A stretch of DNA of 64,000 bases, taken from positions 1,364,001-1,428,000 of the forward strand of contig CM026547.1 of the NCBI GenBank assembly GCA_014905635.1, in the 5' to 3' direction. Source of the stretch: Scenedesmus sp. PABB004 (taxonomy: Eukaryota). Under the pieces are notes generated by a model. It ran no database searches. It saw only the letters and a program-made list of their open reading frames with translations, and was not told where the DNA came from. Positions 1 to 64,000 of the stretch are shown one piece after another (positions within the stretch are counted from its first letter, which is position 1; the number at the start of each line of letters is the position of its first letter). Position numbers and translations under genes: made by a program.

Positions 1-155
1 TTTGCCGGCGTCCTGGCGCAGGTCGCGCCCGCGCAGGCGTTCCTCGGGTGCGCGGCGCAGGCCGCGCGGGGCGCCCGCCGCGCCCGCCCGCGCGCGTACG
101 GCTGCACCGCACGCGGCCGGCCCCGCCCACGCACCCGCCTGCGCCGCGCGCGCAG

Positions 156-1028
156 CTTCGGCGAGGGCAAGGCGCGCGAGGAGGCGTACGTGTCCGAGAC
201 GGTGCGGCGACGGCGCCGCCGCAGGGGGCGCGTCGCGCGCTGTGGCCGCCCGCGGCGTCGCCACGCGTGCCCCGTCGCCGCCCGCGGCGCGGCGCGCCGG
301 CCGGCCCACGCGCGCCCGCGCGCTGCCGCCGCCCGGGCGCCGCAGACCGCCATCCTGGGCAAGGTCAACACCGTGCTGGCGCTCGACAAGGACGACCCGA
401 CCAAGGAGGAGAGCGTCAAGGCGGTGAGCGCCAGCGCCGCCGCCCCAGCGCCGCCCCCCGCCCCCCAAAGCGCCGCGCCGGGGGCAGCGCGCGGCGGCCC
501 GCAGCCGCCGCCGCCGCCGACGCGCGTCCGCGTCCGCGTCCGCCGCGGGCGGCGCCGCCGCAGCTGCGCAAGGACATCAACGCCTGGGTCGCCCGGTACC
601 GCCGCGACGCGAGCTTCTCGGGCAAGCCCTCGTACGGGTGGGCCGCGCGGCGCGCCGCGCGCCGCCCAGGGGCGGCGCCGGCAGGCGCGGCCGGCGCGCG
701 CGCCGCCCGCGAGGCGCTGCGTCCGGCGCTCACGCCGCGCGCGGCCGCGCGCCCCGGCGCCGCTGCCGCAGCAACACCTACTCCGCGCTCAACGCGCTCG
801 CGGGGCACTACAACAGCTTTGGCGCGACCGCGCCCATCCCCAAGAAGCGCCTCGACCGCCTCTCCAAGGCGCGCGGGCGCCGGGGGCGGGGCGGGCGGCG
901 CGGCGCCGCCGCCCGCGCGGTCCGCCCGCCCGCCGGCGCGCGGCTCAGTGCGCCGCCCGCCGCGCGCCGCCCCGCCCGCCGCGCAGGAGCTGGGCGACGC
1001 CGAGCTGCTGCTGGCGCGCGGCCGCTGA
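156..1028 (+). CDS. PSB27: Photosystem II assembly factor Psb27 (5' end uncertain or outside window)
   Basis: Exons ~156-201, 346-423, 564-638, 771-868 and 987-1028 splice to ...AYVSET-TAILGKVNTVLALDKDDPTKEESVKA-LRKDINAWVARYRRDASFSGKPSYG-NTYSALNALAGHYNSFGATAPIPKKRLDRLSK-ELGDAELLLARGR*, the typical Psb27 signature (WVxRYRR, YSALNALAGHY). The last intron is GC-AG. Confidence 0.9.
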   Translation, partial: LRRGQGARGGVRVRDGAATAPPQGARRALWPPAASPRVPRRRPRRGAPAGPRAPARCRRPGAADRHPGQGQHRAGARQGRPDQGGERQGGERQRRRPSAAPRPPKRRAGGSARRPAAAAAADARPRPRPPRAAPPQLRKDINAWVARYRRDASFSGKPSYGWAARRAARRPGAAPAGAAGARAAREALRPALTPRAAARPGAAAAATPTPRSTRSRGTTTALARPRPSPRSASTASPRRAGAGGGAGGAAPPPARSARPPARGSVRRPPRAAPPAAQELGDAELLLARGR

Positions 1029-1386
1029 GCGGCGGCGGCGCCGCGCGGGCGGCCCTGCCGGGGGGGCCGGGCGGGGCGGCGGCGACGCAGCGGACCGCGC
1101 GCGCGAATGCTGCAATCGATCGCATGACGCATGGCGCGGGGGCCCAAATTTTGGCGCCGGAGGCGAACAAGTCGTAAAGCAACCTGATCACCTCTCGCCG
1201 AGCGCGGCAGCAGAGGTTCTGGCACGCCGCGCGCCCTTGCCGCCGCTGCTGCTGCCGGCGCCGCCTGCACGGCCGCACACACCACAGCCGCAGCCCCCTC
1301 CACCGCGGCGCGCGCCGTGCGCACCAAGGGGCCCCCGTCGCGAGGCAGCAGCAGCCGCCCGCGGACCATCAGCAGCAGGCTGCGCG

Positions 1387-3158
1387 ATGGCGGAGGTGGC
1401 TGCGGCCCCCGCCGCGGCCTCGCGCAAGCGCATCTCGCTGCGCCTCGACGACGGCAGCCTCATCGGCAGCGTGGAGAGCCTGCTGGGCAACGGGGGCTGC
1501 GGGACCGTGCTGCTCGGCTTTGAGGCCGCCTGCCGCACCGGGCGGGCCGGCAAGGCCGACCTGGAGCGCCTGGACAAGCTCATCTCCGCGTTCCAGGCGC
1601 GCGTGTCTGGATTCCACGCCATCCCGCGCAGCGAGCTCAAGGCGCGCAACCCGTACACCCAGGACGTGCGTGCCCGCGCGCCGCGGGGGGCCCGGGGGGA
1701 CGTGCCGGGTCCGGGGCCGGCCGCGGACGGCGCCGCGGCGCCATGCGCGGCGCCGCGGCGGCGCGGCGGCCCGACGAGCCCGCGTGCGATGCTGCTGCCG
1801 CCGCGCACGGCCGCCGCCGCCGCGGCGCAGGTGCAACGCGCGATCAAGCGCCAGCGCTCGCTCGCCAACGGCGAGGTCCCGCCCTTTGCGTCGCCCGAGC
1901 ACCTCGCGACGCCCGGCGGCGGCGGCGGCGACTTTGGCGGCAAGTGCATGGAGGTCCTGCAGCGCGTGCTCGGCGCGTGCGGGAGCATCGGCATGGTGTA
2001 CCACCTCCCCGCGCGCGACGTGTTCTACCGCCCCGTGAGCGAGACCTTCCCGGGCATCGCCGACCAGTACTACAGGCTCATCACGCGCCCCATGACCTTC
2101 CGCACGATCGAGGAGCGCCTCCGCGCCGGCGCCTACGCGGGCGCGCAGGAGTTTGCAGACGTGCGGCGGCGGCGGCGGCGCGGCGGCGCGGCGGCGTGGC
2201 GGCAGCGCGCGCGTCCTGCCGGCGCGGCGCGGCGCGGCGCCGCAGGGCGCTCACCGCGCTGCCGCCGCGCCGCGCCGGGGGCCGCTCCCGTCGCCAGGAC
2301 ATGCGGCTGGTGTTTGACAACTGCAAGACCTTCAACCCGCTGCCCAACGACCCCGTGCGCATCGCGTGCCTGCGCCTGTCCGAGGTCTTTGAGCAGCAGT
2401 GGGTCGCGACGGGGCTGTGCGCCGAGTCGGCGCGCGCGCGGCGCACCAACGCCGGCGTCGCGGCGCCCAAGTTCGAGCCCGAGGACTTTGACCCCGCGCC
2501 CCACCGCGCGCGGGTGAGCGGCGCGCGCGCGGGCGCGGGCGCGGCGCGGCGCGGGCGCGCAGCGCGGCACGCGCCTGACGCGGCGCCCCGCCTCCGCCGC
2601 GCGCAGGACGGCCTGGGCCGGCTGCAGAGCCACGAGGTGTCGTCGTACCGGGAGGAGGAGGTGGAGCAGCACGCCATCCCCGAGGACGTGCTGCAGGAGG
2701 TCGCGGCGGCGCTGCCGGAGCTGGGGCCCGACAACCTGCAGGGTGCGCAGCGGCGCGGCGCCGGGCGCGAGCAGCGGCCGCGGCCGCCGCAGGCGCGCGC
2801 TGACCGCGCCCGCTGACCACGGCCGCGCCCCGGCGCGCGCCGCCGGGTCTGGTCGCAGTCGCGCTGGGCAAGTTCAACGAGGGCGTGGTGTCGTACGACG
2901 AGGAGGGCGAGGTGGAGCTGGACCTGGAGAAGGTCGACTATGCGAGCCTCATGGACGTGCGTGTGACGTTATGTTATTGGGGGGGGGGGGCAGGGGCAGG
3001 GGCGGGGCAGGAGGCGTGCGGCGGCGCAGCGCAGCACCGGGCAGCAGCGGCGTGCGGCCGCGGCGGGGCGCCCCAGCCGCGCGCGCCCGCCCCGCGGCCG
3101 CAGGTCGACGCGTACATCCGGCAGGTCAACGGCCTGCCGCCGCGCGAGATGCCGGCGC

Positions 3159-3189
<31 letters not shown>

Positions 3190-3313
3190 GGCCGGCGTGA
3201 GCGAGAGCGACGGCGGTGCGTCGGGGCGGCGCGGGCGCGGCGGCGTGCGCGCCGAGGCGGACGACGACGACGAGTACTACGGCGAGGAGGACGACAGCGA
3301 CGACGACGACTGA
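1387..3313 (+). CDS. BET/GTE-type bromodomain protein with C-terminal ET(NET)-like domain
   Basis: Bromodomain VFYRPVSETFPGIADQYYRLITRPMTFRTIEERL...FAD-DMRLVFDNCKTFNP. ET-like LPELGPDNLQ...EGEVELDLEKVDYASL. Acidic tail ending in TGA at 3311-3313. About 5 GT-AG introns. Confidence 0.8.
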
Positions 3314-3792
3314 GCGGCGGCCGGGGCGCGAGCAGCAGCAGCAGCTGGAGGGGGTGGGGCGAGCGCGTGGGCTGGCGGGGCGCGGGCGGTCGTCGTCGGC
3401 ACGCGCATCGGGCGAGCACGCGGCCGCCGCCCGGCGGGCAGCGTGCCTGCTGCGCCACAAGCTGTGTGGCGATGGCCCGGGGCTGGTTGCGGCGAGCAGC
3501 GAGCGGCGGCTTGTGAACAGCGCTGAACCCTCCAGCGCACGAATGCCGCGCCACGCCGTCGCGCGGCAGCGGTCCCCACGCAGCGCTCCCCACTCGTCCG
3601 CACGTCCGCGGAGCTGCGCGCTGCGCCCTCTCGCGTAGTCAACAACAGCTTGCCCGCCTTTTCGTGCTCCGCGCCCCTGCTGCCCCCTCCCCCGCCCTGC
3701 TCCGCGGTACCGGGTGCAGCGCGACGGCCTGAGCGCGCCTGGCACAGCAGCGGCGCGCCATGCTGGACGGGGGCGCCGGGGCGGCGGCGCTG

Positions 3793-5512
3793 ATGGCGCA
3801 GGTGCGCCGCCCGCGCCCGGGCGGCCCCGCAGGCGCCGCTTGCGTCGCCGGTGCTGACGCCCCTGGCCCGCCGGCACCGCCGGAGCCCGCAGCCGGACGA
3901 CCCCACGCTGGAGCGCAGCTTCCGGGGCCACCGCGACGGCGTGACCAGCGTGGCGTTCAACTCCAACCTCAAGCAGCTCATCTCCGGCTCCCTGGACAAC
4001 TGCGTCATGGTGTGGAACTTCAAGCCCCAGCTGCGCGCCTTCCGCTTCGCCGGCCACAAGGCGCGGGCCGCGCCGCCGCGCCGCCGCGCGCGATGCTGGC
4101 GCCACCGCCGCGCTGCTGGCGCGTCGCGCCCGCCCACGCCACGCCGCGCGCGCGCCGCACGCACGCAGGCGGCGGTCTACTCGGTCGCCTTCTCGCCGTC
4201 GCACAGCCTGATCGCGTCGGGCTCCAAGGACAAGACCGTGCGGCTGTGGCAGCCCAGCGTGTGCGTGCCGCCCCGGGCCGCGGCGGCGCGGGGAGCGGCC
4301 CCGCCCCGCCCCGCCCCGCGCCGCGCCGCACGCGCGCTCACACGCGCGCCCCCGCCCCGCGCCGCCCCGCGCAGCGAGGGGCGCTCCACCGTGCTCAAGG
4401 CGCACACGGGCACCGTGCGCGCGGTCGGCTTCTCGCAGGACGGCGGCAGCCTCATCACCGCGTCGGACGACAAGACCGCCAAGCTCTGGTCCCTGCCCAC
4501 GCAGCGCTTCCTCTTCACGCTCAGCGGGCACAGCAACTGGGTGCGCGCGGCGCAGATCAGCCCGGACGGCCGCCTCGCGGTCACGGGCAGCGACGACCGC
4601 ACGGTCAAGGTGTGGGACCTGGCGAGCCGCCGCGTCATCCGCTCGTACGAGGGCCACGGCGCGGGCGTCAACACCGTGCTGTTCCACCCCGACGGCACCT
4701 GCATCGCCTCGGGCGGCGCCGACGGCGCGCTGCGGCTGTGGGACCTGCGCTCCGACGCCCTGCTGCAGCACTACGCCGGCTCGAGCGCCGGCGCCGCACT
4801 CACGGGCGCGGCGTGGCACCCGAGCGGCAACTTCCTGCTCACGAGCAGCCTCGACACCACGCTCAAGGTGTGGGACCTGCGCGAGGGGCAGCTCTTCTAC
4901 ACGCTGCGCGGCCACGAGGGCGCGTCGCTCGGCGTCGCGTTCAGCCCCGCGGGCGACTTTTTCGCGAGCGGCGGCGCCGACGAGCAGGTCATGGTCTGGC
5001 GCACCAACTTTGACCGCCAGCTCGAGGGCTACACCCTCGCCACGACCACGCGCGCCACCGACCACGCGCCGGCGCCGCCGGCGCCGCCGGCGCCCGCGCA
5101 GCAGCCGCCGCCGCAGCAGCGGCCGCCGCCGCCACCGCAGCAGCAGCACCACCACCACCAACAGCAGCAGCAGCAGCAGCCGCTCGGCGGCGGCGGCGCC
5201 CCAGCCGGGGGCTCGCCGGCGCGGCACCACGGCCACCACAAGGCGCACCCGGCGGCGGCCGGCGCCGCGGACGCCGCGGCCGGCGCCGACCAGGGCCTGG
5301 GGCTGGGCGGCGCGCCCGGTGGCGTGCTGGAGGTGCCGCCGCCGATGAACCTGGAGGGCGTGCCCGAGGCCGTCGCCGCGACGCTGCAGCACATCGTGGC
5401 GCAGCTCGACTCGCTCGTCGCGGTCGTCGGCGGCATGGAGCTGCGCCTGCGCCAGGCCGAGGAGCGGCTGGCGCGCGCCGAGGGCGCCGCGCCGGCGCGC
5501 GGCGCGCAGTGA
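3793..5512 (+). CDS. POC1: POC1 centriolar WD40 protein
   Basis: [59 protein letters not shown], then seven WD40 repeats ending [10 protein letters not shown]-terminal Poc1 coiled-coil ([30 protein letters not shown]). Confidence 0.92.
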
Positions 5513-5850
5513 CGGGGACGGCGGCGCGCGCGGGCGCGCGCGGCGCAGCTGACCAGGGCGGCGGCGCCGACTGACCGGCCGGGCGGGGCGGCGCCCGCGT
5601 TGCGGGCGGTGGTCGCGGGCTGTGAGCGAGCACGCGTTGTCGTTTCCAGGTAAACGCTCGGCACCAGGCACGCTCCCGCACACAACTCGACTCGCTCTGC
5701 TGCGCCGCTCCCGCGTTCTTCTTCAGCTGGCGACCGGCCCACAACGCTCGCTCCCCGCTCGCCTGCCGCGCGCCGCATGCGCGGCGCAGCGGCGCTCACT
5801 GCAGCGGCGGCAATCCACGCTCGACGCCCAGACGACCCCCTGGTGCGCGC

Positions 5851-7332
5851 TCAGAACGCCGCCACGCCGCCGCCGCTCCCCTGCCCCAGGCCTCGCGACA
5901 GCCGCTCCGCGCCGCCGGCGCCGGCGCCGCTCGCGCGGCGGCCGCCGCCGCTGCTCGCGAGGCCGCCGGCGCCGGCGCCGCCCGCGGGCGCCGCGCCGGC
6001 CGAGGCCGACGCCAGGGGCAGGGCCTGCAGCCAGGCCAGCAGCTGCTGGCCGACCGCGGGCGCCTGCGGGCCGAGGAGCATGTCGTGCGTCACGCCGTCC
6101 AGCAGCACGACCTCGGCGCCCCAGTGCTCGCGCGCGGCCGACACCTGGAAGGGCCGGATGATGCGGTCCGCGGCGCCGCCGAGCGCGAGCACCGGCGGCA
6201 GCGCGCGGCGCGCGGCCGGCTCCGGCGGCGGCGGCCGCCACGCGCCGACCTCCTTCGTCACGTACGGCAGCACGCGGCTGCTCGCGCGCATCGCGGACAG
6301 GTGCGCCGCAGCCTCGGCCTCGTCCATGCCGCCCTCCCACCAGCAGTAGCGCGCGGTGTGCAGGTCGTTGAGGTGCGCGCTGGTGGCGACGATGTACATC
6401 TGGTACGCAAACTCAGGCAGCCCCACGTCAGCAATGAAGCGCCCAAACGCCATCACCGTGCCCGCGCACGCGCTCGCCAGCAGCACCGCGCCCGACAGCG
6501 CCGGCAGCGGCGCGCCGCCGGCGCCGCCGCCGGCGCCGTCGCCGTCGCCGCACGGCGCCGCCTGCGCGGCGAGGCGGTGCAGGTACTCCTGCACAAACAT
6601 GCCGCCCAGGGAGTGGCCGACGAGCACGGGCGGCGTCGCAAAGCCGCGGCTCGCGATGAACGCGGCGACGTCCGACACGTTGACGTCCAGCGGCACGCCG
6701 TGCGGGAACGGGCCCTTGCCGTGCCCGCCGCCGCCGCCGGGCGGCGGCGCGGCGGGCGCGGCGTCGCCGCCGGGCGCGAGCGCGCTGCCGCCCTGGCCGC
6801 GCAGGCTGAGCGCGTAGCAGTCGTGCCCCGCCGCCGCGAGCGCGGGCATGAGGCCCCGCCAGTACCATGCCGCCCGGAAGAGGCCGTGGATGAGCACCAC
6901 GGGCGGCGCGCCGCCGCCGCCGCCGCCGCAGGCAGCGGCGCGCATCTCGAGCACCTCCAGCGCCGTGCCGTCGGGCGCGCGCCACGTGCCCGCCGTGACC
7001 ACCCCGCCGTCAGCCGCCGGCGCGTCGCCGCCGCCGGCGGTCGCCGCCGTGCGACGCCGCCGCAGCCGGCACGGTGCCAGCTGCACCGCCGCCGCCGGCG
7101 GCGCGGCCGCGCGCGCCCGCAGCGCAGCAGCAGCGGCACCGCGCCGCGCCGTGGAGCACCGCCCCGGGCGCGGAGCCTGGCGCCATGCGGTTGCGTTGGC
7201 ACCTGCGGGCCAGATCGTCGAAGGCCGGGGCCCCTGCGGCGGCGGGCGCAGGCGTGAGCTGTGGGCGACTGCTGGCCACCGCTTGTAGGAGGCCCGCGGG
7301 CCACCCGGCCGCCGTCTGGCCTCAACGAACAT
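5851..7332 (-). CDS. Alpha/beta-fold hydrolase (start codon uncertain)
   Basis: PPVVLIHG oxyanion motif, GHSLGG nucleophile elbow, LGGAADRII acid residue and GVTHDML catalytic His, all in one open frame. Confidence 0.8.
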   Translation of the reverse strand: MFVEARRRPGGPRASYKRWPAVAHSSRLRPPPQGPRPSTIWPAGANATAWRQAPRPGRCSTARRGAAAAALRARAAAPPAAAVQLAPCRLRRRRTAATAGGGDAPAADGGVVTAGTWRAPDGTALEVLEMRAAACGGGGGGAPPVVLIHGLFRAAWYWRGLMPALAAAGHDCYALSLRGQGGSALAPGGDAAPAAPPPGGGGGHGKGPFPHGVPLDVNVSDVAAFIASRGFATPPVLVGHSLGGMFVQEYLHRLAAQAAPCGDGDGAGGGAGGAPLPALSGAVLLASACAGTVMAFGRFIADVGLPEFAYQMYIVATSAHLNDLHTARYCWWEGGMDEAEAAAHLSAMRASSRVLPYVTKEVGAWRPPPPEPAARRALPPVLALGGAADRIIRPFQVSAAREHWGAEVVLLDGVTHDMLLGPQAPAVGQQLLAWLQALPLASASAGAAPAGGAGAGGLASSGGGRRASGAGAGGAERLSRGLGQGSGGGVAAF

Positions 7333-7818
7333 GGCACCACTCGCAAGGGCGGCGCGATGCGCCCGCTGGCCGGGCTCCCCGCGCGCCCCTGGGCCGCGCA
7401 GCGCGGGCGCGGGCAATGCGCTCACCGCGGCGTGCTGCACGGCCCGCATGGCGTCCTGTCGCCCCGCCCCGCCAGGCCTCGTGCAACGCTCCTCCTGCAA
7501 CTACCCCCGGGGTGCGTGAGGGCCTGGGTGTGTGAGGGGCGCGGGTGGCGCTGCTGCTGCGCCGTGTGGCCGGCGGCGCCGGCGCAGCACACGAGCGGCG
7601 CTGGGCGTGGGCGCTGCGGCCGGCTGTCGGTTGGCAGGCAGGCGCAGCGAGAGGCGGCGTGGGCGCTTGCTGTCCGGCCCGCGGCGGCGCGGAAATATCC
7701 GCGGCCACGTGGGGCGTCAGCGCCGCGCGGCAGTCGACGTCACTCGCCCGGCCGAGTGACAGCTACCAGCAACCGAGCAGCGCCGCTTCCAAGCACCCCA
7801 CCTCACAAACTCACAAAC

Positions 7819-8863
7819 TCACTCCGCGCCGAGGCCGCGCTGGCGGGGGCGCTGCGCCGCGGCGAGCGGCGCGGGCCGGCCCTGCCGCGCGCGGCCCAGG
7901 CCCTGCCCTGGGCTCCATCCCATCCCGCCGAGCAGCCGCGACCCGATGCCGGTGGTGTGCGCCTCCCAGCCGCCAAAGGCCGCCGCGCCGGCGTCAGCGG
8001 CCGGGGCCGCGGCGGCGCCCGGGCCGCCCTCGTCGCCGGCGCTGCCCGGCGCCGCGGCGGCGGCGCGCGCGTCACGGCGCTGGTTGCGCTGCGCGCGCTT
8101 GCGCGCGCGCTTCACCTGCTGCGCGGTGAGGCCCAGCGTCAGCAGGCCGGCGCCGTCGGCGCTGTCGTCGCTGCCGCCGCCGCCGCCGCCCCCGAGCGCG
8201 GCGGCTGCGAACGCCGCCACGGCCTGCCGCCCGCCGCCGGGGCCGAGCGCGGGGTTGGGCGCCGCACCCCGCAGCGCCGCGGCCTGCTCGCGCTGCTGCT
8301 GGCGCGCGGCACGCCGCGCGGCGGCGGGGTTGGGCGCCGCACGGAGCGCTGCAAACTTGGCCTCCAGCTCGGTCAGCCGGCCGTCGCTCGCGGCCGCGGC
8401 GGCGGGCGGCGGCGGGGCGCCGAGGCCAAGGCCGAGCCCCCCGCACGAACGCTCGTACGCCGGCGGCGCGCCGGTGGGGCCGTCGCTGCCGGGCGCGGGG
8501 TCGACGAGCCACGCGCAGCCGCCGCTGCCCGCGCGCTCGGCTGCCGGCGCCGCGCCCGCTGCCGCCTGGTGCTCGCCTGCGCCGTCGTCGTCCGCCAGGA
8601 GCGCTGCCACAAACGCCGCCGTGCCGTCGCCGCCGGCGGCGGCCTGCGGGCTGCGGCGCGCGGCTGCGCCCAGCCCGCCGGCCCCCTGCGGCGCCGGCGA
8701 GCCCTCGTCCGAGCAGCCGCTGCTGCCGGCGGTGCCGCTGCTGCCGCCGCTGTCGCTGCCTGGCGCCGGCTCTGCCATGGCCGCGTCTGCGCCGCGGTTG
8801 GGGTCCAGCGCTCCCGCCGACACAAACGCCAGGGGCTGCTGCAGCGCAGAGGGCGCCCCAGCG

Positions 8864-8901
<38 letters not shown>

Positions 8902-10472
8902 GCCGCCGCCACTGCCCCTGCTGGGCTGGCGCTGCGGCCGCGGCGGCCGCGCGGCGCCGCCGTGCCGCTGCGGCTGTGACGGCGCCGCCGCCGCCGCCGC
9001 GGCCGCCAGCTCGCGCGTGAGCTCCTGTGTGAGCAGCGCCTGCAGCTGCGCGACGCGCGCGTCGCCGTCCGCGAGCGGCGCCGCGGCCGGCGTGGCAGTC
9101 AGCGTGAGCGCCGAGACGCCGGTCGCGCGCACACCGTGCAGCGCCGCGACGGCTCGTACGAAGGCTGCCTTGCGCCTGCTGCAGGGCGGCAGCACCTCCA
9201 TGTCGCCGCCGCTCGCAGCAAACGCCTCGACCGCCGCCACGAGCGCCTGCGCGCTCACCCCGCGCTCCACCTCGCGCGCGGTGCGCTTCGCGGCGATCTT
9301 CTCCCGCCGCAGCCGCTGCTTCTCGCCCGGCAGCAGCTGCCCGTGGTTTGCGCCCTTGGCGGCCGAGCGCTGCTGCCGGCGCGCGTCCCGCCGCGCAGCG
9401 GCGCCGCCCTCGGCGGCCTCCGCGGCGACGGCGGCTGCCGCCGCCGCGCAGGCCGCCGCTGCCGCTGCCGCCGCCGCCGGGCTCGCCAGCGCGGGCGCGC
9501 CCGCGGGCAGCTGCGCCGGCGGGGCGAGCGCGCCGCCGCCGCGGCTGCGCGCGGGCGCCGGGGACGGCCGCGCCGCCCGGACGCCCCTGCCGTCGGCGCC
9601 GGGCCTGCCCGCGTCGCGGCGCGCCTGCACCGGGAAGCGCTGCTCGAGGCTCAGCTCCTCCCAGAGCGCCACCGGCGCGCCGGCGCCGTCCACCACGACC
9701 GCCGTCGAGGCGTCCAGGGCCGCCGCGTCGAGCGGCGCGCGGCGCGGCGCCTCGGCCGCCTGCTCGCCGCCGTCGCTGCCGTCGCCGGCGCCGCTGCTCC
9801 CAGGCGAGCCCATGTCCGCCGCGAGCAGGCCCTCCAGCGCGTCGTCGAGCGCCGCGCCGGCAAAGCGCGCCGCCGCGCCACCACCGCAGAAGCGGAACCC
9901 CAGGCCCGCTCGGGGCGCGCCGCCGCTGCCCTCGCTGCCCTCGCTGCCCTCGCTGCCGCCGCCGTCGTCGCTGCTGCCGTCGTCGCTGCTGCTGCTGCCG
10001 CTTCTGCTGCTGCTGCCATCGTCGCTGGTCGCCGCGTGGTGCGCCGCCCGCCCCTCACCCGGCTCGCCGTCGGCGGCGTCTTCATCGTCGCCGCGCCCCA
10101 GGTTGTCCATGTAGTCTCGCAGCGCCTCGTCCAGCGAGGCGCTGTCGCTCGACGGCGACGCGGCCGCTGCTGCGCGTGCTGCGCCGCGCGAGCCGCCGCG
10201 CGCCCCGCCCGCGCGCCCCCCACGCAAGCGTGGCGCGCGTATGACGACGCCGCCGACGTGCAGCCCATCCGCCGGCTCCTCGTCGCTCGCCGCGAGCTCC
10301 TGCAGCGGCGCGGCGCGGCGGCGCGCGCTCGGGCGACCGCCGCGCCCCGCCCAGCGGCGCCGTGGCACCGCCGAGCACGCTGCACACGCGTTCCGGCTGC
10401 GCCTCCCCGCCAGACACGCACCTCAGCGTGCGGCGCGCCTGCGACAAACTGCTGCTTCCGCCTGCGCCCCAT
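7819..10472 (-). CDS. R3H + G-patch domain RNA-processing protein (Sqs1/Pfa1-like)
   Basis: C-terminal G-patch WEAHTTGIGSRLLGGMGWSPGQGLGRARQG...RPRQRGLGAE*. R3H-like VEAFAASGGDMEVLPPCSRRKAAFVRAVAALHG. Putative first exon MGRRRKQQFVAGAPHAE from 10472. Confidence 0.75.
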
Positions 10473-10701
10473 CTCGCTGCTGCCTGTGGCGCCGGGTCAG
10501 GGCGAGCCCGAGCCGCCTGGCGGTCACGGCATGGCGGTCGCGAGGCCCGCCGGCGGTCGCGTGGCAGCGGCGCGCGGCAGCGGCGCGCGGCAGCGGCGGC
10601 GTGGGCGGCGGCAATGGGGTAGTGGCCAGCACTGCGGTTACTGCGCCGGCTGCAGACAATCAGCGCCGTGCACCCGAGCCGCGCCGCAAAACCGCTGCGT
10701 C

Positions 10702-11277
10702 TCACGCCCCGCCGCGCCGCTCAGCGCGCAGCCGCCCGCCCGCGAGCGCGCCGTCGAGCCCGGTCGGCGTCCCGGCGGTGCCGACCTTTTCATTCGTCCA
10801 GCGGCTGAACGCGCTCGCCGCGCGCATGGTCGCGATCGCCACGTCGACGTCTCGGCGGAGGTAGAACGCGCGGCAGTGCACCTGGGGCGCGGCGGCGCGG
10901 CGGCGCGGCGGCGCGGCGGCGCGGCGGCGCGGCGGCTCGGCGCCAAGCCGCGCAAGCCGCGCAACATGGGCGCGGCGCGGCCGTGCCTGCTGCTGGCGCA
11001 GCACGGGCGCGGTGACCTCGGCGCGCGTGGCGCCCACGCGCAGGAGCGAGCCGGTCAAGGGGTCGCGCAGCGCCGCGTGCGCGGCACGGACCGGCGCGGT
11101 CACCGTGGCGCCCGACACCGGGCTCGCGACCGACAGCAGCCCGCGCACGCGCTCGGCCTCGCCGAGCGTGCGGCCGAAAAGGGAGGCGCGCAGCGCGCCT
11201 GCGCCGGTCAGCGCGCCGGCGCCGCGGAACGTGTCCGCGCCCAGCGGAAGCGCCACCGGGCGGCCCTGCTGTGGCAT
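10702..11277 (-). CDS. Possible small hypothetical protein
   Basis: Two coding-like segments, MPQQGRPVALPLGADTF...VLRQQQ and VHCRAFYLRRDVDVAIATMRAASAFSRWTNEK, are separated by a GC-rich intron-like stretch. No recognisable domain. Confidence 0.3.
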   Translation of the reverse strand: MPQQGRPVALPLGADTFRGAGALTGAGALRASLFGRTLGEAERVRGLLSVASPVSGATVTAPVRAAHAALRDPLTGSLLRVGATRAEVTAPVLRQQQARPRRAHVARLARLGAEPPRRRAAAPPRRRAAAPQVHCRAFYLRRDVDVAIATMRAASAFSRWTNEKVGTAGTPTGLDGALAGGRLRAERRGGA

Positions 11278-11433
11278 GGTCAATCTTTGTGGTCTTTGTG
11301 GGCGCTCGGCCGACGCGGCGCCGGCGGCACCACGCCGCAGGGCCACCGGGTCTTTAGCGAAGACTCGGGCCGGCTCCGGCAAGGGGCGGCGGTCGCCGCC
11401 CGCCCGCAGTTTGCTCCGGCGGGACGCGGCCCC

Positions 11434-13183
11434 ATGGGCATGGCGGCCCCACGCGCGGGCGAGCCCGCGGCGGCCGCGCAGGCTGCGCTGCAGCCGGCGG
11501 CGCCGGCGCTGCCCGCCGCCAAGGGTGCGCTGGCCGCTGCTCGCGGCGCCCGCAGTGCCCGCGAGCCTGGGAGGGCTCCATGAGCGGGTGGCGGGCGCGC
11601 CGGCGGCAGCCCCGGCAGCCCGCGCAGCGCCTCGACGGCCGCCGCTGCTGCCGCCACCCGCAGACGTGCTCGCGCTAGCGGCGGCGGCGCTGAAGGACGG
11701 GCGCAGCACGGTCTTCTTCGACGATCAGGGTGCGTGCGCAGGGCATGCGGGCGCGCGGCCCGGTCGACAAAGCACACCCGGCGCTGCTGCGCCGCCGTGG
11801 TCGGCCGACGCCCTCCTGTGCGGCCCGCAGATGCTCCTGACGCGCCTGCCGCCCACGGGCCGGCGAGCGGCGGGGGTGACGCGGCGGGCGCGGCGGCAGG
11901 CGGCGCGCCGGCGCCCAACGCGCTCGCTGGCCTCCTGGCGTACAGCGACGACGAGGGCTCCGCCGACGGCGCCGACGACAGCCCGCGCGGTGGTGCCGCC
12001 GGCGACGGCGCGCCCGCCGCTGCGGCGCCGCCACGCGACAAGCTGGACGCCGAGGTGCGCGACAGCAAATGAAGGGGGGGGGGTGCGGGGCGCGGCGCGG
12101 GGCGCCGCTGACCGCACCGCTGAAGCTGTCGCCCGCCTGCGCCCCACACCCCTCCTCCCGGTGCTGCTGCCGCGCGCAGCTGGCTACCTTCATGGCGGAG
12201 CTGGAGACCAGCGGCCTGCTGGCGGACGGCGAGCCGGCGGAGGGCGGCGACGGGGGCGCGGCGGGCGCTGTCGACGCGCCGGCGCCGGACGGAGGCGACG
12301 GCGGCGGCGCGGCGGGCGCCGCCGCCGGCGGGCCGGCGGAGCAGCGCACGCTGGGCCGGCTGGCGGGCGCGCCGGACTGGTTCAAGGTGCTGGACACCGG
12401 CAGCGGCAAGGCCTACTTCTGGCACACCACGACCAACGAGGTGCTCTGGCAGCCGCCGGCGGGCGTTGACGGCGACGCGTTGGCCAGCGACGGCGGCGCG
12501 GCTGGCCAGGCGGAGCCGGCAGCCGCCGCGGGCGCCGCGGAGCCGCCCGCCGGCGCGGGCGGCGGCGCCGCGCAGCCGGGCGACGCGGCAGCTGCTGCTG
12601 GCGCCGCGGGCGCCGCTGCCACGCCGCCGGCGCAGCTCGCTGGCGGCGGGGGCGCGCTGGGCGAACTGGGCGCCGCGGCCGCACCGGAACAGGACGTGGA
12701 CGGTGTGTTCGACGCGCTTCTGGGGGAGCTGCAGATGCCGCCGGCCGCGCAGCAGGCGCTGCGCGCGGTGCCCGAGGCGGTGCGGCTGACGCTGCAGCTG
12801 CAGGCGCTGCACGCGCAGTGGCGCGCGCTCTCGGCGGCGCAGCAGCAGGCCGCGGCTGCCGCCGCCGCGGAGCAGCAGCAGCCGGGGGCGCGCGGCTTGA
12901 GCTGGGGCAGCTACCAGCAGCACGTGATGCAGCAGCTGCAGCTCGCCGTGGAGCGCGTGCAGCCCGCGCTCCAGGAGCTGCAGGGGCGCGCCGCGGCTGG
13001 CGACGACCAGCAGCAGGGGCAGCAGCAGCAGGGGCCAGGCAGCGCCGGCGCCGCAGCGGCGGCGGCCCCAGCGCAGGCCGAGGCCGAGGAAGGGGAGCTG
13101 GCCGCGTCCGGCAGCAGCGAGTCAGACATGGAGCTTGAGGGCGAGGCGGCGGCCGCGGCGGGCGCGGCAGGCACGGGGGGTGT

Positions 13184-13222
<39 letters not shown>

Positions 13223-13513
13223 GCAGCGCTACGCCAGCACGGCGAGCCTGCCGCAGTGGGCGCAGCCGGCGCACCACTACGACTTTGCCGCCGCCGCCGC
13301 CGCCGCCGCCGCGGCCGCGGCCGCGCCGCACGCGGGCGGCTACGCCGGCTACGGCGGCGGCTACGCCGGCGACCCGCACGCCGCGTACGCTGCCGCGTAC
13401 GCCTTTGGCGCCTTCGCGCCGCCGGGCTACGGCGCTGTGCCGTTTGCAGCGGGCAGCGGCGGCGACGCGCCGCCGCCGCTACCCGACGAGCCGCCGCCGC
13501 CGCTGCCGGACGA

Positions 13514-13548
<35 letters not shown>

Positions 13549-14679
13549 ACGAGGCGCCGCCGCCAGCCGCCGCCGCGCCGGGGCGCGTGCAGCAGCACGC
13601 GCCGGCGGCTTTGCCCGGGCCCGGCGGCGGCGCCGCGCCGCCGCCGGCCGCAGACGCGGCGGCGGGCGGCGCGGGCGGCGGCGAGGCGCGCAAGCGCCCG
13701 CGCGACAGGGAGGGCCGGGCCGCAGCCGGGCCGGGCAAGGCCGCCAAGGGCGCGCCGGTCAAGGGCAAGGTCTCGGCGCTGCTGAGCAAGTGGGCCAGCG
13801 TGCGGCAGCAGCAGGAGGAGGAGGAGGCGGAGCGGCAGCGCCGCGCCGACGCGGCGGCCGACCCCGCGGCGCAGGAGGCGCGCCGCGCCGCGCAGCTGGA
13901 GGCGTGGCGCCAGGCGCAGGTCGCCAGCGGCGCGGCCGGCGACAACGCCAACTTCACGCCCGTGGCGGGCGACTGGCGCGCGCGCCTGGGGCTGCCCGAC
14001 GACGCCGGCGACGCGGCCGCGGCCGCGGCGGCCAAGGCGGCCCGCAAGGCGGCGCGCCGGACGGCCAAGGCGGCCAAGGCCGCGGCGGCGGCGGCGGCGG
14101 CGGCAGCGGCGGCCGAGCAGCCCGCGGCGGCGCCGGCGTGGCCGACCAACTCCCCGACGCTGCCCGACCTCGCCGCGCTGAGCGTGGGCCTGCCGCCGGG
14201 GTGGTCGGCCATGTGGGACAAGGAGTCGGGCGACATCTACTACGGCAACGTCGCCACCAAGGTGCGCGGCCAGGCGCACGCGCAGCGCGGCGGCGGCGGC
14301 GGCGGCGGCGGCCCTGGCAGGCCCCGCGCCGCGCCGCGCCGGGGGACCGGGCAGGGCTCGCGCGCCGGGCGGGCGGCGGGGCGGGGGCGCAGCGCCCCCG
14401 GCTGCAGGGAGCAGGCGCCGCCGCAGCGTGTGCGCCGGGCGACGCGGGCCCGCAGGTAGGTGCGCAGGTGAGCGGGGCGTCGTCGGGGCGGGCCCGGCGC
14501 GGGCGGCCGCCCACACCGCCCCGTGCGGCGACGGCCACGCCGCCGCCGTTCTTCCGGGGCGGTGCCCGCCGCGTGCGGCCGTCTCCCGCCCGGTGCGGCG
14601 CGCGCGGCTGACGGCGCTCCCGCGTGCCCGACCGCCGCGCGCGCCGGCGCCGCAGGAGACGTCGTGGACGCGCCCCTGA
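11434..14679 (+). CDS. WW-domain protein, FNBP4 (formin-binding protein 4)-like
   Basis: Motifs LAGLLAYSDDE and LDAE-LATFMAELE. WW1 PDWFKVLDTGSGKAYFWHTTTNEVLWQPP, a Pro-rich region and KVSALLSKWASVR. WW2 GLPPGWSAMWDKESGDIYYGNVATK|ETSWTRP* is split by an intron. The 5' exons are uncertain. Confidence 0.7.
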
Positions 14680-15617
14680 TGCGCGCCGCCGGGCGTGGTA
14701 ACTGGGCAGCGCCGTTCCTTGCGTTGCTTCGCGCCAGGGGCGCGGATTCCACATCCTCCAAAGGATGCGCGGCGGCGCGCCGCAAAACAACCGCTGCGGT
14801 CCGCGCCGCACGCCGCCGCAGCCCCGCCCGCCCCCGGCGCGCTTCAGTTCCGTCGCCTCCCCGCCGTCCCGCGATCGTGTGCGGCGCTCAATTGCCGGCG
14901 CGCGCGACGAGGGCTATTTCGGTCTCGCGCCTTGCCCGCGCGACGCCTCGCGCGACCGGGCCGAGCCCGCGGCCTGCCGACGCGTGCGCAAGAGGTGCGG
15001 GTCGACCGGGGGCGGCCCCGGCGCGAGCTGCGGGGCGGCTGCGGGGCCAGCAGTGTTGCGCGCCAGCCCGGGGCGTTCGCGCGCGGCCCGGCAGCGGCTC
15101 CATTGCTCGCCAGGCGTCGGCGCGGCGATGCCGGATCGGTTCGGGGGCAGCAGCGCATCGCAGGCGCTCCCGGGCGCCTGCGCCCGCGGCCCGCGCGCGC
15201 GCCCCGCTCTCGCGGAGCCCCCGGCGCCGCGCGCCACGATCCCGGCGCGGGGGCGCGCCGGGATCGCTCCTGCGCCGCCCCGTGCGCCGTGGCGTGGAGC
15301 AGCGGAGCAGCGGGCGAGAGGGGCTCGCCTCGGCCTCTGCCTCTGCGCCCGCGCAGCGCCGGCATCCGAGGCCCGCCACGCCCGCCCGTCCCGCCCCGCC
15401 GCCGCCCCGCAGACGACCAGCCGCGCAGCGGCGCCATGCACGCCGCCGCCCGCCCGCACGAGCCCAGCGCGACCGCCTGCCGCCGCGCACGCCGGCGCGC
15501 CGGGCCGACGTGAAGCACCGCCGGCGCCCCCTGCCGCGCGCGCGGCCGGTTCCACATAGAGGCCGCGCAGAGAGGCCGCCACCCCTAGCAGCTGCGCACC
15601 CCTAGCAGCGCGTCGCG

Positions 15618-18600
15618 ATGCAGCTGGGCGCCGACGGCGGCGCCGCCGGCCACGGGCCTGGCGCGCACGCCGAGGCCGAGCTCAGCGTGCTCTGGCCGAG
15701 CAACAGCGCGGACGACGTCATCAGGTGCGTCGGCGCGCGCGCGCGCCGCGCCGCGCGGCGGGGCGGCCGGCTCACGCGCGCCGCGCCGCGCCGCGCCCCG
15801 CCCGCTGCCAGGCGCCACCTCGCGGTGCTGCTGCTGGAGGACCCCGACCACCGCCTGCGTGTGGCGCACCTGGAGCCGCTGCTGCAGCTGCGCTGCGGCC
15901 AGGCCGCGCCCGTCAGCTCGGGGCGGCTGCAGGCGCTGCTGACCGACCCCGCCACGTCGCGCGTGATCGCGGTCGACTTTTCAAACCCCCGCGCCGCCGA
16001 CTGGCGCAGCCGCGTCGTCTTCCTGGACCTGCCCGCGCTCGCAAAGGAGCTCGCGGGCGCGCGGCAGCACCACGCCGCCGCCGCGCACGCCGCGGACCAG
16101 CTCTCGGCGGCGCTCGAGCAGCACGCGCGCGCGCGCGACGGCGCGCTGGGCCAGGCGCCGCTCGCGCTGGAGGGCATCTTTGGCGCCAGCCCCGCCGGCT
16201 TCAGCGCCGGCGGCGCCGCGCCGCAGCAGGCCAGCAGCTTTGGCGGCGGCGGCGCCGCGGGCGCGCCCGGCCCGGGCGCCGACCAGCGCGTGTCGCTGTT
16301 TGGCAGCTCGTTCGAGGTGCCCCACGCCATCGCCAGCTGCTGGGCGGCGCAGCCCGGCAGCAGCTGCGGCAGCGGCGGCGGCTCGCTGCCCGGGCGCGCC
16401 GGCGGCGCGGGCGCCGGCGCCGCGCCCGTGCTGGCGGGCAAGGCGCCGCCCACGCAGCTCGACCACCTCGCGGCGGCCGACGGCTGCGGCGGCAGCTCCA
16501 CCGCGAGCGGCAGCAGCTCGCGCAGCGTGAGCGGCACCGCGCGCGCCGCGGCGGCGAGCGCCAGCCGGCTGCGCAAGGCCAGCGGCGCCGCGGGCGACGG
16601 CGGCGCGGGCGGCGACGCCGACGGCGGCGCCGGCGCCGGCGGGCTGGCCGCCGCGGGCAGCCCCGGCGCGCTGTCGGCGCTCGACGTCGCGACGCCCAAG
16701 TCGTGCGGCGCCGGCGGCGACGCGTCGGGCTCCCCGCTCCACAGCAGCGCGGGCGAGGACGAGGACTACAACGAGGCGCAGCTCGTGTTTGGCCTGCCCG
16801 GCGCGGCCGGCGGCGCGGCCGCGCCCGCGGGCGACGCGTCTGCCCGCGGCGGCGCCGCCGCCGCCGCGGGCGCCGACGGCGGCGCCGGGCCGGCGCCGCT
16901 GCAGGGCGTCGACTGGTCGCGCGTCGCGGCCGCGCACGGGGGCTTTGGCCAGGCCGGCGGCGGCCAGGGCGCGGCGCTGCTGTTTGGCCTGGACGACCTG
17001 CACGACGACGCGATGGGCTCCTCCGCGCCCGCGGCGGGCGGGGCATTCCGGCACCAGCACGCCGCCGCCGCGGCGGCGCAGCACCTGCAGCACCAGCACC
17101 AGCAGGCGGCCGCAGCGGCGTACGCCTCGATGGCCAGCAACGCGCTCGCCGCGCGCCGCCTCATGGACCAGGCGGCCGCCGGCGGCGGGCAGGGCCTCGA
17201 CCCCGGCGCGGCGCTGTTCAGCCCGCCCGGGCACCGCGGCGCGGCCGGCTCCGCGCCCGGCGGCGGTGGCGGGCTGCCGGAGCGCCTCTTCCTGCGCGGC
17301 GACGGCGCGGGGCTGCTCGGCGGCGCGCCGCCGCGCGCGGGCCCGCCCGGCTTTGGCGGCGGCGCCGCCGCGACCGCGGCGCAGCTGGCCGAGGCGGTGC
17401 TGCTGGAGGGCGAGCCCGGCGGGCACGGCGGCCTGCAGTTTGGCATGCACGGCAGCAGCTACGGCAGCGCGGCCGGCATGTCGGAGCGCAGCAGCAGCGG
17501 CTGCTGGGGCGCGAGCCCGGGGCACGGCAGCTTTGGCGGCCTGCTTGCGGCGCGCGGCGCCGCGGCCGGCGGGCGCGGCTCCGACGCCGCGGGCGACGTA
17601 GCGTACCGCAGCGACCAGGCCAAGGACGCGGCGGGCGGCAAGCCCGACGGCTTTGCGGCCGCGCCCGCGGGGCCCGACGGCGGCGCGGGCGACAAGGGCG
17701 GCGCCGACGCGCCGCGGCTCACGGGCTGGGCGTCCGTCGCGGCGCGCGACCCCAAGGCCCTCGCCGGCGCGCCGCAGGCGCCCGGGCCCGGCCAGGGCGC
17801 GTGGGGCAGCGTCGGCGGCGCGCCGGGGCGCGACGGCGCGGCGCCGGGCGAGGCGGGCAAGGCGCTCGCGCGCCTGCCGCCGCGCGTGCGCGCCGAGGTG
17901 CTGTTGCTGGTGGGCCAGTTTGACGGCGTGCTCAGGGTGCGCCTGCGCGCGTGCTTGCGCGCGCGCGCGCGGGGCGGGCGCGCTGCCGCTGCGCCCGGGC
18001 GGGCCCGCGCACGCGCGCGCCGCCGCCGCCGCCGCCGCCGCCCACTCCGCCGCCGCCGCGTCGTCCGTCCGCGCGCAGCCCGACGACTTTGACGAGGGCG
18101 TGGTGCACCAGCTCAACGCCAAGCGCAGCGAGGACGAGGCGGTCGCGGCGGTGCGGCACGTGGGGCACTACGACCTCGCCAACATCCAGCACATGGCCGC
18201 GTACCTCAACCACCTGGTCAAGCACTACAACCACGGCGCGGCCGCCGCGGCCGCCGCCGCTGCGGGCGGCGACGCCCTGCCGGGCGGCGCGCTCGGGGGC
18301 GCGCTAGGCGGCCGCGGCGGCCCCGGCGCCGCGCTCGGCGGCGGCGGGCTGCTGCCGGGCCAGGCGGGCGCGCCCGGCGCCGCGCTCGGCGGCGGCCGCA
18401 GCGGGCCGCCCGGCGGCCCCGGCGGGCCGCCGCCGCCCGGCGGCCCGGGCGGCGCGGCGAGCCTCGGCGCGTTTGGCGGGCAGATCCGGCTCGCGAGCGT
18501 GCCTGTGAGCACCAAGGCCATGCTGCAGAAGCTGCCGCTCAAGGTCTTCCGCCAGCTCGAGCAGCTCGTGGCGGGCTGCGACTTCCTCGAGTGGCGCCAC

Positions 18601-18927
18601 TTTGACGCGGGCGTCGTCAAGGTCCGCGCCGCGCCGCCGCGCCGCGCCGCGCCGCGCCGGCCGGGCGCCCTGCCGGCCGGGCGCCGCACGCTGCGGCCCG
18701 CGCGCGCCGGTGCGTGCCGCGTGCCGCGCGCCGACCCCGCCGCCGCGCCGCCGCAGGTGCTTGCGCAGCTGTCCAAGCTGTGCGAGGGCGACGTGTTTGA
18801 GGAGCTCGAGCTCCTCGCCGCGACCGACCTGAGCAACGTCGAGTACATGCCCGCATACCTCAACAAGCGGCTCAACAACAAGCTCTGGAGCCGGCGCAAG
18901 GCAGACGGCCAGGTCCCCGCCGCCTGA
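15618..18927 (+). CDS. Large Gly/Ala-rich protein with two C-terminal hnRNP-Q-acidic-domain-like helical domains
   Basis: Two homologous units: LPPRVRAEVLLL...PDDFDEGVVHQL...DLANIQHMAAYLNHLVKHY and LPLKVFRQLEQL...WRHFDAGVVK-VL...DLSNVEYMPAYLNKRL. GT-AG introns start near 15725, 17937 and 18622. Confidence 0.6.
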
Positions 18928-20216
18928 CGCCCGCGCGCGGGCGCCGGGCGGCGCGGGGGCGGGGCGCGGGGGCGGGGCGCGTTGGATTGGGCGTTGGGTT
19001 GGGCGCGGCGCGGGGTTGGGGCGGCGGGGCCCGGGCCGCGGCGCCCGCGCGGCCGCGTGGCGCGCGCGGCGCGCCCGGCTGTACGACTAGCACCGAGGCG
19101 CTCTCTCGCACGGCGCCCCTGCCTTGTGGGGCGCTGCTGTACCACCACCATCATCATCATCAACTCACGCATTAGCACTCGCGGCTGCTGAAGGGACGGG
19201 AGGGGGGAGGGGGGCACGCGCCCGGCCGCGCTGCCGCTGCTGCCGCTGCCCAGGAGGAGGCATCTACTACACGCACGCGGGCAGCGGCCCCGGGCGGACC
19301 TGGGCGGCGCCCCAGCGGGCGGCGGGCGGCGGCGGCGCGCTGCGCCGCGTGTACCACGAGCGAGCGCCTGCCATGCGCGGCGCCACGGGGCGGGGCGGGG
19401 TGATGCGCACCCGGCGAACATCGGACTGCTGCTGCTGAGAATGGCGGCCCGCGCGCCGCCGCGCAGCAGCGCCCCCGCGCGCGGGACACGCCATCACCAC
19501 CACTCCTGCGGGCCCCTCCATTTCCTGCCTTGCTGCTGCTGCACTGCTGCTCTCTTGGTGCGCGGACAGGCCGCGGCGGCGCGCGCGCGCGCCGCACGTC
19601 GATTGTGCGCGGCGCGCGCGCCGCGGCGCCCCCCGGCGGGCGCAGCCACCACCACCACCTTGGCGTGTGCGTGCGTTCAGTTTTGTTGGTTGGAGCGAGC
19701 GGATCGGCGCACTGGTGCGGACACGGGGCGGCTGCGGGCAGAGGACCGGCGGCGGGGCGCCTCGCGGGCGGGAGCTTGCGCTGCGACGGCGACCTGCAGG
19801 GCCCTGCGAGACGGCCACCAGGTCGGGGCTCGGGCGTGTGCGTGGCGCGCGTGTGTGTGTGCGTGTACCACCATCCTGCGTGCGTGCGTGGAGGGCCGTC
19901 CTCAGCCGGGGTGGCCCTCGTCATCATAACATCATGTCTGCGGCGTACGCCTGTACATGCTCTCTCGATGGGGGGGGGGGGGGGGGGGGGGGTGCCGGCG
20001 GCGGCGGCTGCGCCCAGCTTGAGCGCCGAGGCGCGGGCTGCTGCTGGCCGTCACGACTGACCAGCAGCGATGTGTGTGCGCGACGGGTGACGGGCGAATA
20101 AAGGCATCGACAGAACTTTAACTACGCTCGGCGACCTCCCCTCCCCCCGCGCGCGCCTGCCCCGTCCAAAACTGCGCGCGCCCCGCCCTGCCGCCGCCGC
20201 CCGTGTCCGCCGCCGG

Positions 20217-21433
20217 TCACGCCGCCGGCGCCTCGCCGCCGCCGCCGGCGGGCCCGGGCCCGGGCTGCGCCGCCGCGGCCGCGGCGGCGGCCATGTCGCG
20301 CTGCTCCGCGGCCGCGACGCGCGCAAAGGCCTCCGGCACCGTGGCCAGCTGGTAGTCAGCGAAGCGCCAGAGCTTGTCGCCCGCGCCGTCGCGCAGGAAG
20401 CGGCTCTTCTCTATCTGCACCTGCCGCGCCTTCTGGCCCTGCGCACGCAGCACGCGGCGCGCAGCGCGCAGCGTCGGCGCCGCCGCCGCGGCCCCTGCGC
20501 GCCCGCCCGGCCCGCCCGCACAAGCGCGGGCGCGCCCGCCCAGCCCGCGCCTGGTCGTCGAGCAGCGGCTTGACCAGGTCGTACACCGCATACTGCATGC
20601 GAGGCGACAGCGCCGGCGGCGGGGTCGGTCGGTCGGTCAGCGGGGCGGGGCGGCGAGCCGGCCGCGCCCCGCCTGCGCCCCGCGCCCGCGCCCTGCGCGC
20701 TGCGCCCCGCGCGCCCAGCGCCCTGCGCGCTGCGCCCCACGCGCCCTGCGCCCTGCGCGCTTCACCCCGTGCCCTGTGCGCCGCGCACTGCGCCCTGCGC
20801 CCTGCGCCCCGCGCGCCCAGCGCGCCGCGCCGCGTCACCTGGAAGAGCGCGAGCGCCTCGTCCGAGTCGTCCTCGTTGACCTCCACGTTGCGCACCTTGA
20901 GCGCGCTGTACTCATAGTTCTCTGCGCGCGGGGCCGGGCGCGGCGGGCAGGGTCGGGGCGGCGGCGCGCGGGGTCGCCGGGGCGGGGGCGCCGCAGGCCC
21001 CGCGCCGCCGCGCCGCGCGGCGCGGCGCGCGCTCACCGACGGTGTTGTGCAGGTCGTCGCTGAGGCGCTCGAGAGCGGCGCCCGGCTCGGTGCCGTACTG
21101 GAAGGCGTGGAAGGTGGGGTGCGTGGTCTTCAAGAGGTAGCTCACGTCTTTCTTGAGGATCGCGCTGAAGCGCGCGCGGATCGTGGCCTCCACGCTCGGC
21201 GCGGCGGCGCTGCCCGCGTGGAGCGGCTTGCAGCACTGCTTATAGGACTTGCCGCTGCCGCAGGGGCAGCCGTCGGCGGGGTTGGCCGCGCCGCCGGCCG
21301 CCGGCTTGGCCGCGCCGAAGCCTTTGCCGCCCTTGCCGGCGCCCTTGCCCGCCGCGGCGGCGGCCACGCGGCGCGCCGGCGCCAGCGGCGCCGCCCTGGC
21401 GCAGCACGAGCTGCGATGCTGCAGGCCCTGCAT
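20217..21433 (-). CDS. YchJ/UPF0225 SEC-C motif protein, probably plastid-targeted
   Basis: Transit-like N-terminus with KGFG. SEC-C motif CPCGSGKSYKQCCKPLH, then TIRARFSA...YLLKTTHP and EKSRFLR...WRFADY. Three introns, the last GC-AG. Confidence 0.85.
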
Positions 21434-22052
21434 CGGGCCGGGCCCGCCTGCCTCCCGAGGCCGCGCCGGCAGCGGCGGCTGGCAGCGGCGGCGGCGCCGG
21501 GCGCGGCGGGCGCGCTGGATGCTCGCGGGCTGCTCGGGAGGTCGGCCGAGTGGCGGTGGTGGAGCTGCCGGGGGGCCGCGACTGGCGGACGGCGCGTGCG
21601 CGCGCCAGGCGGGGTCGACTCGCGGCAGTCGAAGAGCTCGGGGCGCCCAGGGCCCTGCGCCCTGCGCCCTGTGCGCTGCACGCGACGCACAGAGCGCTCG
21701 ACCGCGGCAAGCCGCGAGCCCGCCAGCGGCCGCTGCTGCTGCTGCTCTGCTGCTGCGGCCGGGCGCCCGCGGCGAGGTCACCGGGCTGATCGCGCACGCA
21801 GGGACAGACGCGACGCCTCACGGCGGCGGGCAGCCCCGCACCGGCGCCCCACGCGCGCGCGGCCGGCCATCAGCGCGACGCCCCGCCCGCCACGGCCGGC
21901 GCGGCGCGCGCCAGGCCCGGCTGAGGGCCCCAGCCCGTGAACCGCCCGCCCCGGCGCCCTAGGCCGCGCGGCGCGCCGCGGCTGCGTGCCAGCGGGGCCG
22001 CGGCGGGGCGCGGCGGCGGCGGCGGCGCGCGGTCGCGGGCCGCGCGGGCAGC

Positions 22053-25000
22053 ATGGAGGACTCGCACTACGATGAGTTTGGCAACTACATAGGCCCCGCG
22101 CTGTCAGACAGCGATCAGGTGCGCCGTGGCGCCGGGAGCGGGCAGCGCCGGCAGCGCGCGGCCGGCGGCAGCAGCGGCGGCCGGAGGCTGCGCGCGCTCT
22201 GCAGCCCGCGGCGACGACGGCCGGCGCGGCGCCGCGCGGTGGCGGCGGCCGCAGCCGCACTGCAGCGCGCTCGGCGGCAGCAGCAGCGGCGGCCGCAGGC
22301 CGCGCCCGCTCACCCCACGCCCGCGCGCGCCGCAGGAGGAGGAGGAGCCCGAGGCGGCGGCGGGCCCCGGCCCGGGCGCGGGCGGCTACGATGACGACGA
22401 GGACATGGACGAGGCGGAGCGCGGCGGCGGCGACGCGTACGCGGCGGGCGACGACGACGACGAGGGTGCGCCGCAGCGGGCGGCGGCGCGCAGTGGCGGC
22501 ACGCAGGGGCAGCAGCGGGCGGCCGCCCACGCCGCCGCCACCGCCGCCCGTGCTGCTCCGCCGTTGCCGCGGGCGGCGCGCAGGCGAGCCGGGGACGTCG
22601 ATCGTGCTCGCCGAGGACAAAAAGTACTACCCGACCGCGGAGGAGACGTACGGCGCGGGCACGGAGGCGCTGGTGATGGAGGAGGACGCGCAGCCGCTGG
22701 AGGTGCCCATCATCGCCCCCGTGAGCGCCAAGAAGCACGAGCGCCTGCTCGACGCGCCGCTGCCCGCGCACGCGACGCCCGAGTTCATGGCCACGCTCTC
22801 GGGCAACCCGGAGCTCATCCGCAACGTCGCGGTGCGCGGCGCGCGCGCGGCGGCGGCGGCTGCGCGGGAGTGGCGGCGGCGCGCAGCGCGGGCGGCGGCG
22901 GCTCGCAGGAGGGCGGCGGCGGCGGCGGTGCGGGAGGCGCGGTGGCCGACGCGCCGCGCGGCGCCCGCGCCGCGCCGCGCGCAGATCGTGGGCGCGCTGC
23001 ACCACGGCAAGACGAGCCTGATGGACATGCTGGTCGAGCAGACGCACGACGTCGGCGCGCTCGGCGTGCGCCCGGGCGGCAAGCCGCTGCGCTTCACCGA
23101 CACGCGCCTCGACGAGCAGGCGCGCGGCATCAGCATCAAGGCCATGCCCATGAGCCTCGTGCTCGCGGGCGGCAGCGGCAAGAGCTACCTCGTCAACCTC
23201 ATCGACTGCCCCGGCCACGTCAACTTCAACGACGAGGTGTGTGACGCGCGACACGCGCACGCGACACGCGCACGCGACACGCGCACGCGCGCGGCCGCCG
23301 TCGCCTGCTGCTGAGCGCGCGCCGCGCGCGCGCCGCGCCGCAGGTCACGGCGGCGATGCGGCTGGCGGACGGCGTGCTGCTGGTGGTGGACGTGCTGGAG
23401 GGCGTGAGCATCGCGACGGAGCGCGCGATCCAGCAGGCCGTGGCCGAGGGCCTCGCCATCACGCTGCTCGTCAGCAAGGCGCGCACCTGCCGCCGCACCC
23501 GCCCGCGCGCCCGCGCGGCGCCGCCGCGCACCCGCACCCGCCGCGCCTGCCCTGTTAACCTCCCCCCCCCCCCCCCTGCACGCCCGCGCGGCCGCGCAGA
23601 TGGACCGGCTCATCACGGAGCTCAAGCTGCCGCCGGGCGACGCGTACCACAAGATCGCGTTCACGATCGAGGAGGTCAACGCGGTCATACGCGCCTCGGG
23701 CGGCGGCGGCGGCGACGCGAGCGCGCCCGCCGCCAACGGCGCGGCCGCCAACGGCGCGGCGCCGGCGCGGGCGTCGACGCCGCTGCTCGACCCGGTCGCG
23801 GGCAACGTCGCGTTTGCGAGCGCGGCGTATGGGTACAGCTTCACGCTGCGCAGCTTTGCCGCGCTCTACCGCGGCGTGTGCGGCGACGCGCCGGGCGACG
23901 TCCTCGTGGTCGACGAGTTTGCGGCGCGCCTCTGGGGCGACGTGTGGTACTACGCCGAGGAGCGCGTGTTCCGGCGCAAGCCGCCGCAGCTCGGTGCGGC
24001 GCCCGCTCGCGCGCGCCGCGCGCCGCACGCTGCGCGCGACGCGCCCGCCCGCCGCGCCCGCGCCCGCGCCCGCGCTCGCGCCCGCGCCCGCGCCCGCGCC
24101 CGCGCTCGCGCCCGCGCCCGCGCCCGAGCTCGCCCGCCGCTGTGCACCCACCACCTGCCCGCCTGCCCGCCTCCCGCCTCGCGCCTCCCCCGCCCGCCGC
24201 CCGCCGCCCGCGCTGCCTCCCCCCAGGCGCTGAGCGGTCGTTTGTGACGTTCATTCTGGAGCCGCTCTACAAGCTCACGAGCGCGGTCATCGGGGAGCAC
24301 CCCAAGACCATCGAGCGCCTGCTGGGCGAGGAGTTTGGCATCCACCTCAAGTCGAGCGCGTACGGGCAGGACGTGCGGCCGCTGCTCAAGGAGGTCTGCG
24401 CGCGCGTGTTTGGCCCCGCGAGCGGCCTCGTCGACATGCTCGTCGCGCACGTGCCCAGCGCCAAGGCCGCGACGCCGGGCAAGGTGGCGCGGCTCTACAC
24501 CGGGCCGCAGGCCGAGGGCAGCGGGCAGCTGCTTCAGTTCATGCACGCCTGCAGCCGCACGGGTGACCGCGCCGCGCGCGCGCGGGCGGGCGGGCCTGGC
24601 GCGCACGCGCGCGCGCAGGCGGCCCGCGTGCGTGCGCTGGCCGCGCTGCGCTGACGCCGCCGCCTAAACCCTCGCCGCCGCCGCGCGCCACCGCGCCAAC
24701 TGCGTCAGGCCCGCTCGTGCTGCACGTGGCCAAGCTGTTCCCCAAGAACGACGCGAGCGCGTTTGACGCGTACGGCCGCATCTTCAGCGGCACGCTGCGC
24801 CCCGGCGACGAGGTGCGCGTGCTGGGCGAGGGCTTCACGCCCGACGACGACGAGGACAGCGGCGACGCGGTTGTGAGCAACGTCTGGCTCTACCAGGCGC
24901 GCTACAGGTGAGCGGCAGGGGGAGAGGGGGAGGGAGAGAGACGACTGCCCGCGCGCAGCCGCGCGCCCGGGGGCGCTGGGAGCCGGGCCCGCGCCCGCCG

Positions 25001-27306
25001 CCGCGGGCGCGCCCCTCCTGAGGCGGGACGCGGTGCCCGCGCGCGCCGCCGGCAGGGTGCCGATGGCCAAGGTCACCGCGGGCAACCTGGTGCTGGTGGA
25101 GGGCTGGAGCCGCTGGTGAGCAAGACGGCGACGGTCGTGGGGCGGCACCTCGACGAGGACGCGTACGTCTTCAGGCCCCTCGCCTTCCAGACGCGCAGGT
25201 GCGGCGCGCCGGGCAGCCCGCGCGTGCCCGCGGCCGCGGCCGCCCCCGCGCGCCGCCCCTGCCGCCGTGCGGCCGCCCTGCGTGGCGCCGCGCCGCAGCG
25301 CCCGACCGCCGCCGTGCCGCCGTGCCGCCGCCGCCGCCGGTGTGCGCGCAGCGTGATGAAGATCGCGACCGAGCCGCTGCAGCCGAGCGAGCTGCCCAAG
25401 ATGGTCGAGGGGCTGCGCAAGATCAACAAGAGGTGACCGCCGCGCACCGCCCCGCCCCGCCCCGCCCGCCGCGCCGCGCCCCGCCCTGCCCCGCCCGCCG
25501 CGCGGCACCGCGGCGCACGCCGCCGCCGCGCCCCGCCGCCCGCGCGCCTCCGTCACCCCCGCCACCCCCGCCGCCGCCGCCGCCGCGCCGGCGCAGCTAC
25601 CCGCTCGCGGTGACGCGCGTGGAGGAGAGCGGCGAGCACACGCTGCTGGGCACGGGCGAGCTGTACCTGGACAGCATCATGAAGGACCTGCGGGAGATGT
25701 ACGCGGGTGAGTGGCTGGCAGGTCCCCCTCCCGCACACTCGCTGCACGGCTGCGGCGCCACCACGGCGCAGCCCGCGCGCTGAGCCCGCACACCCCGAGC
25801 GCGCTCTCTCTCCCTCGCGCGCCTCGCCTCGTCTCCGCCCGCACGCTCACGCGCTGCCGCGTTTGGTGTGCGCCGCGCGCGCCAGACATCGAGGTCAAGG
25901 TCGCCGACCCGGTCGTCGCGTTCTGCGAGACCGTGGTCGAGACGAGCAGCCTCAAGTGCTTTGCGGAGACGCCCAACCGCAAGAACAAGCTCACCATGAT
26001 CGCCGAGCCGCTCGACAAGGGCCTCGCGGAGGACATCGAGGGCGGCAAGATCAGGCACGGCGCAGCGCAGAGCAGCGCGGCGCGGAGCAGGGCAAAGCGC
26101 CTGGCGGAGCGCGCGCGCGTCGCCCACGCCCGCGCCGCGCGCGCCGCGCCCCACGCCCGCGCCGCGCGCCCCGCACTCGCGCGCCGCCGCCGCCGCCGCC
26201 CGTGCGCGCAGCATCACGTGGCCGGCGCGCAAGCTGGGGTCGTACCTGGTGGACAACTACGAGTGGGACCCGCTCGCGGCGCGCAGCGTGTGGGCGTTTG
26301 GGCCTGCCGTGGACGGGCCCAACGTGCTGCTCGACGACACGCTCGCGGGCGAGGTGGACAAGGGACTGCTGGGGGCGGTGCGCGACAGCATCGTGCAGGT
26401 GCGGCGGCGGCGCCGCGGCGGCGCGTGGCGCGCGGCGGCGGCGCGGGGAGGCCTGCGAGTCGGCCGCGCGACCGACGCGCTGCGCGCCGCGCGCCCCGCG
26501 CCGCGCGCGCGCGCGCGCCCCCGCAGGGCTTCCAGTGGGGCAGCCGTGAGGGCCCGCTGTGCGACGAGCCCATCCGCAACGTCAAGTTCAAGATCACCGA
26601 CGCGCTCATCGCGGACGAGCCGCTGCACCGCGGCGGCGGCCAGGCGCGCGCCGCGCGCGCCGCCGCCCGCGCCGCCGGCGCGCCCGCCCGCGCCCTCCCC
26701 GCCCTCGCCCGCCCGCCGACGCCCTCCCTCGCCCACCCGCCGACGCCCCGCCGCCCTCCTCCCTGCCCGCTCCGCGCCTGTCCCGTCGCCCCGCCGGCGC
26801 AGGTCATCCCGACCGCGCGGCGCGTGTGCTACAGCGCGTTCCTCATGGCCACGCCGCGCCTGATGGAGCCGATGTACTACGTGGAGATCGCGACGCCCGC
26901 CGACTGCATCGCCGCGATCTACAACGTCCTCGCCAAGCGCCGCGGCCACGTGACCAAGGACCTCCCGCGCCCGGGCACGCCCATCTTCACCGTGCGCGCG
27001 TACCTGCCGGTCGTGGAGTCGTTCGGCTTCGAGACCGACCTGCGCTACCACACGCAGGGCCAGGCGTTCTGCCAGAGCCTGTTCGACCACTGGGCCGTCG
27101 TGCCGGGCGACCCGCTCGACCGCAGCGTCGTGCTGCGGCCGCTCGAGCCCGCGCCGATCGCGGGGCTCGCGCGCGAGTTCTGCGTCAAGACGCGGCGGCG
27201 CAAGGGCATGGCCGAGGACGTGAGCGTCGCCAAGTTCTTCGACGACCCCATGCTGCTCGAGCTGGCCAAGGCCGACACGGAGCTGCAGGCGCAGATGGCG
27301 TTCTGA
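22053..27306 (+). CDS. SNU114: U5 snRNP GTPase SNU114/EFTUD2 (one apparent frameshift near 25102)
   Basis: [89 protein letters not shown] and [20 protein letters not shown]. Fourteen introns traced. Confidence 0.97.
24052..24126 (+). repeat. (GCCCGC)n hexamer microsatellite in a SNU114 intron
   Basis: About 12 visible, near-perfect tandem hexamer units. Confidence 0.85.
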
Positions 27307-27674
27307 GCCGCGCGCCGGCGGCGCGGCGGCGCGGGCGCGGGCGCGGGCATTCGGGGCGGGGCGTGCGGGGCGGGGCGGGCGGGTGGCGGGGCGGGCCCGG
27401 ACCGCGGCGGGCTGGCTGCACGCCGGCCCGCGGCCAGGTAACTCAGCCGCTCGCGCACGGCGCGGCGCGGCGCGCGAAAAGCTGGTCCACCCGCGCAGCT
27501 GCCGCCGCGACCGCGCCGCCGCCTGCAAGGCTGCCCAGCTGCGGCGAGAGCTCTTGCAGTGCGCGCCAGTCTGTGACCCGCCTCGCAGCAGCCCGGACCG
27601 AGCGGCGGAGCGGCGGCGCGGCGCGGCGGCGCGGCGCAGCGGCGCGGCGCGCTGTCTGTCGCGCCAGCTCGACA

Positions 27675-29187
27675 ATGGCCGACAGCATGTTCGGCACGTT
27701 CTCCGAGCCCGGCTCGCTGGCTGTGGGAGACCCGCACCAGCAGCGGAAGGGTGCGGCGGCGCGGCGCGCGCCCCGCTGCTGCGCAGCGCGGGCTCCGCCG
27801 GGGCCGCCGGGAGCTCGGCCCCGGCGGTGCTGAGCTGCCAGGGGCCCGGCCAGCGCCGCGGCGGCGGCGGCCGCCGGCGACGACCACGCCGCCAGCGCGC
27901 GCTCTGCTCCCGCCGCGCAGAGGCGGTCGGCCGGTTCACCGGCAAGCAGTTTTCGGTCGTCGCGCCGCGGTCGGGCCGCGCGCCCGACGCGTACATCGAC
28001 AAGCAGGTGCGGAGCAATGCGCTGGGCGACCGATACGTGGACGCCTGGATCCTGGACAAGCGCCTCAGCCGCGCCGCCCTTCGGGGCCAGCCGGTCAGCT
28101 CTCAGCCCTTCTTCCGCCGCGTCGGCGGCGCCGGCAGCGTGAGGTGCGGCGGCACCCTCGGGCAGGCGGCGGTGGGCGCGCGCGGCGCAGGCCACGCGCG
28201 GCTGCCCTGCGCGCGCCGCGCCGCGCGCGCGCTGACGCCGCCCCTGCGCGCCGCAGCTGCGGCCCCGGCAGCGGCGACGGCTGCCTCGCGCGGCCGGCGC
28301 TCGACACCGACGGCTCCGCGGCGGCGGCGCGCAGCGCGCACCCGCGCCGGCCCGCCGACGGCCGACGCAACATCTACACAGCGGGCCCCAAGACCGGCGG
28401 CCCGGGGCGCCCCTGGCGCGACATGACCCTCGGCGAGCCGCCCACGCACTATGCGGACGGCTACGAGGGCGGCCGCGCGCGCGAGCGGGTGCGGCGCGCG
28501 CGCCTGCGCGCGCGTGGGGCCGCCGCCACCCCTGCAGGCCGCCGCCGCGCGCATCCGCCGAGCCCAGCTCGCCCGCGCCGCGCCACGCAGGAGCTGCGCG
28601 TCGCGGAGAAGGCGGCGCTGCCGGGGCGGGCCTTTGTGTCGGCCGCCAGCCCGGCGCGGGCCTTTGCGCCCGACGCTCAGATCTACAGCCGCCCGCCGCC
28701 CCAGGGTGCGCGGCAGAGGCCCTCCTCCCGGGGCGCGCGCCAGCCGCCCCACCGCCCCACCCGCGCGCCCCGCCCCGCCCTGCAGGCGGCAGCGGCGGCA
28801 CGGCAGGGGGCCGGCGCGCCGCGAGCGCGCCGCGGGAGCGCGCCGGGCCGGCGCCGTGGCGGCCGAGCAGCCCGCCCAAGCGCGGCGCGCCAACCTGCGC
28901 GCCCTATGCCTACGTGCCCGACCCCGTGCGCGAGGCCAAGGTGCGGAGCGCAGCCGCTGCCCCGTGGGGGCGCGGGCGCAGAGCTGCGCAGCCACGCTGA
29001 GCGCTAATGCTGCGCGCGCGGCCGCCGCCGCCGGCGCCGCCCGCAGTTTCAGGCGGGGCGCGGCGGCGGCGCGGCCAGGCCGTTCCGGCCCGCGAGCGGC
29101 AGCAAGGCGCGGCTGAGCATGTGGGCGCCCAACCCCTACGCCACCGACCCGCGGCCGCCGCCCGACATCGACTTCACGATCTGCTGA
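27675..29187 (+). CDS. CFAP96/C4orf47 (UPF0602)-like ciliary protein
   Basis: [20 protein letters not shown]...FTGKQF...YIDK...SCGPGS...[15 protein letters not shown]...TLG...HYADGYE follows the motif order I recall for the C4orf47/CFAP96 family. No search was run. Confidence 0.6.
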
Positions 29188-29530
29188 CGCGCGTGCACGG
29201 CTGCGCGCGGCACGGCGGCGCAGCCGGCGGGCTGGCTGCGCCGCGAGCGCGGCGTGCGGCGTGGCGCGCTGGCGCGGGCCACGGGAGCGTGCTGGCGCGC
29301 GGCGCGGGCGGCGGCGACGCAGATTGTTAAGCCTCGCCCAGCCTCGCGCGCCCCCCACCGGCCCCCGCCCCCCCCCCCCCCCCCCGCCCCTACTACGCTG
29401 TCGCTGCCGCGCTGCAGCACCGCCGCGGCCGCCGCCGCCGCCGCGGCCGCCGCGGCCCCTGCGCGCGCGCGCCCGCCGCGCCGCCGCCGGCCGCCGCGCG
29501 CCGCCGCGCTGTGTGCGGTCTGTGTGTTGT

Positions 29531-31296
29531 TCAGTTGACCACGTCGACGACGACCTTCCTGCTCTTGAGCACGCTCCAGCGCAGGCGCTTCTGGTAGAGG
29601 GCGAAGCCCCACATGATGCCGATGATGGTCAGCGCCTTGACGCCCATGAGCTTGCGCTCGTCCTGCTCGGGGCTGGCCGCCCACGCGAGGAAGGTCGTCA
29701 CGTCCTTGGCCTGCTGGCTGCTGTTGCTCGGCGTGCCGTCGTCGTACTCGACGCCGCCGTCGGCGAGCATGCGCGGCATCGCGATCGCGCCGCCGGGGAA
29801 GTAGGGGTTGTAATAGAGGCCCTCGCGCACCTGGGGGTGTGGGGAGTGGCCGGGCGGGTGTGGCGGGTGTGGGTAGTTGAGGGGTGGGTGAGGGGGCAGG
29901 GCAGGCGCGCCCTGCCGCGGAGCGCCGCCCGCCGCCCGGCTGCCCCGCCGCGGCGGCGCGGGCGCGGGGCACACGCACGCTGACGCCCGCGGGCGGCTCC
30001 TTGTAGCCCAGGAGGAGGGAGAAGAGGTAGTTCTGGCCGTCCGGCCGCGCGTTGGTGATGAGGGAGAGGTCGGGCGGGTAGGCGCCGCCGTTGGCGTAGC
30101 GCGCGGCCTGCTCGTTCGCGTACGGCGCGGGCAGCGGGTCGCTGAGGCGGCCGGGGCGCTCAAACATCTCGCCCTCGTCGTTGGGGCCGTCCACGACCTG
30201 TGCGGCCGCACGCAAGGGGGTCGGGACGGGGCGGGTGTGCGTGGGGTGGGTGGGTGGGCGGCGGGTGGGGGGCGTGCGGGCGGAGGCGGCGCGCGCGCGG
30301 GCACAGCAGGCGGCGGGCGCGGGCGCGCGGGCGCGCGGGCGCGCGGGCGCGCGGCGCGGCGGTGCGCGGACCTCGATGTCCGCGGCCATGGCCTTGGCCT
30401 CCTCCTCGGTGTAGCACACGCCCACGAGGTCGCGGTAGTGGATGTACTCCATGCTGTGGCACGCGGCGCACACCTGCGCGCCGCGCCCAGCCGCCGCGCG
30501 CGCCGCGTCACGGCGGCGCCGCACGCCCGCCGGCGCGGGCGCCCCGCCCGCCGCGCGCGGCCGCGTGCTGGCGCCGGCGCGGGCGGCCGGCGCGCCGCCT
30601 CGCGGCCGCGCGAGCGCATGCGCGCGTGGTCTCGTGGTCTCGCCGCACCTGCTGATAGACCTGGAAGCCGCGCCGGATGGCGGCGTGGTCGTAGCTGTCC
30701 AGCATGCCCTCGTGGCTCCACGGCCACGCCGGCGCGTGCAGGCCGTGCTCGCCCTCGTGGTCGGCGCTCGCGACCCACGTGCAGCCTGCGCGGCGCGGCG
30801 CGCCCACGGCGTGACGCCGGCGCGGCTCCGAGCGCCGGCGCGCGCGGCCCGCCGCCGCTGCCGCGCGCCCGCCGCCGTGCCGCGCCGCAGCGCGCGCCGC
30901 GGCCGCACCCGACAGGCCCGCGATGGTCCCCGCGGCGCCCGCCAGCCACGAGCCGCGGCTGGAGCTGCCCTCCGCGGCGGCTGCGGTGGCGATGGCCTGC
31001 GGCGGCGGCGGCGGCGGCGCCGAAAGCTCGCACCAATCAGCAGCAGGCCTGCTCCCGCCCCCCGCGCCGCCCGCGCGCCGGCCGGCCGGGCGCCGCGCCC
31101 CGCGCAAAGATCGAGCGCGCACGGGCCATGGCGCGCCACTGCAGGCGCGCCCGCGCGGCGCACGGGCGTCGCGGGGCGGGGCGAGATCGACCTCCGCGCC
31201 CCCACGCACCCGGCCGCCGCTGCCTGCCCGCGCGCCCTGGGCGCCGCTCGCCACGCCGGCGCGCAGCGCCCGCAGCAGCGCGCCGCGGGCGGACAT
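29531..31296 (-). CDS. CYC1: Mitochondrial cytochrome c1
   Basis: Presequence [33 protein letters not shown] (CxxCH heme motif), [26 protein letters not shown] and a C-terminal TM helix. Five introns. Confidence 0.97.
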
Positions 31297-32211
31297 GCTG
31301 CTCCCTGCTGCTGCTCGCCCGGGTGGGCGCCGGCGTGCCGCCAAACGGGGCGCAGCGGGGGCCGTCTGGGTCGGGAGGTGTGCGGAGGGGGCGCGCGGGG
31401 GGCAATTCTGCGCGCGCGCGTTGCGGGCCGCCGCTCGCTGAGCCCCGGACGCGGACGCGGGCGGCGACGGGAGGCCGCGGCGGTGGTGGCGGTGGCTTCA
31501 GCACGCCCAACAGCAGGACCAGCAGCAGCAGCAGCAGCAGCAGCTCCACCGGCAGCGACGCCGGCAGCGACGCCGGCGGCGGCGGCAGCGGCGGCGCGCG
31601 CCGCCGCGTGCGGGCCCGCCGCGGCCGCGCGGGCGTCGCCGCAGCGCTGGCAGCGCCGTCCCCGAGCCGCGCCCGGGCCCGTGGATCAGCGGGCGTGTGA
31701 TCGGGCGCACACGCACTTCGCCGCCGCCGCGTCTGCGCAGGCGAAACCGCCGCTGCTCCTGCTCGCCCCCGCGCCGCGGCTTCCGGAACGCGCGCGGCGC
31801 GGAGCGCGCGATCGGCGACGCGCCGCGACGCACGCACCACACACGCGCCTCACAGGCTGCCCATCGCGGCGCGCGCCGGCTTGGGCTGCCAGCGGCGCGC
31901 GCGCCCCAGTCGCCCGATCGACCGGCTGTGCATCGCGGGAGGCTCTCGCCGGGCGCGGGTGACCGCTGCGTGCCTCCGACCGTGCACGATCTGGTGCCCA
32001 AGCGCCGCGCACCGGATTGTGCAGACGGTCGCCGCGTGCCGCCCTGAACCGCGTGCCGCCCTGAACCGCCGAGCAGCCCCGACGCGCGTCGTCGCCCGCC
32101 CGGGGGGCGGTACTCTGGATCGACGACGACACGCGAGCGCCCCGTGCGGGCTTCTTCGTCGCCGCCGCGGAGGGCGGCCGCGGACACTGCCCGACCCCGC
32201 GCGCGCAGGCC

Positions 32212-34533
32212 ATGAAGTGGCCGGGGCTCGGCGCGTGGGGTCCCTGGCAGACGGTTGCAGGCGGCGGGTGGCGGCGCGCGCCGCTGGCGCCTCGCAGGCG
32301 CACCGTGCTTGACGCGGCCTCCTCGGGCGACCTCGCATGGCTGAAGCAGCAGATCGAGGACGACCCCAAGCTCATAGGCAGCGTCACCCTGGTCAAGCGG
32401 CGCGGCGTGCTGCACCTGGCGGCCAAGCAGGGCCACTGGCACGTCATCGAGGCCGTCCTCCAGCCCCTCATCGAGGCCGTGCGCACCGAATACTACGTGA
32501 GTCGCGCACCCCAGGGCCCCCGCCGGGCCCGCGAGGGCGCCCGCGGCCCGGCCGCGCGCCGCGGCGCGCCGCCCTACAACGCCTGTTGGGCGTGCTCGCG
32601 CGCCGCCGCGGCGCCGCGCGGCCGCGAATTGCCCGCCGCGCCGCTCCCCCGCACCGCAGGCTCACCAGGAGGCGCAGGCTGACGCTGCGGAGCAGCCGGG
32701 GGCCGCGGAGGAGCAGCAGCAGCAGCAGCAGCAGCAGCCTGGCGCCGCGGCGACGCAGCAACCGCCGGAGCCGGCGGCGGCGCCGCAGCCGCAGCCGCAG
32801 CAGCAGCAGCCGCCGCCGCCGCCGCAGCCGCAGCCGCAGCAGCAGCAGCCGCCGCCGCCGCCGCAGCAGCAGCAGCAGCAGCAGCCGCAGCCGCCCGCGC
32901 GGCAGCAGCAGGGCGCGACGGAGCTGCAGCTGCCGTCGTTCAAGCGGCTGCGGTCGACCGTCAACGCGCGCGACCTCTACCGCCGCACGCCGCTCATCGT
33001 CGCGGCCAAGCAGGGCCACCTCGAGTGCACGCAGCTGCTCGTCGAGGCGGCGTCAAACCTCTTCGCCGTGGACCGCGAGGGCAACACGTGCGCGCGCCGC
33101 GCCGCGCCGCGCCGCGCCCGGCTTGTTCCCGCCACGGCCGGCCCCCGCCGCAACGCGCACCCCGCGCGCCGCGCAGGAGCCTGCACTATGCCGCGCTGCA
33201 CGGGCACGGCGAGGTCGTGGAGTACCTGCTGCGCAAGGCGTCCGACCGCAACCTGGCGACGCGGTTTGTGAACAAGCGCAACCTGAGCGGCTTCACCCCG
33301 CTCCACTACGCGGTGTGGGGCTGCAACGAGGCGCTCGTGCAGGACCTGCTGCAGGCGGGCGCGGACGTGTCGGTGGCCAACGACCGCGTCTTTGACGCGT
33401 GGGTCACCGTGCCCGTCGGCAGCACGCCGCTGCACCTCGCGGTCGTGCGGCACTCCATGCCCATCGCGCTTGCGCTGCTGCAGGCGCACGTGAGCGCCGC
33501 CGCCGCCGCCGCCGCGGCCCGGCCGCCGCCGCCGCCGCCGCCGCTAGGGCGCCTGCCGACGCCCCGCCGCCGCCGGGCCTGGCCGCGCGCGCGCGCAGGT
33601 GGTGCAGGTGGTGAGCCGGCCTGCGGGCAGCCCGGCGCCGGCGGACCCCCGCACGGTGGCCAACCTGTACGGCATGAACCCCGCCCAGCTCGCGGCGCAC
33701 CGCGGCCTGCGCCAGATGTCGCGCGTGCTGCTGCCCTCGCTCTCGCTCGCGCGCGTGCTGGAGGCGTTTGAGCCCACCGACGCGGCGCGGTGCGCGCGCT
33801 GCGCGCGCGGGCGCGCGCGCCCCGCAGGGCGCGCCCCGCAGCGCGCCCCGCTGCAGCGCGCGCCGCTCGCCGCCGCTCACCGCCTGCGCGCGCCCGCAGG
33901 TCGTACGGCCCGCCCAGCCTGCGGGCGATTGCCGCGGCCGCGATGCAGGCGGAGCTCATGCGCCAGCTGGACGGCCTGGAGGCGGCGCAGCGCGCCGCGC
34001 AGGAGGCGGCGCTGGCCGACGGCCCGCGCGAGCGCCCGTGCGGCGCGTGCGCGCGCGCGGCGGGCGGCGTCGTGTGCGTCGACGCGCGGCAGGCGAGCAC
34101 CGACGACGACGCGTCCGAGGCGGAGTCGCCGTCCGAGCCGCCCTCGCCGTGCAGCCTGTCGGCGTCGTCGGACGCGTCGGGCCGCGCGTCGCTCGCGGGC
34201 GCGTGCGCACGCGGCGGCTGCTCGTGCGGCCGCGCCGCGAGCGCGGGGCTCGCGCGCGCCGCGAGCAGCGGGTGGTACGAGGAGTCGTGCTGCGTGTGCT
34301 GGGAGGAGGACGTGGCGGTCGCGATCGCGCCCTGCTGCCACGCGCTCTGCGTCGCGTGCGCGCGGCAGCTCGTCGCGAGCGCCGCGCGCACCGGCGCGAC
34401 GTGCCCGCTCTGCCGCCGCTACATCGCGGCGTTCGGGCTGCTCCCGCACGGCACGAGCAAGGCCGCGCGCGCGCGCTCGCTGGCGTCGACGCCGCCGGCG
34501 GCGGCGGCGGCGCCCGAGCTCGCCGCCGCGTGA
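32212..34533 (+). CDS. Ankyrin-repeat RING-finger E3 ligase (XBAT-like)
   Basis: Ankyrin motifs GVLHLAAKQGH, RTPLIVAAKQGH, FTPLHYAVWG and STPLHLAV. C3HC4 RING CCVCWEE...PCCHALCVAC...CPLCR. Poly-Gln/Pro insert. Confidence 0.85.
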
Positions 34534-34536
34534 CCG

Positions 34537-34585
34537 CGGCGCGGCGCGGCGCGGCGCGGCGCGGCGCGGCGCGGCGCGGCGCGGC
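34537..34585 (+). repeat. (GCGGC)n pentamer microsatellite just after the ankyrin-RING stop codon
   Basis: About 10 perfect units visible. Confidence 0.85.
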
Positions 34586-35200
34586 ACAGCGCACGCCGCC
34601 ACTGCGGGCTCGGGGCGGGGGTGCTGGTGCTGCGAGCTTGTCTGGTTGCCATGTGCTTGCGTTGAAGCATCTGCGACATCTAGCACCGCCGGCGATTGCA
34701 GTTTTCAGTCGCGACGATTGCGGCGACGGGAGGTGTACAGCGTTTGTGTGTGCCAACAGCTGGGATGTGCGTCAGGGGGTGCCTGCTGGGGGGCGCTGTT
34801 GACGCGTGCTGTGCTGCGGAGAAGAGCTGCTGCTGCGCCGCTCGTGCGGCGGCGTGAGTGTCGAGCGACGACGACGTGCAACGACGTGCAAGCGAGCCTG
34901 GAACCCCGGGCCCGAGCCGCGGCGCAGGCGGCGCAGCGGCGGCGGGGCGGCGGCCCCGCCCGGCCGTCTGCTCTTCTCCCCACGTCCCGCAGCGTCCCCC
35001 GCACTCACACAGCGCTCAGACGGCCGCACCCAGCAGCCGCGTCGCCCGCCTGCGGCCCGCCCGCACGCCCGCCACCCCGCCGCGTCGCGTGCCCGCCCCC
35101 GCGCGCGCTCCCGCCGCGTCGGTCGCGTGCGTCGTCGCCGAGCGGCCCGCCGCGACCGTCCGCGCGCCGCGAAGGCGCAGCAGGGAGCGGCCGCGCCGCG

Positions 35201-38200
35201 ATGGCGGCCCCCGCCGGCCCCGGCGCGGCGGTGTTCCACCCGCAGCAGACGCAGGGCTACGTGTGAGTGCGGCCGCTCGCCGCCGCGCGGCCGGCGGGGG
35301 CACCCGCGGCGCCGCGCGCGCGGCGGCGGCGGCCCGACGGTCGCTGCTGCTGCGAGCCGCGCGCCGCGGCTGCCCATGCACGCGCGGCGGCGGCGCGCCG
35401 CGTGCCGGACCCGCCCTCGCGTCGCGCCCGGGCAGGCGCCCGGGCGCGCCCGCAGCAGGGCCGCGCGCTCACGCCGTCCGCCGCTGCTGGGCCGCGCCCC
35501 GCGCGCAGGCTGTGCTGCCTCTGCGGCACCAACATCCTGCCCAACCCCTCCAACATGTGCGTCAACTGCATCCGCTCGCAAGTGGACATCACGGAGGGCA
35601 TCCAGAAGCAGGCGCGCGGCGCGCGGGTGTGGGGAACAGTGCGGCAGCGACGCGCCCGGCGCCGCAGCGCCCGAGCGGACGCCGCGCCGCGCCGCCGCAG
35701 GTGACCATCCTGTGGTGCAAGGAGTGCGGGCGCTACCTGCAGCCGCCCAAGCACTGGGTCAAGGCGGAGCCGGAGAGCAAGGAGCTGCTCACGTTTTGCA
35801 CCAAGCGCATCCGCGGCCTGGCGGTGCGGCGCGGGGGGGGGGGGGGGGCCGGGCGCAGGGCGCGGCGCGGCGGCAGCGCCGCGGCAGCAGCGCCGGGGGC
35901 GTGATGACATGTATTAGAATACGCAACAAAAGGCTGACACTCACTGATGCATCAACTATTGGAGCTGTCTGACCCCCGGGGCTGTCCCCGCCGCCGCGCC
36001 CGCCCGCGCGCGCCGGCCGCCGCTGACGCGCCGCCGCTTCTGCTGTGCTGCGCCGCGGCGCCGCGGCGCGCAGAAGGTGAAGCTGGTCGACGCGGGCTTC
36101 ATCTGGACCGAGCCGCACTCCAAGCGCCTCAAGGTCAAGCTCACCATCCAGGCGGAGGTCATGAACGGCACCATCCTGCAGCAGGGCTTTGTGGTCGAGT
36201 TCATCGTGGAGAACCACATGTGCATGGAGTGCAACCGCGCCAACGCCAACCCCAACTCGTGGACCGCGTGCGTGCAGGTGCGGCCGGCGCGGCGCCCGCC
36301 CGCACCCGCGCGCGCTGCGGCCGCGCCGCCGCCGCCGCGGCGCCCCGCGCCCCGCCGTCGACCGCCGTGCGCCGAACCGCCCCGCGCCGCGCGCCGTGAC
36401 CGCGCATGCCCCAGGTGCGGCAGCACGTGCCCCACAAGCGCACCTTCCTCTACCTCGAACAGCTCATCCTGCGAGCCGGCGCCGACGCGCAGTGCATCAA
36501 CAGTGCGCGCGCCCGCCGCCACCCGACGCGCCCCCAGCGCTCGCCGCCGCCGCCGCCGCCGCCGCCGCGCCCGCGCCCGCCCGCCTGCACGCCCACCCGC
36601 CCATGCTTGCCCGCCCGCCCGCGCGCGCGCCTGCGCAGTCCGCGACATCCACGAGGGCCTCGACTTTTTCTTCGCCAACCGCGCCCACGCGCTCAAGCTC
36701 ATAGACTTCCTCCAGGCACGCGCCCCGCGCCGCGCCGCCGCGTGCTGCGCGCCGCGGTCCGTTCCCCCGCGCCCGCGCGCGGCGGCAGCGGCGGCGGCCC
36801 ACCTCCCGCGCCGCCGCCGCGCCACGCGCGCGCGCGCGCCCGCGCAGGGCGTCGTGCCGGCGCGCTTCCGCGCGGACAAGCAGCTCGTGAGCCACGACAT
36901 CCACACCTCGACATACAACTACAAGTACACCTTCAGCGTGGAGATCGCGCCCGTCTGCAAGGCGCGGCGCTGCCCCGGCTGCGCCACGCTGCCCCGGCTG
37001 CGCCGCGCGCTCGCGCCGGCCGCGGCGCCCGCGCCCGCGCTCCCCGCGCCCGCGCGCCGACCCCGCCGCCGACCCTGCTTCCGCCCGCCCGCCCGCCGCC
37101 GCGCCGCCCCCGCCACGCAGGACGACCTCATATGCCTGCCGCCCAAGCTCGCGAGCAGCCTGGGCAGCCTCGGCCCGCTCGTGCTCTGCAGCCGCGTGAC
37201 CAACACGCTCACGCTGCTCGACCCCGCCAACCTGCGCGCCGCGCACATGGAGGCGCCCGTGTACTGGCGCGCGCCGTTTGGTGCGATGATGAGCGCGCGG
37301 CAGCTGGTCGAGTACGTGGTGCTGGACGTGGAGCCGCTGCAGGGCGCCGCGGCGGGCGGGTACGGCGCGTTTGCGTCGGGCGGCACGCGCTGGTGCCTCG
37401 CCGAGGCGACCGTCGCGCGCAAGAGCGACTTTGGGCGCAACGACACCGTCTTCTACACGCGCACGCACCTGGGACACATCCTGCACCCCGGTGCGCGCCC
37501 CCGCGGCCCCGCGCCGCGCCCCCGCGGCACTGCGCCGCGCCCCCGCGGCACCGCGCCGCGCGCCGCGCAACTCGCGCCCGCGCGCTGCGCCCGCGCGACG
37601 CCCGCGTGACGCCGCCGCGCGCCGCGGCGCCTGCGCCAGGCGACAGCGCGCTCGGGTACGACCTGGCCAACGCCAACCTCGTCAACATGGACTTTGAGGC
37701 CCACGTGGCGCGCAACGGCGCGGTGCCGGACGTCCTGCTCGTGCGCAAGAGCTACGAGGAGCGGCGCCGCAAGAGCCGCGGCCGCGCGGCGCGCGCGTGG
37801 AAGCTCAAGCACCTGCCCATCGAGGCCGGCGAGGACAGGCGCGCGGCGCGCGCGGGCGGGCCCGGCGGCCGGCCGCCAGTGCACGCGCGCGTCCCTGCCG
37901 CGCCTGCCGCCTCTCCCCCCGCACCTCGCCTCACACCCGCGCCGCGCTGCGCCGCTGCGTGTGCGTCAGGGGGCGCAACGAGGCGGCGGAGGCGGCCGAC
38001 CGCGAGCGCTTCATGGAGGAGCTGGAGGAGGACGCAGAGATGCGCGCGCGCGTGGCGCTCTACAAGGCCCCCGGCGCCGGCGCGCCCGCGGCGCCGGCGG
38101 GCATGGACGACGGCGAGACCGACGACGGCGAGGGCGAGCTGCCGCAGGTGCCGCTGGAGGAGCTGCTGGACGACCTGGAGGCGCTGGGGCTGGACGACGA

Positions 38201-38270
38201 CGAGCACGAGGGCCACACGGCGGCGCAGCAGCAGCAGCAGCACGGCGACTCGATGATGATGGACGACTGA
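35201..38270 (+). CDS. NMD3: 60S ribosomal export adaptor NMD3
   Basis: CCLCGTNILPNPSNMCVNCIRSQVDITEGI, CKECGRYL, LVDAGFIWTEPHSKRLKVK, HKRTFLYLEQLI and RTHLGHILHPGD. C-terminal NES-like LEELLDDL. Nine introns, four of them GC-AG. Confidence 0.97.
35893..35979 (+). ncRNA. Intronic box C/D snoRNA with an 18S rRNA guide
   Basis: AT-rich island in an NMD3 intron. Box C GTGATGA 35901-35907, D' CTGA 35934-35937, C'-like TGATGC 35945-35950, box D CTGA 35969-35972. Terminal stem CCGGGGG (35893-35899) pairs with CCCCCGG (35973-35979). Guide CTATTGGAGCTG (35956-35967) is complementary to the conserved 18S sequence CAGCUCCAAUAG. Confidence 0.88.
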
Positions 38271-38671
38271 GGCACCCGCACGGCGGCGCACGGCGGCCGG
38301 CCTGTTGTGAGTTGCGCCGCGCACGGCGGCGGCGGCCGCGTGTACAGTAACGAGCAGGCCGCGGACCGGCGGCCGTGCGCGTGCGAGGCAGCCGGCCGCC
38401 GCGCGGGCCGCAGCGCCCGGCGCAGCGCGCGCGCGGCGTCGCCGCAGCAGCGCCGCAGCAGCCCGCCCGATCGCGTTACCCTTGCCCGCGCCGCACGATC
38501 ACAGAGGCCCACTCCGCAGGCGCCCGCCGATGATGCGGCGTCATCGATGCGCGTCACGGCGCCGCGGCTGCGCTCTTATCAGCGCACCCCGCGCCCTGCC
38601 GGCCCCCACTCTGCGCCCCCCTGCCCGCACGACGCCCCACACGCCGCACACACGCCCGCAGCAGGCTCGCC

Positions 38672-41490
38672 ATGGCGCCGCACGTGTCGCTCGCGCGCGC
38701 CGGGCGCCTCCCGGCCGCCGCCGGCCGGCCCGCGCCGCAGCGCGCGCCCCGCGCCGTCGCCGCGCACGCCACCGGCGGAGACGCGGCGCGCGCGGCCGCC
38801 GCGGCGATGGCGGCCGGCATCGTGCTGGTGCGTCGCGGCCGGCGGCCCGCCGGCGGCGCGCATTTGCCGCCGGCGCCGGCCGCGCCGACCCACGCCGCGC
38901 CCGCACCTGTGCACCGCGCGCAGGCGACCTCCGGCGGGCCCGCCGCCGCCGCGCCGCCGCCGCCGCTCGCGCCGCCCGCGGCCGAGGCGCGCCTCCCTGA
39001 GCGCGCGCCGCCGGGCATCGCGCGCGCGGCGAGCGGGCCGCCGGCCAACATGGAGGACCCGGACAGCTATTTTGACGCGGTGCGGCGCGACGCGCGCGCG
39101 CATGCATGCGTCGAGCCGCTGCGCGCGCCGCTGACCGCCCGCCCGCCCGCGCGCCCGCGCCGCGCAGCTCGAGGGCGGCGCGCGCGCCGCGCCTGCGCTG
39201 GCGGTCAAGTATGTCGAGGCGGGGCGCCCCGTGCGCCCGCTCGCCACGCTGGCCGACCTCAACGCCGACGTGCGCGGCGCGGCCGGCGACTACCGGGACC
39301 CCGCCATCGCCACGCCCCAGGACAAGGTCGCCGGTGAGGCGCGCGCCGCGCTGAGCTGCTGGGGCGGCCAGCCGCCTGCGCGCGCGCCCGCCCCCCGCCG
39401 CGCGCGCCACGCCCCGGCCCGCGCCCGCGCTGCGCGCTCTCTCCCTCCCGCCCAGCGCCGCCGCTGACCGCGCCGCCTCGCCCTCGCCTGCCCGCCCCCA
39501 CGCCCACGCGCAGACGCGCTGAGCGGCGCCTCCACGCCCGACGTCGGCGTCGACCTGGGCGCGGCGGGCGACAAGCTGAGCGGTGCCGCGGACGACGCGG
39601 CCGCCAAGGCCAAGAGCATGTTTGGCAGCGGCAGCAGCAGCGCCGCGCCCGTGCGCCCGCTCGCCACGCTGGCCGACCTCAACGCCGACGTGCGCGGCGC
39701 GGCCGGCGACTACCGGGACCCCGCCATCGCCACGCCCCAGGACAAGGTCGCCGGTGAGGCGCGCGCCGCGCTGAGCTGCTGGGGCGGCCAGCCGCCTGCG
39801 CGCGCGCCCGCCCCCCGCCGCGCGCGCCACGCCCCGGCCCGCGCCCGCGCTGCGCGCTCTCTCCCTCCCGCCCAGCGCCGCCGCTGACCGCGCCGCCTCG
39901 CCCTCGCCTGCCCGCCCCCACGCCCACGCGCAGACGCGCTGAGCGGCGCCTCCACGCCCGACGTCGGCGTCGACCTGGGCGCGGCGGGCGACAAGCTGAG
40001 CGGTGCCGCGGACGACGCGGCCGCCAAGGCCAAGAGCATGTTTGGCAGCGGCAGCAGCAGCGCCGCGCCCGTGCGCCCGCTCGCCACGCTGGCCGACCTC
40101 AACGCCGACGTGCGCGGCGCGGCCGGCGACTACCGGGACCCCGCCATCGCCACGCCCCAGGACAAGGTCGCCGGTGAGGCGCGCGCCGCGCTGAGCTGCT
40201 GGGGCGGCCAGCCGCCTGCGCGCGCGCCCGCCCCCCGCCGCGCGCGCCACGCCCCGGCCCGCGCCCGCGCTGCGCGCTCTCTCCCTCCCGCCCAGCGCCG
40301 CCGCTGACCGCGCCGCCTCGCCCTCGCCTGCCCGCCCCCACGCCCACGCGCAGACGCGCTGAGCGGCGCCTCCACGCCCGACGTCGGCGTCGACCTGGGC
40401 GCGGCGGGCGACAAGCTGAGCGGTGCCGCGGACGACGCGGCCGCCAAGGCCAAGAGCATGTTTGGCAGCGGCAGCAGCAGCGCCGCGCCCGTGCGCCCGC
40501 TCGCCACGCTGGCCGACCTCAACGCCGACGTGCGCGGCGCGGCCGGCGACTACCGGGACCCCGCCATCGCCACGCCCCAGGACAAGGTCGCCGGTGAGGC
40601 GCGCGCCGCGCTGAGCTGCTGGGGCGGCCAGCCGCCTGCGCGCGCGCCCGCCCCCCGCCGCGCGCGCCACGCCCCGGCCCGCGCCCGCGCTGCGCGCTCT
40701 CTCCCTCCCGCCCAGCGCCGCCGCTGACCGCGCCGCCTCGCCCTCGCCTGCCCGCCCCCACGCCCACGCGCAGACGCGCTGAGCGGCGCCTCCACGCCCG
40801 ACGTCGGCGTCGACCTGGGCGCGGCGGGCGACAAGCTGAGCGGTGCCGCGGACGACGCGGCCGCCAAGGCCAAGAGCATGTTTGGCAGCGGCAGCAGCAG
40901 CGCCGCGCCCGTGCGCCCGCTCGCCACGCTGGCCGACCTCAACGCCGACGTGCGCGACGCGGCCAGCGACTACCGGGACCCCGCCGGCGCGGTGCAGCAG
41001 GACAACGCCACGGGTGCGCACCACCACACCTGCGCTGCGCGGGCCGGGAGCATGCGCATGCGCTGAGCGGCCTTGCCGGCGCGCACCGGCCCCGCGCTTC
41101 GCCCACCCACCGCTCGCCGCCGCTCGCCGCGCAGACGCCGCGCGCGATGCCGGCGCGCGCGCGACCTCTGCGTACAAGGAGGCGACCTCCACGGCGCCCG
41201 TCAAGAAGCTGGCCAAGCGCGCCGCGCGCGCGCTCAAGCCCAAGCCCGGCACCAGCGCCGGCGTGGGCGCGGGCTACGGCGCCAGCGGCCGCGTGCGCGA
41301 CTCGGCGGGCGTGCTGCGCAACGCCGACGACCTGCGCGGCCCCGAGGCGCTCCCCGTCGGCAACGCGCGCCTGAGCCGGCCCCTCGTGCGCGACAGCCTC
41401 GGCGTGCGGCGCGACGGCGCGACCAACGAGACCGGCGCCGCCGGCGCGGGCGGGCGCGGCCTCGCCAAGCGCGTGGCCGACAAGCTGTGA
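38672..41490 (+). CDS. Plastid/thylakoid-targeted low-complexity protein with ~4 identical 80-aa repeats
   Basis: The N-terminus resembles a transit peptide plus hydrophobic AxA signal (MAPHVSLARAGRL...AAAMAAGIVL-ATSGG...AEA). The spliced frame stays open through the repeats and ends ...GLAKRVADKL*. Confidence 0.7.
39228..40985 (+). repeat. Perfect 420-bp tandem repeat, ~4.2 copies (180-bp intron + 240-bp exon)
   Basis: Sequence lines recur identically every 420 nt (39241, 39661, 40081, 40501). First intron 39334-39513, first full exon 39514-39753. The last partial copy has two substitutions. Confidence 0.97.
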
Positions 41491-41994
41491 GCGCCGCGCG
41501 CGTGCGGCGGCGGCGGCTGCGGCGGCGCGGGGGTGGCGGCGCGGCGTGTTGACCGGGCGGGCAGTTGGCTGCCGCGCGCGGCGGCGGCGGTGGCGCGCCG
41601 GCAGTTGCGGGGGCGTGGCCTGAACCTCCAGTTTTTGAGGAGCGCGCGGCAACAATGGCCGAGAGCGACGTTCCACCCTCCGATTGCGCAGCAGCTCCCT
41701 CTGCGCGCGCCGCTTGCCCGCTCCCACCCCCGTGCCCGCTCAGCAGCGCTGCCGCCGCTGGCGCCCGCCTGCCTGGCAGCCAGCGCTGCTGATCGCTGTC
41801 GACCGCCCTGGCGTAGGCTCTACGCCAGCTTGGAGCTGTGAGCACGCGTTCGGCGTGCTTGCGGGATTCGGAGCGCGTGGACCGCGGCGGTGCGGGCCCA
41901 TCAGCGCGGCGGCGCTGCTGCAGGGGCCCGCAGCAGCAGGCCGCAACGCCCGTCATGTCGAGACCACCGGCGATCGTGACGACGCTCCGGTGAA

Positions 41995-43602
41995 ATGGCG
42001 CGCTGGGCGGCGGCGGCGGCGCCGCGGCAGCTGGCGTGCGGCCTGCTGGCTGCGCTGCTGCTGCCGGCGGTTGCGGCGTGGTCGTGGCGGACCCGGCCCG
42101 ACATCAGCGCCAACGCGGCGTGCCGCGCCGCCAGCGGCGGGCACGTATGGAAGGGCGACAGCATCTACGGCCAGCTCGAGGTGCGGCCCCCGCCGCCGCA
42201 GCGCGCCGCACCCGCCGCCGCCGCGCCCGCAGCGCGCCAGCGCGCCGCAGCGCCGCCGCCCTTTCTCTCACCACACCGCGCGCGCGCTGCGCCCGGCGCG
42301 CGCCGGCGGGCAGGCGTACCTGCAGGTCAACGGCCCCGTGCTGCGCCTGCCGCGCAACGCGACCGACATCACGACCGCGGCCACGATTCTGCAGCTCGCG
42401 GCGCCGGGGCTGAAGCTCGTGCTCGACCCGCTGCTCTACCTCCAGCTCCTCCCCGAGCCGCGCGGCGTGCCGCGCGTCATCCACATGACGCTCCGCGACA
42501 AGCGCGCGCTCGCGCCGCACCAGCTGCTCTGCATGCTCAGCTGGGGCCGCCGCCACGCGGGCTGGGCGCTGCTGCTGTACGACGACGCCGACATGGCCGC
42601 CTACATGGAGCGCTACTTCCCCGCCCTCATGCCCAGTGAGCGGCGGCAGACACACGCGGCGACGCACCCGCCGCCCAGCAGCTGCGCTGCCCAGCAGCTG
42701 CGCTGCCCAGCAGCTGCGCTGCCCCAGCCCAGCGCGGCGGCGGGGGCAGGCGGGCGGCGGGGCGGTAGCGGCCGCGCCCGACCCCGCGCGCCCGTGCGCC
42801 GCGCGCCGCTCGCAGCCTTCCGCCAGCTCGCGACGCCGGTGGAGAAGTCTGACGCTTGGCGGTACGCGGTGCTGTGCGGGCACGGCGGCGTGTACACCGA
42901 CACCGACACCGTCGCGGCGGCGCGCTTTGAGGACTGGACGTCCTTCAACGCCACGCCCGAGCCGGGGCTGATCGTGGGGCTGGAGAACCGCTTCTACAGC
43001 CAGCAGGTGAGACCGGTGTAACACCGCGCCGCCGCGCGTGGGAGACACGGGGGACACGGGGGACGCGGGAGACGCGCTGCACGCGGCAGCCGTGTGGTCT
43101 CACGGCGCGGGGCGCGTGGTGCGCGGACGCAGGAGGCGGAGGAGGAGTCGTACGTGCACGAGACGCAGGTGACGCAGTGGACGATCGCCGCCAAGCGCGC
43201 GCACCCCGTGGTGTGCCGCATGGGCGCCGCGATCAAGGCGTTTGTGGAGCGCGAGGCGGCCGACGGCAACGCGCTCGAGGCGGTGCGCGCCGCGCCGCGC
43301 CGCGCCGGCGCCACGCTGGCGGCGCGCCGCCCGCAAGGGCCGCGCGGCGGGCCGCGCGGGCCGGCGGGCCGCCGCCCACGCGCGCCGCCGTCGCTGCCGC
43401 GCAGGCGGTGGGGCACGACGCGGCCATCCTGCTGCGCACGGGGCCGGGCATCTGGAGCACCGAGGTGCACCGCTTCCTTGAGCAGATGGGCAGCAGCGCG
43501 CGCGAGGTCGCGCCCGCCGGCGGCGTCGCGGGCGACCTGGTCGTGCTGCCCGTCGCGGCGTTCGGCTGCAACTTCAGGTCGCCGCCGCCGCCGCCGCCGC
43601 CG

Positions 43603-43633
<31 letters not shown>

Positions 43634-43648
43634 TGCCGCGCGCACTGC

Positions 43649-43680
<32 letters not shown>

Positions 43681-44174
43681 CGCTGCGCTTGTGAGCGCGC
43701 GCGCGCTCACGCGGCGGCGCCGCTCCCTCCGCGGGTGCTGGGCTCAGGTACTGGAACGTGGCCAACCGCGCGTCGCTGGTGTACCACATGTACAACAACA
43801 GCTGGAAGGTAGACCACTTCCGGGTCGCGGACGCAAAGCGCGCGGCGCGGCGCGCGGGCGCGCGCGCCGCCGCGCTGCGCACCCTCTACCCGCTGCTTGG
43901 CGTGCTGCTCGCCGCGTGCGCGCTGCTGGGCGCGCTGTACGCGTGGCTCGGCGGCGGCGCGCCCGGGGGACCGCACGCCGGCGCGCGCAGGAAGCGGCGG
44001 GCGCCGCCGGTGGCGGCGGCGCCGTTCGCGGGCGCCAGCGCTGGCGCCGGCGGCGCGCACAGCCCGCGCGGCAGCCCGTGCGGCAGCCCCGCGCGCGGCG
44101 GGGGCGCAGCGGTCACGACCAGCAGCAGCAGCCGGCTGCAGCAGCAGCTGCGCACCATGCGGCGAGTGAGCTAG
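41995..44174 (+). CDS. GT32 (Och1-like, DxD) glycosyltransferase with N-terminal hydrophobic segment and C-terminal TM
   Basis: VPRVIHMT, LYDDADM, VEKSDAWRYAVLCGHGGVYTDTD, QVTQWTIAAKRAHP, RTGPGIWS and VYHMYNNSWK. Six introns. Confidence 0.85.
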
Positions 44175-44858
44175 CGGGGCGCGCCGGCGCGCGGCCGCGA
44201 GGGGGGGGGGCATTCCTTTTGAGCGAGCGGCGGGGCGGTGCGTCGCCGCAACCCCGGACGCCGTGCCGCGGCGGGGCGGCGGCGCGCGCCGGCAGCAGCC
44301 AGAGCGCGCACAGGAGCAGCGCGCGTTGTGACTGACTGCGCTGTGCGTGCGCCGGCCACCAGTTGTGCTGCATGCACGGTGGCGGTGTGGCTGGCGCGGC
44401 CTGCGGCCAGCCTTGGCCGCAGCACCCAGCACGCGTGGCGCGCGGCAGTCGCGGGCGCGCGGTGGCTCTGTCTGACCATATGACCGGCAGCGGGAGCTGC
44501 CCGATGGCCGCGCGCGCCGTGGGGGTTGCGTGGAGCGGCCGCATTGCGCGGCTCGGGCCGGCATCGCGCTGCGCGGCCCCGGCAATGCGCGACGCGTCGC
44601 GGTGCGCTGATCGTCACTAGCAGGGGCTGTTCCCGCCGCACGAGCGTCTCGGCTCACCCATGTGCCGGGTGCCCCTCTGACTGCAGCACAGGCAAAGGGC
44701 CACTTTGCTCGGCGAGCTCCGGGCCGGCTCAGCACAGCGCGCCCGTGCGTCCACGCGCCGCCGCTCCCTAGGCCCTCACTCTCCGCCAGCCACCAGCCCC
44801 ACGCGCGCCCCCGCAGCGGAGCGCTGCACGCGCGTGCGCCGGGCCACCGCGCCGCAGC
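44086..44858 (+). repeat. Left arm of ~770-bp inverted repeat
   Basis: Reverse complement of 48148-48915 with only scattered SNPs and indels. For example, CATTCCTTTTGAGCGAGCGG at ~44211 matches CCGCTCGCTCAAAAGGAATG at ~48770. Confidence 0.95.
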
Positions 44859-44998
44859 AGCGAGGCTCTGCGGCGTCACCCGGCAGGCCAGCAGGCGTCT
44901 GGCGAGAGGCGTGTGACCGCGCCGCGCATGCCTGGCGCCCCCTCGGATCAACAGAGCTCAGTGCCCGATCGCGAAACGTTCGGGCGCACGCCGCGGGG

Positions 44999-46467
44999 AT
45001 GCGCCACGCCGCTGCCGCCGCCGGCGCCGTGCTGGTGGCGTGCTGCCTGCTGGGCCTGGCGACGTGCGCAGTGCCAGGTGAGCCGCAGGGCGCGTGAACG
45101 CATCAGCGGGCGGCGCATTGGCGGACGACGGCCCGGCAACGGGCTGCGTTCTGCCGCGCCGCCGCCGCCGGCAGGCGCGCACGTTGCGCCCGCCGCCGCA
45201 GATGCTCCCACCCAGGACTGCAACGGCCTGGAGGGTGACCAGCTGCAGGTGCGGCCGGGCTGCGGCGGCAGCGGCGCGACAGCCGCTGAGCAGCCGCTGC
45301 TCACTGGCGGTGTCGCCGATCCGTGGTGCTAACGCGCAGACCTGCCGCTCCCGCAGGGCTGCGTCAATGCCTTTGTGGACCTGCTGCGAGCTGCAGAGGG
45401 CCTTGAGGCGTGTGGCGTTGACCAGCGCTGCATCGACCAGTGGTGCGGCGCGGTCCGCGGCAGCTGCCGGTCCGCAGCAGCCTGCGGAGCTGCCGGTCCG
45501 CGGCAGCCTGCGGACCGGCTGGTCCGCAGGCTGCGCCGGCGGACCAGCCGCGCGGCCGGCCGCGCGGCTGCCGACGTCGGCGCGCCGCGCGCGCCGCAGG
45601 GTCAATGCAAAGCACCTGCTGACGACCTGTGGCCTGATGCTGGCCGACTGCGCGTGCCTGGAGACGTTCCCGCCGCCCGACATGACGCCCGAGGAGCGTG
45701 CGGCGCAGCTGCGCGCCTGCCTCAACGGCTGGGTGCTCACGCGGCAGGCGGAGCTCGCCGCCGCGACGTGCGGCACCGCGGCGGACGCGCGCGCGCGGCA
45801 AGAGTGCCTCAACGCCTGGGCCGAGGCGCGGCGCGTCGAGGAGACGCCGCGGGGCGGCCCCGAGGGCGGGCGCTGCCCCGCCGGCCCGCCGGCCGCGCGG
45901 CAGGCGTGCGTAGACGCGTGGGCCAACACCAAGATGTGCCAGCAGCGCGGCATCACCGCGCCGACGTGCGCCGGCGCGTGCGCCCGGCGGACCAGCCCCG
46001 CCGCGCGCCGCGCGTGCGTCAACGACTGGCTGCTCGGCCAGGCGTGGCTCGCGGGCGCGCTCGCGCCGCGCCTGCACGGCGGCCGGCCGTGCGTGGCGCG
46101 GACGTGGAACAGCACCGCGCCGCGGCAGCGCTGCCTGGACTCGTACGTCGTCGGCCGCGCGATGGCGCGCGACCCCGGCGCGCTGGTGCGGCTCGGGCCG
46201 CTCGGCGACGGCGTCGACTGCCGCACGCTGTCCATGCCCCCGCGGCCGGGGCAGCCAGAGGGCCAGCTCGACGCCACGCTCGCCGCCTGCGCGGCTCGGC
46301 TGCTGGAGGCCGCGGCCGCGGGCGACGGCGGCGACGAGCGGCTCGCCGCGTGCTTTGCCGTCGGCGCGCCGGAGGGCGCGCCGCGCCGCGCGTGCGTGCG
46401 GGCCTGGGTGCAGGGCGCGGCGCGGAGGGACACGTGGTGGCGCATCCCCTTCAGCTGGCTCCCCTGA
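44999..46467 (+). CDS. Secreted Cys/Trp-repeat protein (unknown family)
   Basis: Signal peptide MRHAAAAAGAVLVACCLLGLATCA. About 8-9 repeats of C-x(n)-R-x-x-C-[VLI]-[ND]-x-W. Three GT-AG introns keep the frame. Confidence 0.7.
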
Positions 46468-47352
46468 CGTCACGGGTTGACCGCGGGGCGCAGCGCGTGC
46501 TGCGCCGGGGGCGGGGATCGGTCGCAGCAAACCAAATCTGGGATGGAGGCGGTAGATCCATAGAGAGCGAGAGAGAGGGAGAGCACACGGGAATGGATGG
46601 CGGCTGCCCGCGTCGTTGTGTGAGGTTACCGGAGCCGCTTGCGCCTACCACGACAACGTCGGACGAGTGCAGCTGCGTGCACGTCGGAAGCCCCGGCCGC
46701 GGCGCGCGCGCGCGCGCCGCGGCCACGGAGCGCAGTGCCGCAGATCGACGGCAGTCGCCGCCACAAGGAAGGGTTCAACCGAGGGATGCAGCCGGCGCGT
46801 TAGCTGCGCAGCACAGCTCTCGCAGTGCGCGCCTGCCTGCAAGCGTGGCGCGCGCCCACGCCCCCGGCCCTCTGCAAACGAACGAGGCGGCGCCGCGCAC
46901 ACACGCTCGGCAGACGCCGTGCCCTCGGGGCGGGGAGGGCCTCCCCGCCGCCTGTTGTACATCACGACGCGAGAACGCACACCAGGGACCCCAGCCGCCC
47001 TGCCCTCTGCACCCCTAACCCCAGCCCCGCGGCTTGCGCCGCCGCATGCCGCCGAGGCGAGGCCCTACAGGTGTCGCGCCCCCGCCCCCACGGCCGGTGC
47101 GCGCGCCAGGCCCCTCCGCTCTGGCCAGCAAAACTGCGGCGGGGGGCGCGGGGCGCCGCCCTGCCGGCGCGTCGCGGCCCGTTCCTGGAGGGCCTTGGTG
47201 ACACGAGCGAGCGGGGTGCCCTCACGACCGCGCGCATGACGACGGCAGCTGGTTATTGGATGAATAGTTCAGCGCACGAGGAAGGCCGGCGCGCTGCCAG
47301 GCTGCTGCTGCTGCTGCTGCTGCCACTGACGCTGCCGCTGCAGCGCACGGCG

Positions 47353-48101
47353 TCACAGCCCCCGCTCGGCCTTGGCAGCCTTCAGCAGCTTGCCGATCCG
47401 CTGGAACGATGCGTCGTCGCCGTGCGGCTCCGTCACAAACCTGCCGGCAGGGCGGCGCGGCGGGAAAGGGGGTGGGCGCCAGCAGGGTGCTCACGGCGGG
47501 CCGGCTGTTGGCGCGTGCGGCGGAGCGCCGCGTCCCGAGCGCGCCGCGTCCCGAGCGCGCCGCGCCCCGAGCGCGCCGCGCCCCGAGCGCGCGCGCCGCC
47601 GCTCACGAGGCGGTGCCGGGGTCGTAGTGGCTCTGCGTGATCTCCGCCCACACCAGGATGTCGGCCAGGATCTGGCGCTTGCTGTCCTTGGGCAGCGCGC
47701 CGCCGCGCGCCTGCGCCTGCTGCTGCGTCACCTCGCGCTCGTAGACCTCTGCAAACGCGTCCCACATGCGCGCCTCCTGCTCGCTGTCGCCGCCGCCGGC
47801 GGGCTTGATGAGCGTGGAGGGGCTGGTGGCCAGCAGCTCTGCGCGTGCGGCGCGTGCGCGGCGGCGGGCGATCGCGTGGGCGGCCGTTGCGGCCGGCGCC
47901 GGCGGCCGTCGCCCCGCGGCGGCGGCGACCGCGGCGGCCGCAGCCACGCCGGAGCTGCGCCGCACCTCCAAACGCCTCCTGCACGTGCCGCACGGCCTTG
48001 CCGGGCACGGGCAACGGCGCGGGGGCCTGCTGCTTCGCCGCATGCTTGGCGCCCCCGTCGTCGAGCGACAGCGACAGCCGCTGCAGCGACTGCTCCAGCA
48101 T
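47353..48101 (-). CDS. Hypothetical protein (3 exons)
   Basis: MLEQSLQRLSLS...QEAFG|ELLATSPSTLIK...MWDAFAEVYERE...ILADILVWAEITQSHYDPGTAS|FVTEPHGDDASFQRIGKLLKAAKAERGL*. Clean GT-AG junctions and coding-like composition. Confidence 0.65.
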
Positions 48102-48147
48102 CGCGCTGCCTGGGCCTCGGGGGCCGGCCAGGCGGCGCCTTTGCGGC

Positions 48148-48915
48148 GCTGCGGCGCGGTGGCCCGGCGCGCGTGCAGGGCTCCGCTGCGGGGGCGCGCG
48201 TGGGGCTGGTGGCTGGCGGAGAGTGAGGGCCTAGGGAGCGGCGGCGCGTGGACGCACGGGCGCGCTGTGCTGAGCCGGCCCGGAGCTCGCCGAGCAGAGT
48301 GGCCCTTTGCCTGTGCTGCAGTCAGAGGGGCACCCGGCACATGGGTGAGCCGAGACGCTCGTGCGGCGGGAACAGCCCCTGCTAGTGACGATCAGCGCAC
48401 CGCGCCGCGTCGCGCATTGCCGGGGCCGCGCAGCGCGATGCCGGCCCGAGCCGCGCAATGCGGCCGCTCCACGCAACCCCCACGGCGCGCGCGCGGCCAT
48501 CGGGCAGCTCCCGCTGCCGGTCATGTGGTCAGACAGAGCCACCGCGCGCCCGCGACTGCCGCGCGCCACGCGTGCTGGGTGCTGCGGCCAAGGCTGGCCG
48601 CAGGCCGCGCCAGCCACGCCGCCGCCGTGCACGCACAACTGGTGGCCGGCGCACGCACAGCACAGTCAGTCACACACACGCGCTGCATGTGCGCGCTCTG
48701 GCTGCTGCCGGCGCGCGCCGCCGCCCCGCCGCGGCACGGCGTCCGAGGTTGCGGCGACGCACCGCCCCGCCGCTCGCTCAAAAGGAATGCCCCCCCCCTC
48801 GTGGCCGCGCGCCGGCGCGCCCCGCTAGCTCACTCGCCGCATGGTGCGCAGCTGCTGCTGCAGCCGGCTGCTGCTGCTGGGCGTGACCGCTGCGCCCCCG
48901 CCGCGCGCGCGGGGC
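48148..48915 (-). repeat. Right arm of ~770-bp inverted repeat
   Basis: Reverse complement of 44086-44858. It fills almost the whole intergenic space between the PNPOx-like stop (48927) and the ATG at 48101. Confidence 0.95.
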
Positions 48916-48926
48916 CCCGCTGCTGC

Positions 48927-49859
48927 TCAGGGATTGACGCTGCGCTCCTCCCACTGCAAGGGAGCGTCGCTGCCGCCGCTGCTGCTGCTGCTGAACACAC
49001 GCCGCGTGTTGGCAAACAGGTCAACGTGGTCAACCTGCGGCCGGGCGCGCGCGCCGCGCGCTGGGCGCCGGCGCTGGCGTGCTGGCGCGCTGGCGCGCGC
49101 GCCCCGCCGCCGCGCCAGCCCGCGGGCGGCGCGCCCGCCGCGCTCGCCTGCTGCACGCGCACGATGCCGAGGCAAAAGTCTGGCGCCGCGTCGCCGGCGC
49201 CGTCAGGCGCCGGCAGGAGGAAGAGGGACTCGTCCATGGGCATGCGCGGCTGGCCGGGGTGCGGCCACACAAACTGCGACCGCCCTGCGCAGCGGCCGCC
49301 GGCCGCGCCGGCGGGCGGGCGGGGGTCGGGCCGGCGCGCCGCGCGGCGGCGCCCGCCGCCGCCGCGCCCGCGGCGCCGCCGGCGCCGCACCCGCGTCCGA
49401 CATGCGCGCCCACGCCTCCTGCCGCGCCGCCGCGAGCGCGGCGTCGGGCGCGTCGGCGGACACGATGTCCACCATGCCCGCGAGGCGGAACTGCTCCCGG
49501 CTGGTCGCAAAGTACCTGGCCAGACAGGGGGAGAGGAAGGGGCACGCTGAGCCCCCGCCGCGGCGGCCGCCGCGCGCCGCGCACCCGCGGCGCGGCGCGC
49601 ACCAGCACAGCTCGACCGCGCGGTTGGCGGCCACGTCGGCGATCTTGCTGCTGCGCCGGTCGGTCACGAACGTGAGGTGGTCGCTGGCGCCCAGGAAGCC
49701 CCTGAACACCACCGTGCGCACCGCGGGCCGGCCGTCGGGGCGCACGGTGCCGAGCTGCAGGTACTTGGCCGCCGGCGCCGCGTTCTGCGCGAGGCTCTTC
49801 TGCAGCAGCGCCTTCCAGGGCGCCGTCGAGGGCGCGCCCAGGAGCGGGTGCGCCGCCAT
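48927..49859 (-). CDS. Pyridoxamine 5'-phosphate oxidase-like FMN-binding protein (PPOX2/Alr4036 type)
   Basis: APWKALL, YLQLGTVRPDGRPAVRTVVFRGF, FVTDRRSSK, ELCW|YFATSREQFRLAG, RSQFVWPHPG, VDHVDL and WEERSVNP*. Confidence 0.88.
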
Positions 49860-50208
49860 GGGTCACGGCCAGGCCCAGGTGCGCGCACGGGCGGCGGCGG
49901 CAGCGGCGGCGGCAGCAGCGGCAGCAGCGCGCAGCGAGCGCCGCCAGCAGCGACGCGCGCGGTCGCTCGCGATCGCGGTCGGCTGTGTGGGTGTCGCGCG
50001 CGTCGCAGTCGCGTCGGGTCGGCGGCGTCGCACAGAAGCGCGGCGGTGCAGCGCCGCGGTGCAGTGCGAACGGGGAGCGCGCGAGCGCGTGGCGGCGCAG
50101 CTCCGCGCGGCCTGCCACACCGCCCCCGACGCCAGCCGCCCAGCCGACGCACGCCGCCCGCGCTGGCGCCGGCGCCCGAGCGACGCCGCCGCCGTTGTTG
50201 AGCGCGCG

Positions 50209-51777
50209 ATGGAGTGCGCCGTCCTGGCGGAGCGGCCGGCCCCGCAGCAGCTGGAGCAGCAGCAGCAGGTGCAGCAGCAACAGGCGCAGCAGCCAGGGCC
50301 GCAGCCAGCGGGCAACGCCTTTGAGGCCGAGCGCGAGCGCACGATTGCGCGGAACCGCGCGGTGCTGGCCGAGCTCGGCGTGCTGGCCGCCGCCGGCGAG
50401 CTGCACACCGCGGCGGGCGTGGCGCGCGGCGGCGGCGGCGGCGGCGGCGCGCGCGCCGCGCCGGGCAAGAAGAAGCGGGCGCCGCCGGCCGACGAGCCGC
50501 CCGCGCGCACGTCGCGGCGAATCCGCGGCCTCACCGTCGACGGCGCCGCGGCGCCGCCTGCGGCGCCCGTGGCGGCGGCACCGCCGCGCCCGCCGCCGTC
50601 GCGGGCGCCGGACGACGCGCGGGCGCCCAGGTTTGAGCTCACCGCGACGGCCTACGCGGCGCCCTTCACCCTCGGCTCGATCGGCACGACCGTGATATCC
50701 CTTGGCGCGCTGCACCGCGGGCCGTGGCCGCACCTGTGGTGGAGCTCGCGCGGCTGCCTGTTCCGGCACGCCTATCCGCTCGGCTTCCGCGCCTCCAAGG
50801 TCGCGTTCGGCCGGGTCTGGCAGATGGCCATCACCGCCGACGAGGCCGGCGGGCCCGTCTTCACGGTGCGCCCGCCGCCCGCCGCCGCCTGCCCTGCGGG
50901 CCGCCTGCCCGGGCGGGCGCGCGGCGCGGGCGGCGGCCGCGCCCGCCGCGAGCCGACGCGCCCGCTCGGCCGGCGCCGCGGCCGCAGGTGTGGGACGAGG
51001 CGCGCGGGCTCAGCTTCAGCGGGCCGACGCCGACGCGGCCCTGGACCGACGTCTGCCTCCACCAGCGCACGGGGCAGCGCATCTCGGGTGAGGCGGCGGG
51101 CGCGCGGCGCGCGCGAGGACGGGCCGCCGCCGGGTGGCGGCGCGCCTCGCGCGCCGCTGGGCGGGTCACGCCCCCGCTGACCGCGCCGTCTCGCCCTCGC
51201 CTGCCCGCGGCCAGGCCCGCAGTACTTTGGGTTCAGCGACCTCCACCTGCAGCGCGCCATCGCGGCGCTCTACACGCCGGCGGAGCTCGCGTACGCGCAG
51301 TGGGGCACGCCGCTGCCCTGGGCCGCGAGCGACGGCGGCGGCGGCGTGGCGCGGGCGCCACTGCTGCCGTTGGCGGCGCCGGCGGCGGCCGCGGCCGCCG
51401 GGGCGGAGCAGCAGCCGGCCGCGCCGCTCTCGGCGGAGGAGGCGTTTGCGCGGGAGCTGCGGGGCCTGAGCGGCATCGGGCAGGCGACCAGCCGGGTGCT
51501 GGCGCTGACGACCGCGCTTGGCGGCGCGCGGCACGGCAGCCTGGCGGGGCTGCGCTGCTGGCTGGCGGCGGACGCGGCGCACGTGGAGCAGCTGCGCGCC
51601 TTCTTGCTGCGCAGCCCCGAGATGCCGGTCGGCAGCCGCAACCTGCCGGCGTGGGAGGCCAAGTGGGTGCCGCTGATCCTGGCGCACCTGACCACCGGGC
51701 CCGGCGCGGCAGCAGGCGACGGCGGCGGCGGCGGGGCGGCGGACGGGCCCGACGCGGCGCGCGCGGCCGCGTGTTAA
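50209..51777 (+). CDS. FYRN/FYRC (F/Y-rich) domain nuclear protein
   Basis: FEAERERTIARNRAVLAELG (a YE..R..NI..N-type motif), TVISLGAL, AYPLGFRASK, GPVFT-V, FSGPTPTRPW and ISG|PQYFGFSD. Confidence 0.75.
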
Positions 51778-51826
51778 CGCCCGCGTGGTGCCCCCTGACC
51801 CGCGCCGGCCGGCCGCGCACAGCTGC

Positions 51827-52714
51827 TCACAGCCGCAGCGCGCGCGCGCCGCCGGCCAGGCCCGCCAGCGCCGGCGCGCCCAGCCAGCCCTGCTTGGGCG
51901 GCGCAAAGGCCGTCGCGGTCGCGTGCGCCGCGCGGCAGTGCAGCAGCAGCAGGCAGGCGCGCTGCGCGTACCACACGGCCGCAAAGCCCGGCTGGCGCCA
52001 GTAGTCAAGGTATGGCACTTGCCGCCAGACGAGCGCCTGCGCCCCCGAGCCGCGGCGGCGTCAGGCGCGGCGCGGCGACACCGGCGCGGGGGCGCGGAGG
52101 CGCTGCCAGCGCGGCCGCACCAGGCGCAGCGCGCCGACGCCGCCGACGAGGGCGAGGGCGAGCGCGGCGAGGGCGTAGAGCGCGGCGTGCTGGCGCAGGT
52201 AGCGGTCCCACATGCCCAGCTTCACCCAGGGGCTGAGGCTGGTGCTGAGCAGAAAAAAGGCGAGCACGATGGACAGCAGCAGGAACAGCTGCAGCCTGTG
52301 TGTTGCTGCGGGCGTGAGGGCTCGGCGGGGCGCGCGCGGCGCCGCGCGCCTGCGCGCGGCGCGCGCCCGAGCGCCCGCGCGCGGCGGCAGTCACCCCAGC
52401 AGCAGGATGTGGGTGAGCGCCTCCGTGGTCTGCAGGGGGTCGGTGAACGCTGTGACGAGGATGTGCGCCACGAGCGACGCGTAGACCACCGCCACCTGCG
52501 CGACGGCGGCCCGCGACACGCCGCCGGGCCCCACCGGCAGCGGCGGCCGCTCCAGGTCCGTCTGGTCGACCGCCGCGCCAACATGCCCGCCGCCTGCCGC
52601 GCCAGCCGCCGCGCGCGCGGGCTGCTGCGCCTGCTGCTGCTGCTCGCGCCGCGCCAGCGCGGCAGGCCCGTCCGGCGGCGGCGCCGCGCTCCAGCCCGCC
52701 GCCGGCGTGGCCAT
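51827..52714 (-). CDS. TMEM138-like ciliary multi-pass membrane protein
   Basis: Spliced product has 4-5 hydrophobic helices: AHILVTAFTDPL...LLLG-LQLFLL...PWVKLGMWDRYL...YWRQPGFAAVWYAQR. This parallels TMEM138 as I recall it (DLFVNSFSELL...FQAGL...WTDGL..FVFQR). Confidence 0.6.
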
Positions 52715-53092
52715 TTGCCGGGCCACTGGTGCTGCTATGAGTGCTGCCGGCGGGCGGGTGCCGCCGCGCGTGGGACGGCGCGCGGGACGGTGGTGCCGCC
52801 AGCAGCTCGACGGGCGGCGCGTGCGGCGCGCGCTGACCGCGCTTGACCCTCCCGCGTGGGGCGGCGCCGGCTGCTGCTGCAGCGGCGGAGGCGAGAGCGT
52901 GGGCAGCTGGGACGGACGCGGGAGCGGCGCGGGGCAGGGCCCGCGGCAACTGAGCGGGCGCGGCGCGGCGTCGGGCGTCACATGCCGGCGGCGACCTGCT
53001 CGCACCCCGGCGCAGCCCCGGGCGCGCCCGGCGCGTGCCGTCTCGCACAAGGCCGACCCGGCCGCGGCCAGGCGACCGCGCAGGGCCCACGC
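52601..53092. repeat. Copy A of ~490-bp direct repeat (upstream region + ATG + first ~38 codons)
   Basis: Near-identical to 62693-63186. Both copies contain GTGGCCATTTGCCGGGCCACTGGTGCTGCTATGAGTGCTG. Confidence 0.95.
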
Positions 53093-53201
53093 GCCGCTCG
53101 GCGACTGGTGCCGCTGACTGCTCCGCCACCGCGCGGGGCTGAGGCTCTGCGTCTCCGCACGCGGTGCCATCGGTTCAACCGTCCCAACGTGGCCACCCCC
53201 G

Positions 53202-54455
53202 TCACAACGTCCCGCCGGCTAGGCCCCCGCCGCTGCCGCTGCTCCGTCCTGGTCCGGCACCGCCGCCGCTGCTCAACAGTCCGCCGCCATCCCCGCCGCC
53301 GCCGCCGCTGCTGCTCGCCAGGCCGCCGACGCCGCCGCCGCCGCAGTCGCTGTAGGTCAGGTTGACCGCGATCTCGGGCTGCTGCTTCCACGTGCCGAAG
53401 AACTGGTGGCAGATGTAGGCCTCCGGCCGCACGCGTGCCTTGACCTGGTCGCAGGTCATGTTGAAGTCGATCGTCTCCCAGCCCATGCCCAGCACAAACT
53501 TGGGCATCGCGCGCACGCTGCCGAAGCGGATGCCGCCGAGCTCGTCGGCGCGCGTCGAGTTGAGCGGCCAGCGCGCGCCGACGCGCGCCGCGTACTGCCG
53601 CAGCGCCTCAGTGAACGCACCCGGCCCGGTGCGCGCGAGCACGCCCGAGTCGTGCCCCAGCCCGCTCGCGCTCACGCCGCGGCCGCGCAGGAAGGCGGCC
53701 GCAACGTTGGCCGCGATCGTGAGCGGCATCGCGCCGAGCACGGGGTGCCCCGGCATCGCGGCGATGACAAACTGGTTGAACTCCTGCACGATGCCCCACG
53801 CCGTGCGCTTCGCGATGCCCACGAGCAGCGCCGCGTCGTGGCCGTGGTCCGCGTTCCAGGTGTCGATGGGCTGCATGCACTTGACGTCGCTGTCGGCGTA
53901 CACGCCGCCGAGGCGCGAGAGCGCGAGGTAGCGCCACGTGTCGGCGCGCTCGACGTTGGTCGGCAGCGCGCGGTAGAGGTCGAGCAGCTGCGGGAAGTGC
54001 TCCGCGACAAAGGCCTCGCGGTCGGCGGCGTCGTAGAGGCGGTGCACGTAGCCGGGGTTCTGGTCGACCCAGGTCTGCACGCTCTCCCGCACCTGGCACG
54101 ACATCGACGCCCGGTCCTCGACCGTCTGGTGGATGAGCCGCGGGAACGCGTACGGCGGCGCGTAGCCCGGCACGTCGGCGTGCACGCGGCGCCCGGCACC
54201 GCCGCCGCCGACGGCGTCCACGGAGAAGCCCGGCAGGCGCTCGCCGCCGGCCGCGGCAGCGGCGGCGCCCGCGGCGCCGGCGGCGCCGCCGCTGCACGCG
54301 CTGCTGCGCACGAAGCTGCCGCTGCCCCACAGCAACAGCGCCGCCAGCACCAGGCAGACCACCCTGAGCGTGAGCAGGCCCGCCACGGCCTCGCCCGCCT
54401 GCTGGCGGAGCCGCTCCAGCCGCGCCGCCAGCTTGGCCTGGCTGGCCGCTCCCAT
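53202..54455 (-). CDS. GT32 (Och1-like) glycosyltransferase, type II membrane, apparently intronless
   Basis: TM segment VVCLVLAALLLW, FPRLIHQT, LYDAADR, VERADTWRYLALSRLGGVYADSD, QFVIAAMPGHP, RTGPGAFT and HQFFGTWK in one ORF. Confidence 0.9.
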   Translation of the reverse strand: MGAASQAKLAARLERLRQQAGEAVAGLLTLRVVCLVLAALLLWGSGSFVRSSACSGGAAGAAGAAAAAAGGERLPGFSVDAVGGGGAGRRVHADVPGYAPPYAFPRLIHQTVEDRASMSCQVRESVQTWVDQNPGYVHRLYDAADREAFVAEHFPQLLDLYRALPTNVERADTWRYLALSRLGGVYADSDVKCMQPIDTWNADHGHDAALLVGIAKRTAWGIVQEFNQFVIAAMPGHPVLGAMPLTIAANVAAAFLRGRGVSASGLGHDSGVLARTGPGAFTEALRQYAARVGARWPLNSTRADELGGIRFGSVRAMPKFVLGMGWETIDFNMTCDQVKARVRPEAYICHQFFGTWKQQPEIAVNLTYSDCGGGGVGGLASSSGGGGGDGGGLLSSGGGAGPGRSSGSGGGLAGGTL

Positions 54456-54864
54456 GGCCGCTGACGCCCCGAGCGCAGGCCTCAACGGTTCAGCGCTACG
54501 TCCATTGCCGCCTCCGCGCGCGGCAGGGCCCGCAGCGCGCCGGGCTCGCGCGGGCAGGGAAAACGGTTTGCGAGCAGTCCGGTCGCGGGCTGCGGGGGCT
54601 GCGAGAGCTGCCGGCTGGCTGGTGGTGCGCACGGAAACGGCCTGAGTGAGCTTCACGCCGGCGGGCACGAGCTGCACGGCCGCAGGCGGCGAAGCAGGGG
54701 CGAGAGCTGCACGGTGGCTGCTGCCGTGGGCTGGCGAGGGAGCGCGGGTCTCGAGGCGGCTGGCCCACCGCTGGCGCTGTTCGAGAGGCTACGCACACGA
54801 GCTGCAGCTGCGACGCGTCGCGCGGTTCAGGCCGCCGCCGCCGTTGCACGCGCGCCGCCGCTTG

Positions 54865-57230
54865 TCACGCCGCCGGCCGCTGCTGCTGCCGCGCCGGCTT
54901 GCGCAGCACCAGGATGGGCCGGTCAAAGCCCTGCGCCGGCGCCGCGTCGACGCCGGGCGCCTGCGAGAGCACGCTGAGCTCGACGAGCAGCTCAAAGCCC
55001 ACGCGGCGCGTGAGGAAGTCGGCAAAGCCGTCGGGGTGCAGCTTGAGCGCGTCGAGGCGCACAAACGGCGCGAGCGCGTTGCCGTGCTTGTGCACCGCTG
55101 CGCGGTAGCTCTTCCACGGCTGCGGCTCGAGCACGAGCAGCCCGCCCGGCGCGAGCACCCTGCGCGGCGGCGCGGCGGCGGCGGCGGCGGCGGCGTCAGG
55201 CGCGCTGGCGCCGCCGCGGCCGCCGCCGCGCGCGCGGCGTGGCGCCGCCGGCCCCAGGCGCGCGCGCGTGTGGCGGCGGCGCGCGCCTGAAGAACTTGTG
55301 GAAGAGGCGCATGAGTCCGTCGTCGCCCCAGTTGAGGTGCACCCACTTTGTGACGCTGAAGCAGGTGACCACCTCGTAGCGGTCGCTGCGGCTGGGCAGC
55401 TCGAGCCAGTTGCCGTGCTCAAAGCTCGCGTGCGCGAGCGCGCGGCTGCTCGCCGCGAGCTCCACCGTGCGCGCGTGCAGCGCGCGCCAGTCGCCGCGCT
55501 GCTGCGCGGCCGGCGGCGCCTGCTGCTGCCCCTCATGCTGCCTCTCCTGCTGCTCCTGCTGCTGCTCCTGCTGCGGCTGCTGCTGGGACAGCTGCTGCTG
55601 CTGAGGCGCCGCCTGCTGCGCCGGCGCCTGCTGCTGCCGCTCCTGCGGCTCGTGGCAGTCCCCGGCCACCAGCTCCAGCGGCGCGCCCGGCCGCCGCCCG
55701 AACGAGTGCGCCGGCTGGCAGGCGTCCCTGCGGGAGCGGCGTCGCGGCAGCGCGTCGGCGGCGACGCGCCCCGACCGCGCCCCGACCGCGCCCCCTCGCC
55801 CCGCACGCGCGCGCCGCCTCGTGCCGCACCGCGCCGCCGCCGCGGCGCGCAGCTCAGCGGTGAGCTCCGTGCGGCAGCGCGCCAGGTTGGCGCACGCCTT
55901 GGCCACGAGCACGGGGTCGATGTCGACGCCCACGATGCTGCGCGTGCCAAAGCCCATCGCGAGTGAGAGCGTGACAAAGCCCTCGTTGCACCCCACGTCC
56001 AGCACGTCGGCGCCCTTGAACCACGCCGGGTCCAGCACCTGCGCACGCGGGTGGCCGGCGGGCTGGGCGCCGCACCGCGCCGGGGGCGCCGCCGCCGCCG
56101 CCCCCGCTGGCGCCGCGGCCCCCCGCCCTCCCCCCGCGCCGCCCCGCGGGCACGCCTGCAGGCGGGGGTCGTCGAGCGTGTGTGGCGCGAGGCGGTAGCC
56201 GTAGTACTTGTGGTAGTTGCCCCACACGTAGCGGCGCTTGCGGCGCTGCGCCGCGCCCGGCCCGCGCTCGGCGTCCGCGGGGCCGCTGCCCGCGGCGCCC
56301 GCGCCGCCCCCCGCGCCCGCGCCGCCCGGCGGCGGCAGCAGCGCGACGCTGCTGCTGCTGACGCCGGCGTCGGTGCTCGCGCTGCTGAGGCCGGCCAGCG
56401 CGACGAGCGCGCCGGAGAGGTCCGCGCGGCAGGGGCCGCCGCGCGCGCCGGCCGCCGCCGGCGGCGGCATGGCGCCCGCGCCGCGGCTGTCGCAGCTGCA
56501 GTCTCGGCTGCCGGCGGGCGCAGAGGGCGCCGCCGCCGCCAGCCCGGGCGCTGCCTGCTCCGCCGGCCCCGGCCCCGGCTCCCGCGCGGCCGGCGGCGGC
56601 TGCTGCAGCGCGAGCACCACGCCGGACAGGTCGCTGCCCTGCTGCTGCGCCGCGGCGCGCGGGTCGGCCGCGGGCCGGCCGCGCGGCTGCAGCGGCCTCA
56701 CCCGCCCCGCCAGTGCGCCGGGCTGCTTGCGCCGCTTGCCGCCCCGCGGCTGCGCCGGCGCGCCGCCGGCGGCGCCCGCGCCGCCCTCGCCGCTCTGCGC
56801 CGCGCCGCTCGCGGCGCCGGCGTCGGCGTGGCTGCCCGACAGCGTGCTGCTGCTGGGCTCCTCGTCCGCCGCGCAGGGGCGGCCGGGCGACGGCGCGACC
56901 GAGGCCTCGCGCGCGTCGTCGCCGCCGCAGCGCGCCCGCTTCGCCGCGGGCTGGCAGCCGTCCGCCATCCCCGCCGCCTCCACCTGCGCGCACGGGCGGG
57001 CGCGGCGCGAGCTGGGCGCGGCGCGGCCGGCGGCGGCGGCGGCGGCGGGAGCAGCAGCGGCCGCCGCCGCTGCTGCCGCGCGCCGACGGCACGTCGGCGG
57101 CGCCCCGCACCTGCGCGACCAGCTTGGCCCGCTTCTTGCGCAGCTTCTTGAGCTGGTTGGGCGTCAGGCTGGCGCGCTGCTCGGCGTCCAGGCGCTCTCG
57201 AACGGCTGCGAGCGCGGCCGCCGGCTCCAT
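54865..57230 (-). CDS. Bin3/MePCE-family RNA methylphosphate-capping methyltransferase
   Basis: [13 protein letters not shown]...[13 protein letters not shown] (SAM motif I), [37 protein letters not shown] and GFDRPI. Confidence 0.9.
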
Positions 57231-57547
57231 GGCGCGGCCGGGGCGCGCGGCGACCACTCCGCGCGGCGAGTGACGGCCCTGGCACGCCGGGGCGGCATGG
57301 CGTGCGCGGCCCAGGGCACACGCGCGCGGGACCGCCGGCCCAGCTCCTCCGAGGCCGCTGCACTTCTCTCCCGCTTGCGTCGGCAGGCTTACGCGCCTGC
57401 ACGATCATCACCGCCGCGCCCAGGCAACGCTCGCGACGGCCGCGTGCGCCCCAGGCCGGGAGCAGCAGCGCATCCCGCTCGTCCGGCGCACACAGGCCCC
57501 CGCGGCGCGCGTCCACCCGCCAGAGCCGTGCGGCGGGGGGTCCCCCG

Positions 57548-58795
57548 ATGGTGCGGCGCGCGCCGCCGCGCGGCGTCGCGCGGGGGCGCCGCAGGCGCGC
57601 TGCGAGCTGCTCAGCGCGCCCACGCCGCGCGCCCCGCAGTCGCCGGACGAGTGGTACAAGTCGGTGAGCCGCGGCGGGAGGCGCCGGCGCTGGGGATCGC
57701 GGCCGCGGGGCGCGGCGCGGCGCGCGGCGCGCCGCCGAGCGCCGCTGCTCTGCTGTCCTGCTGTCCTGCTGTCCGCTGGCGCCGCCGCGCAGCTGCCGAT
57801 CATCACGCGCTACTATGTCACGCTCTCCTTCCTCACAACAGCGGCGTGCGCGCTGGAGGTGCGGCGGCAGCAGCGGCGGCAGCAGCGGCGGCAGCGCGCG
57901 GGCGACCGGGCGCCGCTCGCAGCGCGGCCCGCCCGCCCGCCCACGCCGCGCCCGCCGCGCCGCAGATAATCACGCCCTTCAACGTGTACTTCAACGCGCA
58001 GCTCATCTTCAAGAAGGGCGAGGTGTGGCGGCTCGTGACCAACTTTTTCTTCTTCGGCAACCTCGGTGCGCGCGAGGCGGCAGCGGCAGCAGCAGCACAG
58101 CGGCCGTGGCACCGCGCCGCGGCCGCACGCCGGCTGCGCGAGCCGCCGCCGCAGCAGCGCTGCGACGTGCGCTGGCGTCGCCGTCGCAGGGCTTGACTTT
58201 GTGTTCCACATGTTCTTCCTCGTAAAGTACTGCAAGTCGCTGGAGGAGGGTGCGCGCCCCCGCCCGCGCCGCCCGCCCGCGCCGCCCCGCCCGCGCCGCC
58301 CCGCCCGCGCCGCCCTGCCCGCGCCGCCCCGCCCGTGCCGCCCGCCCGCGCCGCCCGCCGCGCCGCCCCGCCCGCGCCGCCCCGCCCGCGCCGCCCCGCC
58401 CGCGCCGCCGGCCCCCCGCCCGCGCCGCCAGCCCCCCGCCTGGCGGCGCCAGCCACGCCCACGCCCGCGCCGCGCCGCGCCGCGCCGCGCGCGCCGCGCC
58501 GCGCGCGCAGGCTCCTTCCGCGGCCGCAGCGCCGACTTCCTGTGGATGCTGCTCTTCGGCGGCGCGCTGCTCACGAGCCTCGCGCCGTTTGTGGCGATCG
58601 AGTTCCTCGGCAGCAGCCTGACGTTCATGATGGTCTACGTGTGGGGCCGGCGGCACCAGTACGTAAACCTCAGCTTCCTCGGCATCTTCAACTTCACCGC
58701 CCCCTACCTGCCCTGGGTGCTGCTCGCGTTCAGCGTCATGCTCGGCTCGAGCCCCAAGGTCGACCTGCTCGGCATGGTCGCGGGTGCGCACCGCG

Positions 58796-58833
<38 letters not shown>

Positions 58834-59279
58834 GCCCGTCCCTCCAAGCAGACGGCCAAACGGCCTGAACCAGCCACGCCGCCCAGCCACCAAGCCAAAC
58901 CACAAGAAAAACCACCCCGCCCCCGCCCGTGCGGCCAGGCCACGCGTACTACTTCCTGGAGGACGTCTACCCCCGCATGACCGCGCGGCGGCCGCTCAAG
59001 ACGCCCGGCCTCGTCGCGGCGCTCTTCCCCGTCGACGAGCCGCTGCGGCCGCCGCCCGACGGCGGCCCGCTGCTGCGCTACGCGCCAGACGAGCTGCAGC
59101 AGCAGCTCGGCGGCGGCGGCGAGGGCGGCGAGGGCGAGGGCGGCGAGGGAGCGGGCGGCGCGGGCGAGGGCGGCGCGGGCGGCGCGGGCGCGGGGCCGGA
59201 GCGCGGCGCAGGCGGCGCGGCGGCGGCGCAGGAAGCAGTCGCGGCGGGCGGCGGCGACGGCCGGCCGCACGCGGACTGA
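57548..59279 (+). CDS. Derlin-2-like ERAD membrane protein
   Basis: [73 protein letters not shown] and [12 protein letters not shown]. Confidence 0.93.
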
Positions 59280-59453
59280 GGGGGGGCATGGGGAGGGGGC
59301 ATGCTGTACAGCAGCAGCGCGTGAGAACTGCTGACCACTGACGGGAGCGACTGACGCGTGAGGCGTGTGAGGCGTGTGCGAGGGCCGTGCATCGTTGACG
59401 CACTGCGCGGCGCATACGACGCCAGCTGTGGCCGACCAACGCTGCCGTGCCCG

Positions 59454-62400
59454 CTACCTGTCGCCGACGTTGCCGCAGCCAGCGCTCGCTGCAGCCGCCC
59501 CTCCGCCAGCTGGCACGGCGGCCGCGCTGCGCTGCATCGCCTGCGCCCCGGTCGCCATCTGCGCGGCCTGCGCCTGCAGCTGCTGCAGCAGCGTGCCCTG
59601 CATCGCCTGTGGGCGGCAGCCGCGGCAGCGGCACCGGCGTCAGCCGGCTCGCTCGAGCGCAGCTCGAGCTCGAGCTGCGCGGCGCGCCGGCAAACTGGCA
59701 CCGCGCCGCGCGGCGCAGCCCCCCCCCCCCCCCCCGCGTTCACGCGCCTGCAGCCGGCCACGCATGTCGGCCAGCGCGACCTCCACGCCGACCTGCGCCG
59801 GTGCGACGCGCGAGGCCAGGCCCACGCCAATGGGCTCCGGCAGCGGCAGCAGCGCGCGCGTGCGCTGCTTGGCCGCCGCCGCCGCGGTGAGGGCGGCGTG
59901 GTGCTGCGGCGGCCGCTGCCCCGCGTCTGCGTCCACGAGCGGGTGCGCCAGGGCGTGCCTGCGCGCCGCGCGGCGGCGTCAGCAGGATCACGCCGCGCGG
60001 TCAACGCACGGCCACCGGTCAACGAGTCAAACGCCGCGCATGCAGCGGCCGCGCCAGCCAGCGTGCCCCGCACCTGAGCCGGTGCACCGCCGCTGCCGAG
60101 TGCGTGGGCGCCCTGTGCGTGTGGTGCGCCAGCTGGCTCACGCACAGGCCGAACGCGACGGCGAGGCGCTCGGTGGGGTCTGACAGCTCCTCCTCCGCCT
60201 GCAGCGCCGCAGCCGCCGGCCCGCCCACCGCGCCCGGCAGCTCGCCGGTGATGCCCACGCCTGGCAACACGGCGGCGGAGGCGCGGCCGGCCCTCGCGCC
60301 CGTGCTGCGCATGCGCGCGCGCGCCGCGGGGCACGCGGGGCGCGGTCGCACCTGTGATGAAGGTCGCGTCGATGACGCCGGCCTCCTCTTCCGCCGCTGC
60401 TGCCGCTGCCACTGCCGCGCCCTCGGCTGCTGCCTCCCTGGCGCGCGACCCGGCCAGCGCTGCGCCGCCGTCCTCCGCCACCGGCGGCAGGCCACCCCAG
60501 GCCGCGATGCCGCGGCCCACGCGGTCAAACGCGGCGACCAGGTCGCCGCGCTGCGTGCCCAGGATGGCGGCGCGCCCGGCGGCCGCGAGCACGCGGCCGG
60601 GCGTGGCCGCCTCCTCGACCGTCACCCGCGGCGGGCGCTGCGCGGCCGGCGCCCGCTCGGCGGCGCGCCGCGCCGCGCGCCCCGGCCGCAGCTCCGCGAG
60701 CTCGATCCGCAGCCCCGGGCGCTCCAGCTCGGACAGCGCGCCGCGCCCCGCCCCGCAGCGCGCCGCGAGCGGCGTGCCCGCCAGCCGCAGCAGCGCCAGC
60801 GCCGGCAGCGCGCGCAGCGGCGCGAGCGCGGCGGCGGCCGCGACCGGGCAACCGCGCAGCTCGAGCCGTGAGAGGCGCGCGAAGCCGGCCAGGCCGTGTG
60901 GGGCTTGGTCCAGGGGGTTGTCGTCCAGGACGAGCCACTCCAGCGCCGGCAGCTGCCCCAGCGGTGCCAGCGCATCGCCGCGCAGGCGGTTGGCGCCCAG
61001 GTCGAGCAGCGCGAGGCGGTCAAAGCCCCGCGCGAGCACCGGCGGCAGGCCGCACAGGCCGTTGGCCGCGGCGTGCAGCGCGGCCAGCCTGCGAGGGCGG
61101 GCGGGCGGCGCGGCGGCGGTTCGGCGGGCTGCCGGCGGCGGGCCCCGCCACCGGCGAGGGTGCGCGCCGCGTGCCACGCGGCGCGCCTCGGCAGCCCAGC
61201 GAGCGGCGAGCCCGGCCCCAGCAGCTGTAGCGCTGGCACGGCGTTGAAGCTGACGTCCAGCACCGACAGGCAGGCAAAGCCGCCGGGGCAGCGCGGCGGC
61301 GGCGGCGGCGGCGGCGGCGCAGCGCCGGGGCCTTGGCGCTCCAGCCCCTGCTGCTGCTGAGCCAGCTCCGGTCCCTCCTCCTCCTCGTCCTCCTCCTCGT
61401 CCTCCTTCACCGCCAGCACGCGCGCGAGGCCTTGCAGCGAGCTGAGCTGGTTGGCCGACGCAGCCAGCTGCTCCAGCGCCGGCAGCCACGCGAGCGCCGC
61501 GACACAGGCGAGGCGGTTGTCGCTCACGTCGACGTGCGTGAGGCTGCAGAACTGCGCCAGCTGTGGGGCGTCCGAGGACCCCGCTGCAGCAGGGGACGCC
61601 GCGCAGCTGCAGCTGGTGATGCCGCGCGAGCTCAGGTCCACCGCGGTCACGGCGTCCGGGGTGGCGGCGGCGCAGCTGCGCAGCAGCAGGTCGCCTGCGA
61701 CGGGGCGGGACAGCCCGGCTCGAGCGCGGGACGCGCTCGCCGCGCCCCCCCCCCCCCCACACACACTCCCCCTCGCGTTCCGTGCCCGCGCACCGTCGAG
61801 CACGAGCGGTGGCGGCGAGGCGGGGCGCGGCGGCGGCGCCGCGCGCGTGAACGCGGGCGGCCCGTGCAGGCTGCGCTGCTGCAGGCGCAGGCGCCGCTGC
61901 ATGCCCTGCGCCGCGAGCACGGCAGCCGCCGACTGCTGCGGGTCGGCGCAGCCGGCGGCCTGGCCGGCCGCCACAGCTGCCGTGCGGACTGCTGCTGCGC
62001 CTGCTTGCGAGCTGCTGTGCGCCGCGCACGCGTCCAGGTGGTCGCTGCTGCACCTCGGCGAGCTGCCCCCGGGGGCTGGCTGCTGGCGCGGTGGCTGCGC
62101 CACGCCGTGCCCCTGGAGCGCGGTCGGCAGCTCGCGAGGCTCTGCGCCCGCGCCGCCGCGGTGCGCGCGGTCGCTTTTGCTCCCGCGCGCCTGCTGCTGG
62201 CACACCTGCTGCAGCAGGTGCTCACGCTCTCGCCGCTGCGGGGCCGCGACAGGCGGCGGCGCCTGCCCCTGGCTGGCGGCACTGGCGCCGCCGCCGGCCT
62301 TCATCGCCGCTGCCGCCGCTGACACCGCTGCCTCCGCCGCTGCCACGATCGCCACAGCGTGCCGCGCCGCCGGCCCGCGCCCTCCGCCGCTGCCGCGCGC

Positions 62401-62803
62401 GCCCGCCGCCGCCGCACCGGCCTGGCCAGTCGGCACAGCACGCCGCTCCGGCCGGGCCTTGCTGGGCGCCCGCTTGGTGCGAGCGGGCGCGGGCAGCGCG
62501 GCAGGCGGCGGCGCAGGCGGTGTGCGCTCTGTGAAGGGCGCGACGACCCTGCCCGGCACGCGGCAGCTGGCGCTGCCTGCACCGCCAGCCGCGCAGCGCG
62601 CCGGCCCTGCGGCGGCAGGGTGGGGCGGTGTGTGTGATGGCCGGCCCCCGCGACGGCGACGCGGGCGCGCACTGCACCCCGCCCCCACCTGTGCCGGCCG
62701 CCGCGCGCGCGGGCTGCTGCGCTTGCTGCTGCTGCTCGCGCCGCGCCAGCGCGGCAGGCCCATCCGGCGGCGGCGCGCTCCAGCCCGCCGCCGGCGTGGC
62801 CAT
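59454..62803 (-). CDS. Leucine-rich-repeat protein, XRRA1-like (3' end uncertain: 59454 or 59640)
   Basis: PLVLDG-DLLL..., LTHVDVSDNRL, LEQLAASANQL, LSVLDVSFNAV, LALLDLGANRL, LEWLVLDDNPL, DATFIT and RLRYALAHPLV. The family call is from memory. Confidence 0.65.
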
Positions 62804-63186
62804 TTGCCGGGCCACTGGTGCTGCTATGAGTGCTGCCGGCGGGCGGGTGCCGCCGCGCGTGGGACGGCGCGCGGGACGGTGGTGCCGCCAGCAGCTCGAC
62901 GGGCGGCGCGTGCGGCGCGCGCTGACCGCGCTTGACCCTCCCGCGTGGGGCGGCGCCGGCTGCTGCTGCAGCGGCGGAGGCGAGAGCGTGGGCAGCTGGG
63001 ACGGACGCGGAAGAGCCGCGCCGCGGGGCAGGGCCGCCGAGAACTGAGCGGGCGCGGCACGGCGTCGGGCGTCACATGCCGGCGGCGACCTGCTCGCACC
63101 CCGGCGCAGCCCCGGGCGCGCCCGGCGCGTGCCGTCTCGCACAGGGCCGACCCCGCCGCGGCCAGGCGACCGCGCAGGGCCCACGC
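62693..63186. repeat. Copy B of ~490-bp direct repeat
   Basis: Near-identical to 52601-53092. Here it spans the divergent promoter between the LRR gene (ATG 62803, minus) and the F-box gene (ATG 63217, plus). Confidence 0.95.
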
Positions 63187-63216
63187 TGCTGTCGCCGCCG
63201 CTGCGACGCGCTCAAG

Positions 63217-64000
63217 ATGGCCGCTGCTGCTGCGGCGGCAGGGGAGCCGCAGCTGCTGGCGGTGCTCGACGACGCCAGCCTGGAAGTGGTGCTGCTTCAC
63301 CTCGACGCGCGCGACCTCGCAGCGGCGCAGGGAGCGTGCCGCCGCCTGCGCGCGGTCGGCGCTGCCGACGCGCCGTGGCTGCGCCTTGTCTGGCTCGACT
63401 ACGGCCTCCCGCTGGTGGTCCAGCGCCCGTCCGCGGCCGGTGCCGCCGCGGGTGGTGCGCGCGCATGCGGCGCGGCGCAGGCCGTGTACTGCGCCCTCGC
63501 GGCGGCGCGCCACGACGTCCGGGCGCTGCACGTGCGCGCCGTCGCGACCGACGGCGGCGCCGACGAGCCGGCCAGCGCGTACTGGGCGGACAACCTGTTC
63601 ACGCCCAAGCAGGCCGTGATGTACTGCAGCGAGATGGGGCGGACGAACATCCACGTCTTTGGCCGCCTCTGCCCCGCGCCGCCGGTGCCGGCGGCGGCGC
63701 CGCCAGCGCTCCCTGGCGCGGGCTGGCTGGAGGCGCAGCGCGCCGCCGACCCTGGGCTCCGGCGCTTCATGCTCCAGCGCTGCGCGGCCGCGGCGGAGCG
63801 CCTGCTCGCGCCCGCGGCCCTCGACGCGGCGCTGCGCGCGCAGCAGCGGGACCGGCTGCGGCAGCTGCCGGAGCAGCTGCAGCAGCAGCAGCTGCACCCG
63901 CGGCCGAGCTCCGGCGGCGGCGGCCTCGCGCGGGGCGTCGCGGCGGTGCTCCGGTGGGGGCGCGGGCCCGCACCGTGGGCGGGCGCGGCGGCGTCGCCCC
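63217..64000 (+). CDS. F-box protein (truncated by window end)
   Basis: LLAVLDDASLEVVLLHLDARDLAAAQGACRRLRAV...W is an F-box pattern. It is followed by ATDGG...YWADNLF...YCS. Confidence 0.7.
   Translation, partial: MAAAAAAAGEPQLLAVLDDASLEVVLLHLDARDLAAAQGACRRLRAVGAADAPWLRLVWLDYGLPLVVQRPSAAGAAAGGARACGAAQAVYCALAAARHDVRALHVRAVATDGGADEPASAYWADNLFTPKQAVMYCSEMGRTNIHVFGRLCPAPPVPAAAPPALPGAGWLEAQRAADPGLRRFMLQRCAAAAERLLAPAALDAALRAQQRDRLRQLPEQLQQQQLHPRPSSGGGGLARGVAAVLRWGRGPAPWAGAAASP

Follow-up and report, generated by a model that had tools for sequence, protein, structure and literature searches.

The window, which is the whole 64 000-nucleotide stretch of Scenedesmus sp. PABB004 DNA analysed here, contains a gene of eight exons (38672–41490; forward strand, as are all of the features below) that encodes a protein of 597 residues with five copies of a core of ~30 residues. 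The spliced gene, in which all joins are GT–AG, is an uninterrupted frame of 597 codons plus a stop that starts at 38672 and stops at 41490, and its exons match the public model P0001. The GC content is 0.97 at the third codon positions of the gene and ~80% in the 64-kb window.

Exon 1 (38672–38827) encodes a basic transit part devoid of acidic residues and the hydrophobic core of a thylakoid-type second signal. It is followed by intron 1 (38828–38923; 96 nt, GT–AG, phase 0) and by exon 2 (38924–39079), which contains the A-x-A end of the signal (residues 59–61, with cleavage predicted near 38950), a Pro-rich part and the first half of an N-terminal block that is acidic-aromatic and conserved. 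Splicing of intron 2 (39080–39167; 88 nt) rejoins this block, which is continuous in seven relatives at the position of the intron. The last part of the block is encoded by exon 3 (39168–39333), which continues into core copy 1. The first copy of the repeat intron (39334–39513; 180 nt, phase 1) leads into exon 4 (39514–39753; 240 nt, 80 residues), which encodes an amphipathic-helix spacer with a core after it. Exons 5 and 6 (39934–40173 and 40354–40593) are identical to exon 4, and the other copies of the repeat intron (39754–39933, 40174–40353 and 40594–40773; 180 nt each) are likewise identical. Exon 7 (40774–41013) has the spacer of exon 4 joined to an older, divergent core; its 13 base differences all fall in 40957–41012 and its unit shares 90% protein identity with the identical units. 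Intron 7 (41014–41134; 121 nt) has no relation to the repeat intron and precedes exon 8 (41135–41490), which encodes a basic tail (pI 11.1), including a conserved block close to the C-terminus, and ends in the stop codon (41488–41490).

Model P0001 is identical to the product of this gene over the first 597 residues and then runs on to 1421 residues through a glycosyltransferase, after which it is named; it extends across two downstream genes and is a fusion of three. Such a fusion with the downstream glycosyltransferase was rejected, as 13 relatives stop 18–48 residues past the start of the tail block and the downstream gene has a signal-peptide start of its own near 41995. Thus, 41490 is the natural end of the gene, in agreement with the start and stop given by the original prediction, and the fusion in P0001, within which the repeat protein had been hidden, is an annotation error. 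A search of the same genome found no other copies of the repeat unit or the tail, a result that represents a lower bound.

An exact exon-plus-intron array

With a lag of 420, self-comparison of the sequence from 39228 onwards gives identity at 1309 of 1309 positions, introns included, and reveals an exact tandem array (39228–40956) of four copies of 420 bp plus 49 bp, in which the unit consists of core, intron and spacer. The figures originally predicted for the 420-bp unit, a 180-nt GT–AG intron and a 240-nt exon with phase 1 on both sides, were reproduced on recomputation, and translation confirmed the 80-residue product of the repeat exon and the five DYRDPA motifs. Identity of the units even in their introns had also been claimed, and this holds for all four introns and three repeat exons; the fourth repeat exon (exon 7) differs at the 13 bases described above. 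The duplicated unit is offset from the exon boundaries: it starts within exon 3, in a 49-bp block (39228–39276) that is common to exon 7 (identical to 40908–40956) and is, by inference, the crossover site.

This array is the sole exact run of at least 100 bp in the 64-kb window at lags of 60–5000 and is far above chance expectation. In three 200-kb samples of the genome (600 kb), the sole exact tandem array with at least three copies is a 172-bp satellite. An assembly artefact, by which a gene with fewer units had gained a false copy number or a false perfect identity, would fit the lack of any difference across 1309 positions, but it is highly improbable: relatives carry 4–8 cores in independent assemblies, the flanks of the array are unique within a 4.85-Mb contig without N, and the 172-bp satellite (L019), with at least 36 copies, preserves copy-level variants in the same assembly (99% matches across 36 copies). 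The retention of these variants indicates that the assembly is not a wholesale flattener of tandem arrays. Polishing could have wiped out a few differences between copies of the assembled array. A small-share metagenome run, the contigs of which covered 11 of 30 bins, bears on neither copy number nor splicing. We conclude that the exon-plus-intron array is real, was homogenised recently and belongs to a single-copy gene.

The repeat family and the growth of the array

Word-based searches returned seven, eight and six proteins, the first set including the window gene's own model, and a profile run against 1.84 billion representatives yielded 90 matches at E ≤ 0.001, most of them single-exon fragments from prokaryotic gene finders. 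All of the family members that carry an organism name are from Tetradesmus obliquus or Scenedesmus spp.; among the 27 proteins whose names were looked up, the rest are unnamed or hypothetical metagenome proteins, together with automatic labels that we judged to be spurious. Neither Chlamydomonas nor Chlorella is represented among the profile- and word-search matches, which is weak evidence of absence. Metagenome and genome contigs yielded no family loci by protein or by pattern. The exons of the window gene correspond to no curated family in Pfam and to none above the cut-off in NCBIfam, a sequence search of solved structures gave no matches and the protein atlas held no usable match to the repeat protein. 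A Pfam GCV_H match on P0004 (26.8 bits, 41 positions) was judged to be spurious, since it covers the spacer only and is absent from the window gene. Literature searches (Scenedesmus linkers, lumenal repeats, Scenedesmaceae LEA and accessions) surfaced no published description of the protein, and Scenedesmus and Sphaeropleales are not mentioned in the accessible portions of PMC11570498, PMC13655443, bioRxiv 10.64898/2026.07.16.738900 and bioRxiv 10.64898/2026.07.17.739135. The repeat protein thus represents an undescribed and unannotated Scenedesmaceae family that is defined by its core.

The core follows the consensus A-D-[LQ]-N-A-D-V-R-x5-Y-R-D-P-A-[IG]-A-[TVI]-[PQ]-Q-D, which was derived from 94 distinct cores in 89 of 99 stored proteins; these cores were picked by a pattern for the Tyr block, so that the four columns of that block are circular. 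In an alignment of the window exon with 47 hand-picked fragments (A4), no variation occurs at Arg60, Tyr66, Asp68 or Pro69 (Tyr in 48 of 48 rows), and over 47 rows the core's Asp, Asn and Gln residues reach a conservation of 0.91–1.00. Over the same 47 rows, the modal residue has a mean frequency of 0.75 at core positions versus 0.47 at spacer positions, the core figure being inflated because the rows were retrieved by core scoring and chosen by hand. The core of the window protein contains five acidic and four basic residues.

The fragments also carry a trace of gene structure. In those that bear a core, a Gly lies 14 residues past the Tyr in 71 of 85 cases and 18 residues past it in 11 (82 of 85 in all), and the sequence past that Gly is unrelated, as expected of read-through into a phase-1 intron. 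This pattern fits the conservation in relatives of an intron after the core and suggests that the layout of the exon as a module is old; the marker is imperfect, as continuous proteins have a Gly at the same offset in 10 of 43 cores. P0004, P0005, P0014, P0015 and P0100 are continuous multi-unit proteins on contigs of 1.0–2.6 kb and, judging by their sequences, are probably spliced transcripts of relatives; P0035 and P0050, near relatives of continuous multi-unit proteins, run into introns.

Other members of the family have amplified other units. The T. obliquus records contain eight, eight and seven cores, with a single marked variant at core 5, 6 or 4, and their amplified unit is a different one of 77 residues, while P0004 has two unit types in alternation. 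The window unit is itself chimeric: unit 3 of T. obliquus shares 72% identity with its spacer but just 55% with its core, which is 85% identical to unit 2. Trees of the spacers and of the cores were mostly unresolved. The position of the array edges in the 49-bp block and the chimeric unit fit unequal crossing-over between older cores, and such exchange within the shared block very probably took a two-core ancestor to the present five cores. The ancestor would have had two cores (those of the present exons 3 and 7) with one intron and a spacer between them, each crossover would have added a core, an intron and a spacer, and the reading frame would have been kept at each duplication because the exon is 240 nt long with phase 1 on both sides. 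The conserved intron after the core and the shuffled seven or eight cores of T. obliquus alleles favour unequal crossing-over and disfavour an assembly artefact. Recent expansion or homogenisation, as originally proposed, is supported by the identical copies, the chimeric unit and the differences in core number among the T. obliquus records.

Tandem duplication of symmetric exons gives rise to in-frame exon modules, copy-number variation and homogenised copies. The window gene shares all three of these features with known symmetric-exon repeat genes but differs from them in that its breakpoint lies inside an exon, within the conserved core, so that different lineages have amplified different spacers.

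Presequence, repeat structure and alternative roles

The first acidic residue of the precursor is at position 37, and an uncharged stretch of 32 residues begins at residue 41; the hydropathy of its best 12 residues is 2.22, and A-x-A stands at its end. The same layout is present in T. obliquus and in another Scenedesmus (2.08), the two named relatives that include an N-terminus, and in plastocyanin from the same genome. The corresponding hydropathy values for PsbO and RbcS of the same genome are 2.11 and 1.29, respectively. No twin Arg occurs within the first 60 residues of the window protein, P0003 or P0009. Sec-type lumen signals are described, in the accessible text of PMC7906790, as a transit peptide followed by a charged N-region, a hydrophobic core and A-x-A. 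The window presequence has this layout; instead of a stromal transit peptide alone it includes a second hydrophobic signal with A-x-A, like PsbO and unlike RbcS of the same genome. Its likeness to PsbO supports the earlier assignment, in which plastid-type targeting is combined with a second signal of the thylakoid type, and from these features the protein is probably located in the thylakoid lumen, which it would reach by Sec import with cleavage at A-x-A. PsbO and plastocyanin share with the repeat protein the bipartite presequence, the hydrophobic core, A-x-A and the lack of a twin Arg, but both are folded globular proteins, whereas the repeat protein consists of repeats that show no compact fold in models.

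The same architecture could instead belong to a protein of the mitochondrial intermembrane space or to one anchored in a membrane by an uncleaved hydrophobic segment. A bipartite presequence with A-x-A at its end is also found in cytochrome c1, which is encoded in the same window, so the layout by itself does not discriminate against the mitochondrial intermembrane space; we consider either destination unlikely, given that the end of the transit part (R-x-V-x-x-x-A), the length and the hydrophobic core closely resemble those of PsbO and plastocyanin of the same genome.

A model of the repeat unit built from the 48 rows of the alignment (pLDDT 58, pTM 0.23) contains two short helices (residues 14–36 and 48–60) and an extended Tyr block, without a compact fold; a model of the full T. 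obliquus protein, from an alignment of four sequences only, has a pLDDT of 35 and a pTM of 0.16. The spacer helix is moderately amphipathic (hydrophobic moment 0.27–0.33, with no control run). A Foldseek search with the low-confidence unit model gave no matches, the best match of the other fold search had a Z of 3.5 and an r.m.s.d. of 31, and a complex prediction for four copies of the unit, run without an alignment, reached a score of 0.01 (mark 0.32) and carries no weight in either direction. In the mature chain, 51% of the residues are Gly, Ala, Ser or Pro, the net charge per residue is 0.02–0.05 and the GRAVY is −0.23 for residues 81–597 and −0.09 for the repeat. The repeat regions are acidic (pI 4.3–4.9), as had been predicted, and intact tails are basic (pI 10.5–11.1). 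The low confidence of the models suggests that the protein is likely to be disordered, yet all four of the sequences tested fall on the folded side of the charge–hydropathy line. Of the proposed multivalent disordered scaffold, the short helices at linker-like spacing and the low model confidence are consistent with the idea and the charge–hydropathy result is not.

A likeness to pyrenoid Rubisco linkers such as EPYC1 had also been raised. The linker criteria of FLIPPer, as given in the sections of PMC11570498 available, include repeated structured elements 20–120 residues apart, and the repeat protein, with two modelled helices per unit and cores 80 residues apart (50–80 in relatives), falls within this range, in support of a linker-like architecture. 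On this reading it would be the missing Scenedesmaceae linker and act in the stroma, where its cores would bind Rubisco, probably on RbcL, through a new Tyr/Arg motif. Core-to-core distances of 71–80 residues fall in the range by which linkers were sought, linkers are lineage-restricted according to the same sections of PMC11570498, the five cores equal the five stickers reported for EPYC1 in the available part of PMC13655443, and the Ulva linker likewise uses Tyr and basic residues in the portion of bioRxiv 10.64898/2026.07.16.738900 accessible. Host RbcL retains the CsLinker contacts Glu51, Asp86, Ile87 and Tyr97. However, 12 of 13 Chlorella proteins with such an architecture in the accessible part of PMC11570498 are not the linker; known stickers, in the partial sources consulted, pair basic residues with acidic patches of Rubisco, whereas the repeat region here is acidic; and the window protein and both named relatives with an N-terminus have the second hydrophobic A-x-A signal.

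The proposed echo of the motif [DN]W[RK]xx[LIVA] in DYRDPA was not supported. The 597 residues contain no match to the motif and no Trp, Trp is also absent from P0002, P0003, P0004 and P0008, and Tyr occupies the aromatic position in all 48 alignment rows. In the motif, Trp packs on RbcS Met87, Leu90 and Val94, and the V94D substitution in RbcS severely reduces EPYC1 binding (accessible text of bioRxiv 10.1101/2020.08.16.252809). In the host RbcS (one gene found, a lower bound) an Asp aligns with Chlamydomonas Val94, so that the hydrophobic pocket is not retained. The host RbcS therefore seems unsuited to EPYC1, and another linker would be required if the alga has a pyrenoid. A loose scan of the same genome for Trp-type motifs yielded 4075 matches, a count below that of the reversed control. 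As a separate observation, the host RbcS carries the V94D change.

Compared with EPYC1, the repeat protein is similarly plastid-targeted, of low complexity and narrow in taxonomic range, with five short repeats at similar spacing, but it lacks the Trp motif, has acidic repeats and a second, thylakoid-type signal, and faces an RbcS with Asp at position 94. CsLinker of Chlorella, whose RbcL contact residues are present in the host genome, and SUPA1 of Ulva are likewise independent sticker–spacer proteins with an aromatic and basic sticker; unlike the probably lumenal repeat protein they are stromal with basic clusters, and the window core, with its five acidic and four basic residues, is much longer. 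The case for a Rubisco linker is weak and we regard this role as very unlikely.

A LEA-like stress protein had been thought equally plausible. In the role of a LEA- or COR15-like membrane protectant in the thylakoid lumen, the protein would cover the membrane with Ala/Lys/Asp spacer helices that fold when dried, frozen or crowded, and the core would be a secondary module. The modelled helix at spacer residues 14–36 and its moment agree with this, as do the source name of the relative P0065 (UPF0337/YjbJ) and the induction of LEA genes by drying in Scenedesmaceae (accessible part of PMC7382218). The LEA_4 11-mer is borderline in four of six distinct T. obliquus units (shuffle p 0.048–0.068) and in one of three P0004 units (0.009), i.e. 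p 0.009–0.068 for five of 11 units in relatives, but it occurs at chance in the two unit types of the window gene (p 0.44–0.47). No LEA family was found in Pfam over six exons, 13 proteins and 48 alignment rows, which was the HMM check that had been suggested, and the GRAVY of just −0.23 and the folded-side position do not amount to high hydrophilicity. In the available sections of PMC7215670, five of 18 Arabidopsis LEA_4 proteins lack the 11-mer motif and the average identity of LEA_4 is 25%, in contrast to the strongest conservation here, which lies in a non-LEA core. The repeat protein resembles group 3 (LEA_4) proteins, including plastid COR15A, in its Ala/Lys/Asp-rich amphipathic helices with flexible stretches between them, and differs in that Pfam gives no match, each 80 residues contain no more than one weak 11-mer, the hydrophilicity is only mild and the non-LEA core is strictly conserved. 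Family membership is not supported, and a protectant role overall is rather unlikely, but the spacer helix may still act partly like a LEA helix.

The conserved Asp, Asn and Gln of the core (0.91–1.00 of 47 rows) and the acidic N-terminal block could also suggest an acidic lumenal buffer or store for Ca or Mn, with one site per core. Calcium loops follow the motif Dx[DN]xDG, with the Gly at loop position 6. In the repeat protein, D-x-N-x-D is followed by Val (0.98 of 47 rows) in place of the calcium-loop Gly, this stretch is modelled as a helix and the net charge per residue is low, which makes a cation store improbable.

Proposed function

The simplest reading of so strongly conserved a motif, which recurs four to eight times with spacers in between that vary freely, is that it binds a fixed partner, and the lumen signal points to a partner that would be lumen-exposed. 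If the protein is lumenal, the chances are about even that it is a flexible sticker-and-spacer chain. That it acts as a multivalent lumenal tether for its partner, in which the number of exons sets the valency, is plausible, though we would place this somewhat below even. The precursor would enter the chloroplast, pass unfolded through the thylakoid Sec translocon and be cleaved at A-x-A. Each core of ~30 residues would then engage a single copy of a fixed surface on the partner, for which the lumen-exposed part of an abundant thylakoid complex is the simplest candidate, while the amphipathic spacer helices, which vary, and the basic tail would rest on the membrane. Lumenal faces would be tethered or spaced by the chain, its reach and avidity being determined by the copy number of the exon, and binding could respond to acidification of the lumen through the conserved Asp residues. 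By analogy, we tentatively suggest a counterpart of the pyrenoid linkers on the lumen side, which may cross-link or condense a thylakoid complex, possibly under a pH switch, with four to eight stickers varying by strain or allele. Our literature searches surfaced no precedent for a lumenal multivalent sticker–spacer protein.

With this family, a widely cultivated group of algae gains an unannotated repeat protein with a sharply conserved motif, and the V94D change in RbcS turns the identity of the Scenedesmaceae Rubisco condenser into a testable question. The array appears to catch in the act a change of valency at the exon level: if the proposed role is true, valency (four to eight stickers) would shift by gain or loss of whole exon-plus-intron modules. 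A protein that is both lumenal and multivalent would offer a handle on how the spacing of the lumen or the organisation of its complexes is set.

Gene models around the repeat gene

The public gene model P0001 merges three genes under a glycosyltransferase name over window positions 38672-46467: the main repeat gene, from 38672; a DXD glycosyltransferase, which starts near 41995; and a repeat protein rich in Cys, whose own signal-like start is near 45000-46467 and for which a Pfam search gave no match. The stop codon of the main gene overlaps a good-looking splice donor, which accounts for the fusion error. Within the basic tail encoded by exon 8 (41290-41400), short stretches resemble decayed cores and a V-R-D-S element is present twice; these elements are kept in relatives like P0004, which carries multiple repeat units. 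Upstream on the plus strand lie NMD3 (about 35250-38270) and a RING-finger protein gene (about 33772-34533), both without apparent functional connection to the main gene. The cytochrome c1 gene (about 29531-31296, minus strand), with its bipartite presequence, served as a control.

Other tandem repeats in the genome

A satellite with a 172-bp unit occupies L019:3777-10000 (G000:C1 from 2,003,777) and continues into stretch L020; it is about 8 kb long, with 99% matches over at least 36 copies. Near 471,965 of G000:C3 (stretch L056) lies a run of 364 bp that matches exactly at a lag of 413; with ∼1.9 copies and splice-like words, it is possibly another young exon-plus-intron duplication.

Rubisco subunits and linker type

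The sole RbcS gene found in the genome, a lower bound on their number, lies at L011:1290-2461 (G000:C42) and encodes Asp at the position aligned to Chlamydomonas V94. This substitution is reported to impair EPYC1 binding (bioRxiv 10.1101/2020.08.16.252809). The CsLinker contact residues are retained in RbcL (L017). The plastid contig carries a second copy of rbcL at its start (L018; G000:C79:836-1763). This copy is split over two frames and interrupted by a stop, and probably reflects an overlap left by assembly of the circular plastid genome. As judged from the subunit sequences, an EPYC1-type pyrenoid linker is unlikely in Scenedesmus sp. PABB004, and the linker of this alga would probably be of another type.
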